Origin: Geosiphon pyriformis uo1
Taxonomy: Eukaryota; Fungi; Glomeromycota
DNA: 64,000 nt
Assembly (NCBI GenBank): GCA_016748015.1
Contig: JAAOMT010000094.1
Location: forward strand, 1 to 64,000
Direction: 5' to 3'
Under the pieces are notes generated by a model. The model was given only the letters and a program-made list of their open reading frames with translations. It was not told the origin of the DNA and ran no database searches. Below are positions 1 through 64,000 of the stretch, in pieces (position 1 is the first letter of the stretch; every line of letters begins with the position of its first letter). Both the position numbers and the translations under genes were made by a program.

Positions 1-7
1 CTATTAC

Positions 8-23
8 AAAAAAAAAAAAAAAA

Positions 24-73
<50 letters not shown>
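8..73. repeat. poly(A) tract
   Basis: Near-pure run of about 65 A at the window start. Confidence 0.95.
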
Positions 74-76
<3 letters not shown>

Positions 77-499
77 AGTATTCCATCAATAGCCATAATC
101 AAAAGTTATTGTTCCAGTGTGGTTAAGTGTTAAATATTATTAATATAGAATGTTGATAACAGATAAATAATAACAATTTTTTTAATTAAGCAACAATAAC
201 ATAAATTAGATAATAATATGAATATTTATTTGATATTATAATGAATTTATTTTGGTTAATAGTAATTATTTGTGAAGTAAAAAGTATTTAATAATTATAA
301 TTTACAAGTTTAATTGACTAATTTTCTAGCTTTTAATATTACTGCTATATATACATAATTTATATTATACAAAATTTTTGAAATTTTACAATTTTTTCAG
401 AAGAATCTTAAAATTCTGGGATTCTGGAATTCTGTAATTCTTTTAGAAGAATTCTAAAATTTCTCTATTACTATGCCTACTTCTGATTGGCTATTTCTC

Positions 500-1550
500 T
501 AATTATAATACTCTTAATTTTTATGAGTAATATTGCTTACTCTTTTTTTTTTGCCAATTAAGATTTAGAAACAGTTTATAATAGCTAAAAAAACAGCTGT
601 GTTTGGCAATGTTTATTATTTTGTTTATAATTTATACAAATCTATTTGTTATACTTGATAAAATATCAGTCTTAATTATAATATAATTCTAAGTGCACTA
701 ATTAGGAAGATAAATTAGTTACTATATGAGTTTAATATTTTAATTTACATATGTTTGCTAAATTTACTAATAGAAAACTGAAAATTAGTATATATATTTA
801 ATGAAAGCTTTGTATAGATAGCTACTAGTAACAGTTAGAAAAAAATTACATAACAAAACATATTCAAATATGCTGTATTTGCTGTATAATAAAGTAAAAT
901 TATTTAACCATGTTTTTATTTGTATTAAAAATAATAGTATTCAGAAAAAAATTTTGGTAAAAGCTTCTAAAAAGAGGGTGGTATTGGTAAGTATTTACTG
1001 CTTATTTTTTTTGTTGTCTTGTAAATGCTTTCTTAGTGTTCTTTAAATATAAGTTTATATGCAATAATTTATAAAAAATTTGTACTAAGAAACTAGTATG
1101 CTAAGGCTGCCATAATTTTTGATAAGAAAATAAAAGCTACTTCTATTTTTGTTAAATATGTAAAACATCTGATAGAATTGTATTGTATTAAGATATATCT
1201 TATAAAATTTAAGCATAAAATAGATATAAAAAAAGCTGAATTGATCAGAGATAGTGGTTTGGTTTCAGATTTGTTTTGTTGTATAATGTTTATATTATCA
1301 GATGAAGTAGTTTAATTGTTTGCTATAGTAAAATTTTTTGTGATTAGTTTTGGTAAATACAAACTATGCTCTTTTTTTCTGATTTATGTAAAAACACATA
1401 TATTAATATAAATATTTAATGTTGTTTTGTTTGGTCTAAGTAGTTAATTACATGTAATAAGAGTGTGAATTATATTTAGTTTGAATTATTTAGTTTGGTT
1501 CTATATACTAGATAGCAATTAAACTTTATTTATTAAATATTATTAAAAGT
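500..1550 (+). mobile_element. Degenerate LINE 3' part (ORF2 C-terminus with zinc-finger region, plus 3' UTR)
   Basis: Reversing G>A/C>T changes gives LINE ORF2 C-terminal motifs (MKALHRxLPVxVRKxLY...CLLCxxVELxDHVFxC at about 800-925). Many stops. 1060-1550 is homologous to 1715-2200. Confidence 0.7.
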
Positions 1551-1714
1551 TTTATTACTTTTTTTTAATTTGTTAATATTTTAATATTAAATAATAAAGT
1601 TTTTAAATTTTTAATAATTTTGTATTTTAAATTTTTTTTTTATTTTTAACTTTTAATTATTGGTTTTATAATTAAAATAATTAATTTTATATCAGTTATT
1701 TTTTTAATAATATT

Positions 1715-2220
1715 TTAAATTTATATGTGACAATTTATAAAAAATTTGTGTTAAAAAACTGGTATGCTAAAACTATTGTAATTTTTAATGAGAAAAAAAG
1801 ACTGCTTTTACTCTTGTTAAATATGTGAAACATTTGGTAAAAATTGCATTACATTAAATTATGGCTTGTAAAATCCAAGCATAAGATTGATATAAAAAAA
1901 GCTAAGTTGATCAAAAATAATGATTTAGTTTTAGGTTTGTTTTGTAGTACAGTGTCTATGCTATTAAATAAAGTGATATGGTTGCTTAGTATAGTAGAAT
2001 TTTTTATGGTAAGTTTTGGTAAACACAAATTTTGCTCTTTTTTTTCTGGTTTGAGTAAAAATATATATATTAATATAAATGTTTAGTGTTGTTTTATTTG
2101 GTCTAAATGGCTAGTTATATGTAGTAAGAGTGTAAGCTGTATTTAATTTAAGCCACTCAAATTGGTTCTATGTATTAAATAGCAATTGAATTTTATTTGT
2201 TAAATATTAATAAAAAAAAT
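1715..2220 (+). mobile_element. Second copy of the same LINE 3' end, ending in an A-rich tail
   Basis: Direct repeat of about 1060-1550 differing mostly by transitions. Contains ORF-track 1844..2086 (ORF2 C-terminus ...SFGKHKFCSFFSGL...INV*). A-run at about 2212-2219. Confidence 0.75.
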
Positions 2221-5200
2221 TAATAATATTTTTTTAAAAAACTTTTTTTATAGATTTTATAATAATAATAATAATAATATTTATAATAAAAACTACCTAT
2301 TTGCAAAAATTTTTCGATTACAACTTTTAAAAATAATAAAAAACATAAAAAAAAAATAAGAAAAATAAAGAATAAAATAAATAAAGAAATATTAATTATT
2401 AAGTTGTAATAAAACAGTTTTATAGACTTAATTTATTAAAATTGGTAATTAAGCAATTTTAAAAAAATTAGAGTGTTAACTATTAATTTTAAGAAATAAT
2501 TAAAATTGTTTTTTTAAATAAAATTTATTTTATAATTTGTATTATATTTATTTTTAAATGTTAAAAAATAATAAAAAAATATTTTTTAAAGAAAAAAGCT
2601 TTTCTTTTATACATCTTTTTTTTAATATTATTCAAATTTTAACATTTTTTTCTTTATATTTTATCAAACTTCTAAGAATTAATTTTATATTTTGAAAAAC
2701 TAACAAATATTTTGGTAAATTTTTAAATATTTTTTGTCAAATTTTTAAGTATTGGCAAATTTTCCAATGTTATATAGTTTAAAATATTGCATAATTTAAT
2801 TATTAAATTTAATTATACTTGTACATTGTACAAATTTAGTCATTAATAACTTTGGCTAAATAATAGATAAAAACATGTGAAATACTATTATATATTAATT
2901 AACAATAAAAGTAATGAAGATAATTTCATTTTAAATTTTAAGTAATATTTCTGTTAGTAATATTATTATAAAATTAAAATAGCTTTAATACTTTATAACC
3001 TGTTTAGTGTTTGTAAAAATGTTTTGCAAAATTTAACAAAACAACAATTAAAAATTTAATATATTAGAAAGCATAAAAAACTGAAATTTCAATAAAATTA
3101 CAATCATAATTTTGAATTATTATTTGAGAATTACTGATAATACTTGGACTTTAATGGAGTTCAGTCTTAAAAAAAATTATATTATCAGTAAAAATTTTAC
3201 ATAAAATTATTTTCATAACTTCTTTTACCAATAATAATAGATGACATTTGATTTGATAAAAAAATTATATATGCTAAAGATCAAAATAGACTCACTCATA
3301 TAGAAGTTTGAATCCGAAGTCTTGGTCTAAAAAAGCCGCATATTAATAAATATTTATAATTCTCATGATCAATGATTTTGATACGATTCCTTTCAACTGG
3401 ACTAATTGTTTCTACTTTTGGCGAAAATTCAAGTTTTTTTCATGCAAAAGTAGCTTAAACTATTCTAAACAAATGAGTGAATGAATGAATGAATGAATCA
3501 ACAAATAATTAATCTTTAAAATAACATTCTCAGAAAGCAAAAAGTATATGTTTTAAATTGTCAGATATGGCTTCATTATACTCTCTGTATCTTTACAAAC
3601 TAAAGTATTATAAATAGTTCGCTCTGACCTTATATAATTCCAAATAAAAAATTTGTCTTCTTGGATATTATTTGTTATTAACTTTGGCCTTCTACCTAAT
3701 TTTATATCACTAGATAAAGTGTTATATATATTATCAATATGACTTTTTATATTTAAAATTAAACAGATTTTATCTTGAAGAGTTATTTAATGAAAATCTT
3801 TGAATTAATATTCCATTCCACAATAATATTTCCATCTTTCACTAAAAAATAATTGGATAATGATAGTTATATTACTGTTGTCTCTATAATCTTTTGTGTT
3901 TCGAGAAAATTGGCTTTTCGGTATAAACTTAAAATATGCGCTATAATTATTATTGTGATGAAGACATTCTATTATGGATGTTCTAATTTGTGAGATCCTC
4001 TTTGAATCTCCTGTCAACCGAAATAAGTTCATTTAACTCAATTGGGACTTTAACAATGAAATAGTCTTTTCAATCAATGAAAGAAACAATACCCGGTAAA
4101 AGGAATGACATTAGTAGGTACTAATATCATTATTTTGTATTTTAAGTAAAATAATAATAATAATAATAATAATAATAAACAACCTCACATTGGAGTCATA
4201 TAATTCAAATCAAAATTTATTGAATACGCTTATGCTTCGATATCTCTCTTCTCGAAAACCCAATGCTATATTTTATACTGATTTTCACATTGTTGGTCTG
4301 AACAGTTCAAAATAGATATATAAATTAATAGAAACATTTACCCTTTCATCAATATGAACAATTTAAGCAGCAAAGAAAGAAGCAGTCGTATTTTCCTTTT
4401 TCGGCATTTTAACAGATCTGTTAATAAGTTCATAATCACTGATTCTTAAAGGTGTTAGCTTGAATCAAAAATATAAAAACTGAAACAATTCTAAACATTC
4501 TTAATTATTCACTTGCATATTATCAAGAATCAATTTTTTATTAATTTATGTTTAAGCAACATAGATTAAAATCAATCATCAACCAATAATTATAATAGTG
4601 AATGAAATATATCTTATCAAAAACAACTCAAACCAAGAAAACAAATATATACATTGATTTATGGAAATTTTTTAAATTCAAAAAATGAAAATAGAAATCA
4701 ACCCATTTTTATTGCAAGACCTGTGGTAAAAAATGTTTTGGCCATTTAAAAAAATCAGAAAGATTTCTTGCTGAACCTAATAAATAATGTTTCTGAATGA
4801 ATTTTATTGAATTGATATATTTTTCAAAAAAGAAAGTTTGTAATCAAATGTGTTATTTACTGGTTTACCCTATTACATAATTTAAAACACGTTATTCCTA
4901 TTAGTAAACATGAATTTCTAGCATTATATACTTTCGGGAGTAAATCATTTATGTATTAACAAAAACCAAGGATACTCTGTTTACAAACAAGAAAAACAAA
5001 ATTACTATTGGAAAAAAACTAAATTAGTATTTATTATCAATTGAACAAAAACAGTACTTTAAGGTTTGAAAAAAAAAGCTTATTTGTTTGTATCAATAAA
5101 AAGAATCATTTCTCATTAATAACCATTCAAACATATGTTTGTTTTATATCTCAAATAATATTTTTATTTAATTAATAAAAATTAAGAAAAAAATTATATA

Positions 5201-6106
5201 TTATATAACATATAATCAAACATCCCATATATATATTGTATTTGAATTAAAATTTGAAATTGCAAATTAATAACTAAAATTTGATATGGAATGAAATTAT
5301 TATAAATTTAATATATAGTGTGATTAAATATGATTTTATTTATTCTGCTTATTTGAAAATCAACGTTTTTAGCTTTCTTTAAATAGACCTCTTTTAATCT
5401 TTTTCACAGTTAACTTAATATTGAGAAAATAATTAATAAAAAGAGTTTTTTCTAACCGTTAATTGTATTCAATTATCCACCTAAAATACATGCTGTTATT
5501 CAATCGGTCAGACTTTATCAAAGTTTTCTAGATAATGCACATATTAGTGTTTTTGCTTACATATGTGAAGAACATAGATGGGGAATAACTTTATTATTCA
5601 GCGGCAAAACTCATCAACTTTAAATAGGAAATTTAATATTGTTACAAAATTCCGAAATATCATGTTTCACATATATATGATCGTTACTTTTTACTTTTGT
5701 AAAATCAAATATTTCAAAGCGAAAATCCAAGAGGGAAAGTAATTGCTTGTACCAACAGGCTGGATGTTTTTTTATTCAAAATTTTGCTTCTAGATGTATT
5801 AAATTCAATGATAAATTATAGAACACAATCTAGATCTTTTTTGGTAAGAAAATCATTTTTTGCTGTGCAGTGTACGAAAAGAACTTTCTGGTTTGGAGAA
5901 TTTGAATATCACCTGGTTGTCACACACAGATATATGCACAAAAAACTATAAAATCTCATTTTATTCACCTAATTATGAGTTGCTGTAAGTAAACGACTTC
6001 TTTTTTATTTTGGCAATTTTCAAAATTTTCCTGGTATCCACAATTTCATAAAAACTAGCAAAATCCTATTATTTTTTGTAAATTATTTCCTTCGCGTGAG
6101 CAAAAA

Positions 6107-7617
6107 ATGAATTCGACGAAATTCGACTTAGGAGATGCTGGCTTCGTTCTACTTTCGACGATATTAGTATGGTTTATGACACTAGGGGCTGGATATTTTT
6201 ACAGTGGAATGCCTCGTCAAAAAAATGCACTTTCTATCATCCTATCATGCGTTACCGTGGTTACAGTGCGAGTAAGTTGAGACATATCCAGAAGTTTTTA
6301 TTCAAACATATTGATTGAAACAATTTTTTCAAAGTTGACAAACAAAATCTTTGATCTGTCAGTCGTTTCTTTTCGGATGCGGCTTGGCTTTTTCCAAAAG
6401 TGAGAATAAATTGATCGGAAATTTTCTCAAGGCCTTATTTCTTAATCTTGCAATGAGACCTCCTGGTAATGAATACTCTGAGCCATCTGAAATCTTTCGA
6501 GAATGCATTATTTGTGCTGAAAAATTCAAGATTTCAATGGAATCATTTTTGGGTGCTACTGAAAAATGTGTCCATCAGATTAATGTGTGTCAAAGTTGTG
6601 TTACAGCCCATATTACTCATGAGCTTGAAGATAAAGGTAATTTTCGAATTTTATGTCCAAACGGAGACGGATGTACGAATGTTATGGAAGAGAGTGATGT
6701 GAAGAGGTTTTCTAGTATGGCAATATATGAGAGGTGAGACACAAAAATGACTTAAATTGAGTTAATTAACGAAAGAAAAATACCATTTCAATTGACCTAA
6801 ATTTTTATGTTTAGATATCAAAGATTAACACTAAATCTCGCTCTGTCACAAATTCCTGAATTTCATTGGTGCTTAAGCTGCAATGCTGGCCAAATTCATG
6901 TGGATGGAGGTAAGATTGAACGATTTTTAGATCCATCACTTTCATGGTCTTTGGGAACCTTTCAAAATTGCACATATAACAATTCTATTTCAAATTCACC
7001 ATATTTTTCCCTCTTTTGACAGTGGCAGCACCAATAATGACTTGTACAGAATGCTCACAGAAGACTTGCATCATACATAACTTGCCAATTCACACTGGCC
7101 TAGAATGTTCTCAATGTGCATCTGAAAAGTCTTCTTTAACAGTGGCTTCTACATCAAAAAGTCAGTTTTTCGCGCGATCAAGAAAAAATATTTTTCATTT
7201 TGCGACGAAACTCCTACCCAATAAAATAGAATCCCCGGAAAAAGCCCGAAAAAAACGAGAGAAAAACTTGGCAAAACTAAAACAGAAAAGGGTGAAGGCA
7301 GAGTCGTTGACTGAAGCCTTGATTAAAGCCGAGACGAAAGCGTGTCCTAAATGCATGGCAAAAATTCAAAAAAATGGTGGCTGTGATCATATGACTTGTA
7401 GGGCTCCTGGTTGCGGGTTTGAGTTTTGTTGGTTGTAAGTCTCTACAACAATTCCGGATTTTTTCAATTTGGAATTATAAAGAAATAAAACTACTATATT
7501 GAACTATTTATAATATTTTTTAGTTGCTTAGCAAATTTCGACTTTATACGCAATGAAGGAAACCACCGGCATCAAGTAGATTGCACACATTGGGCGAAAC
7601 CACCTTTGGATTTGTAA
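6107..7617 (+). CDS. Five-exon chimeric gene: ammonium transporter (Amt/Mep) N-terminal segment fused in frame to an RBR (RING1-IBR-RING2) E3 ubiquitin ligase, about 378 aa
   Basis: Exons 6107-6271, 6363-6733, 6815-6909, 7023-7434 and 7524-7617 have GT-AG introns and form one open frame. The N-terminus [35 protein letters not shown]...[10 protein letters not shown]...IGNF matches Amt TM1-TM2. It is followed by RING1 (CIIC...CVH..VCQSC...CP..C), IBR (CLSC...CTEC...CIIH...H...C) and RING2 with the catalytic [10 protein letters not shown]. Confidence 0.85.
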
Positions 7618-8217
7618 AAAGTCAACAACGGTCAAATGGATATTTTAGAATTATAAATAAAGTTCACCCAGCTCCCTCGAACTATCTGGTTAGATATCTT
7701 TGAAAAAATTTACGATCGAAAAGAGTAATAATCAAGATATGTTGGAATTTTAATTATTACATATATCAACATAATTTTAGTTACTATTTTATCTATAGAA
7801 TATCTTGGTATTTTGTAGCAAACTAAGTCATAAGTAACCAATTTTTGTATTTTAACTTTTGTTATTTATAGTCATCTCATTTTTTAAATTTGCCATTATA
7901 ATAATAACAATTGATCTAGGTATTATATAAAAAGATTACAAAAATGTATAAAAAGAAAAAAAATTGATATACAAGATCAATTTATTACATAATTGCTATA
8001 TTCTTTCAACTCAAAGTAAATTGGCTAATTCTAATGAAATAACAACTTTACTTGGAAGTCTACACAAAAAAAATTTGTGCAGATAATATAAATTGACTGC
8101 AAGTTTTTTGTGATCTTTTTAACACAAATTTTTGAGATAATTCTCAGGTAAAAGGTTTTTATTTGCTTCAAAGTATTTTAACCAATATCAATTCATATGT
8201 TTTATTTTCTTGGACAG

Positions 8218-9348
8218 ATATATTTATAATGGCGAGATTTCCCTTAATGAATATGGAATACCTATTATTTTAAAATTGTTTATTACCGCTGACAAGCTTA
8301 TTCTAGAGAATGTTATTGATTACCTTGAAGACTATTTGATTGAACACCACCCAAAAGAGCTAGAAAAATGTTTTGCCACTTTGCACAGACTTCATTTATC
8401 CATGATTCTTTCAAAAAGTTACAAAATTTCCGCACCGAAATAGTTGCTATCAATCCAGCTATAGTTTTCAACTCGCAAGATTTCACCTCCCTTAGTGAAA
8501 ATACTCTTTCCTCAATTTTAACTCGGGATGATTTAAATATAGAAGAATCTAAGATATGGGAAAAGATTGCGGAATGGGGAGTTGCCAAATTAGATCAAAA
8601 TATTCAGATGACAAACTTTAACGCCTTTGAGGGATCTATTGAAAGACTTTTACTTTTAATCCGCTTCTTCAACATATATTCAGTTGATTTCTATCACAAA
8701 GTAAAACCATTTGCGAGAATCATACCTGGAACTTTATACATCATTATCTCGTACCTGATAGTCTTCAAAAGTCTGTAGACGCTCAGCCATTAGGTTGTTC
8801 TCGATTGAATATTGATTCAAAGCTTCTTAAATCGCATAATATAAAGCAGCTAGATCATTAGATTCAAGGCAAAGATGAAAGTACTCCTTTTGATGATCAA
8901 CTTGAAAATGATTTTAAACTTTTACTTCAAGGTAGTCGAGACGGATTCACTCCAGCCATCAATTATGCGATAATAAAGGAGCAACTGTAAGCGTAATCAA
9001 AGTGAAAGGAACTGATCAGCTAATTGGTGGCTATAACCCACAATCGTGTCATTCTCACAATCAACGATTAGATGGAGAAGGAAGTTTTATTTTTTCCCTT
9101 AGAGATGGCAAAGCTGGGAATGTTCAACTTTGTAAATTTATTGAAGGATATAGACTTTATGGTGATTTAGAATATGGAACTTATTTCGGAGGTAGCAGTA
9201 TTCGGCTGGCAAGGATTTTAAAAATATTCCAGGGTGCTTTTATGACAAGATAACAGATTATGAGGATGCCATAATGCCTGGATCAGAAAATCAAAGGATA
9301 AGATTTTTTGGTGAGGAGTATAAAGTGTTTCAAACTATAAAAAAATAA
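8218..9348 (+). pseudogene. BTB/BACK-TLDc domain pseudogene, 5'-truncated
   Basis: Motifs YIYNGEISL...ADKLILE, LTRDDLNIEESKIWE..WG, LIRFFNI, FKLLLQGSRDGF and LIGGYNP...SFIFSL. Frameshifts near 8385 and 8960; in-frame stops near 8776 and 8858. BTB N-terminal exon not seen. Confidence 0.85.
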
Positions 9349-10996
9349 AATGCGGTTTAATTTAATTAATTTAATTATACATTTCTGAAGATTGTTCACC
9401 CTATCTTACAAATTTTTTACTGGCAAAGATTTTCTAGCCTACTATTTTAACCCCCACAATAAAGTTAAAATAATATCAAAAAAACTTGAGAACTTATCAA
9501 TTGTTTCGATAAAAAGCGATCTTTGAAGTTGAGGTATTTATCACAGGCTAGAACATAAACACTTTTTAGCTAAATATCATACTTTGGCTTCTCCGCTAAA
9601 TAAAGTGCAAACTTTTAAATGACATTTTAGTTTTCACTTGACAATAAAATAAAATAAAATATTTTTAATAAATATCAAATAATAAAACTTTAAGAGATTG
9701 TAAAACATGCGAAGGTTTTCAATCAAATATAATCTCAACTTCGAGATGCTAACTCCTTAATTAAATAGACATCTTCTAAACAATATTTTTTTAAAAACTG
9801 AGTTTTTTTATGATAAACTCGGAATATATAATTCATTGATTTAAGTATTATACAGTATATTAACAATTTTACCTTAATTTACTTCTTTAAAGAATTAGTC
9901 TATTTCCCTAAAGATAAGAAATTACGTCTATAATTAATTATTGATCATTAATGAAATTTATCCTCTTTGTTTAAAGTTTATATCTTTTATTATATATTAT
10001 ATTTAGACGACTCTTCATAGATCCAATCGTGATTAGATATCATAATTTTTAAACTCTATAATGAAATTATTATTATTATTGATTTGATATGTGATAAAAA
10101 ACAATATTCCCTCCTATTTTTTCAAAGTTTACTAATTCATTATTTGCTCACTGAGTCAATCCAATGTTGTAAATTCCTACGTATTCTCGATCATGTTGTA
10201 GGATTGTGTGAGTGTTTAGGTCACAACGATCAGTTTTCTTGAACTCTTATTAATTGAACATGTTAAACTATGAATAATCGAAGTAGCTTTAGTACACAAA
10301 GACGTCAAACAAGTTTCCCATTATTCTTTTGCCTAAACGAGTAGTTCTGAGTTCTGTGAATAAGACATAATCACTTCTTAAATGCGTTAAGCTGATTCAA
10401 AAACATAAAAACTGAACAACATTGTGAATTACAATTTTATGAGTACTTATTAAATAACTTATTATTTATATATAAAGATTTTTCTACTAAAAATTGTTAT
10501 ATTTTGGTTCATTAATCAAACGAGGAAAGTGAATACTCTCTACCTTGTTGGTTTTTTTCCTATGATGTGAGGCGAAATAAAACCTATTACTTCGGCTGGT
10601 TGACCTTATACAGTCGAAAAATGATTTTTTGACCTAATCTGATTTCAAAGTGTTTCCTTAGCTTGTGGAATCTTCTTCCTCACTCTTTATTAGTGACGTT
10701 ACCAATAAGATTTAAACTAGTATAATTTATAAAAAATTGATAGTTTTGTGATAATGATTAATTACATCAAACAAAAAAAATTCATCAATTTTATATTATT
10801 ATAAATTAGGATAAAAAACTAAAAAATAGTAGAAAAAAAATTAAAATGTTATATAACTGCGATTCAAAATAATATAAATATATTAGCTGCAATTCATATA
10901 ATAATTTTTCGTTTTTAATTTTAACTTAATTTTTATATTTTAACTATTAAATATGAAACTTTTATTAACAAAACTCTTATTTTAATTAATACCAAA

Positions 10997-11036
<40 letters not shown>

Positions 11037-13284
11037 GTTATTCTAAATTTAACTATCTTTAATTTTGAAGATCTCTTATTTGAACAGTATTAGAGTATTT
11101 CGAAGGAATAAAAAATGATTGAATAAATATTTATTATTCAAATTTAAAAATGTTAACTAAAGGCATAAAAATTATTTTTAATAAAAATTTGAAACAAAAA
11201 TTATTGACAAAACTATAAAATATATCTATAAAATTAATTATAGCAATTAAATTCATGTATTTTGCATATTTGGGTTATTTTATTTTTAAAATTAATTTTT
11301 AACTTGATTATTGAACAAATTGTTAATTTAATTATTTGCTCTTTTATTAATTATATTAACAAAACCTTTTAAAGCTGTTGAAAAATATTCAACATTTGAA
11401 AAAAAATATTTTATAATTAAGAAACTTTCAATACTAACATGAAACTATCTTTATAGCTTTTGAAAATTTTAATTGTGAGAAATTTAACTTTAGTACAATA
11501 AACATATATAAAGCTGATTTTTAAAATTATTCTATAATTGTTTTAGTAATTGCTTTTTATTCGTAATGAATAAAGAAACTCGATAATTAATTTCTTTATT
11601 AATTAATAAAAATTCATTAAATAAATTTCAAGTATATTTTTTTTTAAGTTAATTTTTAATTCATTAATTAATTAAAGGAATAAATTTAAGCAATATAACA
11701 CTATTTGATTGATTTGAAATTTATTCAAAATAATATAGAACCTTTCAGTATTGCCCTTTTATTATTACTCATATTTTTAAGTTTATGAGGTCGTTTTTAA
11801 TAGAAGCAGCAATGTCAAAATAAGAACTCATCAAACGTTTTTCGTTTAAGAGAGAATTTGGAGAATTTTGTATTAACCACAGCAAGAATTTGTTTTTGCT
11901 GAATTTCCAAAGATAAAATTTTTTTTTTTTAAAGTTTCACATAAGTTTGTATACCAGACTAATAATTTTTTAAATTGCGATTGATCTAAAACCCATGTTT
12001 TTCATTTTGTATAATAATTTAAACTCTACTTTTTGTTTTTGTGTATGCATTCCTGCTAATTTTTGTGCTTTTTTTTCTTAATCAGTTTTCAATAATGCAA
12101 TTTATGCATAATCTTATTGTTCTCAAATCTGTTGAACAAATACGGTCTGTTTTCAATTTTATAATTGTATATTTTTTAAATATTTAATTTTAAAAATACA
12201 AAATAATAGCAGTTAAAATTACATTTAATAATTGAAAGAAAAGAAAATTATATTTCTGAGATTATGTCAAATAGTTGAAATTCAAGAAAATTTCTATACA
12301 AAAAATATTTGAAATTTTATTGACTATAATAAATATTTTCAAATCTCTTTATTTATTTATTTATTTATTTATATTAGATTTGTAAAAAAAAATGCTTTTA
12401 ATTTACTTTTGAATTTCAATGATTTTTAATTGAAAAAAATTCATAATCTTTTCGTTAATTGATTATAAGAGTGTTAAAATTTTAGTTAAAAATAAATCTA
12501 ATAATGTTATATAAATATTTTTTGGGCAGTAGCTCTATTAGTTTTTTTATTTTTACAAAATAATAATATACAATCAATAAATAATAAAATTTCAATTTCA
12601 ATATTTTTAGGGTTTTAAAATTTCATAGTAGACATTTATCAAATGAAATTGTGTTAACACACTTAATGATTCGAGCAAGGCAGTAAGAAAATGTATGTTA
12701 ATTTGATAAAAAATAGTTTTTATTCTGAAAATAAATTATAAATTAAATATTAGGAAAATTAATTCCTTTAACTAAAACTTTTAAATACAATTTTCTTTTT
12801 TAATAGTCTTTTAATATGAAAATAAAAAACATTTTCTCAAGATAGCGCCTTCCTTCCTATCACGGCAAAAATATATGTTTTTAGATTAGCCAAATTAAAA
12901 GTGAGAGAAAATTTAGATCGGTCTAAATTATTCAATGATTTATATCATAAACGGAAAGAGAAAAACTAAATATAAGGTATAAAGATGACTTGTTGTTTGC
13001 TTTTAATATTTACAGTTATATTGTCAACTTTCACTTTGATATAACCTTTTTTCTATCATATCTTTTTTCTTTAAAGCTGGTGGCTGATCACGTGTTAAAA
13101 ACGAATGATCCACTTCTAGATTAGATAGTGGAGGACCTCACTTTGTTAAAAGCAAAATAAAAAAGCGGGAGAATTACTTTTTATATTTGAATTTAAAAGA
13201 GTAAAGTCAATGCTAAATTTTATTAAGCCTTCATAAAAACACGAGAAATTCTCTATCGAAATTCATTTGTTTGCAATAATACAC

Positions 13285-13336
<52 letters not shown>

Positions 13337-13343
13337 CATCATC
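13285..13343. repeat. (TAT)n microsatellite; similar tracts at about 10998-11040, 25954-26000, 27289-27322 and 28580-28630
   Basis: Directly visible trinucleotide repeats. Confidence 0.95.
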
Positions 13344-13453
13344 AATATTGATATCTATCAAACAAACACACATCGATCGTACATTTTGTGTGCATATAAA
13401 ACTTTGATTTTTGAGATTTCAGATATTTTAAGCTATTGTAGGGATAGGTTTTA

Positions 13454-14760
13454 ATGTATAAAATTCTCAATACAACCAACGTTTTATTAATCCTATTGAT
13501 ATTTTCGATTAGTGGAAAATCACAACGATTAATTGATCTTACACGGGATATTGATTTTTTTCGAACATTAAGGTTGGCGGCACATAACTCAAATCTTATT
13601 TATTGCGTGGGGGATGAAGATGACGAACAATATTTTCGCTTTATGAAAGGTATTAATTAATTAATTTAGATTTTGAGAATTTAAAAAAGCTCATTTAATT
13701 AATTTTGTTATTCTATCTTGAAGTTAAAATTGCAGTAGATAAATTCAGCAGATCAATGATTGTTTCTTTTAAGGGTAACAAAAATTTATATAAATCAAAA
13801 TTTTTATCATCATAGAATAACAATATTCTAATGAAAATGAGGAATCAAATCATGAATTATTTAATTTGCTGATCAAAGGACGTGAGCTGACAAAAGATCA
13901 ATGGGCAAATCAAAGCACTCAACTGATAGCCTATGAAGCAAATGGATCTCGATCCAATCAATTGATTTTGGTCGAGAAAGATTGGCACTACTCCGTGGGT
14001 TGTCTAATAAATCGCCAATTGAGAATATCCTTTTTGTGGGACATTCAATTGGTGGTGGTACGTTTTTAAAATGAAAAAAGGTTTATAAAAATTCAAATGA
14101 AAAATTATTAAAATTTCCCAAAAAAATTTACAGCTTATGCAACAATCGCTGGACTGACATGGACATTGGAAACATCTCTAATCGACAGGCGTAACGAATT
14201 TCCTTTAATAAAATTTTCTACTGTGAAAATTTCTGCTATTACATTTGGTGCCCCGAGGGTTGGTAACCGTATATTTGCCCGAGTGGTAAACCAACTATTA
14301 AAAGTTAAAAGAATCACCTATTTTAACGATCACGTTCCACATTTTCCTCCGCGTGAGGTTGGAAATAATCTTTTGGAACATTTTGAGACAGAGTATTGGA
14401 TTTTGCCATGTGAATGTTCACCGGGAAAAAATGATGAAAATTATTTATTTTATGAGTGTAAGGGTTTTGAATATCCCAAAAAAAGTCAGAAATACGATGA
14501 TCAGCTTACTTTCAAACTCTTGTTCCCGTATGGGGACTCGGTCACCTCTGGAGAAAATGAGGTTAGTCTTGATTAATATTTTTATTGATGGATAGATGTT
14601 CAGTTAAAGCAACTTAATTTTTTATCATTTTTAATTTTCAAAGAATTGTAATGCTGGCCAGTCAATAAATGATGTAACGGGTAATTTTATACATAAAGGA
14701 CCATATTTTGGTATAAAAATGAATGATTGTAGTCTGAATAATATTCAAATAAATCTTTGA
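13454..14760 (+). pseudogene. Class 3 lipase paralogue A (signal peptide; intact GHSIG nucleophile elbow but apparently frameshifted)
   Basis: Five exons. Motifs SFKG, FVGHSIGG|AYA, ITFGAPRVGN, DHVPHFPP, EYW..CEC and HKGPYFG..C. In exon 3 the frame shifts near 14000, between KDWHYSV and NILFVGHS, with an apparent deletion. Confidence 0.75.
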
Positions 14761-15484
14761 TGTTTAATTTTTAAGAGAGATACTTTTTTGAAATTTCAAC
14801 TTTATAAAAAATACTTTTTAAAAATAACAAAAATTTGGAAACTTTTTAAATTCTATATAAAATTTTAATTTTGCATATCATTTTTGTTGAGAAATTTAAA
14901 AAAAAAAACTTTATATCTTTATTAATTTTAAATTCCGAACATAAAATACTTCAAATTAAACAAAAATATTTAAGATTTTATCATTAAATTTTGATAGCAA
15001 ACTAAGCTTTTTAATAGCTTAGAGATATGTAATAATTTTTTAAATAAAAACAAAATGATAAAAAACAAATATAAAAAATTATTGAAATTCAAAATTTTAT
15101 TATTTGGAAATTCAAATAAAATTTTTATAAAATTTTGGCTTCAAAAAAGAAATCAAAGGTTTTCATTATTTCAAATAACTTGAAAGTTTATGAAATCTGC
15201 ATATTTTATTTAAGAAATTTTTGATATCATTTTTCCTATTGATCACAAAATGAATATCATTCTAATTAATTTAAAATCAAGATCCTTTTAAATTCTGAAA
15301 AACCCATAATTAAAAATCATAAAAAAATTCTCAACAAATATAAATTATTTTTTCAACAAAAATTTAAATAAAGGTGTATACTAAAAGATTTGAAAATATG
15401 TTTTTACACAGACAAAATCTAAAAAAAAAATTGAATAAAAACCTAATATAATTTAGAATTTATATTTTAGTTGCTAAATTGGAT

Positions 15485-16105
15485 TCAAAGATAGGGATTT
15501 GATACTGCCATTAATAAATGTGGCTGAAATCCTGGATTTTCGATTGCTTGGTTGTTTCCTATATTCCTCTGAATATTAGTGGCCTTTGCTGAAAGGTGAT
15601 GTAAAATAAATATAATAGTTAAAAGTATTAAAATAATAAAAACAAGTGTGGCTTCAATTATAAGTCCTAGGTTTGTGTGAGAATCTATTTTATCATGATG
15701 AAGTTTCTGTGCTTGTAGTGTTTTCAGTGGGTAATGAAGCTACATAATTTTTTAGCCACTTAAAAGTTCCATTGGATATATCAAATATTCTTATTTCCTT
15801 GCTCGAGTTATACACTGACTCTTTCTCATTATAGAGCCTTATAATTTAATAGAATTTTTATGATATTTAATTGTAGTAAATTAAAAAAAAATTATCCTAA
15901 ATAAACTTATCAAATGCAATTATCATCAAATTTTGATATCTTATAGCGGTATGATAAGAGAGCACAGATATATCGTTAGAAAGTAATTTTACATTAGGTA
16001 CTGACCATGTAAATTTTTTTGTATTCAAAACTATTAGAGAATAATTTGGACGGGTGAAATTGTTATGACCCCCATAAATTATGATATTATATTCATCAGC
16101 AGCTA
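15485..16105 (-). pseudogene. Kelch/galactose-oxidase-like repeat plus transmembrane protein, C-terminal pseudogene fragment
   Basis: Minus strand IIIYGGH...LIVLNTKKFTWSVP...LSYHTAIRYQNLMIIAF, then IRIFDIS..FKW, a Ser/Thr-rich stalk and a hydrophobic LGLIIEATLVFIILILLTIIFIL. Donor mutated to ATAAG; tandem stops before the TM segment. Confidence 0.75.
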
Positions 16106-17619
16106 AATAAATATTTAATAATAAAAAATACTAAAAAAAATGTTTTTATCTCCAAAGCAACAAAGAAAATCTAAATATCAATCAAGAAAATAGAAAAATA
16201 TTGAAAGATAATAAAAAAAATATTGGAGAATAATAAAAAATAAGATACTTGAACAAAAGCAACCAGTGATATTGCGAGCAATATTGAATCTTTTTAATAT
16301 ATAAAATAATAATAATTTTTCTTATGAATCAGATTCTAAAACTTGGTAAAATACCAACCAAATTAAATAAAAACTCCAGCAATTATAAAATAAATTAAAA
16401 TCAACATAAAAAAAATATATTAGTAAATAAATACAACAAAAAGCAAGCAATTTTTAAATTTCTTTAACATTTAGAGAAATATAGTTATGGCAAAATAAAT
16501 GCTAGTTTAATAGTTATTTTTATTAATGATAAAATTTGGCATGCATAATAAATTAGATATTTGATAAATTATTGAATAATTAATAATACATTGCTAATAT
16601 CACATCAAGAAAAAAACAAAAAAATAATTTGATTAATTAAAGATAAAAATGTAGTTTTACATTGCGAAAAATGGTTAAGAACACAAAATTTTATGTTACT
16701 TTAATAATAAAGTTTATTAATAAATATATAAGAATTGCAAAGAAAAAATCTATTGCAATTAGAACTGCTTTATGTTAGTTTTAAATATATTAAGTTATAA
16801 ATTTAAAAAACACTATTAAAAAAAAATTTTTATAATGATCATAAAAGACCAGATGTTATCTCATATAATATAAAGAATTTTTAAATCAGATAGAAAAATA
16901 TGATTAGAGTTTTTGCCCATTTTTTAAGATAAATAAAAAGAATATATATTAATAACACATGATGAGTGTATATTTTATTTCGATGATAGCAAAAAAAGAA
17001 TTTAGGTTAAAAATAGAGAATTGTCATTATACAAAAAAGGAAATGGAAGATTAAAGTAAAATTCGGTGTATTTGATATGTTTCTTTTTTTTTAATATTAA
17101 TTATTTGTAATAAGATTACATTAAGCATAAATAATTTTTTTTGTTTTACCTTTCTTCTATTAATAATAAGTTTTATATATTATGCCCAATTTTAAAATAA
17201 TTTTATTTGTCTACAATATTGATAGAAATAGATCAAATACTTGTCGTATTGATCGTAGTAACACTATCGGAATCGATTTAAAAATAATTAATCCTTTTAA
17301 ATAATGGTTTCTTAAATGTCAGATTTTGAACTATTTAAATAGTACACAATTTTTCTTTACACTAATAATATTATAAAAAAATATTCTGTCAAGTATTACC
17401 AAGTAAAATTATGAACCATACATTAACATTTTATATGTTGCCAAATATTAAAAATATGACTTTCAGCTTAAAGCGATTTCTATTTAAGAGCTACCAGTTT
17501 GAACTCAAAACTCAACTCGCAATTGAACAGATTTGTTCTTTAAATATATTTCCACTTATAAGTAGATTGATTTTCATATATTTCAAATTTTCTTCTTCTA
17601 AATATATACTTAAAAAAAT

Positions 17620-17859
17620 ATGGCAGCGATAAATCAACAACAAATTCAAGATAATAATCCTCAAAGGAATAATAACTTGGTCATTCCGCCACTACAAAGA
17701 GAAATAAATGTAAATATCGAAACGCATACCGTTGATGGATGCAGTAATATTTTTTTCCAACCACGTTCAGAAGATGGCAATTTTCGATTGCAACAACAAA
17801 CCATAACAGTTGAGTTAACTAGCACCTTTGCCGTAATTGCTAGTCAATCTTTTCTTTAA
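17620..17859 (+). CDS. Possible small hypothetical protein (79 aa, Q/N-rich N-terminus)
   Basis: ATG-started ORF with higher GC than its flanks; no recognised domain. Confidence 0.3.
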   Translation: MAAINQQQIQDNNPQRNNNLVIPPLQREINVNIETHTVDGCSNIFFQPRSEDGNFRLQQQTITVELTSTFAVIASQSFL

Positions 17860-19547
17860 AGGTAATTTTAAAATTCTTATTGACACTCTATCTATTGCTA
17901 AATAAAACTCATCATTTTTATGTTAATTATATCTCTCAAATTAATACATCTTTTTTTTTTAAAAAAACTATGACTCGAAATATTTCTTTTAGAGCAATTT
18001 GCTTTCATACTAGCAAAAAATATTTTTCTTTTACAAATTACATGTTATCTTTTATATTTTACCCTTTATGCATATAAGATTACTAATAATAATAATCATA
18101 AATATCTTCACATTTGATAGCTTTTTCTATTTTTTATTTTCAAGACAAATTATTTTCTTTTTATCCATACCTTAAATAGCTTTTAAAACGTTAAATTTTA
18201 TTTTCTGCTTGTTTCATACAATTTTTTTTTCCTTTTCTTTCTTTATTTCTTATTCTAATACAAAGTGCGCCAAAGAAAGCTTTTTTTTTATGAGTCTCTA
18301 GGGTTTATATTCAAATATTTTATGTTTTAATTATTTTAAGATTAAGAATTACTATTAAAGAGCGATTATAGAAGTTAACAAAAAAATTATGTTGAGTTTA
18401 GTTTTAAAAGAGCATAAGTTTGTTACTAAACTTATAATTAATTAATTAAAATATTTTAGTAGATTTTCTTTTATCTAAAGAATAATTTTATTAGTTTTCT
18501 GTATAAATCTCTTAAGAATTTTTAATATTGAGAGCATTTACTTTTTTTCTTTTATTTCAACGCTATATTATAAAAATTAGCAAATAAAGTGTAACAAAAA
18601 ATATTTAATTTTGCAAATTGATTACAAAGTTTATTAATATATATATAATTTAATATGCTTTTACTCTTAATGATTAACTTGCCAATGCCGTAAAATTGAA
18701 TTTACTAAATTGATTAGTATAATTTTTTGACAAAGAATACATATTTTTTAGTATTCGTTTTTCTACTTCACATTTTAACGATTGCTCATACATTTTCTGC
18801 AAGAAACATCTCGGCTACTCGAATTATATGCCTAGGGTTAATAACAATATTTCATGGCAATCGTAAATATTGGTTGAAGCACTTTGACAATTGAAAATTT
18901 AAAAAATAGCTAATTTTACAAGTATCAAAATCATCTTTTAACTTTTATTTTTGCTTGTTTCAAAGCAAACAATTAATGACACAAAGATTGTTTTCTTTTT
19001 AGTTTTACTCATTTCTCCGAAAACCTCAATTTTCATTTATAATTCTCTTGATAATACATGAGCAAAATTAAAACTCCAATTGAATAAACATCACCAATTT
19101 AATGATCCCAGACATCTACAGTATTCTCTTTCAAATTATGTTAGGATATTAAATATTTATGAATGAATGTTGTTTCATCTTGTATCCCAAAAAATTTAAT
19201 ATGAAACGTTTGATTTTGGTGTATCACGACAAAAAAAACGCCTAGTAGATGTATTGTTAAAATTTTTGTCAACATTGCAGATTCAAGTTTCACTAATTCA
19301 GCTTTTTTACATTTAGATCTCGTCAAATTTAAAGTTGCTACCATCTGGTGTTAGACTTATTATTCACTGGCTAACATTAAAAAATTATTTATAATTAGCG
19401 ACTTTCACAAAAGACTTGATATTTAATCTTATTGTTTATACCGAAAAAGGAGCATTTTGTACTATAATCAAAATTTTATCCCTGAAGCTTAAATTTTATA
19501 CGTGGCAAATTTACAATTACATAATAAACCAAATTGACTAATTAATT

Positions 19548-19667
19548 GAGTGTTTTGACACCATGTGGGTTATTACTAGCCAATTAACAAGAGGTTTGAC
19601 CCCATGTGGGTTATTACTAGCCAATTGATTCAGAGGTTTGACCCCATGTGAATTATTACTCGCCAAT
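19548..19667. repeat. Three-copy 41-42 bp tandem repeat
   Basis: Unit core TTTGAC(A/C)CCATGTG(GG/AA)TTATTACT(A/C)GCCAAT starts at 19554, 19595 and 19637. Confidence 0.9.
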
Positions 19668-20094
19668 CAGAAAGTGAATTAATTTAAATCCAATCAAATT
19701 AATTAAAAGTTATTCGTTGGCCTCTTTTTCGACTTATGCACAAAATGATGTTTTTGGATATAGTGCTGAATAAGGATGAAATTCTTTCTAGAAATGAGCT
19801 GTAGGGGGGAAATTTACAAATTTCCTGCAATAGCTTTCAAATTAATTTTTGTGAAATATTAATCGATTCAATGGCAAAAAGGGTTAAGGACGGGATAGAA
19901 GTAAAAAAAAAATGGAAATAAAGATTCTAGGTCTTAGTTTGGTAATATGTAATGTGTTGTTTTTAGCAACTTTAAAAATTTAATAAAGGAGAAACTTATT
20001 TTTAACTATTGTTTTTCATATAATTCACAATACATTAAACAAGATAAAATTTTATCTAAATAATATCAAAAATAAAAATTATACTAGATAACAT

Positions 20095-20131
<37 letters not shown>

Positions 20132-23100
20132 GAATGTATTTTATTACTCTTAGCCATGTACAATTCTTCAATGGAGAGATATATTCAAAAATTTGTATTC
20201 AGTTTTTTTTATAAATAACTATATATATATATAAGAATTATTACAATGTATATTTTTGAAATACATATTAAAAATTTCAAAGATGGTCAATTTCCAGAAA
20301 TTTTCAGAGTAACTATAAATCAATCGGCTGCAAAATTTCTTCTAATAATTAATGACCAGTTTTCTAATATAATTTTTTTCAAATTATTTTTAGATTGTCA
20401 AATTTAAAATAGGTCAAAGAAAAAACTCAAAAATTTTTAAAATTACTTTAAAAACCAGTCTTTAGGTATTAAAAAAAAATTTCTATTCAATTAATTTATA
20501 TCTAGTTTCAATATCATTTTTTGAAATATAATATGAAATATTTCTATTTCTAAGATATAAAATTTTATTTATGTATATTATGAAATTAAAATTTAAAATA
20601 AAATTAATTTCTAATAAGATTTATAATAAAATGAAAACAACCACAATAATTTCCGTAATTTATTCGTAGAAATTGAAAAAGAATACATTTAAATTGATTA
20701 ATAGTATCAGATTTCAAAATTTTCAGAATCAATTATTCTCAAGGTATTTTTTTATTTTAATGAGCAAATAAATTTTGTAAACTTTCAAAATGCAAAAATT
20801 AGTAATTCAATTTGTAACTAGTTGACTGATTTACAAAAAAATGATAGAAAGCAATAAAATATTTATAAAAAAAATTTGCTTTTAAGTTCAATAAAATAAT
20901 TCGTATTGAAAATATTTTATAATTTTAATTACAGAAAGAAATACTTAAATTAATAAGATAGATTTATTTACAAATTATTTAGGTAATCATTGATAAAATT
21001 AGTGCAAAATTTTTTCTCAGAATTTTTTTTTTTTCTTCGTTAAAGTTTAAGAAAAACTTCAGTTTGAAATGAAAAGTTTTAAAATATATAGATATCTTTT
21101 CAAGATAACAATTTTTAATATTAAAAATTGTGTAAAAAAAATGTAAAACATAATAATAGTTTTTACGAGAAAAATATCAATTAAAACGATAGCATAATTA
21201 AAACATGGAAATTTAAAACCACTTTTATAAAAATCTATTAAATACTATTTTCATAAATCTTTATTATTAATTTTTGAATAATTAAAATTAATTATTTTAT
21301 CAAAATTAAAAAATTATTAACAAATAAGAGGTATTTTACATTAAAATATGAAATTCTAGTAACTTTTTTTATATCAAAATTATATTTATTTTGTTTGCTC
21401 ATTTTGAATTTATTTTTATTTTTTGATCACCTTTTTCTTCAAAAAGTTTTAATAAACTAATTTCTTAATATGATTATTTTTAAATGAAAAAATTTTAACT
21501 TAATAAATTTTAATAATATTATTGCATTTTATATTATATAATATTTTATTTTATTTTAATTTAGAGCAAATTTTACAAAAATACCTGGTTGGACCACATT
21601 CGTTAATGCAAACCCTCCTCCCTCCCTTCCAAATTATTTTTTAAGAATAAATTTGAAATCTTGAAATGAAATGCCATTTAAAAAAAATATTTTTTTTATA
21701 TTTAATGTTAATAACAACAAGCAAAAAGTTAAAATAAAATAATAATACATATACATATTATATAGTTTTAAATTTAATATAATACAATAGAGATTTTTAA
21801 AAAATAATAATTTTTGGAATATATATATATTTTTGTACTTTTTCTATATTAAAATAAACGAAAACTGGTCATTATTGTATCAAAAAATAAACATACTTTA
21901 TTAAATATTAAAAATACAATGATTTTAATTTTTAAGAACAATTTTTATTGAAAGTTTTTAAAGAATTTATGATAATAATAATTAATGTTTAAAAATAATC
22001 CAGATAAAACCACACATAGATTTAAATCTACAAAAAAAAATTTGTTTAAAATATGAGTAATTAGGATATTTAAAACATGGTACATATTATTATTAGATCA
22101 ATTTAAAATTAACTAGTTATAATTATTACTTAATATAAGTAATTTTTTAAGTTAAAGTAAATTAAACATATTATTTATAAATACTATTTGTTGTGAAAAA
22201 GTAAGTACTTTACTAAAAGTTTATTTTTCCTAAAAATATAATAAATAATTAGTTTTAAACTTCAAAATAGTTTTATTTTAAATTTTATTAACAATAATGT
22301 AAACAGCAAAAACCAAATAATTTATAATATATTGCTTTTATTAATAGCATCAAAGCTTTGTTATATATAATAGTTATAATTAGTAAATTTTGTTAATTTT
22401 TGTAGATTCATGATAAATAATTAAATTATAAAACAGTTTTATAAATTAGTAAGTACTTAATAACATGTGTAAAGTCAAAAAATTTTTTATATCTATATAA
22501 TTATAAAGATTAAGGTTTAATCATCAATTATTAACTTTTCAAAAAATATTTTCTTTATAATAATATATAACCAAATAATTTAATTTAGAATTCAGAATTA
22601 GAATCTTGTTAAATATGATAATAAAGAAAGTAATTATTTTGTAAGATTTTTAAAAATTTAAAATTAATTAAAACTTGGTAAATTAATAACTAAACTTTGC
22701 CAAATAATAATAAAAAATAAATTAATTTTGGTTAAAAATTATTAAAAACAATATATTTTAATTACAAAAACACAATAAGTTATACAAGATTTATACAAAT
22801 AAACTATTCAAATAAACTAAGATAAGAGTTTTAAAATAAATAGAATTTTGTATAATAAAATTTTAATATTTAATTTTTGTTAAAATTATATAGTTTATTA
22901 ATAAGATAAAGATAAAGATAAAGATAAAGATAAAGAAACTAAATAATAAAAAGCTGTTTTTTTTGCAATACTATTTTTTCAAATTATAAGTTATATTTAT
23001 TTTACATAATAAATTATTTACTTTTTAATTTATTTCATAATTATTATTAAATTAGTTATGTGGTTTGATATTATAATATTACATGTTACCTAATTCTGAT

Positions 23101-23943
23101 AATACAAAAGCATTATAAAGATTTTTTTGAATTGACAAAGCATCATAATATTATTATTCTTAAATTTGAATTATATTTCTAAATGCAGTTTCATATTTGA
23201 ATAAGTTTTCATGGCAAGAGAACCTCTAGTTTAAAAAACAAAAGAATTAATGAGATTTCTTACCTTAATATATTGTTAGAAAAATCGAAAAAAAAATTTT
23301 TTTCTTAAAATGCAGATGAAACCCTTTATTCGATTATTCTAAAGTTTGAAATGAAAAGTTGCCAATTTAACCTTCTTTTTGAGAAATATTTATAAGAGAT
23401 AAACGATATTTATTTATACGATAATTTTCAGATTAGGCTAATATTATAAAACTATTAATAAAAGTGTGATAATGAATAAACTTTTTTCATAGATATATAA
23501 CAACTTTTGAATCAAATATTTAATAACAGCCGGTAAATTTAATTATAAGATCGTTTCAATAAGAGGTTGGTGAAGCGATCTTAAGGCAAAACCAAAATTC
23601 TGTATAAAAATTTTCAAAATATATATGAAAAATTATAAATCAAGGATTGGAAAGGAAGTGAGATGGTTTTTTCAATTGATCTAACTTCATTAATCAAAAA
23701 TTGAAATTTTCTTTCAACTAAAATGCATTCAAAAATGAGTTGTAAACTACAAATTAATGATATAGTATTTTTTTTTAAATAATATTAATATTACTAAGAA
23801 AAACATATTAAAAGTTATAAGAAAAATATTCTTTAATAATTTTTAGATAAATGAATCATTAAATATCCTATTTAGTATGTGAGAAATATTAACCTCACTT
23901 GAAGTCTTAGTTTTCGGAAATGGGAAAGATTTGAAGCTTTAGC

Positions 23944-24024
23944 GCTCGTGACAAATCCACTGGTGAAATCTTCGCACTGAAAAAATTAAAATTGGACAAG
24001 GAGAAAAATGGATTTCCAATTACA
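23944..24024 (+). pseudogene. Isolated CDK11/CDK10-type (PITSLRE) kinase exon fragment
   Basis: Translates [27 protein letters not shown] (kinase subdomain II up to the PITSLRE helix). Preceded by a TTTAG acceptor; breaks off before SLRE. Confidence 0.85.
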
Positions 24025-25656
24025 TATTTCCTCTTATTACTTCTTGATAAGTGACGTATCGAACATTATCTGTACTGGCATTTTCACAATCCATAAAATT
24101 TTTTCCAAAATATGGTCCATGACGAAACTCTTCATCATCCATAATTGAAATAGATCTAAGAATTTTAAGGTCATGATCACGATTATTGCATTCCTAGAAA
24201 TCTTAAACCATTAATAGAGCATAAATATTACAAAAATATTTTGGAAAAATTGAAATTCTAATTGGTACCGGATGTTCCTTGAAAGAATGTGTGTTAAAGC
24301 ACTTGTACATAATTGGGTAGACATTTTTCGAACATGCACAATTTGTTTCACCTTGGATCCAAAACTCTGGTTTAAAATGTGCGTATTCTTCATACGCTGA
24401 CACCGTTATACTACTCAATCTTCTGTTCTCATCATTCCACTTGGAAAATGCTCTTATTCCTTTTATGGGTGTTAATGGTATTAAATCATCTGCAAATGTG
24501 ACTCGAAAAATCTGGAAATTCGGTTTCAATTGAGAATTCTAGTAAGATATTTGAAATTTTAACCTAAAAATCAATATATATATATATATATATATAATAT
24601 ATTTACTTCAAGTTTAGACTGAGCAAAAGCAGTAAAAATTTCATTTCCTATTCTGGGCTGGCCGAAAGTAACAAGAATTGGTTTCTTTTTCGGTTGATAC
24701 CTTTCTGAAAATTCAAGAGCAGCAAAGATTGCATAGGCTAATTTTGAAAAGAAAACAATTTAGATATGAAAATCAAATCATAATATGGTTTTAGTTTTTA
24801 TTTATTTTTCTTTGTTAAAAGAAAATAAAAATAAAAAAATAAAAATAAAAATAAAAAACTTACCATTGCTTTCACCAAATCCGGTAAATTCAAAGTCAGA
24901 AAAGTCAGGCTGGATCAATAAAGTTTTCAAATAGATTTTAAAATCGTGGAAAAAATTTATTTCGGTATATTTTTTCCATTTTAGATAATAACGTTCAACA
25001 ATCCAGGCACCAGGTACATTAGGAAATTGAATAACTCGATTATGGTGGCTTGTGCTGAATGCTAAACTTGTAAACTTGTGAAAAATGGCCATTGCAAAAC
25101 TAAATGTAATTTTCTTTTGATCATGTGCTAAAAAAGAAGCCGAAACCCTATTTTTGACTGGTACAAGAACAGTCTTCAATTGTATTAGGATGTAAAAAAA
25201 AAAAAAAAAAAAGAAGTTAATCTTTGAAAAATTCTTATATTTACTTTCACCCCGATTATATAGATATTTTAGATGGCAATGGGCTGTCCAAGCTAAATTT
25301 GCTTTGCTAGCAAAAAATTCCAAGAGATTTTCATCCTCAACTAGAATTTTTTTAAATAAAGGACCAAGTGAGTTCCTTTTTATGGAAGAGTTTTTTTCAT
25401 GTATATTTTTTAAGTTTTCATTTTTTGAAATCAGCCAATTCTCGGTTAAATTTTTTTTAGCCAATGAAATCGATTGGGAATGATTAAAATTTGGTTTATT
25501 TGGTATTAAATAATCATGGTTTAATAGTTTTGGAAGAGACAAAATTTTTTTGAAAAGGATAAAAAGATTAATAATGATGATTTGTGCGATCAAAAATTGC
25601 TTAAAAGCCTTTTTGGATTCTTGAAAAGATAGATTTTTATTTCGAAAAATAATCAT
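24020..25656 (-). CDS. Class 3 lipase-like paralogue B (nucleophile motif degenerate: FTGFGESN|AYA)
   Basis: N-terminal hydrophobic anchor, then [27 protein letters not shown]...CAC and HGPYFG..C, with GT-AG introns. The splicing around 24530-24620 is uncertain. Confidence 0.75.
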
Positions 25657-25954
25657 TTTTTGGTTAAAATATTTCAAGTTTGGGAAAAGAATGAGTCAAT
25701 ATATAATTTTTCTTGACATTATTTTATTTTTATTTTCATCATTTGTATTGTTGATAGATATACAAACATTTTCATACAAATAAATTTCAAAAGAATAGCT
25801 TCGAAACATTTTTTTGATTTATTTTTGGGATACTTGAGAATTTTTTACTTTTTAAATTAAATTTAAAAATGTTTTATCTATTTAAAATCTCATTTTTTTC
25901 TCTATTAATTCTAATTTCTTATCTTTATAAAATTAAATTGATTACAGCCAAAGA

Positions 25955-26000
<46 letters not shown>

Positions 26001-26927
26001 TTATCAACATTTAAAAGAGAAAATTTACTTCAAGAAATTGAATAATATATATCTCAAAATGATTTCAAGACCTGCCTTTTCTCAAACCAAAAACATTTTA
26101 TTCACTGAGGTTATTCAAAAAAAAAGGAATATTTTTACTAACCCTTTACTATATATATATATATATATCGAGTACTAATAATGTGTAAAGTTTAACCTTT
26201 TGTAAAAGAGATTATTGGAAAAGTAAAATATTTTGCATGAATTCAGCTTCCAATATAGATTTTGCATGGATTGCATCTTGTCAACAAATTATTCAAACTA
26301 ATGAAAAATTTCTCCTTTATCAAAAAACAGTAATTTTATTTTAGAAAAAAGTAAAAGGCTTTGAAATAACAAATAATCTTACAAATAGCCTAACCTTTAC
26401 CCGGAGTTCGGATTTGGAACTAGTAAATTAAAATTTATTCTTTGATAAATTATCAGTTTTAGTCATTGCAGTACTTGTTGCACTTGAATATATATAAAAG
26501 GAAACATCTGAAAATATCAATAACTCATTACCTTTGGCCAACCACGAGTTGGGGATTAATTATTTGTGTATGTATTACACGGAAAAATTGCTCCAAAGAC
26601 TTGATTGTGTTTTCATACAGTTACTTTACATTAACGTGAGGTAATTTTTTTTTTTGAATTTCTCCTCCGAATTTATTGATCTACTATCCTAGATTCACAA
26701 CAACAAACCATTTTATAAGAGAAACCATCATTTATCCGGGAACCAAATTAAGAGATTCTTAAAATAGTTAGAAAAAATGAGATCCTGATGATTGTCATAT
26801 TTGGTGGTGCCACACCATGTTTCAAAATTGAAATTGAATGGGTTATACTTTTTTGAAATCCCGTTTTTAAGATCAAACAAATTGAAATTTTTTTTCAAAA
26901 TCAATATTTGATATGACGAATTAAAGT

Positions 26928-26931
<4 letters not shown>

Positions 26932-26963
<32 letters not shown>

Positions 26964-27019
26964 ACTCACTCTCACTCTCTCTCTCACTCTCTCACTCTCA
27001 CTCTCACTCTCTCTCTCTC
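26932..27019. repeat. (TC)n/(TCAC)n microsatellite
   Basis: Directly visible. Confidence 0.95.
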
Positions 27020-27285
27020 TTAAAAATTAAAATAGAAAACTCTCTTTAGAATTATTTTTTAAAATATTAATTCTATTAGATTTACGGAACATACGTTAAT
27101 TTTACACTGATATTGTAATTACCGTTGAGAAATGATGTTTACTTTTGAATAATAAAATTTAAAATTTTTAAATGTGGTCATAAAATTTTATATTTTCAAC
27201 TGTACAGTATACTGTATATAGAACCTAAATTTTGAATATATATATATAAATAAAAAGGTTAATTTTTTTTGCAAAAATACTTTTT

Positions 27286-27325
<40 letters not shown>

Positions 27326-27587
27326 TTATTATTAACATTTTCAATGTTAGAAAAAAGAGACATTATCCCCAGTTATCGAATTAAAATTTATTAAATTTAC
27401 TAAATTTGGTAACGAGTTTTTTCTTCACTTTTGATTTTCACTTTTAAAGATTTTGATAAGATAATCTCTCATGAAAATTGATTATTGTTATTCCGAAAAA
27501 GATGAAGATAATTTATTTTTTAAAATCTTATTATTACATTCATATTCCCGAGTTTGAAACCATAATGTTTAAGCAAAAAAAAAAAAA

Positions 27588-28579
27588 ATGGATATAATAA
27601 AAATTATTTTATTTTATTTTATTTTATCAGTATATATTCTTTTAACAATTTATTTGAGCTCTTTTCACAATTTTTTATCAAATGTAAATGATTTTAAATT
27701 GTACTTTAGTAAAAATTTAAAAAAAGTTCCATTACAAGGTAATTCAAAATTAAAATATTAAAAATTTACTTTATCACAGGCTCATTTATTTAGAGCTAAA
27801 AAATTATTTCATATTTAAATTAATTAATTAATTAATTAATTAATTAATTAAAAGAAATTTTTTGGAGGTTGAACTCTCGTGAAAAAGACAACAACAACAA
27901 CAACAACAACTTTCATTTCCTGAGATCAAAAATTGAAAGTAATATTTATCAAAAAAGGTTTCCAAATGAGATTGAATCTAATAAGCCAATTCAAAAGGGA
28001 CCAAAAAAGTCACAAATCTTCAGTAATAAGAAAATAGTTTTTCTTAGACGTATGGCTGAATATGCAAATTTTCCTTATTGTCTTCCCAGAAATTCAATTG
28101 GAACAGTTGTGAAAGAGGAGAATATAATTGGTATACTCAAAAATATTTTATAATTTATCTCTTCAATTTTTTAAAAATTTTAAAGGTCTTTTAAAAATAA
28201 AATATATTTTTAGCCGACATATGGGAGAGACCAAGAGGAGATAAACAACTAGTAGTTTACTTTCGAGGACCAAAGCTCAGCAAACAGGAATGGTTTAACA
28301 GAAAATTTAATCTCACTTCAATAAATTTGAATAATCTTTGGTCTGGAAAAAGTAGCGTTGATTCAATTTGGTTGAAGCATGTCAAAAAAATGATGCCTTC
28401 ACTGATCGGCAAAATTGAAAAAATACATTATGAAAAATTTCAAATGAATACTTTTGCAATTCACTTTGTCGGCCATGAAATTGGTGGAGGTAAATTTTTT
28501 TCTCTTTTAAAGTAAATTAATTTATTTTTATTTTTATTTTTATTTTTATTTTTCATTCAAAAATAATATATAATTACTA

Positions 28580-28630
<51 letters not shown>

Positions 28631-29176
28631 TGAAGCATATGCAATGCTAGCTGCTTTGTTTTTCCATCATGAAATATTTCACCAAAGAGAAGAGAGAAAT
28701 TATGGAATTAAACCATGGCGCATTGGTGTTGTAACTTTTGGTGCTCCCCGAATAGGGAATCTTGGATTTGTAAAATTAGTGAAAAATAAATTTAATTCTC
28801 AAACTATTTTTCGGGTAACTCATGGAAATGATTGGCTCTCTCGGGAATTTATGCCAAAAGGACTTTTTTTACACCATGACAGGGAGTTTTGGTTAGATTA
28901 CCAAAACTATGATTGTGAATGTTCCAAATTTCAATCTTTATTTGAATGTTTTGGAAGAAACACTGACGGAGAGATTGATGAAAATTTGGTAAGAAATTTA
29001 TTAAAAATAAGAAATGCATTCAAAAAACTTTTTTCATTTAATAATAAAAACTTTTTTAGGAATGTAATTTGGGAACAATTGATTCAGGAAAAGAAGTTGA
29101 TAATGATAAACGATCTTATTTTGGTATTATTTTCGGTAACTGTACCGGAATAAGTCGTGAAATTTTGAATTATTAA
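27588..29176 (+). CDS. Class 3 lipase-like paralogue C (GHEIG: Ser replaced by Glu)
   Basis: Hydrophobic N-terminus MDIIKIILFYFILSVYILL, then AEYANFPYC, VYFRG, FVGHEIGG|AYA, VTFGAPRIGN, HDREFW..CEC and RSYFG..C, with canonical introns. Confidence 0.8.
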
Positions 29177-29504
29177 ATTTTTCTTGAAATAAAATTTTTT
29201 TTTTAAAAAAAAAAGAAGTTATCTAGGGGTAAATTATCTTTTCATTTTTTTTTAAACATTTATTCAGAATTATCAAGAAATTTAGAAAAAAAAAAATAAA
29301 CTTTAGCTTTCTATATGTAACCTTTAAATTTAATAATTAGTTATAATATTAAATACAATAAATTATATATATTAAAATTTTAAAAAAATAATAATTAACC
29401 AAATACCTTAATATAATCTTTTTTCAAAAATAATGATTGATAATTAAATTTTTTACTTGTCATAAAAATTTATTTCATTGTTTCTTTTAACTTCAAAATA
29501 AAAT

Positions 29505-30862
29505 TCAACATTCTCCCATGACAACTCCAAAATATGGCCCACGATTTGAAAAAAGTTCATTATCCGTTTTATCAATATTATCTTGACTAATATCAATATT
29601 ATTTTGACCAATACTGCATTCCTAGAAAATTTTTACCAATAATATATTAGATGTCATAAATTATTATTTTTTTCACCAATTTCAAAATTTACAAACCTCA
29701 TTCTCATCAATATATCCAATCCTTTTCTTTCCTTTACACTCCCAAACAAGGAGAAAGTCGTTATTACATTCACAATTATTATTTTCTTCACTAGTCTCGT
29801 CTTTTTCAATCCAAAACTCGGTTTGTGGATGCCAATATCCATATTCATCAAGTACTGGAATTTGAGTTACAATATCTTTTACCCTCGTAATACGGTATAA
29901 AATAATTTGTTTATTAATATAAAAACTAAAGTTTCGATTTCCAAATCTTGGTTGTCCAAATGAGTAGACAATAAACTTGCGATTCTTGTAAGCTAAATTC
30001 TTTTTTAATTCCAACGCTGTTAAGATTGCGTATACTTTAAGAAAGGTAAATTTTTATGAATTAAAATAATTATCTAATTGATATATATATTAATTAGACT
30101 TTTAACCCTACTTACCTGCCCCAACATTATGTCCAGTCATAATTACATCAGCGAAAGGATGTTCATTTAAAACTTGGAAAAAATATTCGAAAAAATTCGT
30201 TTGTTCTTTAGCTTTGTTGAGATCCTGATAAAATAAAGCATCTACTTTCGATCGCTGACCTCCACTGTATCGCTTTAATTGATTTTTTCTTTTATCCCAA
30301 TTTCTTTTATCGAATTTTGATTGACCACGAAAAGCTATTACAATTTCATGGTGAAATAACGACGGTTGTTGAATGAATAATAATTGAGCTAAATTTTTTA
30401 TGTTTACCCAATGAGAATTTGAAAAAATTTATGTGTGAATAAAATTCAGAGTTTAAAAATAAAACATATATAGTATAATATATATATATATATATATTAT
30501 AAATTTTTACCTTGAATAGCATCTGTAAAATGATATTTCTTATCCAAGCAATAAGCCTTGTTTGCAAATATTGCCATCTCATGAAATTTTTTTAGTCGAA
30601 TATCAGTTTTTAATAATTGAATTTTGCTTGCAAAAGTTACCGAATTTCTTTCAAATTTCTTATGTTGGGATATTTTAATGTTTAATAATAAATTTCCTTT
30701 TTTAAGAAGTGTTTGATTATTTTTTTGATCCCATTTAATTAAATTATTAATATCTTTATGAAAATTTGTTTTATCAATTAAAATATTCATTCTCTCTAAT
30801 AAAAAAATCCAAAATATTAAAATAAAAAGCACTATTACAAAAAATTTTTGATCTCGAATCAT
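29505..30862 (-). CDS. Class 3 lipase-like paralogue D (GHNVG: Ser replaced by Asn)
   Basis: Hydrophobic N-terminus, then ANKAYC, IAFRG, MTGHNVGA|VYA, YSFGQPRFGN, KDIVTQIP, HPQTEFW..CEC and NRGPYFG..C*. Exon 2 boundaries are uncertain. Confidence 0.8.
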
Positions 30863-31579
30863 GAAAGAAATTTTTTTTTTTTAAAAGAAAAAAGATTATG
30901 ATTCTTTTTCTTGGAAATCATTAACTGAAATCAGAATATCATAAAAAAATATTAATTTATATATCGAAAAATATTAAATGAAACTTTAGACAGTAATTAA
31001 AGAGTGAGTGATAGGATAATTTATACGACAATGATCATTATTAAAAATCAAAACAAAAAATCTCTATCAGAAACAAAACTAATCTTCTTAAAAGATAACA
31101 AAAAATATAATCCTTTGTTGAGTTTTTTTTAAAAAATCATATTTTCTGAAACAAATCAATATTTTCATCAATATTCATTCTACCAACCTTGACTGATCAT
31201 TTTTATAATACAAAATTTTTAAACTAAAGATTAGAACTTTAAAGCTTTCCTTAATTTTTGATCCTTGTAAAAAAATTTACCAAAAAAGTCAAAGCACAAA
31301 TAAATTTTTCAAGATAAAATATTCTGTTTACTTTTTTAAATAAAAATTTATTGCATAATACTTGCCTTTTAACGCTAAGTTCTATTTTTTTCATTCGTAA
31401 ATATTTGTTCAGACTTCAAAATTGTCATATTTTTTTTAACAGTTTTTTTTTAATGAGCCTATTTTTCTCCATCATTTCTCAATCATTTCTAACAAAATGT
31501 TAGAAATACACTTGACAGAACAAAGTTACCGAATACTTTATTATTCTCAAATTATTACAAATAACAATTAATATTTAAT

Positions 31580-31760
31580 ATCTTGTAGGTTCACCCTCAT
31601 TTTTAATACATTCCTAAATATATCTCAATTAAAATTCTTATATTTTTACCCTAGTTGAGTTCTGGAGATTTTGCAGGCCAATATGGAAGCGATGTGATTT
31701 TTTCTAAGAGGACAGGGTTTCAATGAATCAGAGCATTATCTTGTTGAAATAACAAGTAAC
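31580..31760 (-). mobile_element. Tc1/mariner DDE transposase relic
   Basis: Minus strand LFQQDNALIH*...YWPAKSPELN*GKNI matches the FQQDNAPxH...WPxxSPDLNPIEN motifs. Contains stops and a deletion. Confidence 0.8.
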
Positions 31761-33531
31761 AAAGTTTTTGTATATGACCAAATTGATCTAATTTTTATTT
31801 TTTTGCTCTAAAAATCATTTCCATCATACACTAACAGTTAGTAAAAAATGCTAAATATTGAATCTTTCTTCTTAAATTTCAAAGTCATTTACTTTTTTCA
31901 AATTTTTAAAAATGTCAAAAATATAATGAATATTAATAATTTATAAACGATAATGTTTTTAATTATGTTTTAAAAATTTTAAAATATTAATATTAAGAAT
32001 TAAATATAAAAATAATTTATTTATGTATTATTATAATTTTTTGGCTAATAATAAACATTTTAAAATATTTTATTTATTAATAAAATAATTAATTTTTATT
32101 TATTTAAATACTTTAACAAAATATAATTTAACTATTATTTATGTAAATATAATAAAAAAATAACTTATATATAATTTTTAAATATATCTAATTATTTAAA
32201 TTTACATTTTAATTATATAAAATTAAAATATTTTGATTTTTTCAATGAACGTAATTATTATTTATTATCTTATAAAAATATTTTTAATAAAACAATTTTT
32301 TTTTTTAATTTTCATTAAGAACTAAATAAATTAATTAACAATTTAATTAACATAATAATAATAATAAATTTAATATTCTTAAATATAATAAAAAATTAAC
32401 TTATTAAATTTAAATTTATTAATAATATTTTATATAAAAAAACTTTATAATATTTTTAATAACTATTTTAAACTTAATAAAATCAAATAATTAAAATTCA
32501 GTTTTAAAATAACTTAATTTAATTTTAAAAAAATATTAAATACCAAGATAAAAACTATCTATTTAAAATTTTCAGTTATTAATTATTATTAAAATATTAT
32601 AACAAATTGAAAAAAATAAAAAATTGTTATTTTATTTTTTATAATTTTTAAACAATAAAAATACATATTAAAATACAATTTGTTTTGTTTTTATAATAAT
32701 TAAAATTAATTAATTAAAAATAACCATATTAACCAATATGACCAAATATATTTTTATTTTAATAAACATTGATTAAAAAAATTTTTACACCTAAAATTGT
32801 TAATATAAAACTAGTAAAAAAGTTAGTATTAAAAAAATTTATTTTTCAAAAAAAGCTGGCTTTATTTAAAAATCTTGTTAATAAATAAAATTGGTTTATC
32901 ATGTTTTTTTAAAAAACTTTAACTAATTAAGGGTTTTTAATCTGTATTGTTTTAAGAAAAATTTTTTTTATTACTGAAAAAACTTTTTTAGTTGTAATTT
33001 TTTTAATTATATTAAAAAAAATAGTTATTGCTTTTTTTTTCTTTTGCTTTAATTGTAAACATAAAATCTTCATAATTTAAATACAAGAAATACAACTTCA
33101 AGCAATATGAGTGCAAGATCATATCATAAACTGTCCCAAGTGAAACTTTATTCAAGCTCTTAAAGATGTTAAATTTTTAAGCTCCGCATGAAACAATCTT
33201 GGCCAGGGATAAGGCATCCATTAAGCTGATCATATGTCGTCGATTAATTTTAACATTAGTTACAAAATACTTTGCCAATAAAACGTTCAACTCATGGTAA
33301 TCCCACTGGCCTTCACATCTGACTTTCTGTAAGACTGCTCTGCTGTATTCAGTATCAAAAAGATCACGAATAATATCAATATTGATAAAATATAATTTCT
33401 TTATTTATCTAATTATCATTATATCAACCTCGGGAGCTTCTGCATTACCTGGTATAGCTACACTTTTCTTTGTTTGGGGTTATCGTAGAAATCAGTTTTA
33501 TCAGCGGTTACTCGAGATGAAAATCCAAATA

Positions 33532-36108
33532 TTAAGGTGCTTTATTGTTGCCCATTTTTCTTCCTGAGGAATCCAGGGAAGGCGTTGGTTTCTCAAAAGC
33601 AGATGACTCACTTTTGTTAAAAAGAGGGAAAGCATTGATACATGATTAATTGAAAATATTGATAAAGCACCAAAGTAAATTAAAATTTCACCAAAATTGA
33701 GCTTTTATTTTAGAAGGATAATAATTCATCCATTGATGAGTTGTTCCCGAGTTAAAACTCCCTGGATTAAAGGTGAGACAATCTTCATAAGTAAACTGAA
33801 ACTGTGGTCCTCGATCCGCTAGTATTAACTTTTTAAATTTATTACTAATTAGTGCTTTTAGCGTGCAAACTTAAAAATCACCATATTCATCAATGAAACC
33901 TTACTGTGTGTGGTAATGGATATAAACGTAGTGTATGGTCGAATTCCCAATGAATCGGGCAAACACTAAGAGGGAAAGGAGAGAGATGTCCTTGTGCGAT
34001 TAAAGTTTTGATCACCTATATATATATGAGGAATTTTTATCATTTAATCCTAATTTTTCAACAATAAACTAGAAAATCATATACATGCTCAACCTCATCT
34101 GGTTGATATTGCTTTTCGTCCGTACGACATTCCAATAACAAGTTTCTATGAAATTTTTCCATGATATCGTTTCGATATATTACAATTTCTTGCGTCAAAA
34201 ATTGTAATCTATATAAATTATCCATGAGAATCGCAGGAAAAAAGTCAAAGAATTCAGAATAATAAATAAATCATTACCTGCAAGGGTTGGTAGTGAAAAA
34301 TGCTCGCTTAACTCTTTTCCTCAAACCTGAAGTGTAAATATCCGGTATAGGGAAGTGAGGGAAAACCCCACGGAGATATGGATCTCGCGGACCAGGTACG
34401 AACACGAAATTTGTGTGGATTGCTAACTTTGGATACATGGCAATCAAATCACCGAGGGAAGAGAAACCATCTAAGAACGTTAAAAGAAAAAATTAATTTC
34501 GAGTCATTAAATTGGATAATATCAAAATAATTTACCAGCATAATCTTCATCCTCGCCATTGACTTGTTCAGACCAAAAGTTTCCTATAAGTATTACAGCA
34601 AATGGAATTACATCCTTCTTTGAATAGGCACTGAAAATGGTATCTAATTTCTCGAAAGTCTGTCAAAATTCGGCATTTAAGTTTCATATCAACCATATCA
34701 CCATTCTTGAAAGGGAGGTAGAAGACTATGTGTTGTAAACTAATTACCTGATCCTGGTTCAAATAAACATCCGAAAAAACCAAAAACATCATATGGTGAC
34801 ATTTTTCTACGTAAGGTTGCAATATGAACTGAAAAAATCCCCATGCAATACTTCGATTAGCCTTTATCGATGATTAGAATTGAAACCCAAGGAAATCTAC
34901 CTCATTTTCAAAAATTTTTGTACATCCCAAGAAATCGATGTTCCTAAATGCATTTCTGCAATCGTATTATGTTTCATTATAAAAATATTGACAAAATAAT
35001 ATACATAAAAAAATAAAATCGATTATACACGGGAAATTTGAAAAACCTTGTAACTGCTCGCTTCTCAACTGGAGGATGTGCTAGATAAGATGCCTCAAAA
35101 ATCTCATCCTCATCATTGAAAAATCCTTGCACAACCAAAAAACAATTTGGCACAAGAATACGATTTGGAATTGTCTGTTCAAATTATTTGAGCGTTGAAT
35201 GATTTATACTGTTTCATAACTTAAAAAATGTTAAGCAAGCTACTGACCGCATTGGAAATATTCAACTCGATTTTATCTTCAGAATCTTCCAGGTAATATT
35301 TATCACAGGTTAGTGTTAGCATCCCAAATAGTAAATGTGGCTCTCGCTTCTTCCCACGTAAATCTTTAATGAAAGAAAGCTAGATGGGATTCAAACATAC
35401 AAAAATTTAATATCTAATTATACAGGATTTTAGGGTAAATAGACATCTAAACCTTATATCGCTGTGATGTTTTAACGTTCCAACTGCAAGTAAATAACGA
35501 ATGTCGTAAGATCCTTTGCAGCAAAAGTTCATACCGCGCTTTAAAAAGCTTTGGTCTATAATCTTCTTCGCCTATTACTTTTCGGGCTTTTCCAATGCTG
35601 AATATACAAAAGGCTGGTAAGTTATATATCCAGAAAAAGTTAAAAAAAATTACGAGCTCTCACCATAGGAAATTTTGATTGATCTGTGAGTACTCCATTC
35701 TAGGAGTATCCTGAGCACCAATAATGTTAAAGAAATTGTAGTAATCTATATCGAAATCACTATTCGTTTCGTCATTTTCTGCACTGAAAGTTTCATGCGG
35801 GGTCGCTACTTGAAGATTCGCGATTAGAGGTTTTAACTTGTCAAGATTGACAATACCAACTAGTTCAGTGATTTGTATGTTAGAATTTGCTAATAAGGAA
35901 AATGAATATTGAAAGAAAAGAGGAGCAATAGACCTTTGTATCTTTTCTTATACTCTCTTGCTATATGTGTTATAGTGTCCCCCACTTCGTTTTCCGGAAC
36001 CTCATTCTCAGAAAACACAAGTCTTAGATGTTCGAAGGCTGCTGCGTTCACTTGTAGCTGCTCCATTTTGAATATTTTGAGACATGTTTGGTTGAATAAA
36101 GCTGCCAT
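33532..36108 (-). CDS. DPB2: DNA polymerase epsilon subunit B, multi-exon
   Basis: Motifs CFLVVQG...HPPVEKR, FSDVYL, FVFVPGPRDP, TNPCRLQFLTQEIVIYRND, KTLIAQGHLSPFPL..PIHWEFDHTLRLYPLP and FNPGSF. The last exon is uncertain; the unspliced frame stops near 33688. Confidence 0.9.
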
Positions 36109-36183
36109 TTTAATTTCAACAGGCCAAAATAATTGAAGTTGAATCAATAGGAACGCGTAGGTTGTTGTACGCGAATAATAGAG

Positions 36184-36208
36184 GTCAGTTATTTGATCCA
36201 TTGATCAG
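36184..36208 (+). repeat. Left terminal inverted repeat (candidate)
   Basis: GTCAGTTATTTGATCC (36184-36199) versus the reverse complement of 37411-37426, GTTAGTTTTTTGATCC. The inner TGATCAG (36202-36208) matches the reverse complement of CTGATCA (37396-37402). Confidence 0.6.
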
Positions 36209-36244
36209 TGAGGCTGGTGTGGCTAATCGACACTGATGAAAAAA

Positions 36245-36530
36245 TCAGCTTAATAATGCGAGGATTTTGAGCGACAAAAATAACATTTCGCCCGATACCT
36301 GACAAATGGGCTGACCAGCAATACCGGCTCTGGGGTCAACTTCAAGCACCAAGAGCTCAAGACCCTACTGGAACGATCAAGCTCGAAGGTTGCATATGAA
36401 TATATTGCTGAAGTGTGAAGTTAAGATACATGGCAAAATTCTGAGCACAAATTGTTATGGTGCGCAAGTTTTGCAGAATGGAGCAAGATATATTGGAGGA
36501 GGTCAAAGGCAAACAGGCAGAACCAATCAC
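36245..36530 (+). pseudogene. tnpA: IS607-family serine recombinase/transposase TnpA relic
   Basis: One frame, 36245-36379, reads SA**CEDFERQK*HFARYLTNGLTSNTGSGVNFKHQELKTLLERS. This matches the IS607 consensus SxKQxxDLERQ...YPxxEII.DIGSGLNFKRKGLxxLLE. The YARVS catalytic motif is not recognisable and the 3' extent is approximate. Confidence 0.8.
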
Positions 36531-36622
36531 ACTGGTTAATGGCAACCGGCACCTTGACACAAGGTAAATATCTAATTTTTGCGTTCTTATTATTATTATT
36601 TTATGCCTTTTTTATTTTTAAG

Positions 36623-37358
36623 GATAAACATCTACTATGGCCTCTCCACTTCGAAAAGAAACGTAAAAATAACAAATGGGGCAATCCACAAGATCACATG
36701 TGATGGAAAGCTGACTTAAATCGCAAAACTAATGAGTGGGACTTTTTGTGGATATACAAGATGCAAAAGCAGCTTCGCGAAATTCAAACGGATGGCAGTC
36801 CCCAAAGATCCTGGCATTCGCACTCCATTTACATGGTATTTCCCAACAAAAGGTGTAGGTAAAATCGAGGAACATGAAATTGGACGTAGTATTCGTCTTT
36901 GCACCTACATGGACAATTTGATATCATAAAAAGACAAGTTTATACGATCAACTTTCAAATGTAAAAAGAAGGTTAAGACTTGAAAAAGCAGTGACAAAAT
37001 GAAATTCACAGAAAGGCGATTATGTTTTTTATTTGTGTTCGATGCTATCATCATCCTGCCGTTCGAGGTATCCAACATGATAAATCGAAAACGATCCGAA
37101 GAATGCTTGGTTGGGCACACTATCGATTTCCCCAACATCTGGTAGCTAAAACAGAATAATTTGGTGTGTGTGTTATTGTCCAGAATAAAGCTCATACGTC
37201 CAAGGCTTGTAGCAGATGTGGTAATGTCCAAAGAATCGGAGGGTCCAAGGTGTACAAATGGAATTATAGGACTAATAGGAAGAGACGAAAAATAGGCACT
37301 GCTTGATGGAGCCTTGATTCTCTCCGTAGATCATGGAGGAAATAGTAGCTATAATTAG
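36623..37358 (+). pseudogene. Fanzor2 / IS607 TnpB-like RNA-guided nuclease relic (C-terminal 230-240 aa)
   Basis: Across frameshifts: ITCDGKLT...EWDFLWIY; RuvC-I DPGIRTPFTWY (D at 36807); EIHRKAI; RuvC-II FDAIIILPFEVSNM (E at 37065); IRRMLGWAHYRF; zinc finger AHTSKACSRCG..IGGSKVYK; RuvC-III RD (37281-37286); ALLDGALIL. Confidence 0.88.
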
Positions 37359-37426
37359 CAATTGCCTATTATATATTACATTCGAATTTCTATTCCTGAT
37401 CAGTTGAGAAGGATCAAAAAACTAAC
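37310..37426 (+). ncRNA. Candidate omega-RNA scaffold relic at the element right end
   Basis: Positional inference from TnpB/Fanzor biology, plus possible hairpins (CTCCG..TGGAG; TATAAT..GCAATTGC..ATTATA). Not validated. Confidence 0.3.
37396..37426 (-). repeat. Right terminal inverted repeat (candidate)
   Basis: Inverted partner of 36184-36208. Confidence 0.6.
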
Positions 37427-37492
37427 GTGGAAATCTTCTTTATAGAAAAAATCTCGAATCGAAAAAATAAATTTCTTAGATCAAGACTTCTA

Positions 37493-39190
37493 TTATAAAG
37501 CTAAACTAGATTCACCCTCATCAATGGTATTAACTGCCAAAAACTTTTCAGCTACAACTGAATTTCCTGTTCCAGCATTTATAATTTCAATTTCTTTGAA
37601 AGGAGGTCTGAAAGCTATTGTATACGATATATGTGGATCATCAATAACAACGACTTCTCTTACCCATTGTAAAAACTGGCTGGCAAAGTTAAGGCATACT
37701 GCTGCATCCTACAAATTTAAATAAAAGAATAAGAGAAATTCCCAACAAGTCTTTTAAACTATCGTCTAAAATTAATTATGACTACTTACCCACATCCCTT
37801 GCTTTCCACGAACTAACCTTGGAATTTCAAGTGTGTTGAACTCTTGGATCTTTTCAAGAAATCCTTCATTATTTCGAAATCCAAAGATAATTCTGGGAAT
37901 TCCGATCAGGAATGATTGAGCCCAAGTTTTCATGAGTTTAAACCTATATCAAGAATTATTTTATTATAACTACATATGCTTGATAAAATACCAAAAGAAA
38001 ATATTGTTGAGTAATAGGAAAGGATTTACTTTTCAAAGTTATGTTGTTCTCGATCAGTGCGAATAATTTTTGATGTCTTTAACTCTATATATTCCTTTAT
38101 AGGATTATTCGATCGTTGAGGCTTGTGACCTATAAATAAAGATGATTTTTATTATGAATAAATATAATGAGATTCTTTTGTCCATTACCTCCTATACAAT
38201 CTACCTCGGCTCCCATTATAATCCGATGGGGACCTAATGTAGTTCTAGCCACAGAACAATATTGAATGTTGGTATTCACTATTGACGTCTTTCGATGAAT
38301 TAGTTCGGGATCATCGGACGAAATAATTTCGCTCGGCGGCTTAGCAATAGTGCATAAAGATTCAAATTTATAACCCCAATACATCATTTTTTTGTGTTGT
38401 GGTGTAACTCCCCTTGAATTTTGTTGCGTGTATATTGTTTCATGCTCTGCAATGAATCTAAGAGAAAATTACCAAAAGTGGAAAATTCTTGAAAATCTAA
38501 TCGAGCAACCCTTACATAGTTTTCTTAAAAGTTTAATAAATTCAAGGTTAACAAAAGGTTTATCTAAAAAAATGCTAAAATATATCATTCTTTAAAAAAA
38601 AACGTACTAACATTCCACAAAGTAGCACCGAATTCCCATGCGTCATTTCTAGCAAAGGGGGTACATAAAATTTTTGTAAAAATTCCTCGCCATGATACCT
38701 AAAATATACGATTCATTCAAAAAGACCTTTAAATCTAGACTAGACCTGATAAAATGAATTTAAATTTCTTACCACATCTATGCCTCCCAAAATGTTTGAG
38801 CTTAAAGACTTTTGACGATCAATTAAGGCATCGATCAAACAATTAAGTGGTTCGATTGAACTATTCCTTTCCACAAAAGACTCATAGCCTTCTGATAAAT
38901 TGATTTTTTCATTTAGCGTTGGCGGATAATAATATCTCTGATGTAAAAAAGTGTTAAAGACAAATAAGAAATTATCCCTTGACCAAGCTCGAGTGTCAAA
39001 ACTTTTGAACAAAGCCAAAAAAACCAGTAGAGATGCTTACCAGCTCACGGTCGTCCAAATGCATGATCCTCTCACCATCATGACTATAGCTAGTAACCTC
39101 TAAAGGCTGCTCGTAGACAGCACAAGCACCCTTGAAACGACCAATTGGGTGAATTGGAAATTTGTGAACGTGTTGTGGAGTACTTTGCAT
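37493..39190 (-). CDS. RAI1: RAI1/DXO family decapping exonuclease, multi-exon
   Basis: Motifs QPLEVTSYS, SWRGIFTKILCTPF, YWGYKFESLC, QYCSV, GAEVDC, YIELKTSK and KTWAQSFLIGIPRIIFGFR. Stop at 37493-37495; an upstream start near 39259 is possible. Confidence 0.92.
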
Positions 39191-39358
39191 TATTTGAGAC
39201 CAAAAATCCAGATTGCCCCATCTGTCTATATAAGGAAATAATAAATGCACTGTGCACATCTTCCAGTTTTCTCTCACCTTCCTAACAAGGTTAAAGTTTC
39301 GTTTGGCCAGGAGCTTCACTTTAGAGTAGGCTACAGATTAATAAATTGAATATTTATA

Positions 39359-42125
39359 ATGTCTCTGGTAGATTTAACAGTTTTGGTCGAGTTAAAAAAA
39401 CTCGAGAGGGCACTTGGCGAAGTACAATGCAATTGTAAGTACACTCCAGTTGGTCTGAAAAACTTCCAATCTTTTTTACATCAACTAACGGAAATTTCAT
39501 TTTCGACTTATTATTCAGTAACTCAAGGTAATTCGTCCCAAACCTCCTGGGAAAATTTTAGCTTTGTTTGTTTTTCCAATTTATTTGTTGAATTTTGCTT
39601 TTTGGATTATTTTCCACGACCTCAAAATTTCTTTGCCTAAACAGCTATTTCTCAAACTTCGGATATCAATGACTCTCTCATTCACAATCATGAACTTGTC
39701 ACGACAAAAATAATAGAATCTCCAAATAGTTTGAATTCTGATAATAATAACAATAAAAATAAACAAGACCTTGGATCCTTTGATATGATCGGAGCTTTGG
39801 ACTCGCAATTACATGAAGATCAAACTTTGCGAAGATCCTTAACGCATGCAGATATTTTGAATCCGTTAATAGTGAAGATTATCGCTGATCGCAAACAACA
39901 AGAGCTATTAGTCCCTTTATCAACAACAGAACAACCTCAAATTTCCTCAGACCCTTTACCCGGTCCCTTTATGTCTCGAGTTTCTTCTCCCCTAAAACAA
40001 AGTTATATTCCTGAAATAGTTGCTGAAATAGAAGACGAGGAAGACATGAGCAAAAATACTAACGATGAAGAAATTTTCACGATACAAGAAACAATTAAAA
40101 TTACATGTGACCCTACAATCAATTGTTTAGGACCGAATTCGAATCAAACACCAATAACTCCTCAAGGGATACCCTTAAAAAACTCGGAGATTTTAACCGA
40201 AAAAATAATGGCAACTTCTCGTGAGATTACGGGAGATGAAAATTCCGAAGAGCATCCAGTAGCGGGATTTCCTAATGTTTCTATATCTGACAAGGTTGAA
40301 GCAAACCAGATCGATTCACCAGTAGAGGAACAATTTCAAATGGAGTCTTCTTTTGAAGAGGATCAAGCTTTCATAGATCCTGATCTACAAAAGAACCCAA
40401 AAACTTTGAACACTTGTAAAAAAGAAAGTCTTTTCGATCCTATCAATCGCCTCAAAGAATTATTACTGGCACAAACACCCATTCCAGATATAATATGCAT
40501 CCCAGATAAAGTAGAAAGAGAATATCTAGCAATAAAAACTCACAGCAGGTCTGGAGCTTCTGATTATACATCTACTATACTTGTTCCTGAATCAAAATGT
40601 GAATACGAAGATGATGCACAATCTTCTATCCATTCGCATTCTGATATTTCCTTACTATCAAACGTATCACTCGAAATTCCTTTCTCGACTAAAAGTATAG
40701 ATGAGCCATCTTCTTCGTCAAGAAACAATTCTTATCGTGAACTTTACTCGATATTAAAATCTTCTAATAAAAAGGTTTCAACAAAAAACTCTACAGATGG
40801 CATTATTTATGCCGAAAAATCTCCACAAGATCTCTTTAATCGAACAAAATCTTTTGATGGGCAATCCTCGACCCAATCATCTCTTCTAGATGAACCTTAT
40901 TATCATGAAACTTCCGTAGATGATATGCCCTGGCGCCAAAATATCAATGGCTCTTCCAAGAAACCGACAATTGAATTTTCATCAGGGAATGAGCCGTTTC
41001 TTACAAAATCTAAATATAAACTAGATTTTAAAAAAGTTCGAACACTCCCGGTCTCACTTATTTCCACTGATATCAAAGAGTTGAAAAGTCGAAGGCAGAA
41101 GAAGTTAGCATATGGTAATCAATTTTGCAAATTATCGTTATTGCAAAGTAAATAGAAATTTACTAGATATTTTATTTTTAGTTCATAAAACAAATCTACT
41201 TCAACAAGAAGAGACTGGGTTAGCAATATGGATCCACTTAAACATAAAAAAGGAACCTTCAACTCTGTTTACTAGTATGTCACCGAGCAATATTTTTTAA
41301 TTTGGAGTTCTAGCCATGCCTTTTACCCCAACTTCATTTTATCTCCATATTTTAGCTTACAAATCAAGGCGTAGCAAATCGACGAGCTTGCCACCAAAAA
41401 TGCCAAATATTTATTCAAATCCATCGGCCAATAGTTCTATTAGTCAGCCCGATCCCAGTTTGTCTCTTGATTCTTCAGAGGCTGTTCCCCCTGCCATTAA
41501 ATTAGTTCCTTCTCTCTCACATTCATCTAAATCCTCGAAATCCTTGAAGTCTTCAAAATCTTCTCGAATATCACTTGATATTTCAATACAGACTTCATCT
41601 CTTCGGGTTCGACCAAATTCACCACCATCCTCTCCTAAACCAAGGACATCTGGATTTCTTTCATTACCTGGAATTAACCGACGAACCAGCATGAATAATA
41701 AGATCACCAGAGCAGCCACATTTTTACCACCAACAGTAATGGATGAGATTTCTGCGACCTCTTCTAATACTCTTGTGCCGAAATCTTTAAATTCTCCATC
41801 TATACCGAAATCTCCTAATTCTCCATCTATGCCTAAAAGGCAACGAAGATTCAGTTTTCAATCTGTATCTTCTCGCTTCAGTTTTTCTAATTCAAATTCG
41901 CCATCAGTTACTACCACAATTGAGGAGACTATTGACATAAATGAAGAAAAAAATTCACAAGTGGAAATTGACGACACATCGCTCAATAAATTGTGTGATG
42001 TTTTGCCTCATGCTGACAGAGATGTCTTACAGAGGTATTTGCAAAAAGCTGGCGGTAAGGATGATTTAATGGCGGTTGGATTGTACATGAAAGATTTAAA
42101 AAGTGGAGAGGTTGAAGGCATCTGA
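39359..42125 (+). CDS. Large Ser-rich, probably disordered protein with a C-terminal CUE/UBA-like helical domain
   Basis: Exon 39359-39527 splices in frame to 39645, followed by long open frames (474 and 269 aa tracks). C-terminus LCDVLPHADRDVLQRYLQKAGG..DLMAVGLYM. The domain call is tentative. Confidence 0.7.
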
Positions 42126-42523
42126 TTCTTATATCCAAAACCATATTTCGGACTAACCTAATCGCTGCGTAATAGATATTTTTTTGATCTTAGCTTTGAT
42201 GGCTTTTATATTATTTGTAATTCTGGTACATTATCAATTTTTAATTAATTTATTTTATCAAATTAATGCCTATTCTAGCATTTTATTATGTAGTGTACAT
42301 ACCTCAAAAAGTTAAAGGAACAAAAAACTGCAAAACCTTCAATTTTTATTGATAATAGTTAAATTAAATTCCAATATCAAAATCAGATTTTAGAGACCAA
42401 TGAAAATCAATTGTCAATGCACATGGCCCCAAAAATTGTATATCAAATTTAAAATTTGTCATGGCAATCGCAAATCGAATCTCGGGGAAGGGTTTACGGA
42501 AACTTCGAAAATCAAAAAACGAA

Positions 42524-44634
42524 ATGAGCTCAGGTTTATCAGACAAAGGAGTGACTGTAGTTCTCGGTTCACAATGGGGTGATGAGGGTAAAGGGAAATT
42601 GGTAGACATTTTGTCACAAGAGGCAGACATTTGTGCTCGTTGCGCTGTAAGAACATTGGATAATGTTGAAATTTTAGTTCATAAATAGAGGATATTTTAG
42701 CTTTCTATCTTTCAAGGGAGGAAATAATGCCGGCCATACAATTGTTGTCAATGGTACAAAGTACGATTTTCACACACTACCCTCCGGTATGTCTGCAACT
42801 TTTAGCAAAAAAATTTGGCAATATTTCGTTTGGTTAATATGTTTTTGATCATAGGTCTAATTAGTCCTAAATGCATGTCGATCATTGGCTCTGGAGTCGT
42901 GGTTCATCTTCCATCCTTTTTCGCCGAATTAGAAGTCTTGAAAAAAAAAGGTATATAATTGATAACATGCATTCATCTTTGCTATCACTATTTTGCTAGC
43001 TTCTGTTGTCGAGGCTTTGACCAAATAATTTATTGTGAATATGTCATTGATACCTCTAAAAAGGTATCCAAACCGAGGGTCGTATTTTTGTGTCAGATCG
43101 GGCCCATCTGGTGTTTGATTTTCATCAAATAGTGGATGGTTTGAAAGAAGTAGAACTTGGCCGATCAAGGTACCTTTCATTTTTTCGATCGGGAAATTGA
43201 ATAGATAGAAAATTTACAAAAGCTTGTTGATCAATATAAATCCCCATCCCTAACCAATGCGGATTTTTTATAATTAAAATATGCCTATAGCATTGGCACA
43301 ACGAAGAAAGGGATTGGTCCGACATATTCTTCCAAAGCTTCACGCTCTGGGCTACGAGTTCATCATTTGTCTAATCAGGAAGCGTTCGCGGCAAAGTTTC
43401 GGCAATTGGTTGATAATAAACGAAAACGTTATGGAAGCTTTGAGTATGAGGTTGAGGCAGAGGTTGAACGGTATAAGGTTCAAAATTGTTCCAATATTAG
43501 AATTCTTTATCTGCAAAGTTAATTTTCTCAAAAAGAATGCCTGATCGCATATCCGTTTCTTTTGATCTACAAAGGAATATGCTGTCAAATTGAAACCGTT
43601 TATTATCGATAGCGTGTTGTTCATGCACAAAAGTTTAAGCGCTCACAAAAGAATCCTTATTGAAGGTGCCAATGCACTAATGCTTGATCTGGATTTTGGC
43701 ACCTATCCTTTCGTGACCAGTTCCAATACCAGTATTGGTGGAGTTAGCACGGGTTTGGGTATACCCCCTAGCAAAATTGATAAAATCATAGGAGTTGTGA
43801 AAGCATATACTACCAGAGTTGGGGGAGGTCCGTTCCCAACAGAGCTGCTGGATGTTTGTATACAAATATTTTCAATATTTATTATTGTAGTACATAATAA
43901 AATGATAAATTCATTTATTAAATTCAAAGGCGACTGGGGAACATCTACATCGTATTGGTGCTGAATTTGGGGCTACTACTGGAAGGAAACGACGCTGTGG
44001 GTGGTTGGATCTTGTCGTTTTGCGATACTCTACTTTTATCAATGGATATACTAGGTAAGCTTTGTCTGCCTCAATTTAGACGTATAGTTGAGATCTATTA
44101 ATTGATAAATTCACTGATTGTAAAAAAATCACCCCATCCAGTATCAATTTGACAAAACTCGATGTTTTAGATGAATTACCCCAAATAAAGGTTGCTACTG
44201 AATATTTATTAAACGGAGAACCTTTAGAAAGCTTTCCAGGTAAGACCAGTGATTTCAAACATACTTTCCTTATGCATTGACAATATGAATATTTAATCTC
44301 ACAACATATACACATTTATTTCAAATAGCGGACCTTGATATTCTTCACGATATCACTGTAAAATACGAAACTTTTTCTGGATGGCAAACTGACATTTCTA
44401 AATGTCGTACTTTTCAAGATTTGCCTGAAAATGCACAACTTTACGTCAAAAAGATTGAAGAATATTTGCAGATTCCTGGTGAGTTGTACAATACACAGGG
44501 TTTTTGCTTTCTAATTAAAAAATTTTATATTAAAATTATTTACAATCGGTATGAACTTGATGGTAATAGTCGAATGGATTGGGGTTGGAGTTGGAAGAGA
44601 AGATATGATCAAAATTCAAGTTCCGCTGTTGTAA
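42524..44634 (+). CDS. ADE12: Adenylosuccinate synthetase, multi-exon
   Basis: Motifs [87 protein letters not shown] and WIGVG. Alternative start at 42461. Confidence 0.97.
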
Positions 44635-45052
44635 CACAATCATGTAAATTATTAGTGTACCAGATATAATATTTAAGAGATTACTATATCCACATCATTT
44701 GCAATCTTCATTTCCCCTAAATGTCTCATAATTTTATGAAACGTTAGTCACTTTACTTAGACTGGACAAAACTCAAGTTTCTTTAAGCTAGTCTCCTAAT
44801 TTAAAAAGGCATCGGTATTTTACATTTTTAGATTACTTGCCCAATCATGAAACAGTTTCGAGTTAAAGGGGTCAAAAAAGCGGCCAAAATATTGATTCTT
44901 CAATTTTGGGTCTTAAACACAGAAAACTGTTTTATGAACAAGAAGAGTTTAAGGCCATTTTACATTAAGTTTCTTGCCAAAAAAAGAAAAATCATTGTGA
45001 TAGCATTAAGAAATCTTAATTTTAAAAAAAAACTAATTTAAAGTATTTCATA

Positions 45053-45246
45053 TTTTTTTTATTGGTTTAATGAGTGAGAGCCAAACACAACCTAGTACAA
45101 TATATTAAACTAAAGTAATTTAAACTAGATGTAAATCATGCATTTTTTATATGTGACCAGTTACTTAAGCAATATTATGCATCTATTCTAACAAAAATTA
45201 TATTACCAATACTTAAAAAAAATGAACACAATTTGCATATACCAAA
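45053..45246 (-). mobile_element. 5'-truncated LINE 3' end related to the copies at 0.5-2.2 kb
   Basis: Minus strand FGICKLCSFFLSIGNIIFVRIDA* resembles FGKHKFCSFFSGLSKNIYININV*. The 3' UTR aligns with 1420-1515. A T-run at 45053-45060 corresponds to the A tail. Confidence 0.65.
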
Positions 45247-45643
45247 AGATTACTTGTTGGCATTTACATACTTTATCTTTTTCTTTTCTTGATTTGTATT
45301 GTTAGAATTAGCCTGAGAAGCAATTGCTTGTTCTTGTGATTTATTGAATAAAGAAATGATTGAAAAACACAACAGTACCTGTTATTGATTCTAAGAATTG
45401 CTGAATTAAGACATAGAATAATAGTAGTAATATTATCTTGTTAACAATTATAGACTATTCCTCTACCTTCAGATTTTTAGAAAAGATTTGCAATTGTGAT
45501 TTTTATAAGACTGATCACATATATTGAATCCTTATTAATTCAATTTGCTCTCTTATTGTAATTCTCTTCTTGATTATTTCTATTACTTTACAATCCTGTT
45601 TTCTTTTGCTATTTGTTAGCTTATTACTCCAATCTGTAATATA
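45244..45643 (+). repeat. 5' LTR (only about the last 400 nt survive)
   Basis: Colinear with 52077-52480. The upstream part is replaced by an inverted LINE fragment. Confidence 0.9.
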
Positions 45644-45647
45644 AAAG

Positions 45648-45660
45648 TGGTGCTTCTTAT
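45648..45660 (+). other. Putative tRNA primer-binding site
   Basis: TGGTGCTTCTT lies just after the 5' LTR; TGG is complementary to tRNA CCA. The priming tRNA is not identified. Confidence 0.55.
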
Positions 45661-48600
45661 AAGATTGTCAAAATTCATTTTGTTTCTTATTGTATAAATG
45701 ATTATTCATATCTGTTACAACAATTAGAAGAATACTTTGAAGCATACAACAAAAACAACTTAGACTTTATTGAACTCAATCCTTTGCCTTTTTGCTTGAT
45801 TTGTTTCTCCATTAAAGAACAATCCAGTAGACAATTTCAAGACTTTTGAAACTGGTTCCTGAACAAACATTCAGCTGAAATCTACACAGCCTATATAACT
45901 TATTACTTTGACCAAGCTTATTTTAAAAACAACTTTAAAAAAAAAACAACAGCATTAATCAGCTTTTATATTCCACAACCTTTAAATAACAGCTCTTTAA
46001 TTTCGAATATCTGAATCACCAAATTCATATTTGGATTGCTGCCCATCAATCAATTGAAACTTTTTTTAAAACAGAAAAAAAAAGCTATCAAACTGTTTTT
46101 GTTTTTGATTTCTTCTTAAGTAAATCAGAACATTCTACACAAACAGTTACTTTTGAACCAATGGCTAATAATTCTATGTAACAAAACATTCTGGCTGTTC
46201 TCCAAGACATATAAACTGCTTTAGTGTAAAGAAATAATATCTTATTATCTTTATTTAGAGATAATACACAAGACCTAATTGAATAATTAGATAATTTTGA
46301 AAAAGTAGCCACTGTTAATTAATATAATAATGAATACAAGTTCCAAATTATTGGTGGCTATCTTCAAGACTCTTCTGCTACTTGGTTCTCACAAGAAACT
46401 AATGCTGGTGCTCACTAAAAAATTATTAGATAGACATCAACAAATGCTAAAAAAGAAAACACTTCTTTTATAATCTGGTTTGAAACTAAATTTAGAACTC
46501 CCATTTTAATCTCAAAATGGTGTATAGAATTGAAAAAAAGAACTCAAAGTTCTGGTGAAGTTGTAACTGAGTATGTCAAAGCAATCAAAAAGTTAATTAA
46601 GTAGATAAACTCTAAAAAAAACTGGACAAAAGAGCAAAAATTCACTTTTTTACAAAAAAATTGAGAACTAATTTCTTATATGCTCTTTGGTCTCTCCTGG
46701 CTCTAAAAAACAATTCTATAATGAATATGATTATTAAACTTGCCCAGAAAATAAAAAACAATTAAAGAATGCACTTAGAATCTACACTTTTAGTTTTTGC
46801 TTCTGCTTCTGCTTCTGCTTCTGTTATGGCTCCTGCTTTCCAAATAGTCACTATTTCTTTTGTTGTTCAAACTTAAAATCCCAATAAACAATTAATAAAT
46901 AGACTCACAGCCAATCTTGTCTGATTATTAGAGTCCTTAGCCCAAGCAGTCAAAGAGAATTAACAACTTCAAAGATTCAAATTTAAATCCTGTTTTAATT
47001 AGTCCCATCAACTCTTTTATCAAAGACAACAAAATCATAGTCTATCTGTATATTATTACTGTGAATTAACTAGACATTTCTCCAGAAATTACAACAATTT
47101 TTCTCTGTTTTCTTTAGCTCCTAAAAATAATGATAGCCAAAACAATAAAACCAACAATAACAATATCTTCAATCAAAAACCCAATCATGCCAACATCAAT
47201 TTTTTTGGAGAGAATTTCTTAGTTGAAGCTATTTATTAGTCTTTAAACTAGTAGACACATCTCCAAAGAGTGAGAGTGTAAACCAACCAAAAGAAAACCT
47301 TTTTTATGTTTTTAATCTAACTAATAATGACTATAACATAAATGAACTAGCAATCAACACTTCTAAATTAACAAAAAAAAAAAGAAAGCCAAGGTTGATT
47401 TTGTTCTGGACCTAAACAAAGCATTCACATTAACTGCTAATAATAATGAGCCACCAAAGGCTAAAGTTTTTAAAAATCTTCCAAAACTAGAACTTCCAGA
47501 AATTGTACAAAAATTTGGTCCTTATTTTATTGTTAAAAATTTCATAAAAATTCCAGCTTACATTATTTTTGGTTAGTTAATAATTTATTTACAATTCAGA
47601 AAAAACTTTTACAAATCTTTAATCCTAAAAAAAAAGACACCAAAAACCAACAAATACTCTTGCTAAATTAAACTTGCTGATAACAGCAATGTTACTCCTT
47701 TAATTCACAAAGCCCAAGTGGCTGGTTACTTTATTGACTTGATTTTAGACAATAAATCATCTGTTAGTGTAATTTCCAAACACTTTTTGGAAGCCATTAG
47801 AAAAAAAATTGATGAATCTTTTATTCAGTCTATGACTAATGTATATGGTGACAAAAAAAAAAACCTGGACATAACCAAAGCTGTTTTTGTTCACATTAAT
47901 AGCATTAGCATTGAAACTGACATAGAAGTATCTGAAGCAAAAAAGTACACCATAATTGTTGCTCAAAAAAGCCAAAGCACTATTTGACTATAAACTTTGT
48001 AAACTAATCATTAGATGTAGTAAAAAATCTATTGTAATTAAATGTTGTCATTGGACAACACCTTCAGTATTTAAGCAGAATCAAAAAAATAAACAATCAG
48101 ATAAATCAAAAAAGATCAAGAAAAACAAAAAAAAATTGCTAAACTTGCTTACACTATCTTTACTAGCAATGACAAGCCACTGGACAATATTAAAGTTGAC
48201 AAAAAAGGAATTATTGTAAATAGTAAGCTAATCTGTTAGTCCTACTATGATATTCTTAGAAAAATCTTTGATAGAAAACCTAGCAAGAAAACAAAATACA
48301 GGATTAATGACATGGCCTTTGTGTCTAGTGCTGGTGTAATAAATTTTTGTATTCTTCTAGTAATGAATGCAAATTCTGCCTAATCTACTACAAAGATTGG
48401 AAACCTATTAGCCTAATACTAAAAAAAAAACTAAGAGAAGCACAAAAGTCTTTTAAAAGTAAACTATCTGAAATTTAATTACTTGTAATAAAACAAAAAA
48501 AACTTTTCACTGAAGAAAAAAAAGTAGATATTAAAAATTTTTTGGCTAAAAATAGCCCAGTTATCTCAAAAAAAAGTAATACTCTTGGACAAACTCATGT

Positions 48601-51600
48601 GATACAATACACTATTACCACCAAAGAAACTTATTCTATTTATTTAAAATTTTATCAATTTAATCAACATAATTATGAGTTCATTAACCTAAATAAAAAA
48701 TCTTGGATTCATACAAAAAACCAAGAGTAAATAAGCTTTCTCAGTTGTAGTGATATCAAAAAAAAATAGAACCTTATGTTTTTGTGTCAACTATTGTCAA
48801 TTAAATATTATCACTATAAGAGACATATATTCACTCTCCAAAATTAATACAATACTAAACAAATTTAATAGTGCTGCTTTTTTCTCAACTATTGACTTAA
48901 CTGCTGAATTCTGGCAAGTAGAGATGAATTCAAAAAGCAGAAAGAAAACTGCTTTTATTACCAAGTATGATAGCTACAAATTTACAGTCATGTCTTTTGG
49001 TCTTACTAATGTTCTTTCTATTTTTCAATATTTAATAGACAAAATGTTTAAATCAGTAAAAAAAAACTTTGTTCTGGTCTATTTAGACGACATAATAGTA
49101 TACTCAAAAACCTGGAATAAACATCTTGAATATTTGCAAAAGTTTTTGACTTCCTTAAAAATACTGGCCTCAAAATAAACCCAATTAAATTTTTTTTGAA
49201 TGAAAATCTATCTAGTTCTTTGGTCATCTTATTACAAAAGATAGAATCTTCCCTGATCCAGCTAAAGTTGAAAAAGTTCAAAACATTAGACAACTAATAA
49301 ATGTTTTTAAACTACACTCTTTCTTTGGTTTGGCTTTTTACTATTGCAAATTTATTAAGAATTTCTCTAAAATCGCTTTTTTTTTCAATCAGCTACTCAA
49401 AAAAAATGTCAATTATCACTGGAACACACATCAACAAAAAGCTTTTGAAACTTTGAAGGAAAAACTTGTTACTGAATCAATCTTTAAACAATCTGACTTA
49501 GACTAATCTTTTATTCTACACACTAATACATCTAACTATAAACTTGGTATTGTCTTTTTACAAAAAGATGAAAATGACAGAAAACATGCTATAGCATATA
49601 CCAGTAAAACTTTTATACCAACAGAAAAAAACTATTCAGTTACTGAATAAAAATGCTTAGCAGTAGTTTGGGCTACTAGTTACTAAAATCAATATTTTCT
49701 TGGTGTAAAATTTTTAGTGGTAACAGATTATCAAATCTTGGTTTGGCTGCATAATAAAAAGAAGTTAGAACACAAAAAAATAACTTGCTGAATACTTTAT
49801 TTGGATGAATTTGACTATAATATTTAATACTACAAAAGAACAAATCATCAAAATGCTAATGCTCTTTTTAGACTTACCATTCAGTAATAGTACAATCTTT
49901 CAACCAAACCAATTTAATTATTAGTAATTTTCTCATAAACAAACATGATAATGGACTTTGTACAATTACTCTGCTTTAATAGAGTTTTTGGATAAATGTT
50001 AATACCCACCAGAATATACTTAACAACAAAAAAAACATTTGCACAAACAATCAAATTTTTATTTGATTTACCAGAATTAGTTATATAAAAAAATAGAAAA
50101 AATTCTGATCATCTCCAAAAAGTTATCAGATTTGAAGAAAAAAAATTGTGATCTACAATATGCATACTGATCTATTAACTGAACACTTTAGAAAAACAAA
50201 AACAATACAAAAAATTTTAGTTTACTATTATTGATCTATCTTAAAAAAAGATATTGCTAAGTATATTAAAATTTGTGACATCTGCCAAAAAAGAAGCAAA
50301 CTCAATTAAAAAGAAGATATTCATCTAATCTCTGTTGGTTAATTATTTAACAGAATAGCATAGATGTTGTTGGACTTTTAACAATAACTCTTAATAATAA
50401 CAGATATATTATCACAGCTACCAACTATCTTACAAAGTGAGTAAAAACAAAAACTATTTCAGACCAAACAGCAGTTTTAATAGCCAATTTCATTTATGAA
50501 GATATCATCTGCTATTATGGCTGCCCCAAAAAACTTTTATTTAATAAAAAAAGAACTTTTCTCAGTACATTGGTTGAAAAACTTTGTAAAAAAATAGGAA
50601 TATATTATAAATTTTATGTGAAATTTTAGCCAAAACCAGTAAAGAAACAAACTTATAAAACAAAATACTGCCTTCAGCTTTGTTTGCTTATAAAATTATA
50701 AATTATAACATAACAAGTTATGAACTTTTTTATCTGCTTTATAAATATATGACAACACTACCAATAAAAATTGACATTAAAACAATACTCTTTAAAAAAG
50801 TTACAATAGGAAATTATAAAAACATTTTGCAAAAAAAACTTGATACTATTCTTGACTTCTTGGTAAAAGCACAAATAATTGCTTTTAAAAAGATAAAACA
50901 GTTTTAAAAAAAGCTTAAGAAAAAGAAAACCTATAAAATACTTTTCTTAAGTGTTAATAACTTAGTATTAAAATACTGTTTAGACAAAAATAATGTCTAT
51001 AGTAATAAATTTTCTAGCCAGTAGAAAAGACTCTTTTTAGTCAACAAAGTTTTAAACAATAGTTCTTATATTTTACAAGATTAATATAGAACAATCTTCA
51101 ATAATCACTCTGTTCATAGCACATAACTTAAAAAATATCACAAATGACTTGATTGGTTATCTGTTGTGATAATATTAACCCAAATGATCAACAAAAATCA
51201 GATATAAATAAATGCATTATTCTTAAAACAGAAAAATATCTTCAATTGACATGAACAATTATTTCCTAAATCAAAACATTCAAAACATTTTCTATATTCT
51301 TCATGAGTATTAAATTAAAAACTATTCAAATGCTATTCTAACTATTGAAAAACAGACTACTATAACTGATAACAATGGAACACATACTGTTATTAGACCA
51401 AAAAAAACCACTACCAGAAGTGAAAAAATTGGTAGCAAAATGAATAAATATCTGCTAGAAAGTATAACAGCTGTAATACTTTTATCTTTTATCACAATTT
51501 GAAAAACAATTAAGAAAATCTTACCCATAAACAAAAACTTGTTATATGAAAGACAATTAGAATTCTATAGTCACCTTAGTAAAATCATAAGATATAAATT

Positions 51601-52076
51601 TTATGAAAAAAACAACTTTAGAGATACAGGCAGAAATTTTGGGCATTATATGGTTAGATATTTTAAGAGTTTTAACTATTGCTAAAAAAGCCAAAGCTCT
51701 TATACAAAAATTTGGTCTCTTGAATATAAAACTTATTTTGTCTCAAATATTATATACCTTATTTACTAAAAACTTTAATAAACTAGTTAGCTTTGAATTA
51801 GACATACTTTTTATTAGTTATCACATGTATTAGTTACTAATGTTATATAATTAGCCACTCTATTTTTAGATAGTAATTAATAACTTGATTGTTGACCTAA
51901 TTATTAATCTAATTATTGATTTGATTATTAACCACTTTCAATAGCTATATAAGCAATAAGTCTCTTAGTTGTAGAAAGATATAATCAAAGTAATGAAATA
52001 AAACCCACTATTAATTACTTTTTCTCATATTGTTTATTCTCTTTTTTCTATCTTCAAATATCTAAACATCTTAAGA

Positions 52077-52480
52077 TAAAAGATTACTTGTTAGTATTTA
52101 CATATCTTATTTTTTCTTCTTTTTAATTTGTATTATTAGAATTAGCCTAAGAAGTAATTGCTTGCTTTTGTGATTCATTGAATAAAAAAACAATTGAAAA
52201 GCACAATAATATCTGTAATTGATTTTAAGAATCACTGAGTTAAAATATATAATAATAGTAACAGTATTATTTTATTAACAATCATAGACTATTTTTCTAC
52301 TTTCAGATTTCTAGAAAAAATTTGCAACTGTAATTTTTATAAGACTGATTACACATATTAAATTCTTACTTATTTAATTTGTTTCTTTATTGTAATTTTC
52401 TTATTGATTATTTTTATTACTCTATAATTCTGTTCTTTCTTGCTATCCATTAACTTATTATTTTAACTCATAATAATATA
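52077..52480 (+). repeat. 3' LTR, part shared with the 5' LTR (may extend upstream to about 51560)
   Basis: Direct repeat of 45244-45643 with transition-dominated differences. Confidence 0.9.
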
Positions 52481-54259
52481 ATAAGTACTATTTTTTATTG
52501 GTTTATTTTTATGATCTGTTTTTTTTATTTTTTTATTTTTTTCCTGTATTTTTTTTTTATAAATAATAGTATTAATTACAATAATGCAAAAAAAATTTTT
52601 AAAGTTAACATAATAGTTTAAATTTAATCAATATATCAAGTTTAAATTCTTAAAAAACATTATTGTATTATATTTTATATTAGTTATATTCAAATTTCTT
52701 AAAAAACTATTGGTATAAATATTAATAATATTTAGGTTAATATTAAACAAATTTGTCTTTTATTAAAAAAAAATATTTAAATTAAACATATTAAACAACT
52801 GAAAATATTCAATTAAAATATTCAGATAATAAATTGTTAAACTAAATTAATAAAAGATTTATCATAAAAATATAATTTTTTCTAATAATAAAAGTTTTTT
52901 TAGTTAAAAATATTATCTTTTTTAATATGTAGTTATTTAATAAAAATAATGTAAATTTTTTTAAGTAAATCTAATATATAATAAAAAGTATTTAATTTAA
53001 AAAATTAAACAAAATAATATTTATATTTTTGGTAAATATATTTATATATTTGCTTAAAAAATTTTATAGTATTTTTATATTTGTATTATTTTTTTGTTAG
53101 AATAAAAATAATTGCTGTAAAAATAATTTGGCCATATTTATTAATATTAATATTTTTTTTGTTTTAATAAAGTGTGATCTAATTATTAATTATAACAAAA
53201 AATTTTTAAATTTTTAAATAGTTTACCAAAAAATTAATTTTTATAAACACAAATTAAACAAATTTTACAACTTTAATTTTTAAAAACTAATTTAAGTTTA
53301 TATATTTTAAAAAAAAACATATATAATAAAAAACAGTAGTTTTAATATAAAATATTAAAAAAATAAACCAATTAATAAGAACTTTAACTATAATCATAAA
53401 CTTAAAAAAAATAGCTTTTAAATAAAAATTAATAATAACAATATTTAGCTGTTTAATATTAAATTACAGATTTTTTGTAAAGTCAAAAGAAGTATTATTT
53501 TTAATAAGATATTATATTTATTATAAGTAAATTATTATTTAACAATATTAATATTAATATTTACAATTTTGGATTTTTTTGTATCTTGATTAATTTTGTT
53601 TAAATATTTATAAGCTTTAATGTTTTTTTAATTTTGTAATAATATCTGTATTTTTTATAATATAATCTTGTTATATATAAAAAAACTTATTTTAGAATTT
53701 TTTATAATTAGACTGTGCTTATTAATTAATAAAAAAAACAATAATAAAATATTAATAATAATTAGTATTAATAAATCAAGTTTTTAAAATTGTACAGCCA
53801 AAAAATATAATTAATTTGGTTTTAAATACATTTTAAAAAGCAATATTTTTTTTATTACTAAAAAATTAGCAAATAAAAACAGCTTTAATAATTAAATTAT
53901 ATAATAGTATATTATTATAAAGCAACTAATTTTAGCTTAATTTTAAAAATATTTTTAATTTTGTCAAAAAAAAAAAAAATATTATAATAGTAAAAACAAA
54001 AGTAAAACAAATATTACAATAAATTTTATAATCTTAAAATCAATAAAAAAGTAATTTAACAAGTTTAATTTTGGCAAAAACATTTAAAAAATTTTAAAAT
54101 ACAAATTTTATACAAGAAAAAAACAGAATATTTAATATTTTATTAAAGTTATAAAAAACTTCTTTTTTTTTATGTTCAAAATCTTTTAAAATAATAATAA
54201 AAAACTTATTTGTTAAAAAAGTTTTTTAACTATTTAGTTTAATATATTTAAACTATTTT

Positions 54260-57200
54260 TTGCTTAATTATAAAGCTGTTATGAATCTTAATATTACAGT
54301 TATAAAAAAATCTGCCAGAAATTTTGGTTTTGTTATTACTAATAGAAACATTTTTTTTAAGAAAAAGAGAAGAAATAATGTGATTAATAAAGAGATGTTT
54401 GCCAAGAAATTAGTTGTTTTTAAAATTTTAAGATCAGTAATATTACTAAATTTAATAGTATTGATATGAAAAAAAGTTTTTATAAAAAAAACTAGTGTAA
54501 ATTATGGCAAAAAAAATGTTTTGAACAAGAAAAGCTTAGACTTAACGTTAAAAAAAACTTAGATTGATAATTAAAAAGACATTAATAACAGTTTTAAAAA
54601 AGATCAAGTTTTTAAATAAGAATAAAAATAATGTTTTTTTAAATGTTTTTGTGGTTTTTTTTCTTTTTTTAAAAAATTTAGTTAACATATTTGTTAAAAA
54701 ATATTTTGTTTTAGATATTAGTTTAAATACTATGATAAGAAAGTCTTTTTAAGAAAAATTTAAAATGATCAAAAATTTGTTTATAGATATTAATGATTTT
54801 AAGAGGACTTCCATTCTTTCAAAATTTGTTGAAATTATTTGTTTATTGTTTATTTTTGAATTTAGCTTAATACAGACAATAAAAAAACAAAAATTGCAAA
54901 CATTTTAGTAAACACTAATCTTAAAAAATTGGTTGTATGCTCAGATTAGACTGCAATAATTAAAAAAATTTTAATAGAAAATCAGTAAAAACTGTATATG
55001 CTGTACTGTTTAAATTTGAAATAATTAAATTAATTAAAATATAATTGGTAAAACTGTAGCAAAAAGCTATTATTAAATTTGAACAATTAAATTATGCTAA
55101 TTTAGTCAAAATAAAATGGTTTATCTTAATTAAAAAAATGCTATATAGATTGTTAAGACTAACAAAAATAAAAAAACATTAAATACTAAAGACAATAATA
55201 GAATGCTGTTTTATACTCTTTTTTTAAGAACAAATATACATAATTTTTAAAATTTTTTAGGATTTATTAATAAAAAACTTGTATCATAAATCAAAATCCA
55301 GTTATTTATGTTAAAACCAAATATACTGTAGTGTATTTTAAATTAAAGTTTGTATTAAATATTATTGTAAAAACAGCATTAGTGCTAAAAAAAACTAATC
55401 TGTATTGATCTTGTTTAGATTTAGCCAAGTGTGTTAAATATAAAAAATTAAGCCATATATTATTAAATTATGCTTTTAATAGAAAAGTTTTTCTTGGTAA
55501 ATTGTTTTATAAGATTTTTTTAAAAGCAGATAAAAGCAGATTAGTGACTATTTATGTTAAATAATTAGTTCTTATTACTTGTTCAATGTTTTTTAATAAT
55601 GTGTCTTAGACAAAAATTGTTGATAAATCTTTGTTTTTCTTTTTTTATGGACAAAATAATTCATTAAAAATTGGTTTCTTTTTGAAGGTAAAGTTTTTTC
55701 TATTGGTTATATTAAACATTATAATAAGTTTACAGTTCTTAAATATAGTTATGCTAGTTTTATAGAACAAATTGATAAGTTGGCAAAAAGATTAAAAGTA
55801 TTTAAGTTAATAATTTTTCAGTTATGCTTTAAATGTTAGTTATTGATGATTTTTTTATTATAAAATTAAAAAATAGATATAACAATAAGTAAGAATTTAT
55901 ATGTAGTTACTAGTAATAAGACTGTGATAAAAAAAAGTTTTTATTATATCTTAGGATATTATTAGGTTGAAAGTAAGCATAAACAATTTGTCTAATATAG
56001 TTATAAGTTTATTGGCCAAGATAAAAAATATTGATTTAAGTTTAAGCAATTCTTTCTATTAATAACTAATTTTGTTTAAAAAATTGCTATATATAATGTT
56101 TAAAGTATTAATGTGTTTACTAAACAAAAGAATATTGTTTGTTAGTATGTAAATTTAAATAACATAATTTTTATTATTATAGAAACAAAATTAAGATCTA
56201 ATATTAGACTTTAAATTATAAATAAATTTAATAAGATACAAATTTTTGTATTTAATTTGGATAAAAGTTTTTTTAGTGCTAAAGTAGCTATTGTTATAAA
56301 CAGTTTTTTGGCTTAATATGTTTTAAAAGTAAAAAAAAATTCCTAATTAAATCATTTTTATTTAATTTTTGTTTAAAAATAACTTTTTAATCATGATTTA
56401 GAGTCTGTATGCTGGTGTTTTTGCTAAAATCAAATTTAATCAGATGTTAAAAATCAACTTTTTTATTGTTAAGATAATTAATTTTAGCTTTTTTGTAGTT
56501 TTGGGTAGAAATTTTAATAAAAATAAATTAAAAAAAAATGTGAGCTTTAGGTTTTGCTTGGATTTAGATTTATTCAATTTTTTTAATAATCATTTGTTAA
56601 TTAAGACTTTTATATGAAACAACTTTAAAGATATTAAAAAATTATTAATTATATTTTTGTGAATAAAAATTTGTTATTTGTGATTGTTAATTATAGAATC
56701 TATTTTGTATCTGAATTTTTAATATTGATTATAAAGCAGTTTCAGTTTTGGTTGGTTTAGAAAATTTTTTAAATGTTTGTTTAAACAATATATATAAACA
56801 AGCTGACAAAAATTGTTAAAAGCTCAAAATAAAAAAAACAAACAAATCCAAATAAATATATTTTAAAAAGTGTTTTCTATTAAGTTTTTATTAAAGTTAA
56901 GTAAATTTATAAATGTTAAAAGTTTTGATAATTTTAAATGTTATGTAAAAAGTGTTAAAAGAGATAATAATAAATTTGGCTAATAAAATGTTTTTTAAAC
57001 ATTGGTTTAATAAAATTAATTATTCAAAAAACAAACAATTTTCGAAGTTTTTTAAGTTGAAACTGTTAGTTTCTAAAATTGTTAAAAGATTAAGTTTAGA
57101 TAATAAATCTGAGTTTGATTATTTTATCAAAATTTGGTTGTTTATTAATAGTACTAAGACTTTGAAGATTTATAACATGATTTAAAATGATGTAAAAACA

Positions 57201-58495
57201 ATAAATATTGTTAAGTATTTATCAATAGTCAAAAAAAATTATAGAAAATTCAAGTATTATAAATTAAAAACTATTAAGAATATATTTATTAAAAAAATAA
57301 TAAAAAAATGTATGAAAAATTTTTGTTTTAATAAAAAGCACATAATAAAAAGTATTTTGAAAAAATCTTTTTACAAAGTAGTTCTTGATTATTTAATGAA
57401 AAAAAAAGTTGATTTTAGAATTGAGTAAAGTAAAACTTGGAGTTGATAAATTTATAAAAAGTTGGGCAAAAAAGCAGACTGTGTTTTTAAAATTATCTAA
57501 TCTGTAGTTTTGTTAATATGTATTTTTAAAATATGTAAATAATACTGCTTTCTTAAATATAATAAAAAAAATTAGCATAAATAAGTTGGTTCTGGTAATT
57601 AAAAGTCTGTTTAATGGCAAAGCTGCTAATTTGTTTAATATATTTAATAAATTTTAAAAGTATTATAATAATATAATAATAGAGTATCTATTGGTTCTAA
57701 TAAACTTTTGTTTGATTTTTAGTAATATTTTAATTGTTTGAAAAAGAGCATGAGTTTTAATAATTTTTAAGTTTTACAAATAGAATAGCATTTTAATAAA
57801 TACTTAGTCTATTGCATTAATTAAAACTGTTAAAAAAATTCTGTTCAAGATTTTTTTAAATCAGATTTTATTAACTTATAGCAAATTTGGTGTTTTTTAA
57901 AATAATAATTTTTCAGTTTTAAAAAATATTTCAATTCAGTTTTTAGTGTTTGTTATTGGTTTAATAATTGAAAATGCTCTGAAAAAAAACAAAAAGTTTT
58001 GATTAGTATTATAAGATATACACAAAACATATAATTTAATTAAATAATATTATTTAAAAACTAGCTTGTCATGTATTAAAATATATAATCAGTTTATTGA
58101 ATATTTTAGCAATATATATAAAAAAGAAATAAACAGAATAATAACCAATTTTAGACTTTTAGAAAATTATAGAATACATAATAAATTGAATTAAGATTAG
58201 ATTTTTTTGTCTTTTTTTTATATAAAATTAAAAAACATAAATATTTGTGTAAATACTGAATTGATACTAGGTTTATAGCCAGAACTAACAAAATAAAAAA
58301 CACTAAAAAAATCATTATTTTTTACAATAAATACTTTTGTTAATAACATAATTTGGATTAGAAGTAATTAAGCTATTATACAATATATTTTGAATATAAC
58401 TAGTAAATTTTTCAAAATCAATAATATTTTGATTAATAATAAAAAAATAATGGCTATTTTTATCAATCAAAATATAAAAATAGCTTCTTTACATA
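54260..58495 (+). mobile_element. Degenerate LINE: ORF1, APE endonuclease and RT, 3'-truncated
   Basis: Eroded ORF1 zinc knuckle near 55425; APE N-terminus (KIAxxNVxGINVxxKQ...ETKL) near 56080; RT motifs LVLQDMxKAYD near 58000 and FVDD near 58335. These are recoverable by reversing G>A/C>T changes. Confidence 0.8.
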
Positions 58496-58499
58496 TAGC

Positions 58500-61400
58500 A
58501 AAAATTTTTAAAGACTGATAAATTTCAATATACTTTCTATATAATTAAAAAAAATTTTATAATTCTTATATATAAATTCAAAACACTAAATATTATCAAA
58601 ATATTTTACCAAGTTTATTTGGAATATTTAGTGCTTTTTATAAAGTTATAAAATTTACAAAGACAGAATACTTCAAAAATTCACAAAAGTGATAATTATT
58701 AAAATTATATAAAAAGATCACTTACTATTTAAAAGAGTATTATATTACTATTTTAGGAAAAACTTAGAAATACTAACAGAAACCATTATTGCCAAAAGTG
58801 ATTTTATTTATTACATATATGCTAAAATTAACTACTTATTAGGCTAAACAACAAATACAAAAAAACTTAGAAAGCAAATTTACTAAAATTTATTAGTATA
58901 TTTAACTTTAATTATCACAAGAGCCATAGTCAAAATTTTTTTCTTAACTGACAAAAAAATTAAGTTATATATACAAAAACAGTACTCTTAATTAAAAAAA
59001 AATAAACATTAAAATTCAAATTCAAATAATTTGAGTCTGATTTCAATAATAATACATAAATTATACAGAAAAGAATTCTACTTATGGTCAATAAAAAATT
59101 GAAATTTTTCTTATTAACAACTTTTTTATATTATTAGATTTTAAAAAACAGAATTTTATTTAATTAACATATTAAATTATAATCAAAAACTTTAAAAATT
59201 TTTGAAAATCTGTATTTTTGGAATTCTAACCAAAATTTTTGTATTAAATTTCTAGAAAAATACAGATTCTTGTTTAAAAGTCTTATTTTAGCAACCAATA
59301 ATCTAAATAGAAGTACTTTTATTTAGACATTATCATTAGTCTAGTCATTAACTAAATTAACAACTATTTCCTTAGAAAAAACATATGTATTATAATTTAT
59401 TAAAGTAACCAACAAAAAAAACAACTAATCTTAAAATTAACAAAGCAATTAGACATATTTTTGTTAATATCTTTTTTATCCATATTTAAACAAATTTTAT
59501 CACTTAAATTATGATTTACAAAGATATTACTAAACTGAAAAAATTTTCCAGTAAAGAAAACAATGTATATATATAAATTGTAAAGCTAAAAAAACAATTA
59601 AAGCTAATAATTAGAATAAGGTCAGAACAATCTAAGTTTTACTTTTTTTTTAACTAAAATTACAAACTTGTAATATTAAAGTTTTGATAAAAAACTAACT
59701 GACTTTGTCATTTTTAAACTTATCTTTTTATAGTACTTTTATGATTTAAATATATTTATTAAACTATAAAATCAATTCAATATAATAAAAAAATTACAAA
59801 GCTGTAACTATTTATTTTGAAAGATTTAATTAAATTTTTTACCAAATTCAGATGATTAAAAGCAATTATTCTATTCTAGATTAAATTCTCAATTAATTTA
59901 TTAAGAAATTAAGAAGCAATATTTTTTAATCTATTAGATTTTAACATTTTAGCAATTTATAAAAAACAGTAATACTTGTTTATAATTTTAAATCAATAAA
60001 ACAAGAAGCCAATAATACTTAAACTATTAATTTAACCATAAATAAAATCTTTAATATTGATATAAAGTTTACTCAATAAGTAAAAAATTAATTCAAAAAA
60101 TTAAGAAATTTTTTGCTAAAAGTATAAAGACTTATTAGTCATCACAATATAAAAAAATATTAACAAATACTAACAATAACAATATTAATAACAACAGCAG
60201 CTCTGAAAACAAAATTTTTATAATTATTATTATTGTTAAAAACTTAATTACATTACAAAAAATTGCCACAAAAAACTATCAAATCAGAATTATGAAAACC
60301 AATATTAGCAACAATTCAAATATTTATAATTTACAGAATTTTAATATTCTTTGTCTTCATATTAAAAATCTTAATACTTCTCTTAACTATTACAGAATTA
60401 TTTTCAACATTCACAAATAATATTACAAACACTATTTTAATATTAAGCTTTGCTATATAGCAATCCAAAACTCCAAGCTATTGACTATAATTAAGAATAA
60501 CAAAGCAACAATAAAAACAAAATTTAATCTATTATAGTATTATTTCAAACTATAAATTATAATAATTTACTATTCTAAACAACTATAACAGAATATTCAA
60601 ACCAAACTTTATATCTTGATCTTATAAAAACTTTGAATTTTAATAATGCTGTATTTTTGAAAGAAAAAACTGTAATTGAAATTATTAATCTGTTTTTTTT
60701 AACAACAATCAAGCTATCTTAAATACAATTTTTTTTATCACAATTACCAAAAATAATACACTTGCTGCCATATTTCTATTTGATATTAACAAATTGAGTT
60801 TTGTTAATTTTTTTAGTAAAACTGCTATTAATTAGGGCAAACTAATTATAATAATATATACTAATACTAAAATAGAACAAATAAATATTAAACTAATACT
60901 TAAAAGTAAATTAACAAACAACATAATTACAAAACAACTTATAGATTAATTAAGTTACTAAATAAATAATACAACCACCTTTAAAATAATCATTATAAAT
61001 AAAAATACCAAAACACTAATAGAAAAAATCCACTATTTTTTTTTTAAAATCAACAAAATCAAAATTTTAATTAAAGTATTTATTATAAAAACCATTTAGT
61101 ATTAAGCTTTTATAGGAAATAATTGGTTAACTAAAGCTTATATTATGTTTGATTGAAACATCCAAGAATTTTAAATCACTTTTAACAGACAATATATTAG
61201 AATACTTATTATGTATAAATATTTTATAACAATAATTTTAAAATAACTTCTAATTAAATTCAAAAAACTTACTTTTCAGCCAATTTTAAAAACTTATCAA
61301 GTTTTTAAGCTGATAATTTCAAAACAGAACTATCACCATCTTCTATATGAGAAAAAAAAAATTGACAAAAAACTACAAACATTAATATTAGTCTACTTAA

Positions 61401-64000
61401 TTCTAAATCAAAGAAATTAATTATATTAACTTCTAAAATTAATTTGTGCTAATTATAAAAAAAAGTTATTTTCAATGACTATATACTTTAAAAATAATAA
61501 AATATGGCCAATTGCTACTAAATACTAATATTATTTTTGTGTATAAAAACAATTTGAATAACTAAAATGACAAAAAAATTAGAATAATATATTATGTCTT
61601 ATATATAATAAAATCTTATCAAATAAAAAATTATGAAATAATATTTCTAATAAAGGAGAAACATATAACAAATTCTGTCAATACACTATTTTAATCGATT
61701 ATTAGACCAAAAAAAAGAACTTTTTTGCTATGGTTTATAGTTAAGTAATAAACTAACTGAATTTATATCTTTATAATAAAAAAAAATTTGGAAAATAGCC
61801 ATTGTAAAAATAGAAAGATGTTATAATTAAAAAAATACATATTATAAAAAATGTCTTAATAAGCATAGAAAGATAAATAATTTATTTACCAATAATTTTA
61901 AAGTATTTTAAAACCAGTATTAAGAATTTGTTTTTACTAAAAAAAAACCCAAAAACTGGCTGACTTCAATACAAAATTATGCAATTATTGTTTAATTTCT
62001 TGTTATTTTTAGTACTATAATGAGTGTAATTTTTTATTTAATTTATCTTAATAAACACTTTATTCCATTCTTAAATTCGAAAAATCTAAGGAAAAATATG
62101 TATTAATAATAGAAAACATAATATTTTAAGAATTAAGTATGATTACTAAAATAAAACAATATTTTACTTATTCTGATCTCTTTAATATATTAAAACTAAA
62201 GTAATACAATAACAATAATAAAAAATTTGTTTCAAAAAAACACATACTAATAATATTAAATTCAATTTAAGATATTTCAAACATTTTTTTATAGTTATAA
62301 TATTTTATTTCTTTATAAAAATAGATCTAAAATTAACTTTATAAATTTTTATAAATATTATAATCTAAATTGCATTCCAGTTTAGTCTTGCAAACAAAAA
62401 AATTGATGTTAAAAAAAGAATAATTAATGCTTAATATATTGAAAATATAATTGTAATACTTTAAAACAATTTTAATAAGCTCTATATAATTAAATTTCAA
62501 GAAAAAATTATATAAGTTATCTTTTTACTTTTTGTAAAAATTTCTTAATTAATCTTAGTAACTATATAAAAAGAATTAAGTCTTACTATTTAAGAAATTC
62601 AAAAATTTAGGTCAAGTAAAAAAAAAATATACAAGCTAATTTTATGAAAAATACTAGTAACTAGGTAGAATATATCTATACTAATACTATTATTTCTATT
62701 TTTTTAAATTAACAATATATTTTAAAGATTGATCAAAAAATTCAAGACTAAGTCTTATTATTTAAAGTGGCCTTAGAAATCTGTTTTTTAGCTAATATCA
62801 CAAATCTGTATATATCTGCCAAAGTTTATAAATATTTCAAAATCTCTATTTACAATTTTACTAAAGATGTTATTAAAATTTCTAAAAAAACTTTTATTGG
62901 TTTTATTTCTTCAAACATTCGAAATCTCAAAAAATTTTAATCTATTTTTAATTTTTATACAACTGTTTTTATTTTGCAATATTACTTTGCAAGTATAAAA
63001 CCTGCCAAAAGAAAATTATATATTTATAACAAAAAAAATTGATAAACTAAACTTGGAAAATTTAAGTACTTTATAATAAATACAACTTAAAATTTTTTTG
63101 AATCAATATGCTGATATTTTTGCCAATAAAAACAAATTCAAATATACTAATATTATAAAGCATAAGATTAACACAGAAGATGCCAAACTTATTAAATAAC
63201 AAGTCTACTAAGTAACTCTAATTAATAACAACTTAATTAAAAAAAAGTACAATGAATATTAAATAATAGATTAATCAAAAAATTACTAAGCTCTTGGTTT
63301 TTATCTATTATATTGATTACAAGAAAAATAAAAAAATCTGTTTTTGCATGAATTATTAAAAACTTAATAATATAATTCGAAAAAATTATTATTTAACTTC
63401 TTTTATTTAAAAAATTTTAAATAATCTAAAAAATAAAAAATAGTTTTTATTTTAAATTTAGTTAGTAGATATTGACAAGTCAAAATAAATTTCTTAAACA
63501 AAAAAAAAATAGTGTTTACTATCTAAGATAGAAATTTCAAATTTAATATAATGCTTTTTAAATTCTAAAATATTTTAGCTACTTTTTAATGTTTTATGGA
63601 TGTTACATACAAGAAATTTCTTTGGAAATTAGGTATAATATACTTAAAAAATATAAATGTATTTTTTGAAATCTTTAATAACTATTTGTGCTATTTCTAA
63701 CAAGTTTTTAATTATCTTAAAAATTCAGAACTAAAACTTAATCCTAATAAATATTTTTTTGAAAAAACTAAGTTAAAATTTCTGAAACATATTATTCACA
63801 AAAATAGAGTAAAACTAAATTCTAACAAAATTCAAAAGATTAAGAATTTTTTTGCTTTAAGCAATCTATAAAAACTAAAAATTTTTTAAAACTGATTAAA
63901 TATTACTATTGATTTTATTAAAAGTTTTTTTTAATATTGTCAAATCTTTCTATTATCTATTATCGAAACATGTTTTGTATTTATAAAAAGCTGGTTAGCA
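58500..64000 (+). mobile_element. Heavily eroded Ty3/gypsy element with protease, dUTPase and RT, running off the window end
   Basis: Protease relic (IKLILxSx..xxIITKQL) near 60880; dUTPase relic at 62233-62620; RT relics (KHKINTEDAK near 63160, FCMxYxKLN near 63340, eroded YLDD near 63640). The 5' boundary is approximate. Confidence 0.8.

Follow-up and report, generated by a model that had tools for sequence, protein, structure and literature searches.

A transcribed gene of Geosiphon pyriformis joining an ammonium-transporter N-terminus to an RBR ubiquitin ligase

What becomes of a gene in which the first two transmembrane helices of an ammonium transporter run, in a single open frame, into an RBR E3 ubiquitin ligase? 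Such a locus could be a new gene with a working product, a young fusion drifting towards loss or an artefact of genome assembly; and were it the first of these, it would have to be asked what the transporter piece contributes to the ligase. We address this question for a locus in a 64,000-nucleotide stretch of contig JAAOMT010000094.1 of the fungus Geosiphon pyriformis (hereafter the window, whose forward-strand positions are used below unless another contig is named).

Gene structure and parental sequences

The locus is a five-exon open frame at 6107-7617 on the forward strand, to which all the features below belong. A script run on the spliced exons gives 1137 nt and 378 codons with zero internal stops, and all four introns (91, 81, 113 and 89 nt) are of the GT..AG type. 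The spliced translation is identical at all 378 residues to GenBank KAG9305061.1 (P0120, "hypothetical protein G9A89_007701", Geosiphon pyriformis), which bears out the original prediction of an intact chimera with four canonical introns and no stop. The gene model was thus previously deposited in GenBank as an automatic "hypothetical protein" without a functional name.

Both parental paralogues, the AMT and the RBR, were sought and found in the same genome (128 Mb, 792 contigs, six full AMT genes), respectively on contigs C441 and C701. In a DNA search, positions 5900-6480 of the window match one other genomic place, C441:45304-45862, at 84-88% identity, and the product of the gene located there is 100% identical to GpyrAMT1 (AGO45860.1 / U3LZ95). 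GpyrAMT1, 2 and 3 lie in tandem on C441 and are the three Geosiphon transporters of Ellerbeck et al. 2013, whose description is cited in PMC4879785. The homology to GpyrAMT1 spans 5913-6450, at 85-96% identity, and comprises: about 190 bp of upstream sequence, a candidate promoter and 5' UTR (5913..6106, 85% identity to the C441 sequence upstream of the GpyrAMT1 start codon), in which the parent carries two additional blocks of 41 and 48 bp; exon 1 (6107..6271, 87% identity to GpyrAMT1 exon 1), coding for a short N-terminus, TM1 (about residues 13-31), the PRQKN loop and the first part of TM2; the AMT-derived intron 1 (6272..6362, 91 nt, GT..AG, 95.6% identity to the parent intron), which occupies the same position in both genes and in which no functional element common to the AMT paralogues was seen; and the first 88 nt of exon 2 (6363..6450, 88.5% identity to GpyrAMT1 exon 2), coding for the end of TM2 and the following loop (LAFSKS..LIGNF..).

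The GpyrAMT1 contribution thus includes the upstream region, the start codon, TM1, the cytosolic loop, TM2, intron 1 and the post-TM2 loop; the chimera differs from this parent in having just 84 of its 465 codons, without nine of the eleven helices and without the pore. The pore of the Amt/Mep/Rh proteins is formed by eleven transmembrane helices, with the twin-His, the Phe gate and the binding site in the later ones. As the Amt homology of the chimera ends at residue 85, in the loop after TM2, it carries a fragment and is not a transporter. The PRQKNALS loop, the change of a Q-W pair to R-S and a fusion point inside exon 2, all noted earlier, hold on closer inspection; the Amt part, earlier put at about 90 amino acids, comes to 84 codons.

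A second DNA search, with positions 6440-7900, matches C701:2014000-2015375 at about 86% identity, from 6459 to about 7825. The RBR parent there is G9A89_017282 (P0001), a member of a tandem cluster of RBR paralogues at about 1.988-2.072 Mb of C701. Homology to it starts at parental codon 59, its own 58-residue N-terminus being absent from the chimera. The RBR-derived piece runs from the remainder of exon 2 with RING1 (6459..6733, 92% identity to the parent from codon 59), through exon 3 with the first half of the IBR (6815..6909, 93.7% identity) and exon 4, where the IBR is completed and a long, basic helical linker leads into the opening portion of RING2, which includes Cys331 (7023..7434, assigned by Pfam IBR, IBR_2 and IBR_1 and by alignment to parkin RING2), to exon 5 with the end of RING2, a tail and the TAA stop at 7615-7617 (7524..7617, 87% identity). 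A 3' UTR or flank was copied along with it (7618..7825, 85% identity to the parental 3' flank), the homology stopping near 7825. Introns 2-4 stand at the positions of the RBR parent, which the chimera further resembles in its zinc ligands, its catalytic Cys and an 82% protein identity in the RBR part; the two differ in that the parent has a soluble 58-residue N-terminus and its own promoter where the chimera has the Amt piece.

Between the two homologies lies a filler of eight bases (6451..6458), which in alignments to both parents matches neither, which together with one leftover AMT base restores the frame and which holds an in-frame ATG at 6453-6455 (Met86). The same breakpoints emerge from the contigs of a DNA-like sequencing run (X1, see below), among which that of the parent AMT leaves the window after 6450 and that of the parent RBR at 6459.

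These observations show that the chimera arose by the joining, at the DNA level, of a 5' piece of GpyrAMT1 to a copy of the RBR gene without its own promoter or first 58 codons. Because all introns are retained, the pieces must have been copied as DNA and not via mRNA; retroposition is ruled out by the four introns kept at the positions of the parents. The neutral-looking divergence amounts to 15% in the AMT upstream region and to 11-19% in the RBR introns and 3' flank, and this similarity between the two sides would fit one event or two close in time. DNA searches with both halves indicate that the chimera is single-copy in the genome. Since the start codon was accompanied by about 190 bp from upstream of GpyrAMT1, the earlier suggestion that an Amt promoter was captured gains structural support. 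Drosophila jingwei and Sdic are classic examples of young chimeric genes to which partial duplicates have given rise. The Geosiphon gene is like them in being a new gene of two parents, one piece of which contributes promoter and N-terminus and thereafter changes rapidly; it differs in the organism and the gene families, and its pieces are intron-bearing DNA, unlike the retroposed part of jingwei.

The domain content was assessed exon by exon, and then on the whole database protein P0120. In Pfam, exon 1 alone matches Ammonium_transp with an E-value of 7.5e-7 (profile 2-42; 28.6 bits, the cut-off being 23.2); exon 4 alone matches the IBR families at about 1e-10; and the matches of exons 2 and 3 to RING and IBR are weak. 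In the whole protein, residues 13-79 match Ammonium_transp (PF00909; positions 2-70 of the 399 in the profile, with an E-value of 2.9e-9 and 36.6 bits, against the cut-off of 23.2), residues 178-239 match IBR and residues 311-354 match IBR_2/IBR_1, while residues 101-160 give weak RING matches, i.e., the expected pairing of a partial Ammonium_transp with IBR matches. Sequence matches in the PDB are Mep2/AmtB for residues 3-86 and the RING2 of parkin/ARIH1 for 299-354. The order RING1-IBR-RING2 is that of RBR E3 ubiquitin ligases, and the zinc ligands are present in RING1 (C103, C106, C124, H126, C131, C134, C153, C159), in the IBR (C198, C201, C218, C221, C226, H229/H234, C239, C242) and in RING2 (C318, C321, C336, C341, C346, C349). 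C331, within the motif GGCDHMTC, stands in the alignment opposite the cysteine of the GGCMHM motif of parkin RING2, a position that we take to be that of the catalytic cysteine of RBR ligases; this residue and all the zinc ligands are common to the chimera and its RBR parent. An AlphaFold2 model, built with an alignment of 30 family members, has a mean pLDDT of 76, exceeding 90 through RING1, IBR and RING2, though not in the linker; RING2 is preceded in it by a long helix (282-314), and three further helices, at 10-28, 41-58 and 71-85, are predicted with low confidence. Foldseek relates the model with a probability of 1.00 to ARIH1, HOIL-1, ARIH2, HOIP, parkin and RNF216. Pfam, PDB, Foldseek and the ligand alignment concur with the earlier description of a complete RBR with intact zinc ligands and catalytic Cys; hence, the RBR half appears to have all the catalytic features.

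Transcription across the junction and the repetitive flanks

To place the junction in sequencing data, contigs of three runs (one sample, one study) were aligned to positions 5700-8000 of the window. Run X1 is DNA-like: its contigs cover introns and intergenic sequence, show no splice joints and are separate for each parent. In contrast, run X2, recorded as 'DNA?', has contigs without introns and zero depth in the intergenic bins and in intron 3; because its contigs are spliced and lack this depth, we infer that it is cDNA. None of the runs recorded as RNA contains the chimera stretch, and a contig search for loci encoding P0120 gave no match.

Two X2 contigs carry the chimera. Record 9 (374 nt, depth 13, adaptor at both ends) joins 6049-6271 to 6363-6482 with 0 mismatches and no gap, so that intron 1 is removed exactly at the predicted GT..AG (6271>6363) and the sequence continues from the AMT-derived leader through the filler into 24 bases of the RBR part beyond 6458. 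Since the AMT parent is just about 87% identical here, this contig can derive only from the chimera. Most of the 1176 nt of record 10 is parental RBR mRNA; however, its segment 6813-6907 has 0 differences from the chimera, as against 6 sites at which the parent differs, and it has the letters of the chimera at 7047, 7059 and 7081. This contig is a de Bruijn mosaic, the middle part of which, including the joint over intron 3, comes from the chimera transcript. On these two strand-less contig pieces from one run and one sample, the chimera is transcribed and spliced across its fusion point. The junction-spanning transcript that had been sought is therefore at hand, and it is seen from 6049 on, within the copied upstream sequence, rather than only from downstream of the Amt part. 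There are zero ATGs between 6049 and 6107, and as the ATG at 6107 is the first in the observed 5' end and has an A at -3, the chimeric frame is the expected product.

The surroundings of the gene are repetitive: scattered low-copy repeats occupy the upstream flank, and from about 8117 downstream there begins a BTB/BACK family of more than 238 copies. Such flanks would be in keeping with an assembly artefact, or with a transposon having picked up part of a gene and carrying it along. We regard both as exceedingly improbable. Against an artefact, the junction is crossed by the cDNA contig and also by an exact 423-nt DNA contig of run X1, which spans 6325-6747 and by virtue of which the junction can be taken as real in short reads. 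Against a transposon, the chimera is single-copy and no convincing terminal inverted repeats were found bracketing it (the best pairs being 14-27 nt, AT-rich and 72-93% complementary); for want of such repeats, transposon capture is without support.

Divergence of the two halves

Whether the product is of use to the fungus can be approached through the substitutions that the chimera has accrued. Each half was compared with its own parent by the Nei-Gojobori method (84 Amt codons, 291 RBR codons), in tests that take the introns as neutral and the two branches as symmetric. The Amt part gave a dN of 0.144, a dS of 0.102 and an omega of 1.4, and its nonsynonymous divergence (12.9%) is close to the noncoding one (15.3%, p 0.42). 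The RBR part, with a dN of 0.082, a dS of 0.136 and an omega of 0.60, shows a nonsynonymous divergence of 7.8% versus 15.8% in its introns (p 0.0003); the contrast of synonymous with nonsynonymous change alone is not significant there (p 0.07). By region, omega is 0.50 in RING1, 0.84 in the IBR, 0.73 in the linker and 0.45 in RING2. The original prediction held that a dN/dS near 1 would betray a neutral, dead chimera: this proves true of the Amt-derived leader only, and not of the ligase.

Polarizing the replacements with outgroups sharpens the picture. With 111 other AMTs, the Amt replacements fall on the chimera, on the parent and on neither unambiguously in the ratio 15:3:4 (binomial p 0.0075); with 28 family members, those of the RBR part do so as 11:9:29, and the contrast of 15:3 with 11:9 between the halves has a p of 0.086. 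The chimera has P26L, W56S and S62G at sites invariant in 111/111 AMTs, Q55R at a site invariant in 110/110, and a 3-residue deletion in TM2, which agrees with the earlier impression that this helix is shortened. Conversely, it keeps R37 (R in 111/111 outgroups) where GpyrAMT1 itself now has H. Thus, change in the Amt half runs at the neutral rate and is confined almost entirely to the branch of the chimera, and this half would seem to have ceased to behave as part of a transporter. In the RBR half, the chimera does not outpace its expressed parent, and both evolve at about half the intron rate; this half is not decaying, and is probably under purifying selection at about the level of the parent.

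These figures bear directly on the possibility of an expressed but functionless young chimera, driven by the AMT promoter, with a protein that is unstable or mis-inserted so that the RBR comes to lie in the ER lumen, and drifting towards loss. The neutral rate of the Amt half speaks for it, as do the marginal synonymous versus nonsynonymous contrast of the RBR half, the location among repeats and the status of the fusion as a singleton for which no relative was found in the protein scans. Nonetheless, we consider it unlikely, albeit the most serious of the alternatives: nonsynonymous change in the RBR half proceeds at half the pace seen in the introns and does not exceed that of the expressed parent; all the zinc ligands and Cys331 are intact after about 14% neutral divergence; and all four exonic indels relative to the parents are multiples of three (two of 9 bp in exon 1, and in exon 4 one of 3 bp and one of 6 bp), whereas those of the introns and flanks are of any length.

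The absence of amino-acid constraint on the Amt-derived codons would also suit a different arrangement, in which the AMT piece is promoter and leader only and a working RBR-only protein is made from Met86, via a downstream start or leaky scanning. The ATG of this residue lies exactly at the junction, having been created in the filler. However, the first AUG of the observed cDNA is the one at 6107, which has a favorable context and opens the chimeric frame; this frame survived two 9-bp deletions and the insertion of the 8-base filler; and TM1 has gained hydrophobicity instead of decaying. We accordingly deem a start at Met86 improbable.

The Amt-derived N-terminus as a putative membrane anchor

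The hydrophobicity in question was summed on a crude scale, which gives -0.03 for TM1 of the chimera versus +2.29 for that of GpyrAMT1, and +1.39 versus -0.86 for TM2; on this measure, which is not decisive, TM1 has gained hydrophobicity relative to the parent and TM2 has lost some. TM2 is nevertheless still hydrophobic (Kyte-Doolittle 2.04). In the native topology of Amt proteins the N-terminus is out and the first loop in, such that the sequence after TM2 would lie outside the cytosol, a place in which an RBR is unable to function. The earlier caveat that native orientation would put the RBR on the wrong side of the membrane thus stands, together with the weakening of TM2 that qualifies it. 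Because the ligase half looks selected, we would rather picture TM1 as the anchor, with TM2 either not spanning the membrane or forming part of a re-oriented hairpin.

Hence, we advance the following mechanism. The AMT piece would supply transcription, the start codon and a hydrophobic N-terminus; TM1 would act as a signal-anchor that holds a cytosolic RBR E3 at the membrane; the weakened TM2 would not be membrane-spanning, or the hairpin would be re-oriented; and the outcome would be a membrane-localized ligase, expressed where GpyrAMT1 is expressed. Overall, we hold it moderately probable that the gene encodes an expressed, lineage-specific RBR ligase with an Amt-derived hydrophobic N-terminus; to the tethering of an active ligase to a membrane, with TM1 as signal-anchor, the most likely mechanism, we give about an even chance. 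The persisting hydrophobicity of TM2 and the native Amt topology count against a cytosolic RBR, and the selection tests are small and the fusion is known from one genome.

A more specific proposal, that of the original prediction, is that the TM1-TM2 hairpin docks the ligase on Amt trimers, beside or inside those of the GpyrAMT proteins, and that the ligase, under a GpyrAMT1-type promoter and thereby under nitrogen control, ubiquitinates the transporters. The fragment does come from GpyrAMT1, with its upstream region, and holds both TM1 and TM2, which take part in subunit contacts in the structures of AmtB and Mep2. Yet residues invariant in 110-111 of 111 AMTs have been replaced and three residues of TM2 deleted, and because of the loss of these family-invariant residues Amt-type helix packing is unlikely to have been kept. 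Docking on Amt trimers is possible but thereby disfavored, and we assign it a slim probability, as we do the ubiquitination of the transporters that would follow from it.

Tethering of an RBR to a membrane, the reading we prefer, has parallels. RNF144A and RNF144B are animal RBR ligases with a transmembrane domain (PMC7458406). They share with the chimera the combination of a minimal RBR core with a membrane anchor, but theirs is a single C-terminal helix and not an N-terminal transporter fragment; moreover, they are not specifically related to it, the best PDB matches being ARIH1, HOIL-1, ARIH2, HOIP and parkin. Closer in architecture are the 6 of 127 family matches with a hydrophobic segment N-terminal to the RBR, e.g., P0005 (Cetraspora pellucida) and P0105, which likewise combine an N-terminal anchor with an RBR, but whose segments are without Amt homology. 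By analogy with these proteins, the membrane-tethered RBR that the chimera may encode is a known kind of protein; we know of no example, though, of an anchor recruited from the first two helices of a transporter.

Both parents have been identified, the breakpoint is placed to the base, the upstream region is seen to have been copied too and a spliced transcript crosses the junction; the birth of a new gene by fusion is thus documented unusually well here, and in an early-diverging symbiotic fungus. The opposite behavior of its halves, the ligase being conserved and the transporter piece remodeled, is the pattern of a recruited anchor or leader. GpyrAMT1 is a characterized transporter of a fungus that houses nitrogen-fixing Nostoc, and a ligase under an AMT1-type promoter would be a candidate link between ammonium transport and ubiquitination; were docking on the trimers true, it would amount to a self-made feedback control on ammonium uptake from the nitrogen-fixing partner. 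Even if inert, the gene would still mark how readily expressed chimeras arise in repeat-rich genomes of this kind.

As to the distribution of the fusion, exon 2, which contains the junction, was scanned against 1.84 billion representative proteins, and none of the 119 matches joins its residues 1-11 to RING1; the best is the RBR parent, covering residues 27-123. A word search with residues 1-90 of the protein recovered only the chimera itself, at a sensitivity so low that GpyrAMT1 was also missed, and no paper combining ammonium transporter, RBR and chimeric gene was found in the literature searched. The fusion is undescribed beyond its automatic GenBank entry and looks specific to the Geosiphon lineage. 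With the RBR parent as query, the chimera was found, and otherwise only RBRs of other Glomeromycotina at 49% identity or below, the nearest outside Geosiphon having 35-49%. Separately, two weak exon 2 matches, P0012 and P0025, begin at residues 12 and 22.

Sequence relationships of the chimera to its parents

The first intron of the chimeric gene (window 6272-6362) is 95.6% identical to intron 1 of its ammonium-transporter parent, GpyrAMT1 on contig C441, with 4 differences over 91 nt; identity to the parent is lower around it, at 87-88% in the flanking exons and about 85% in the other noncoding sequence (Fisher p 0.003). No conservation of intron 1 was seen in the other AMT paralogues. The high identity of this intron may reflect a shared element, or it may be the result of gene conversion. 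In the R-x-K-N loop, the position of R37 of the chimera is occupied by His in GpyrAMT1, and by Arg both in the chimera and in all 111 other AMTs; as read from this alignment, the Arg-to-His substitution is a post-duplication change on the parent's side.

Gene models and transcript evidence

The annotated model of the RBR parent (G9A89_017282, 323 aa) is missing 27 IBR residues, which are present as in-frame coding sequence at the start of parent exon 4 (locus L021) and are included in the model of the chimera; the splice acceptor chosen in the parent's annotation is probably wrong. The genome gene model of GpyrAMT1 (KAG9284191.1, G9A89_002850), probably the product of merging or over-extension, runs to 695 aa, as against 465 aa for the cDNA-derived protein. 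The sequencing run X2, which supplied the spliced contig crossing the chimera junction, is recorded as 'DNA?'; its contigs are intron-less, with GT..AG joints and adaptor remnants, and it is evidently a cDNA library from the same sample.

The wider AMT family

The genome carries six full-length AMT genes (L001-L006; contigs C441, C718, C785 and C729), half of which, the tandem GpyrAMT1-3 on C441, are the characterised ones. A decayed copy with many stop codons lies on the reverse strand of C718 (2161242-2162320; L007/L008/L010), about 3 kb from an intact AMT gene (C718:2165457-2166748); therefore, the family also yields ordinary pseudogenes in this genome.

Other features of the window

Window positions ~8117-9400 and onward belong to a BTB/BACK gene family that numbers more than 238 copies genome-wide at about 80% identity; the ORF at 8368-8778 gives the Pfam BACK match. 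Further along, an open frame on the forward strand (14166-14576) matches the class 3 lipase domain (Pfam Lipase_3, E 5e-9), the match being confined to the C-terminal part of the domain.
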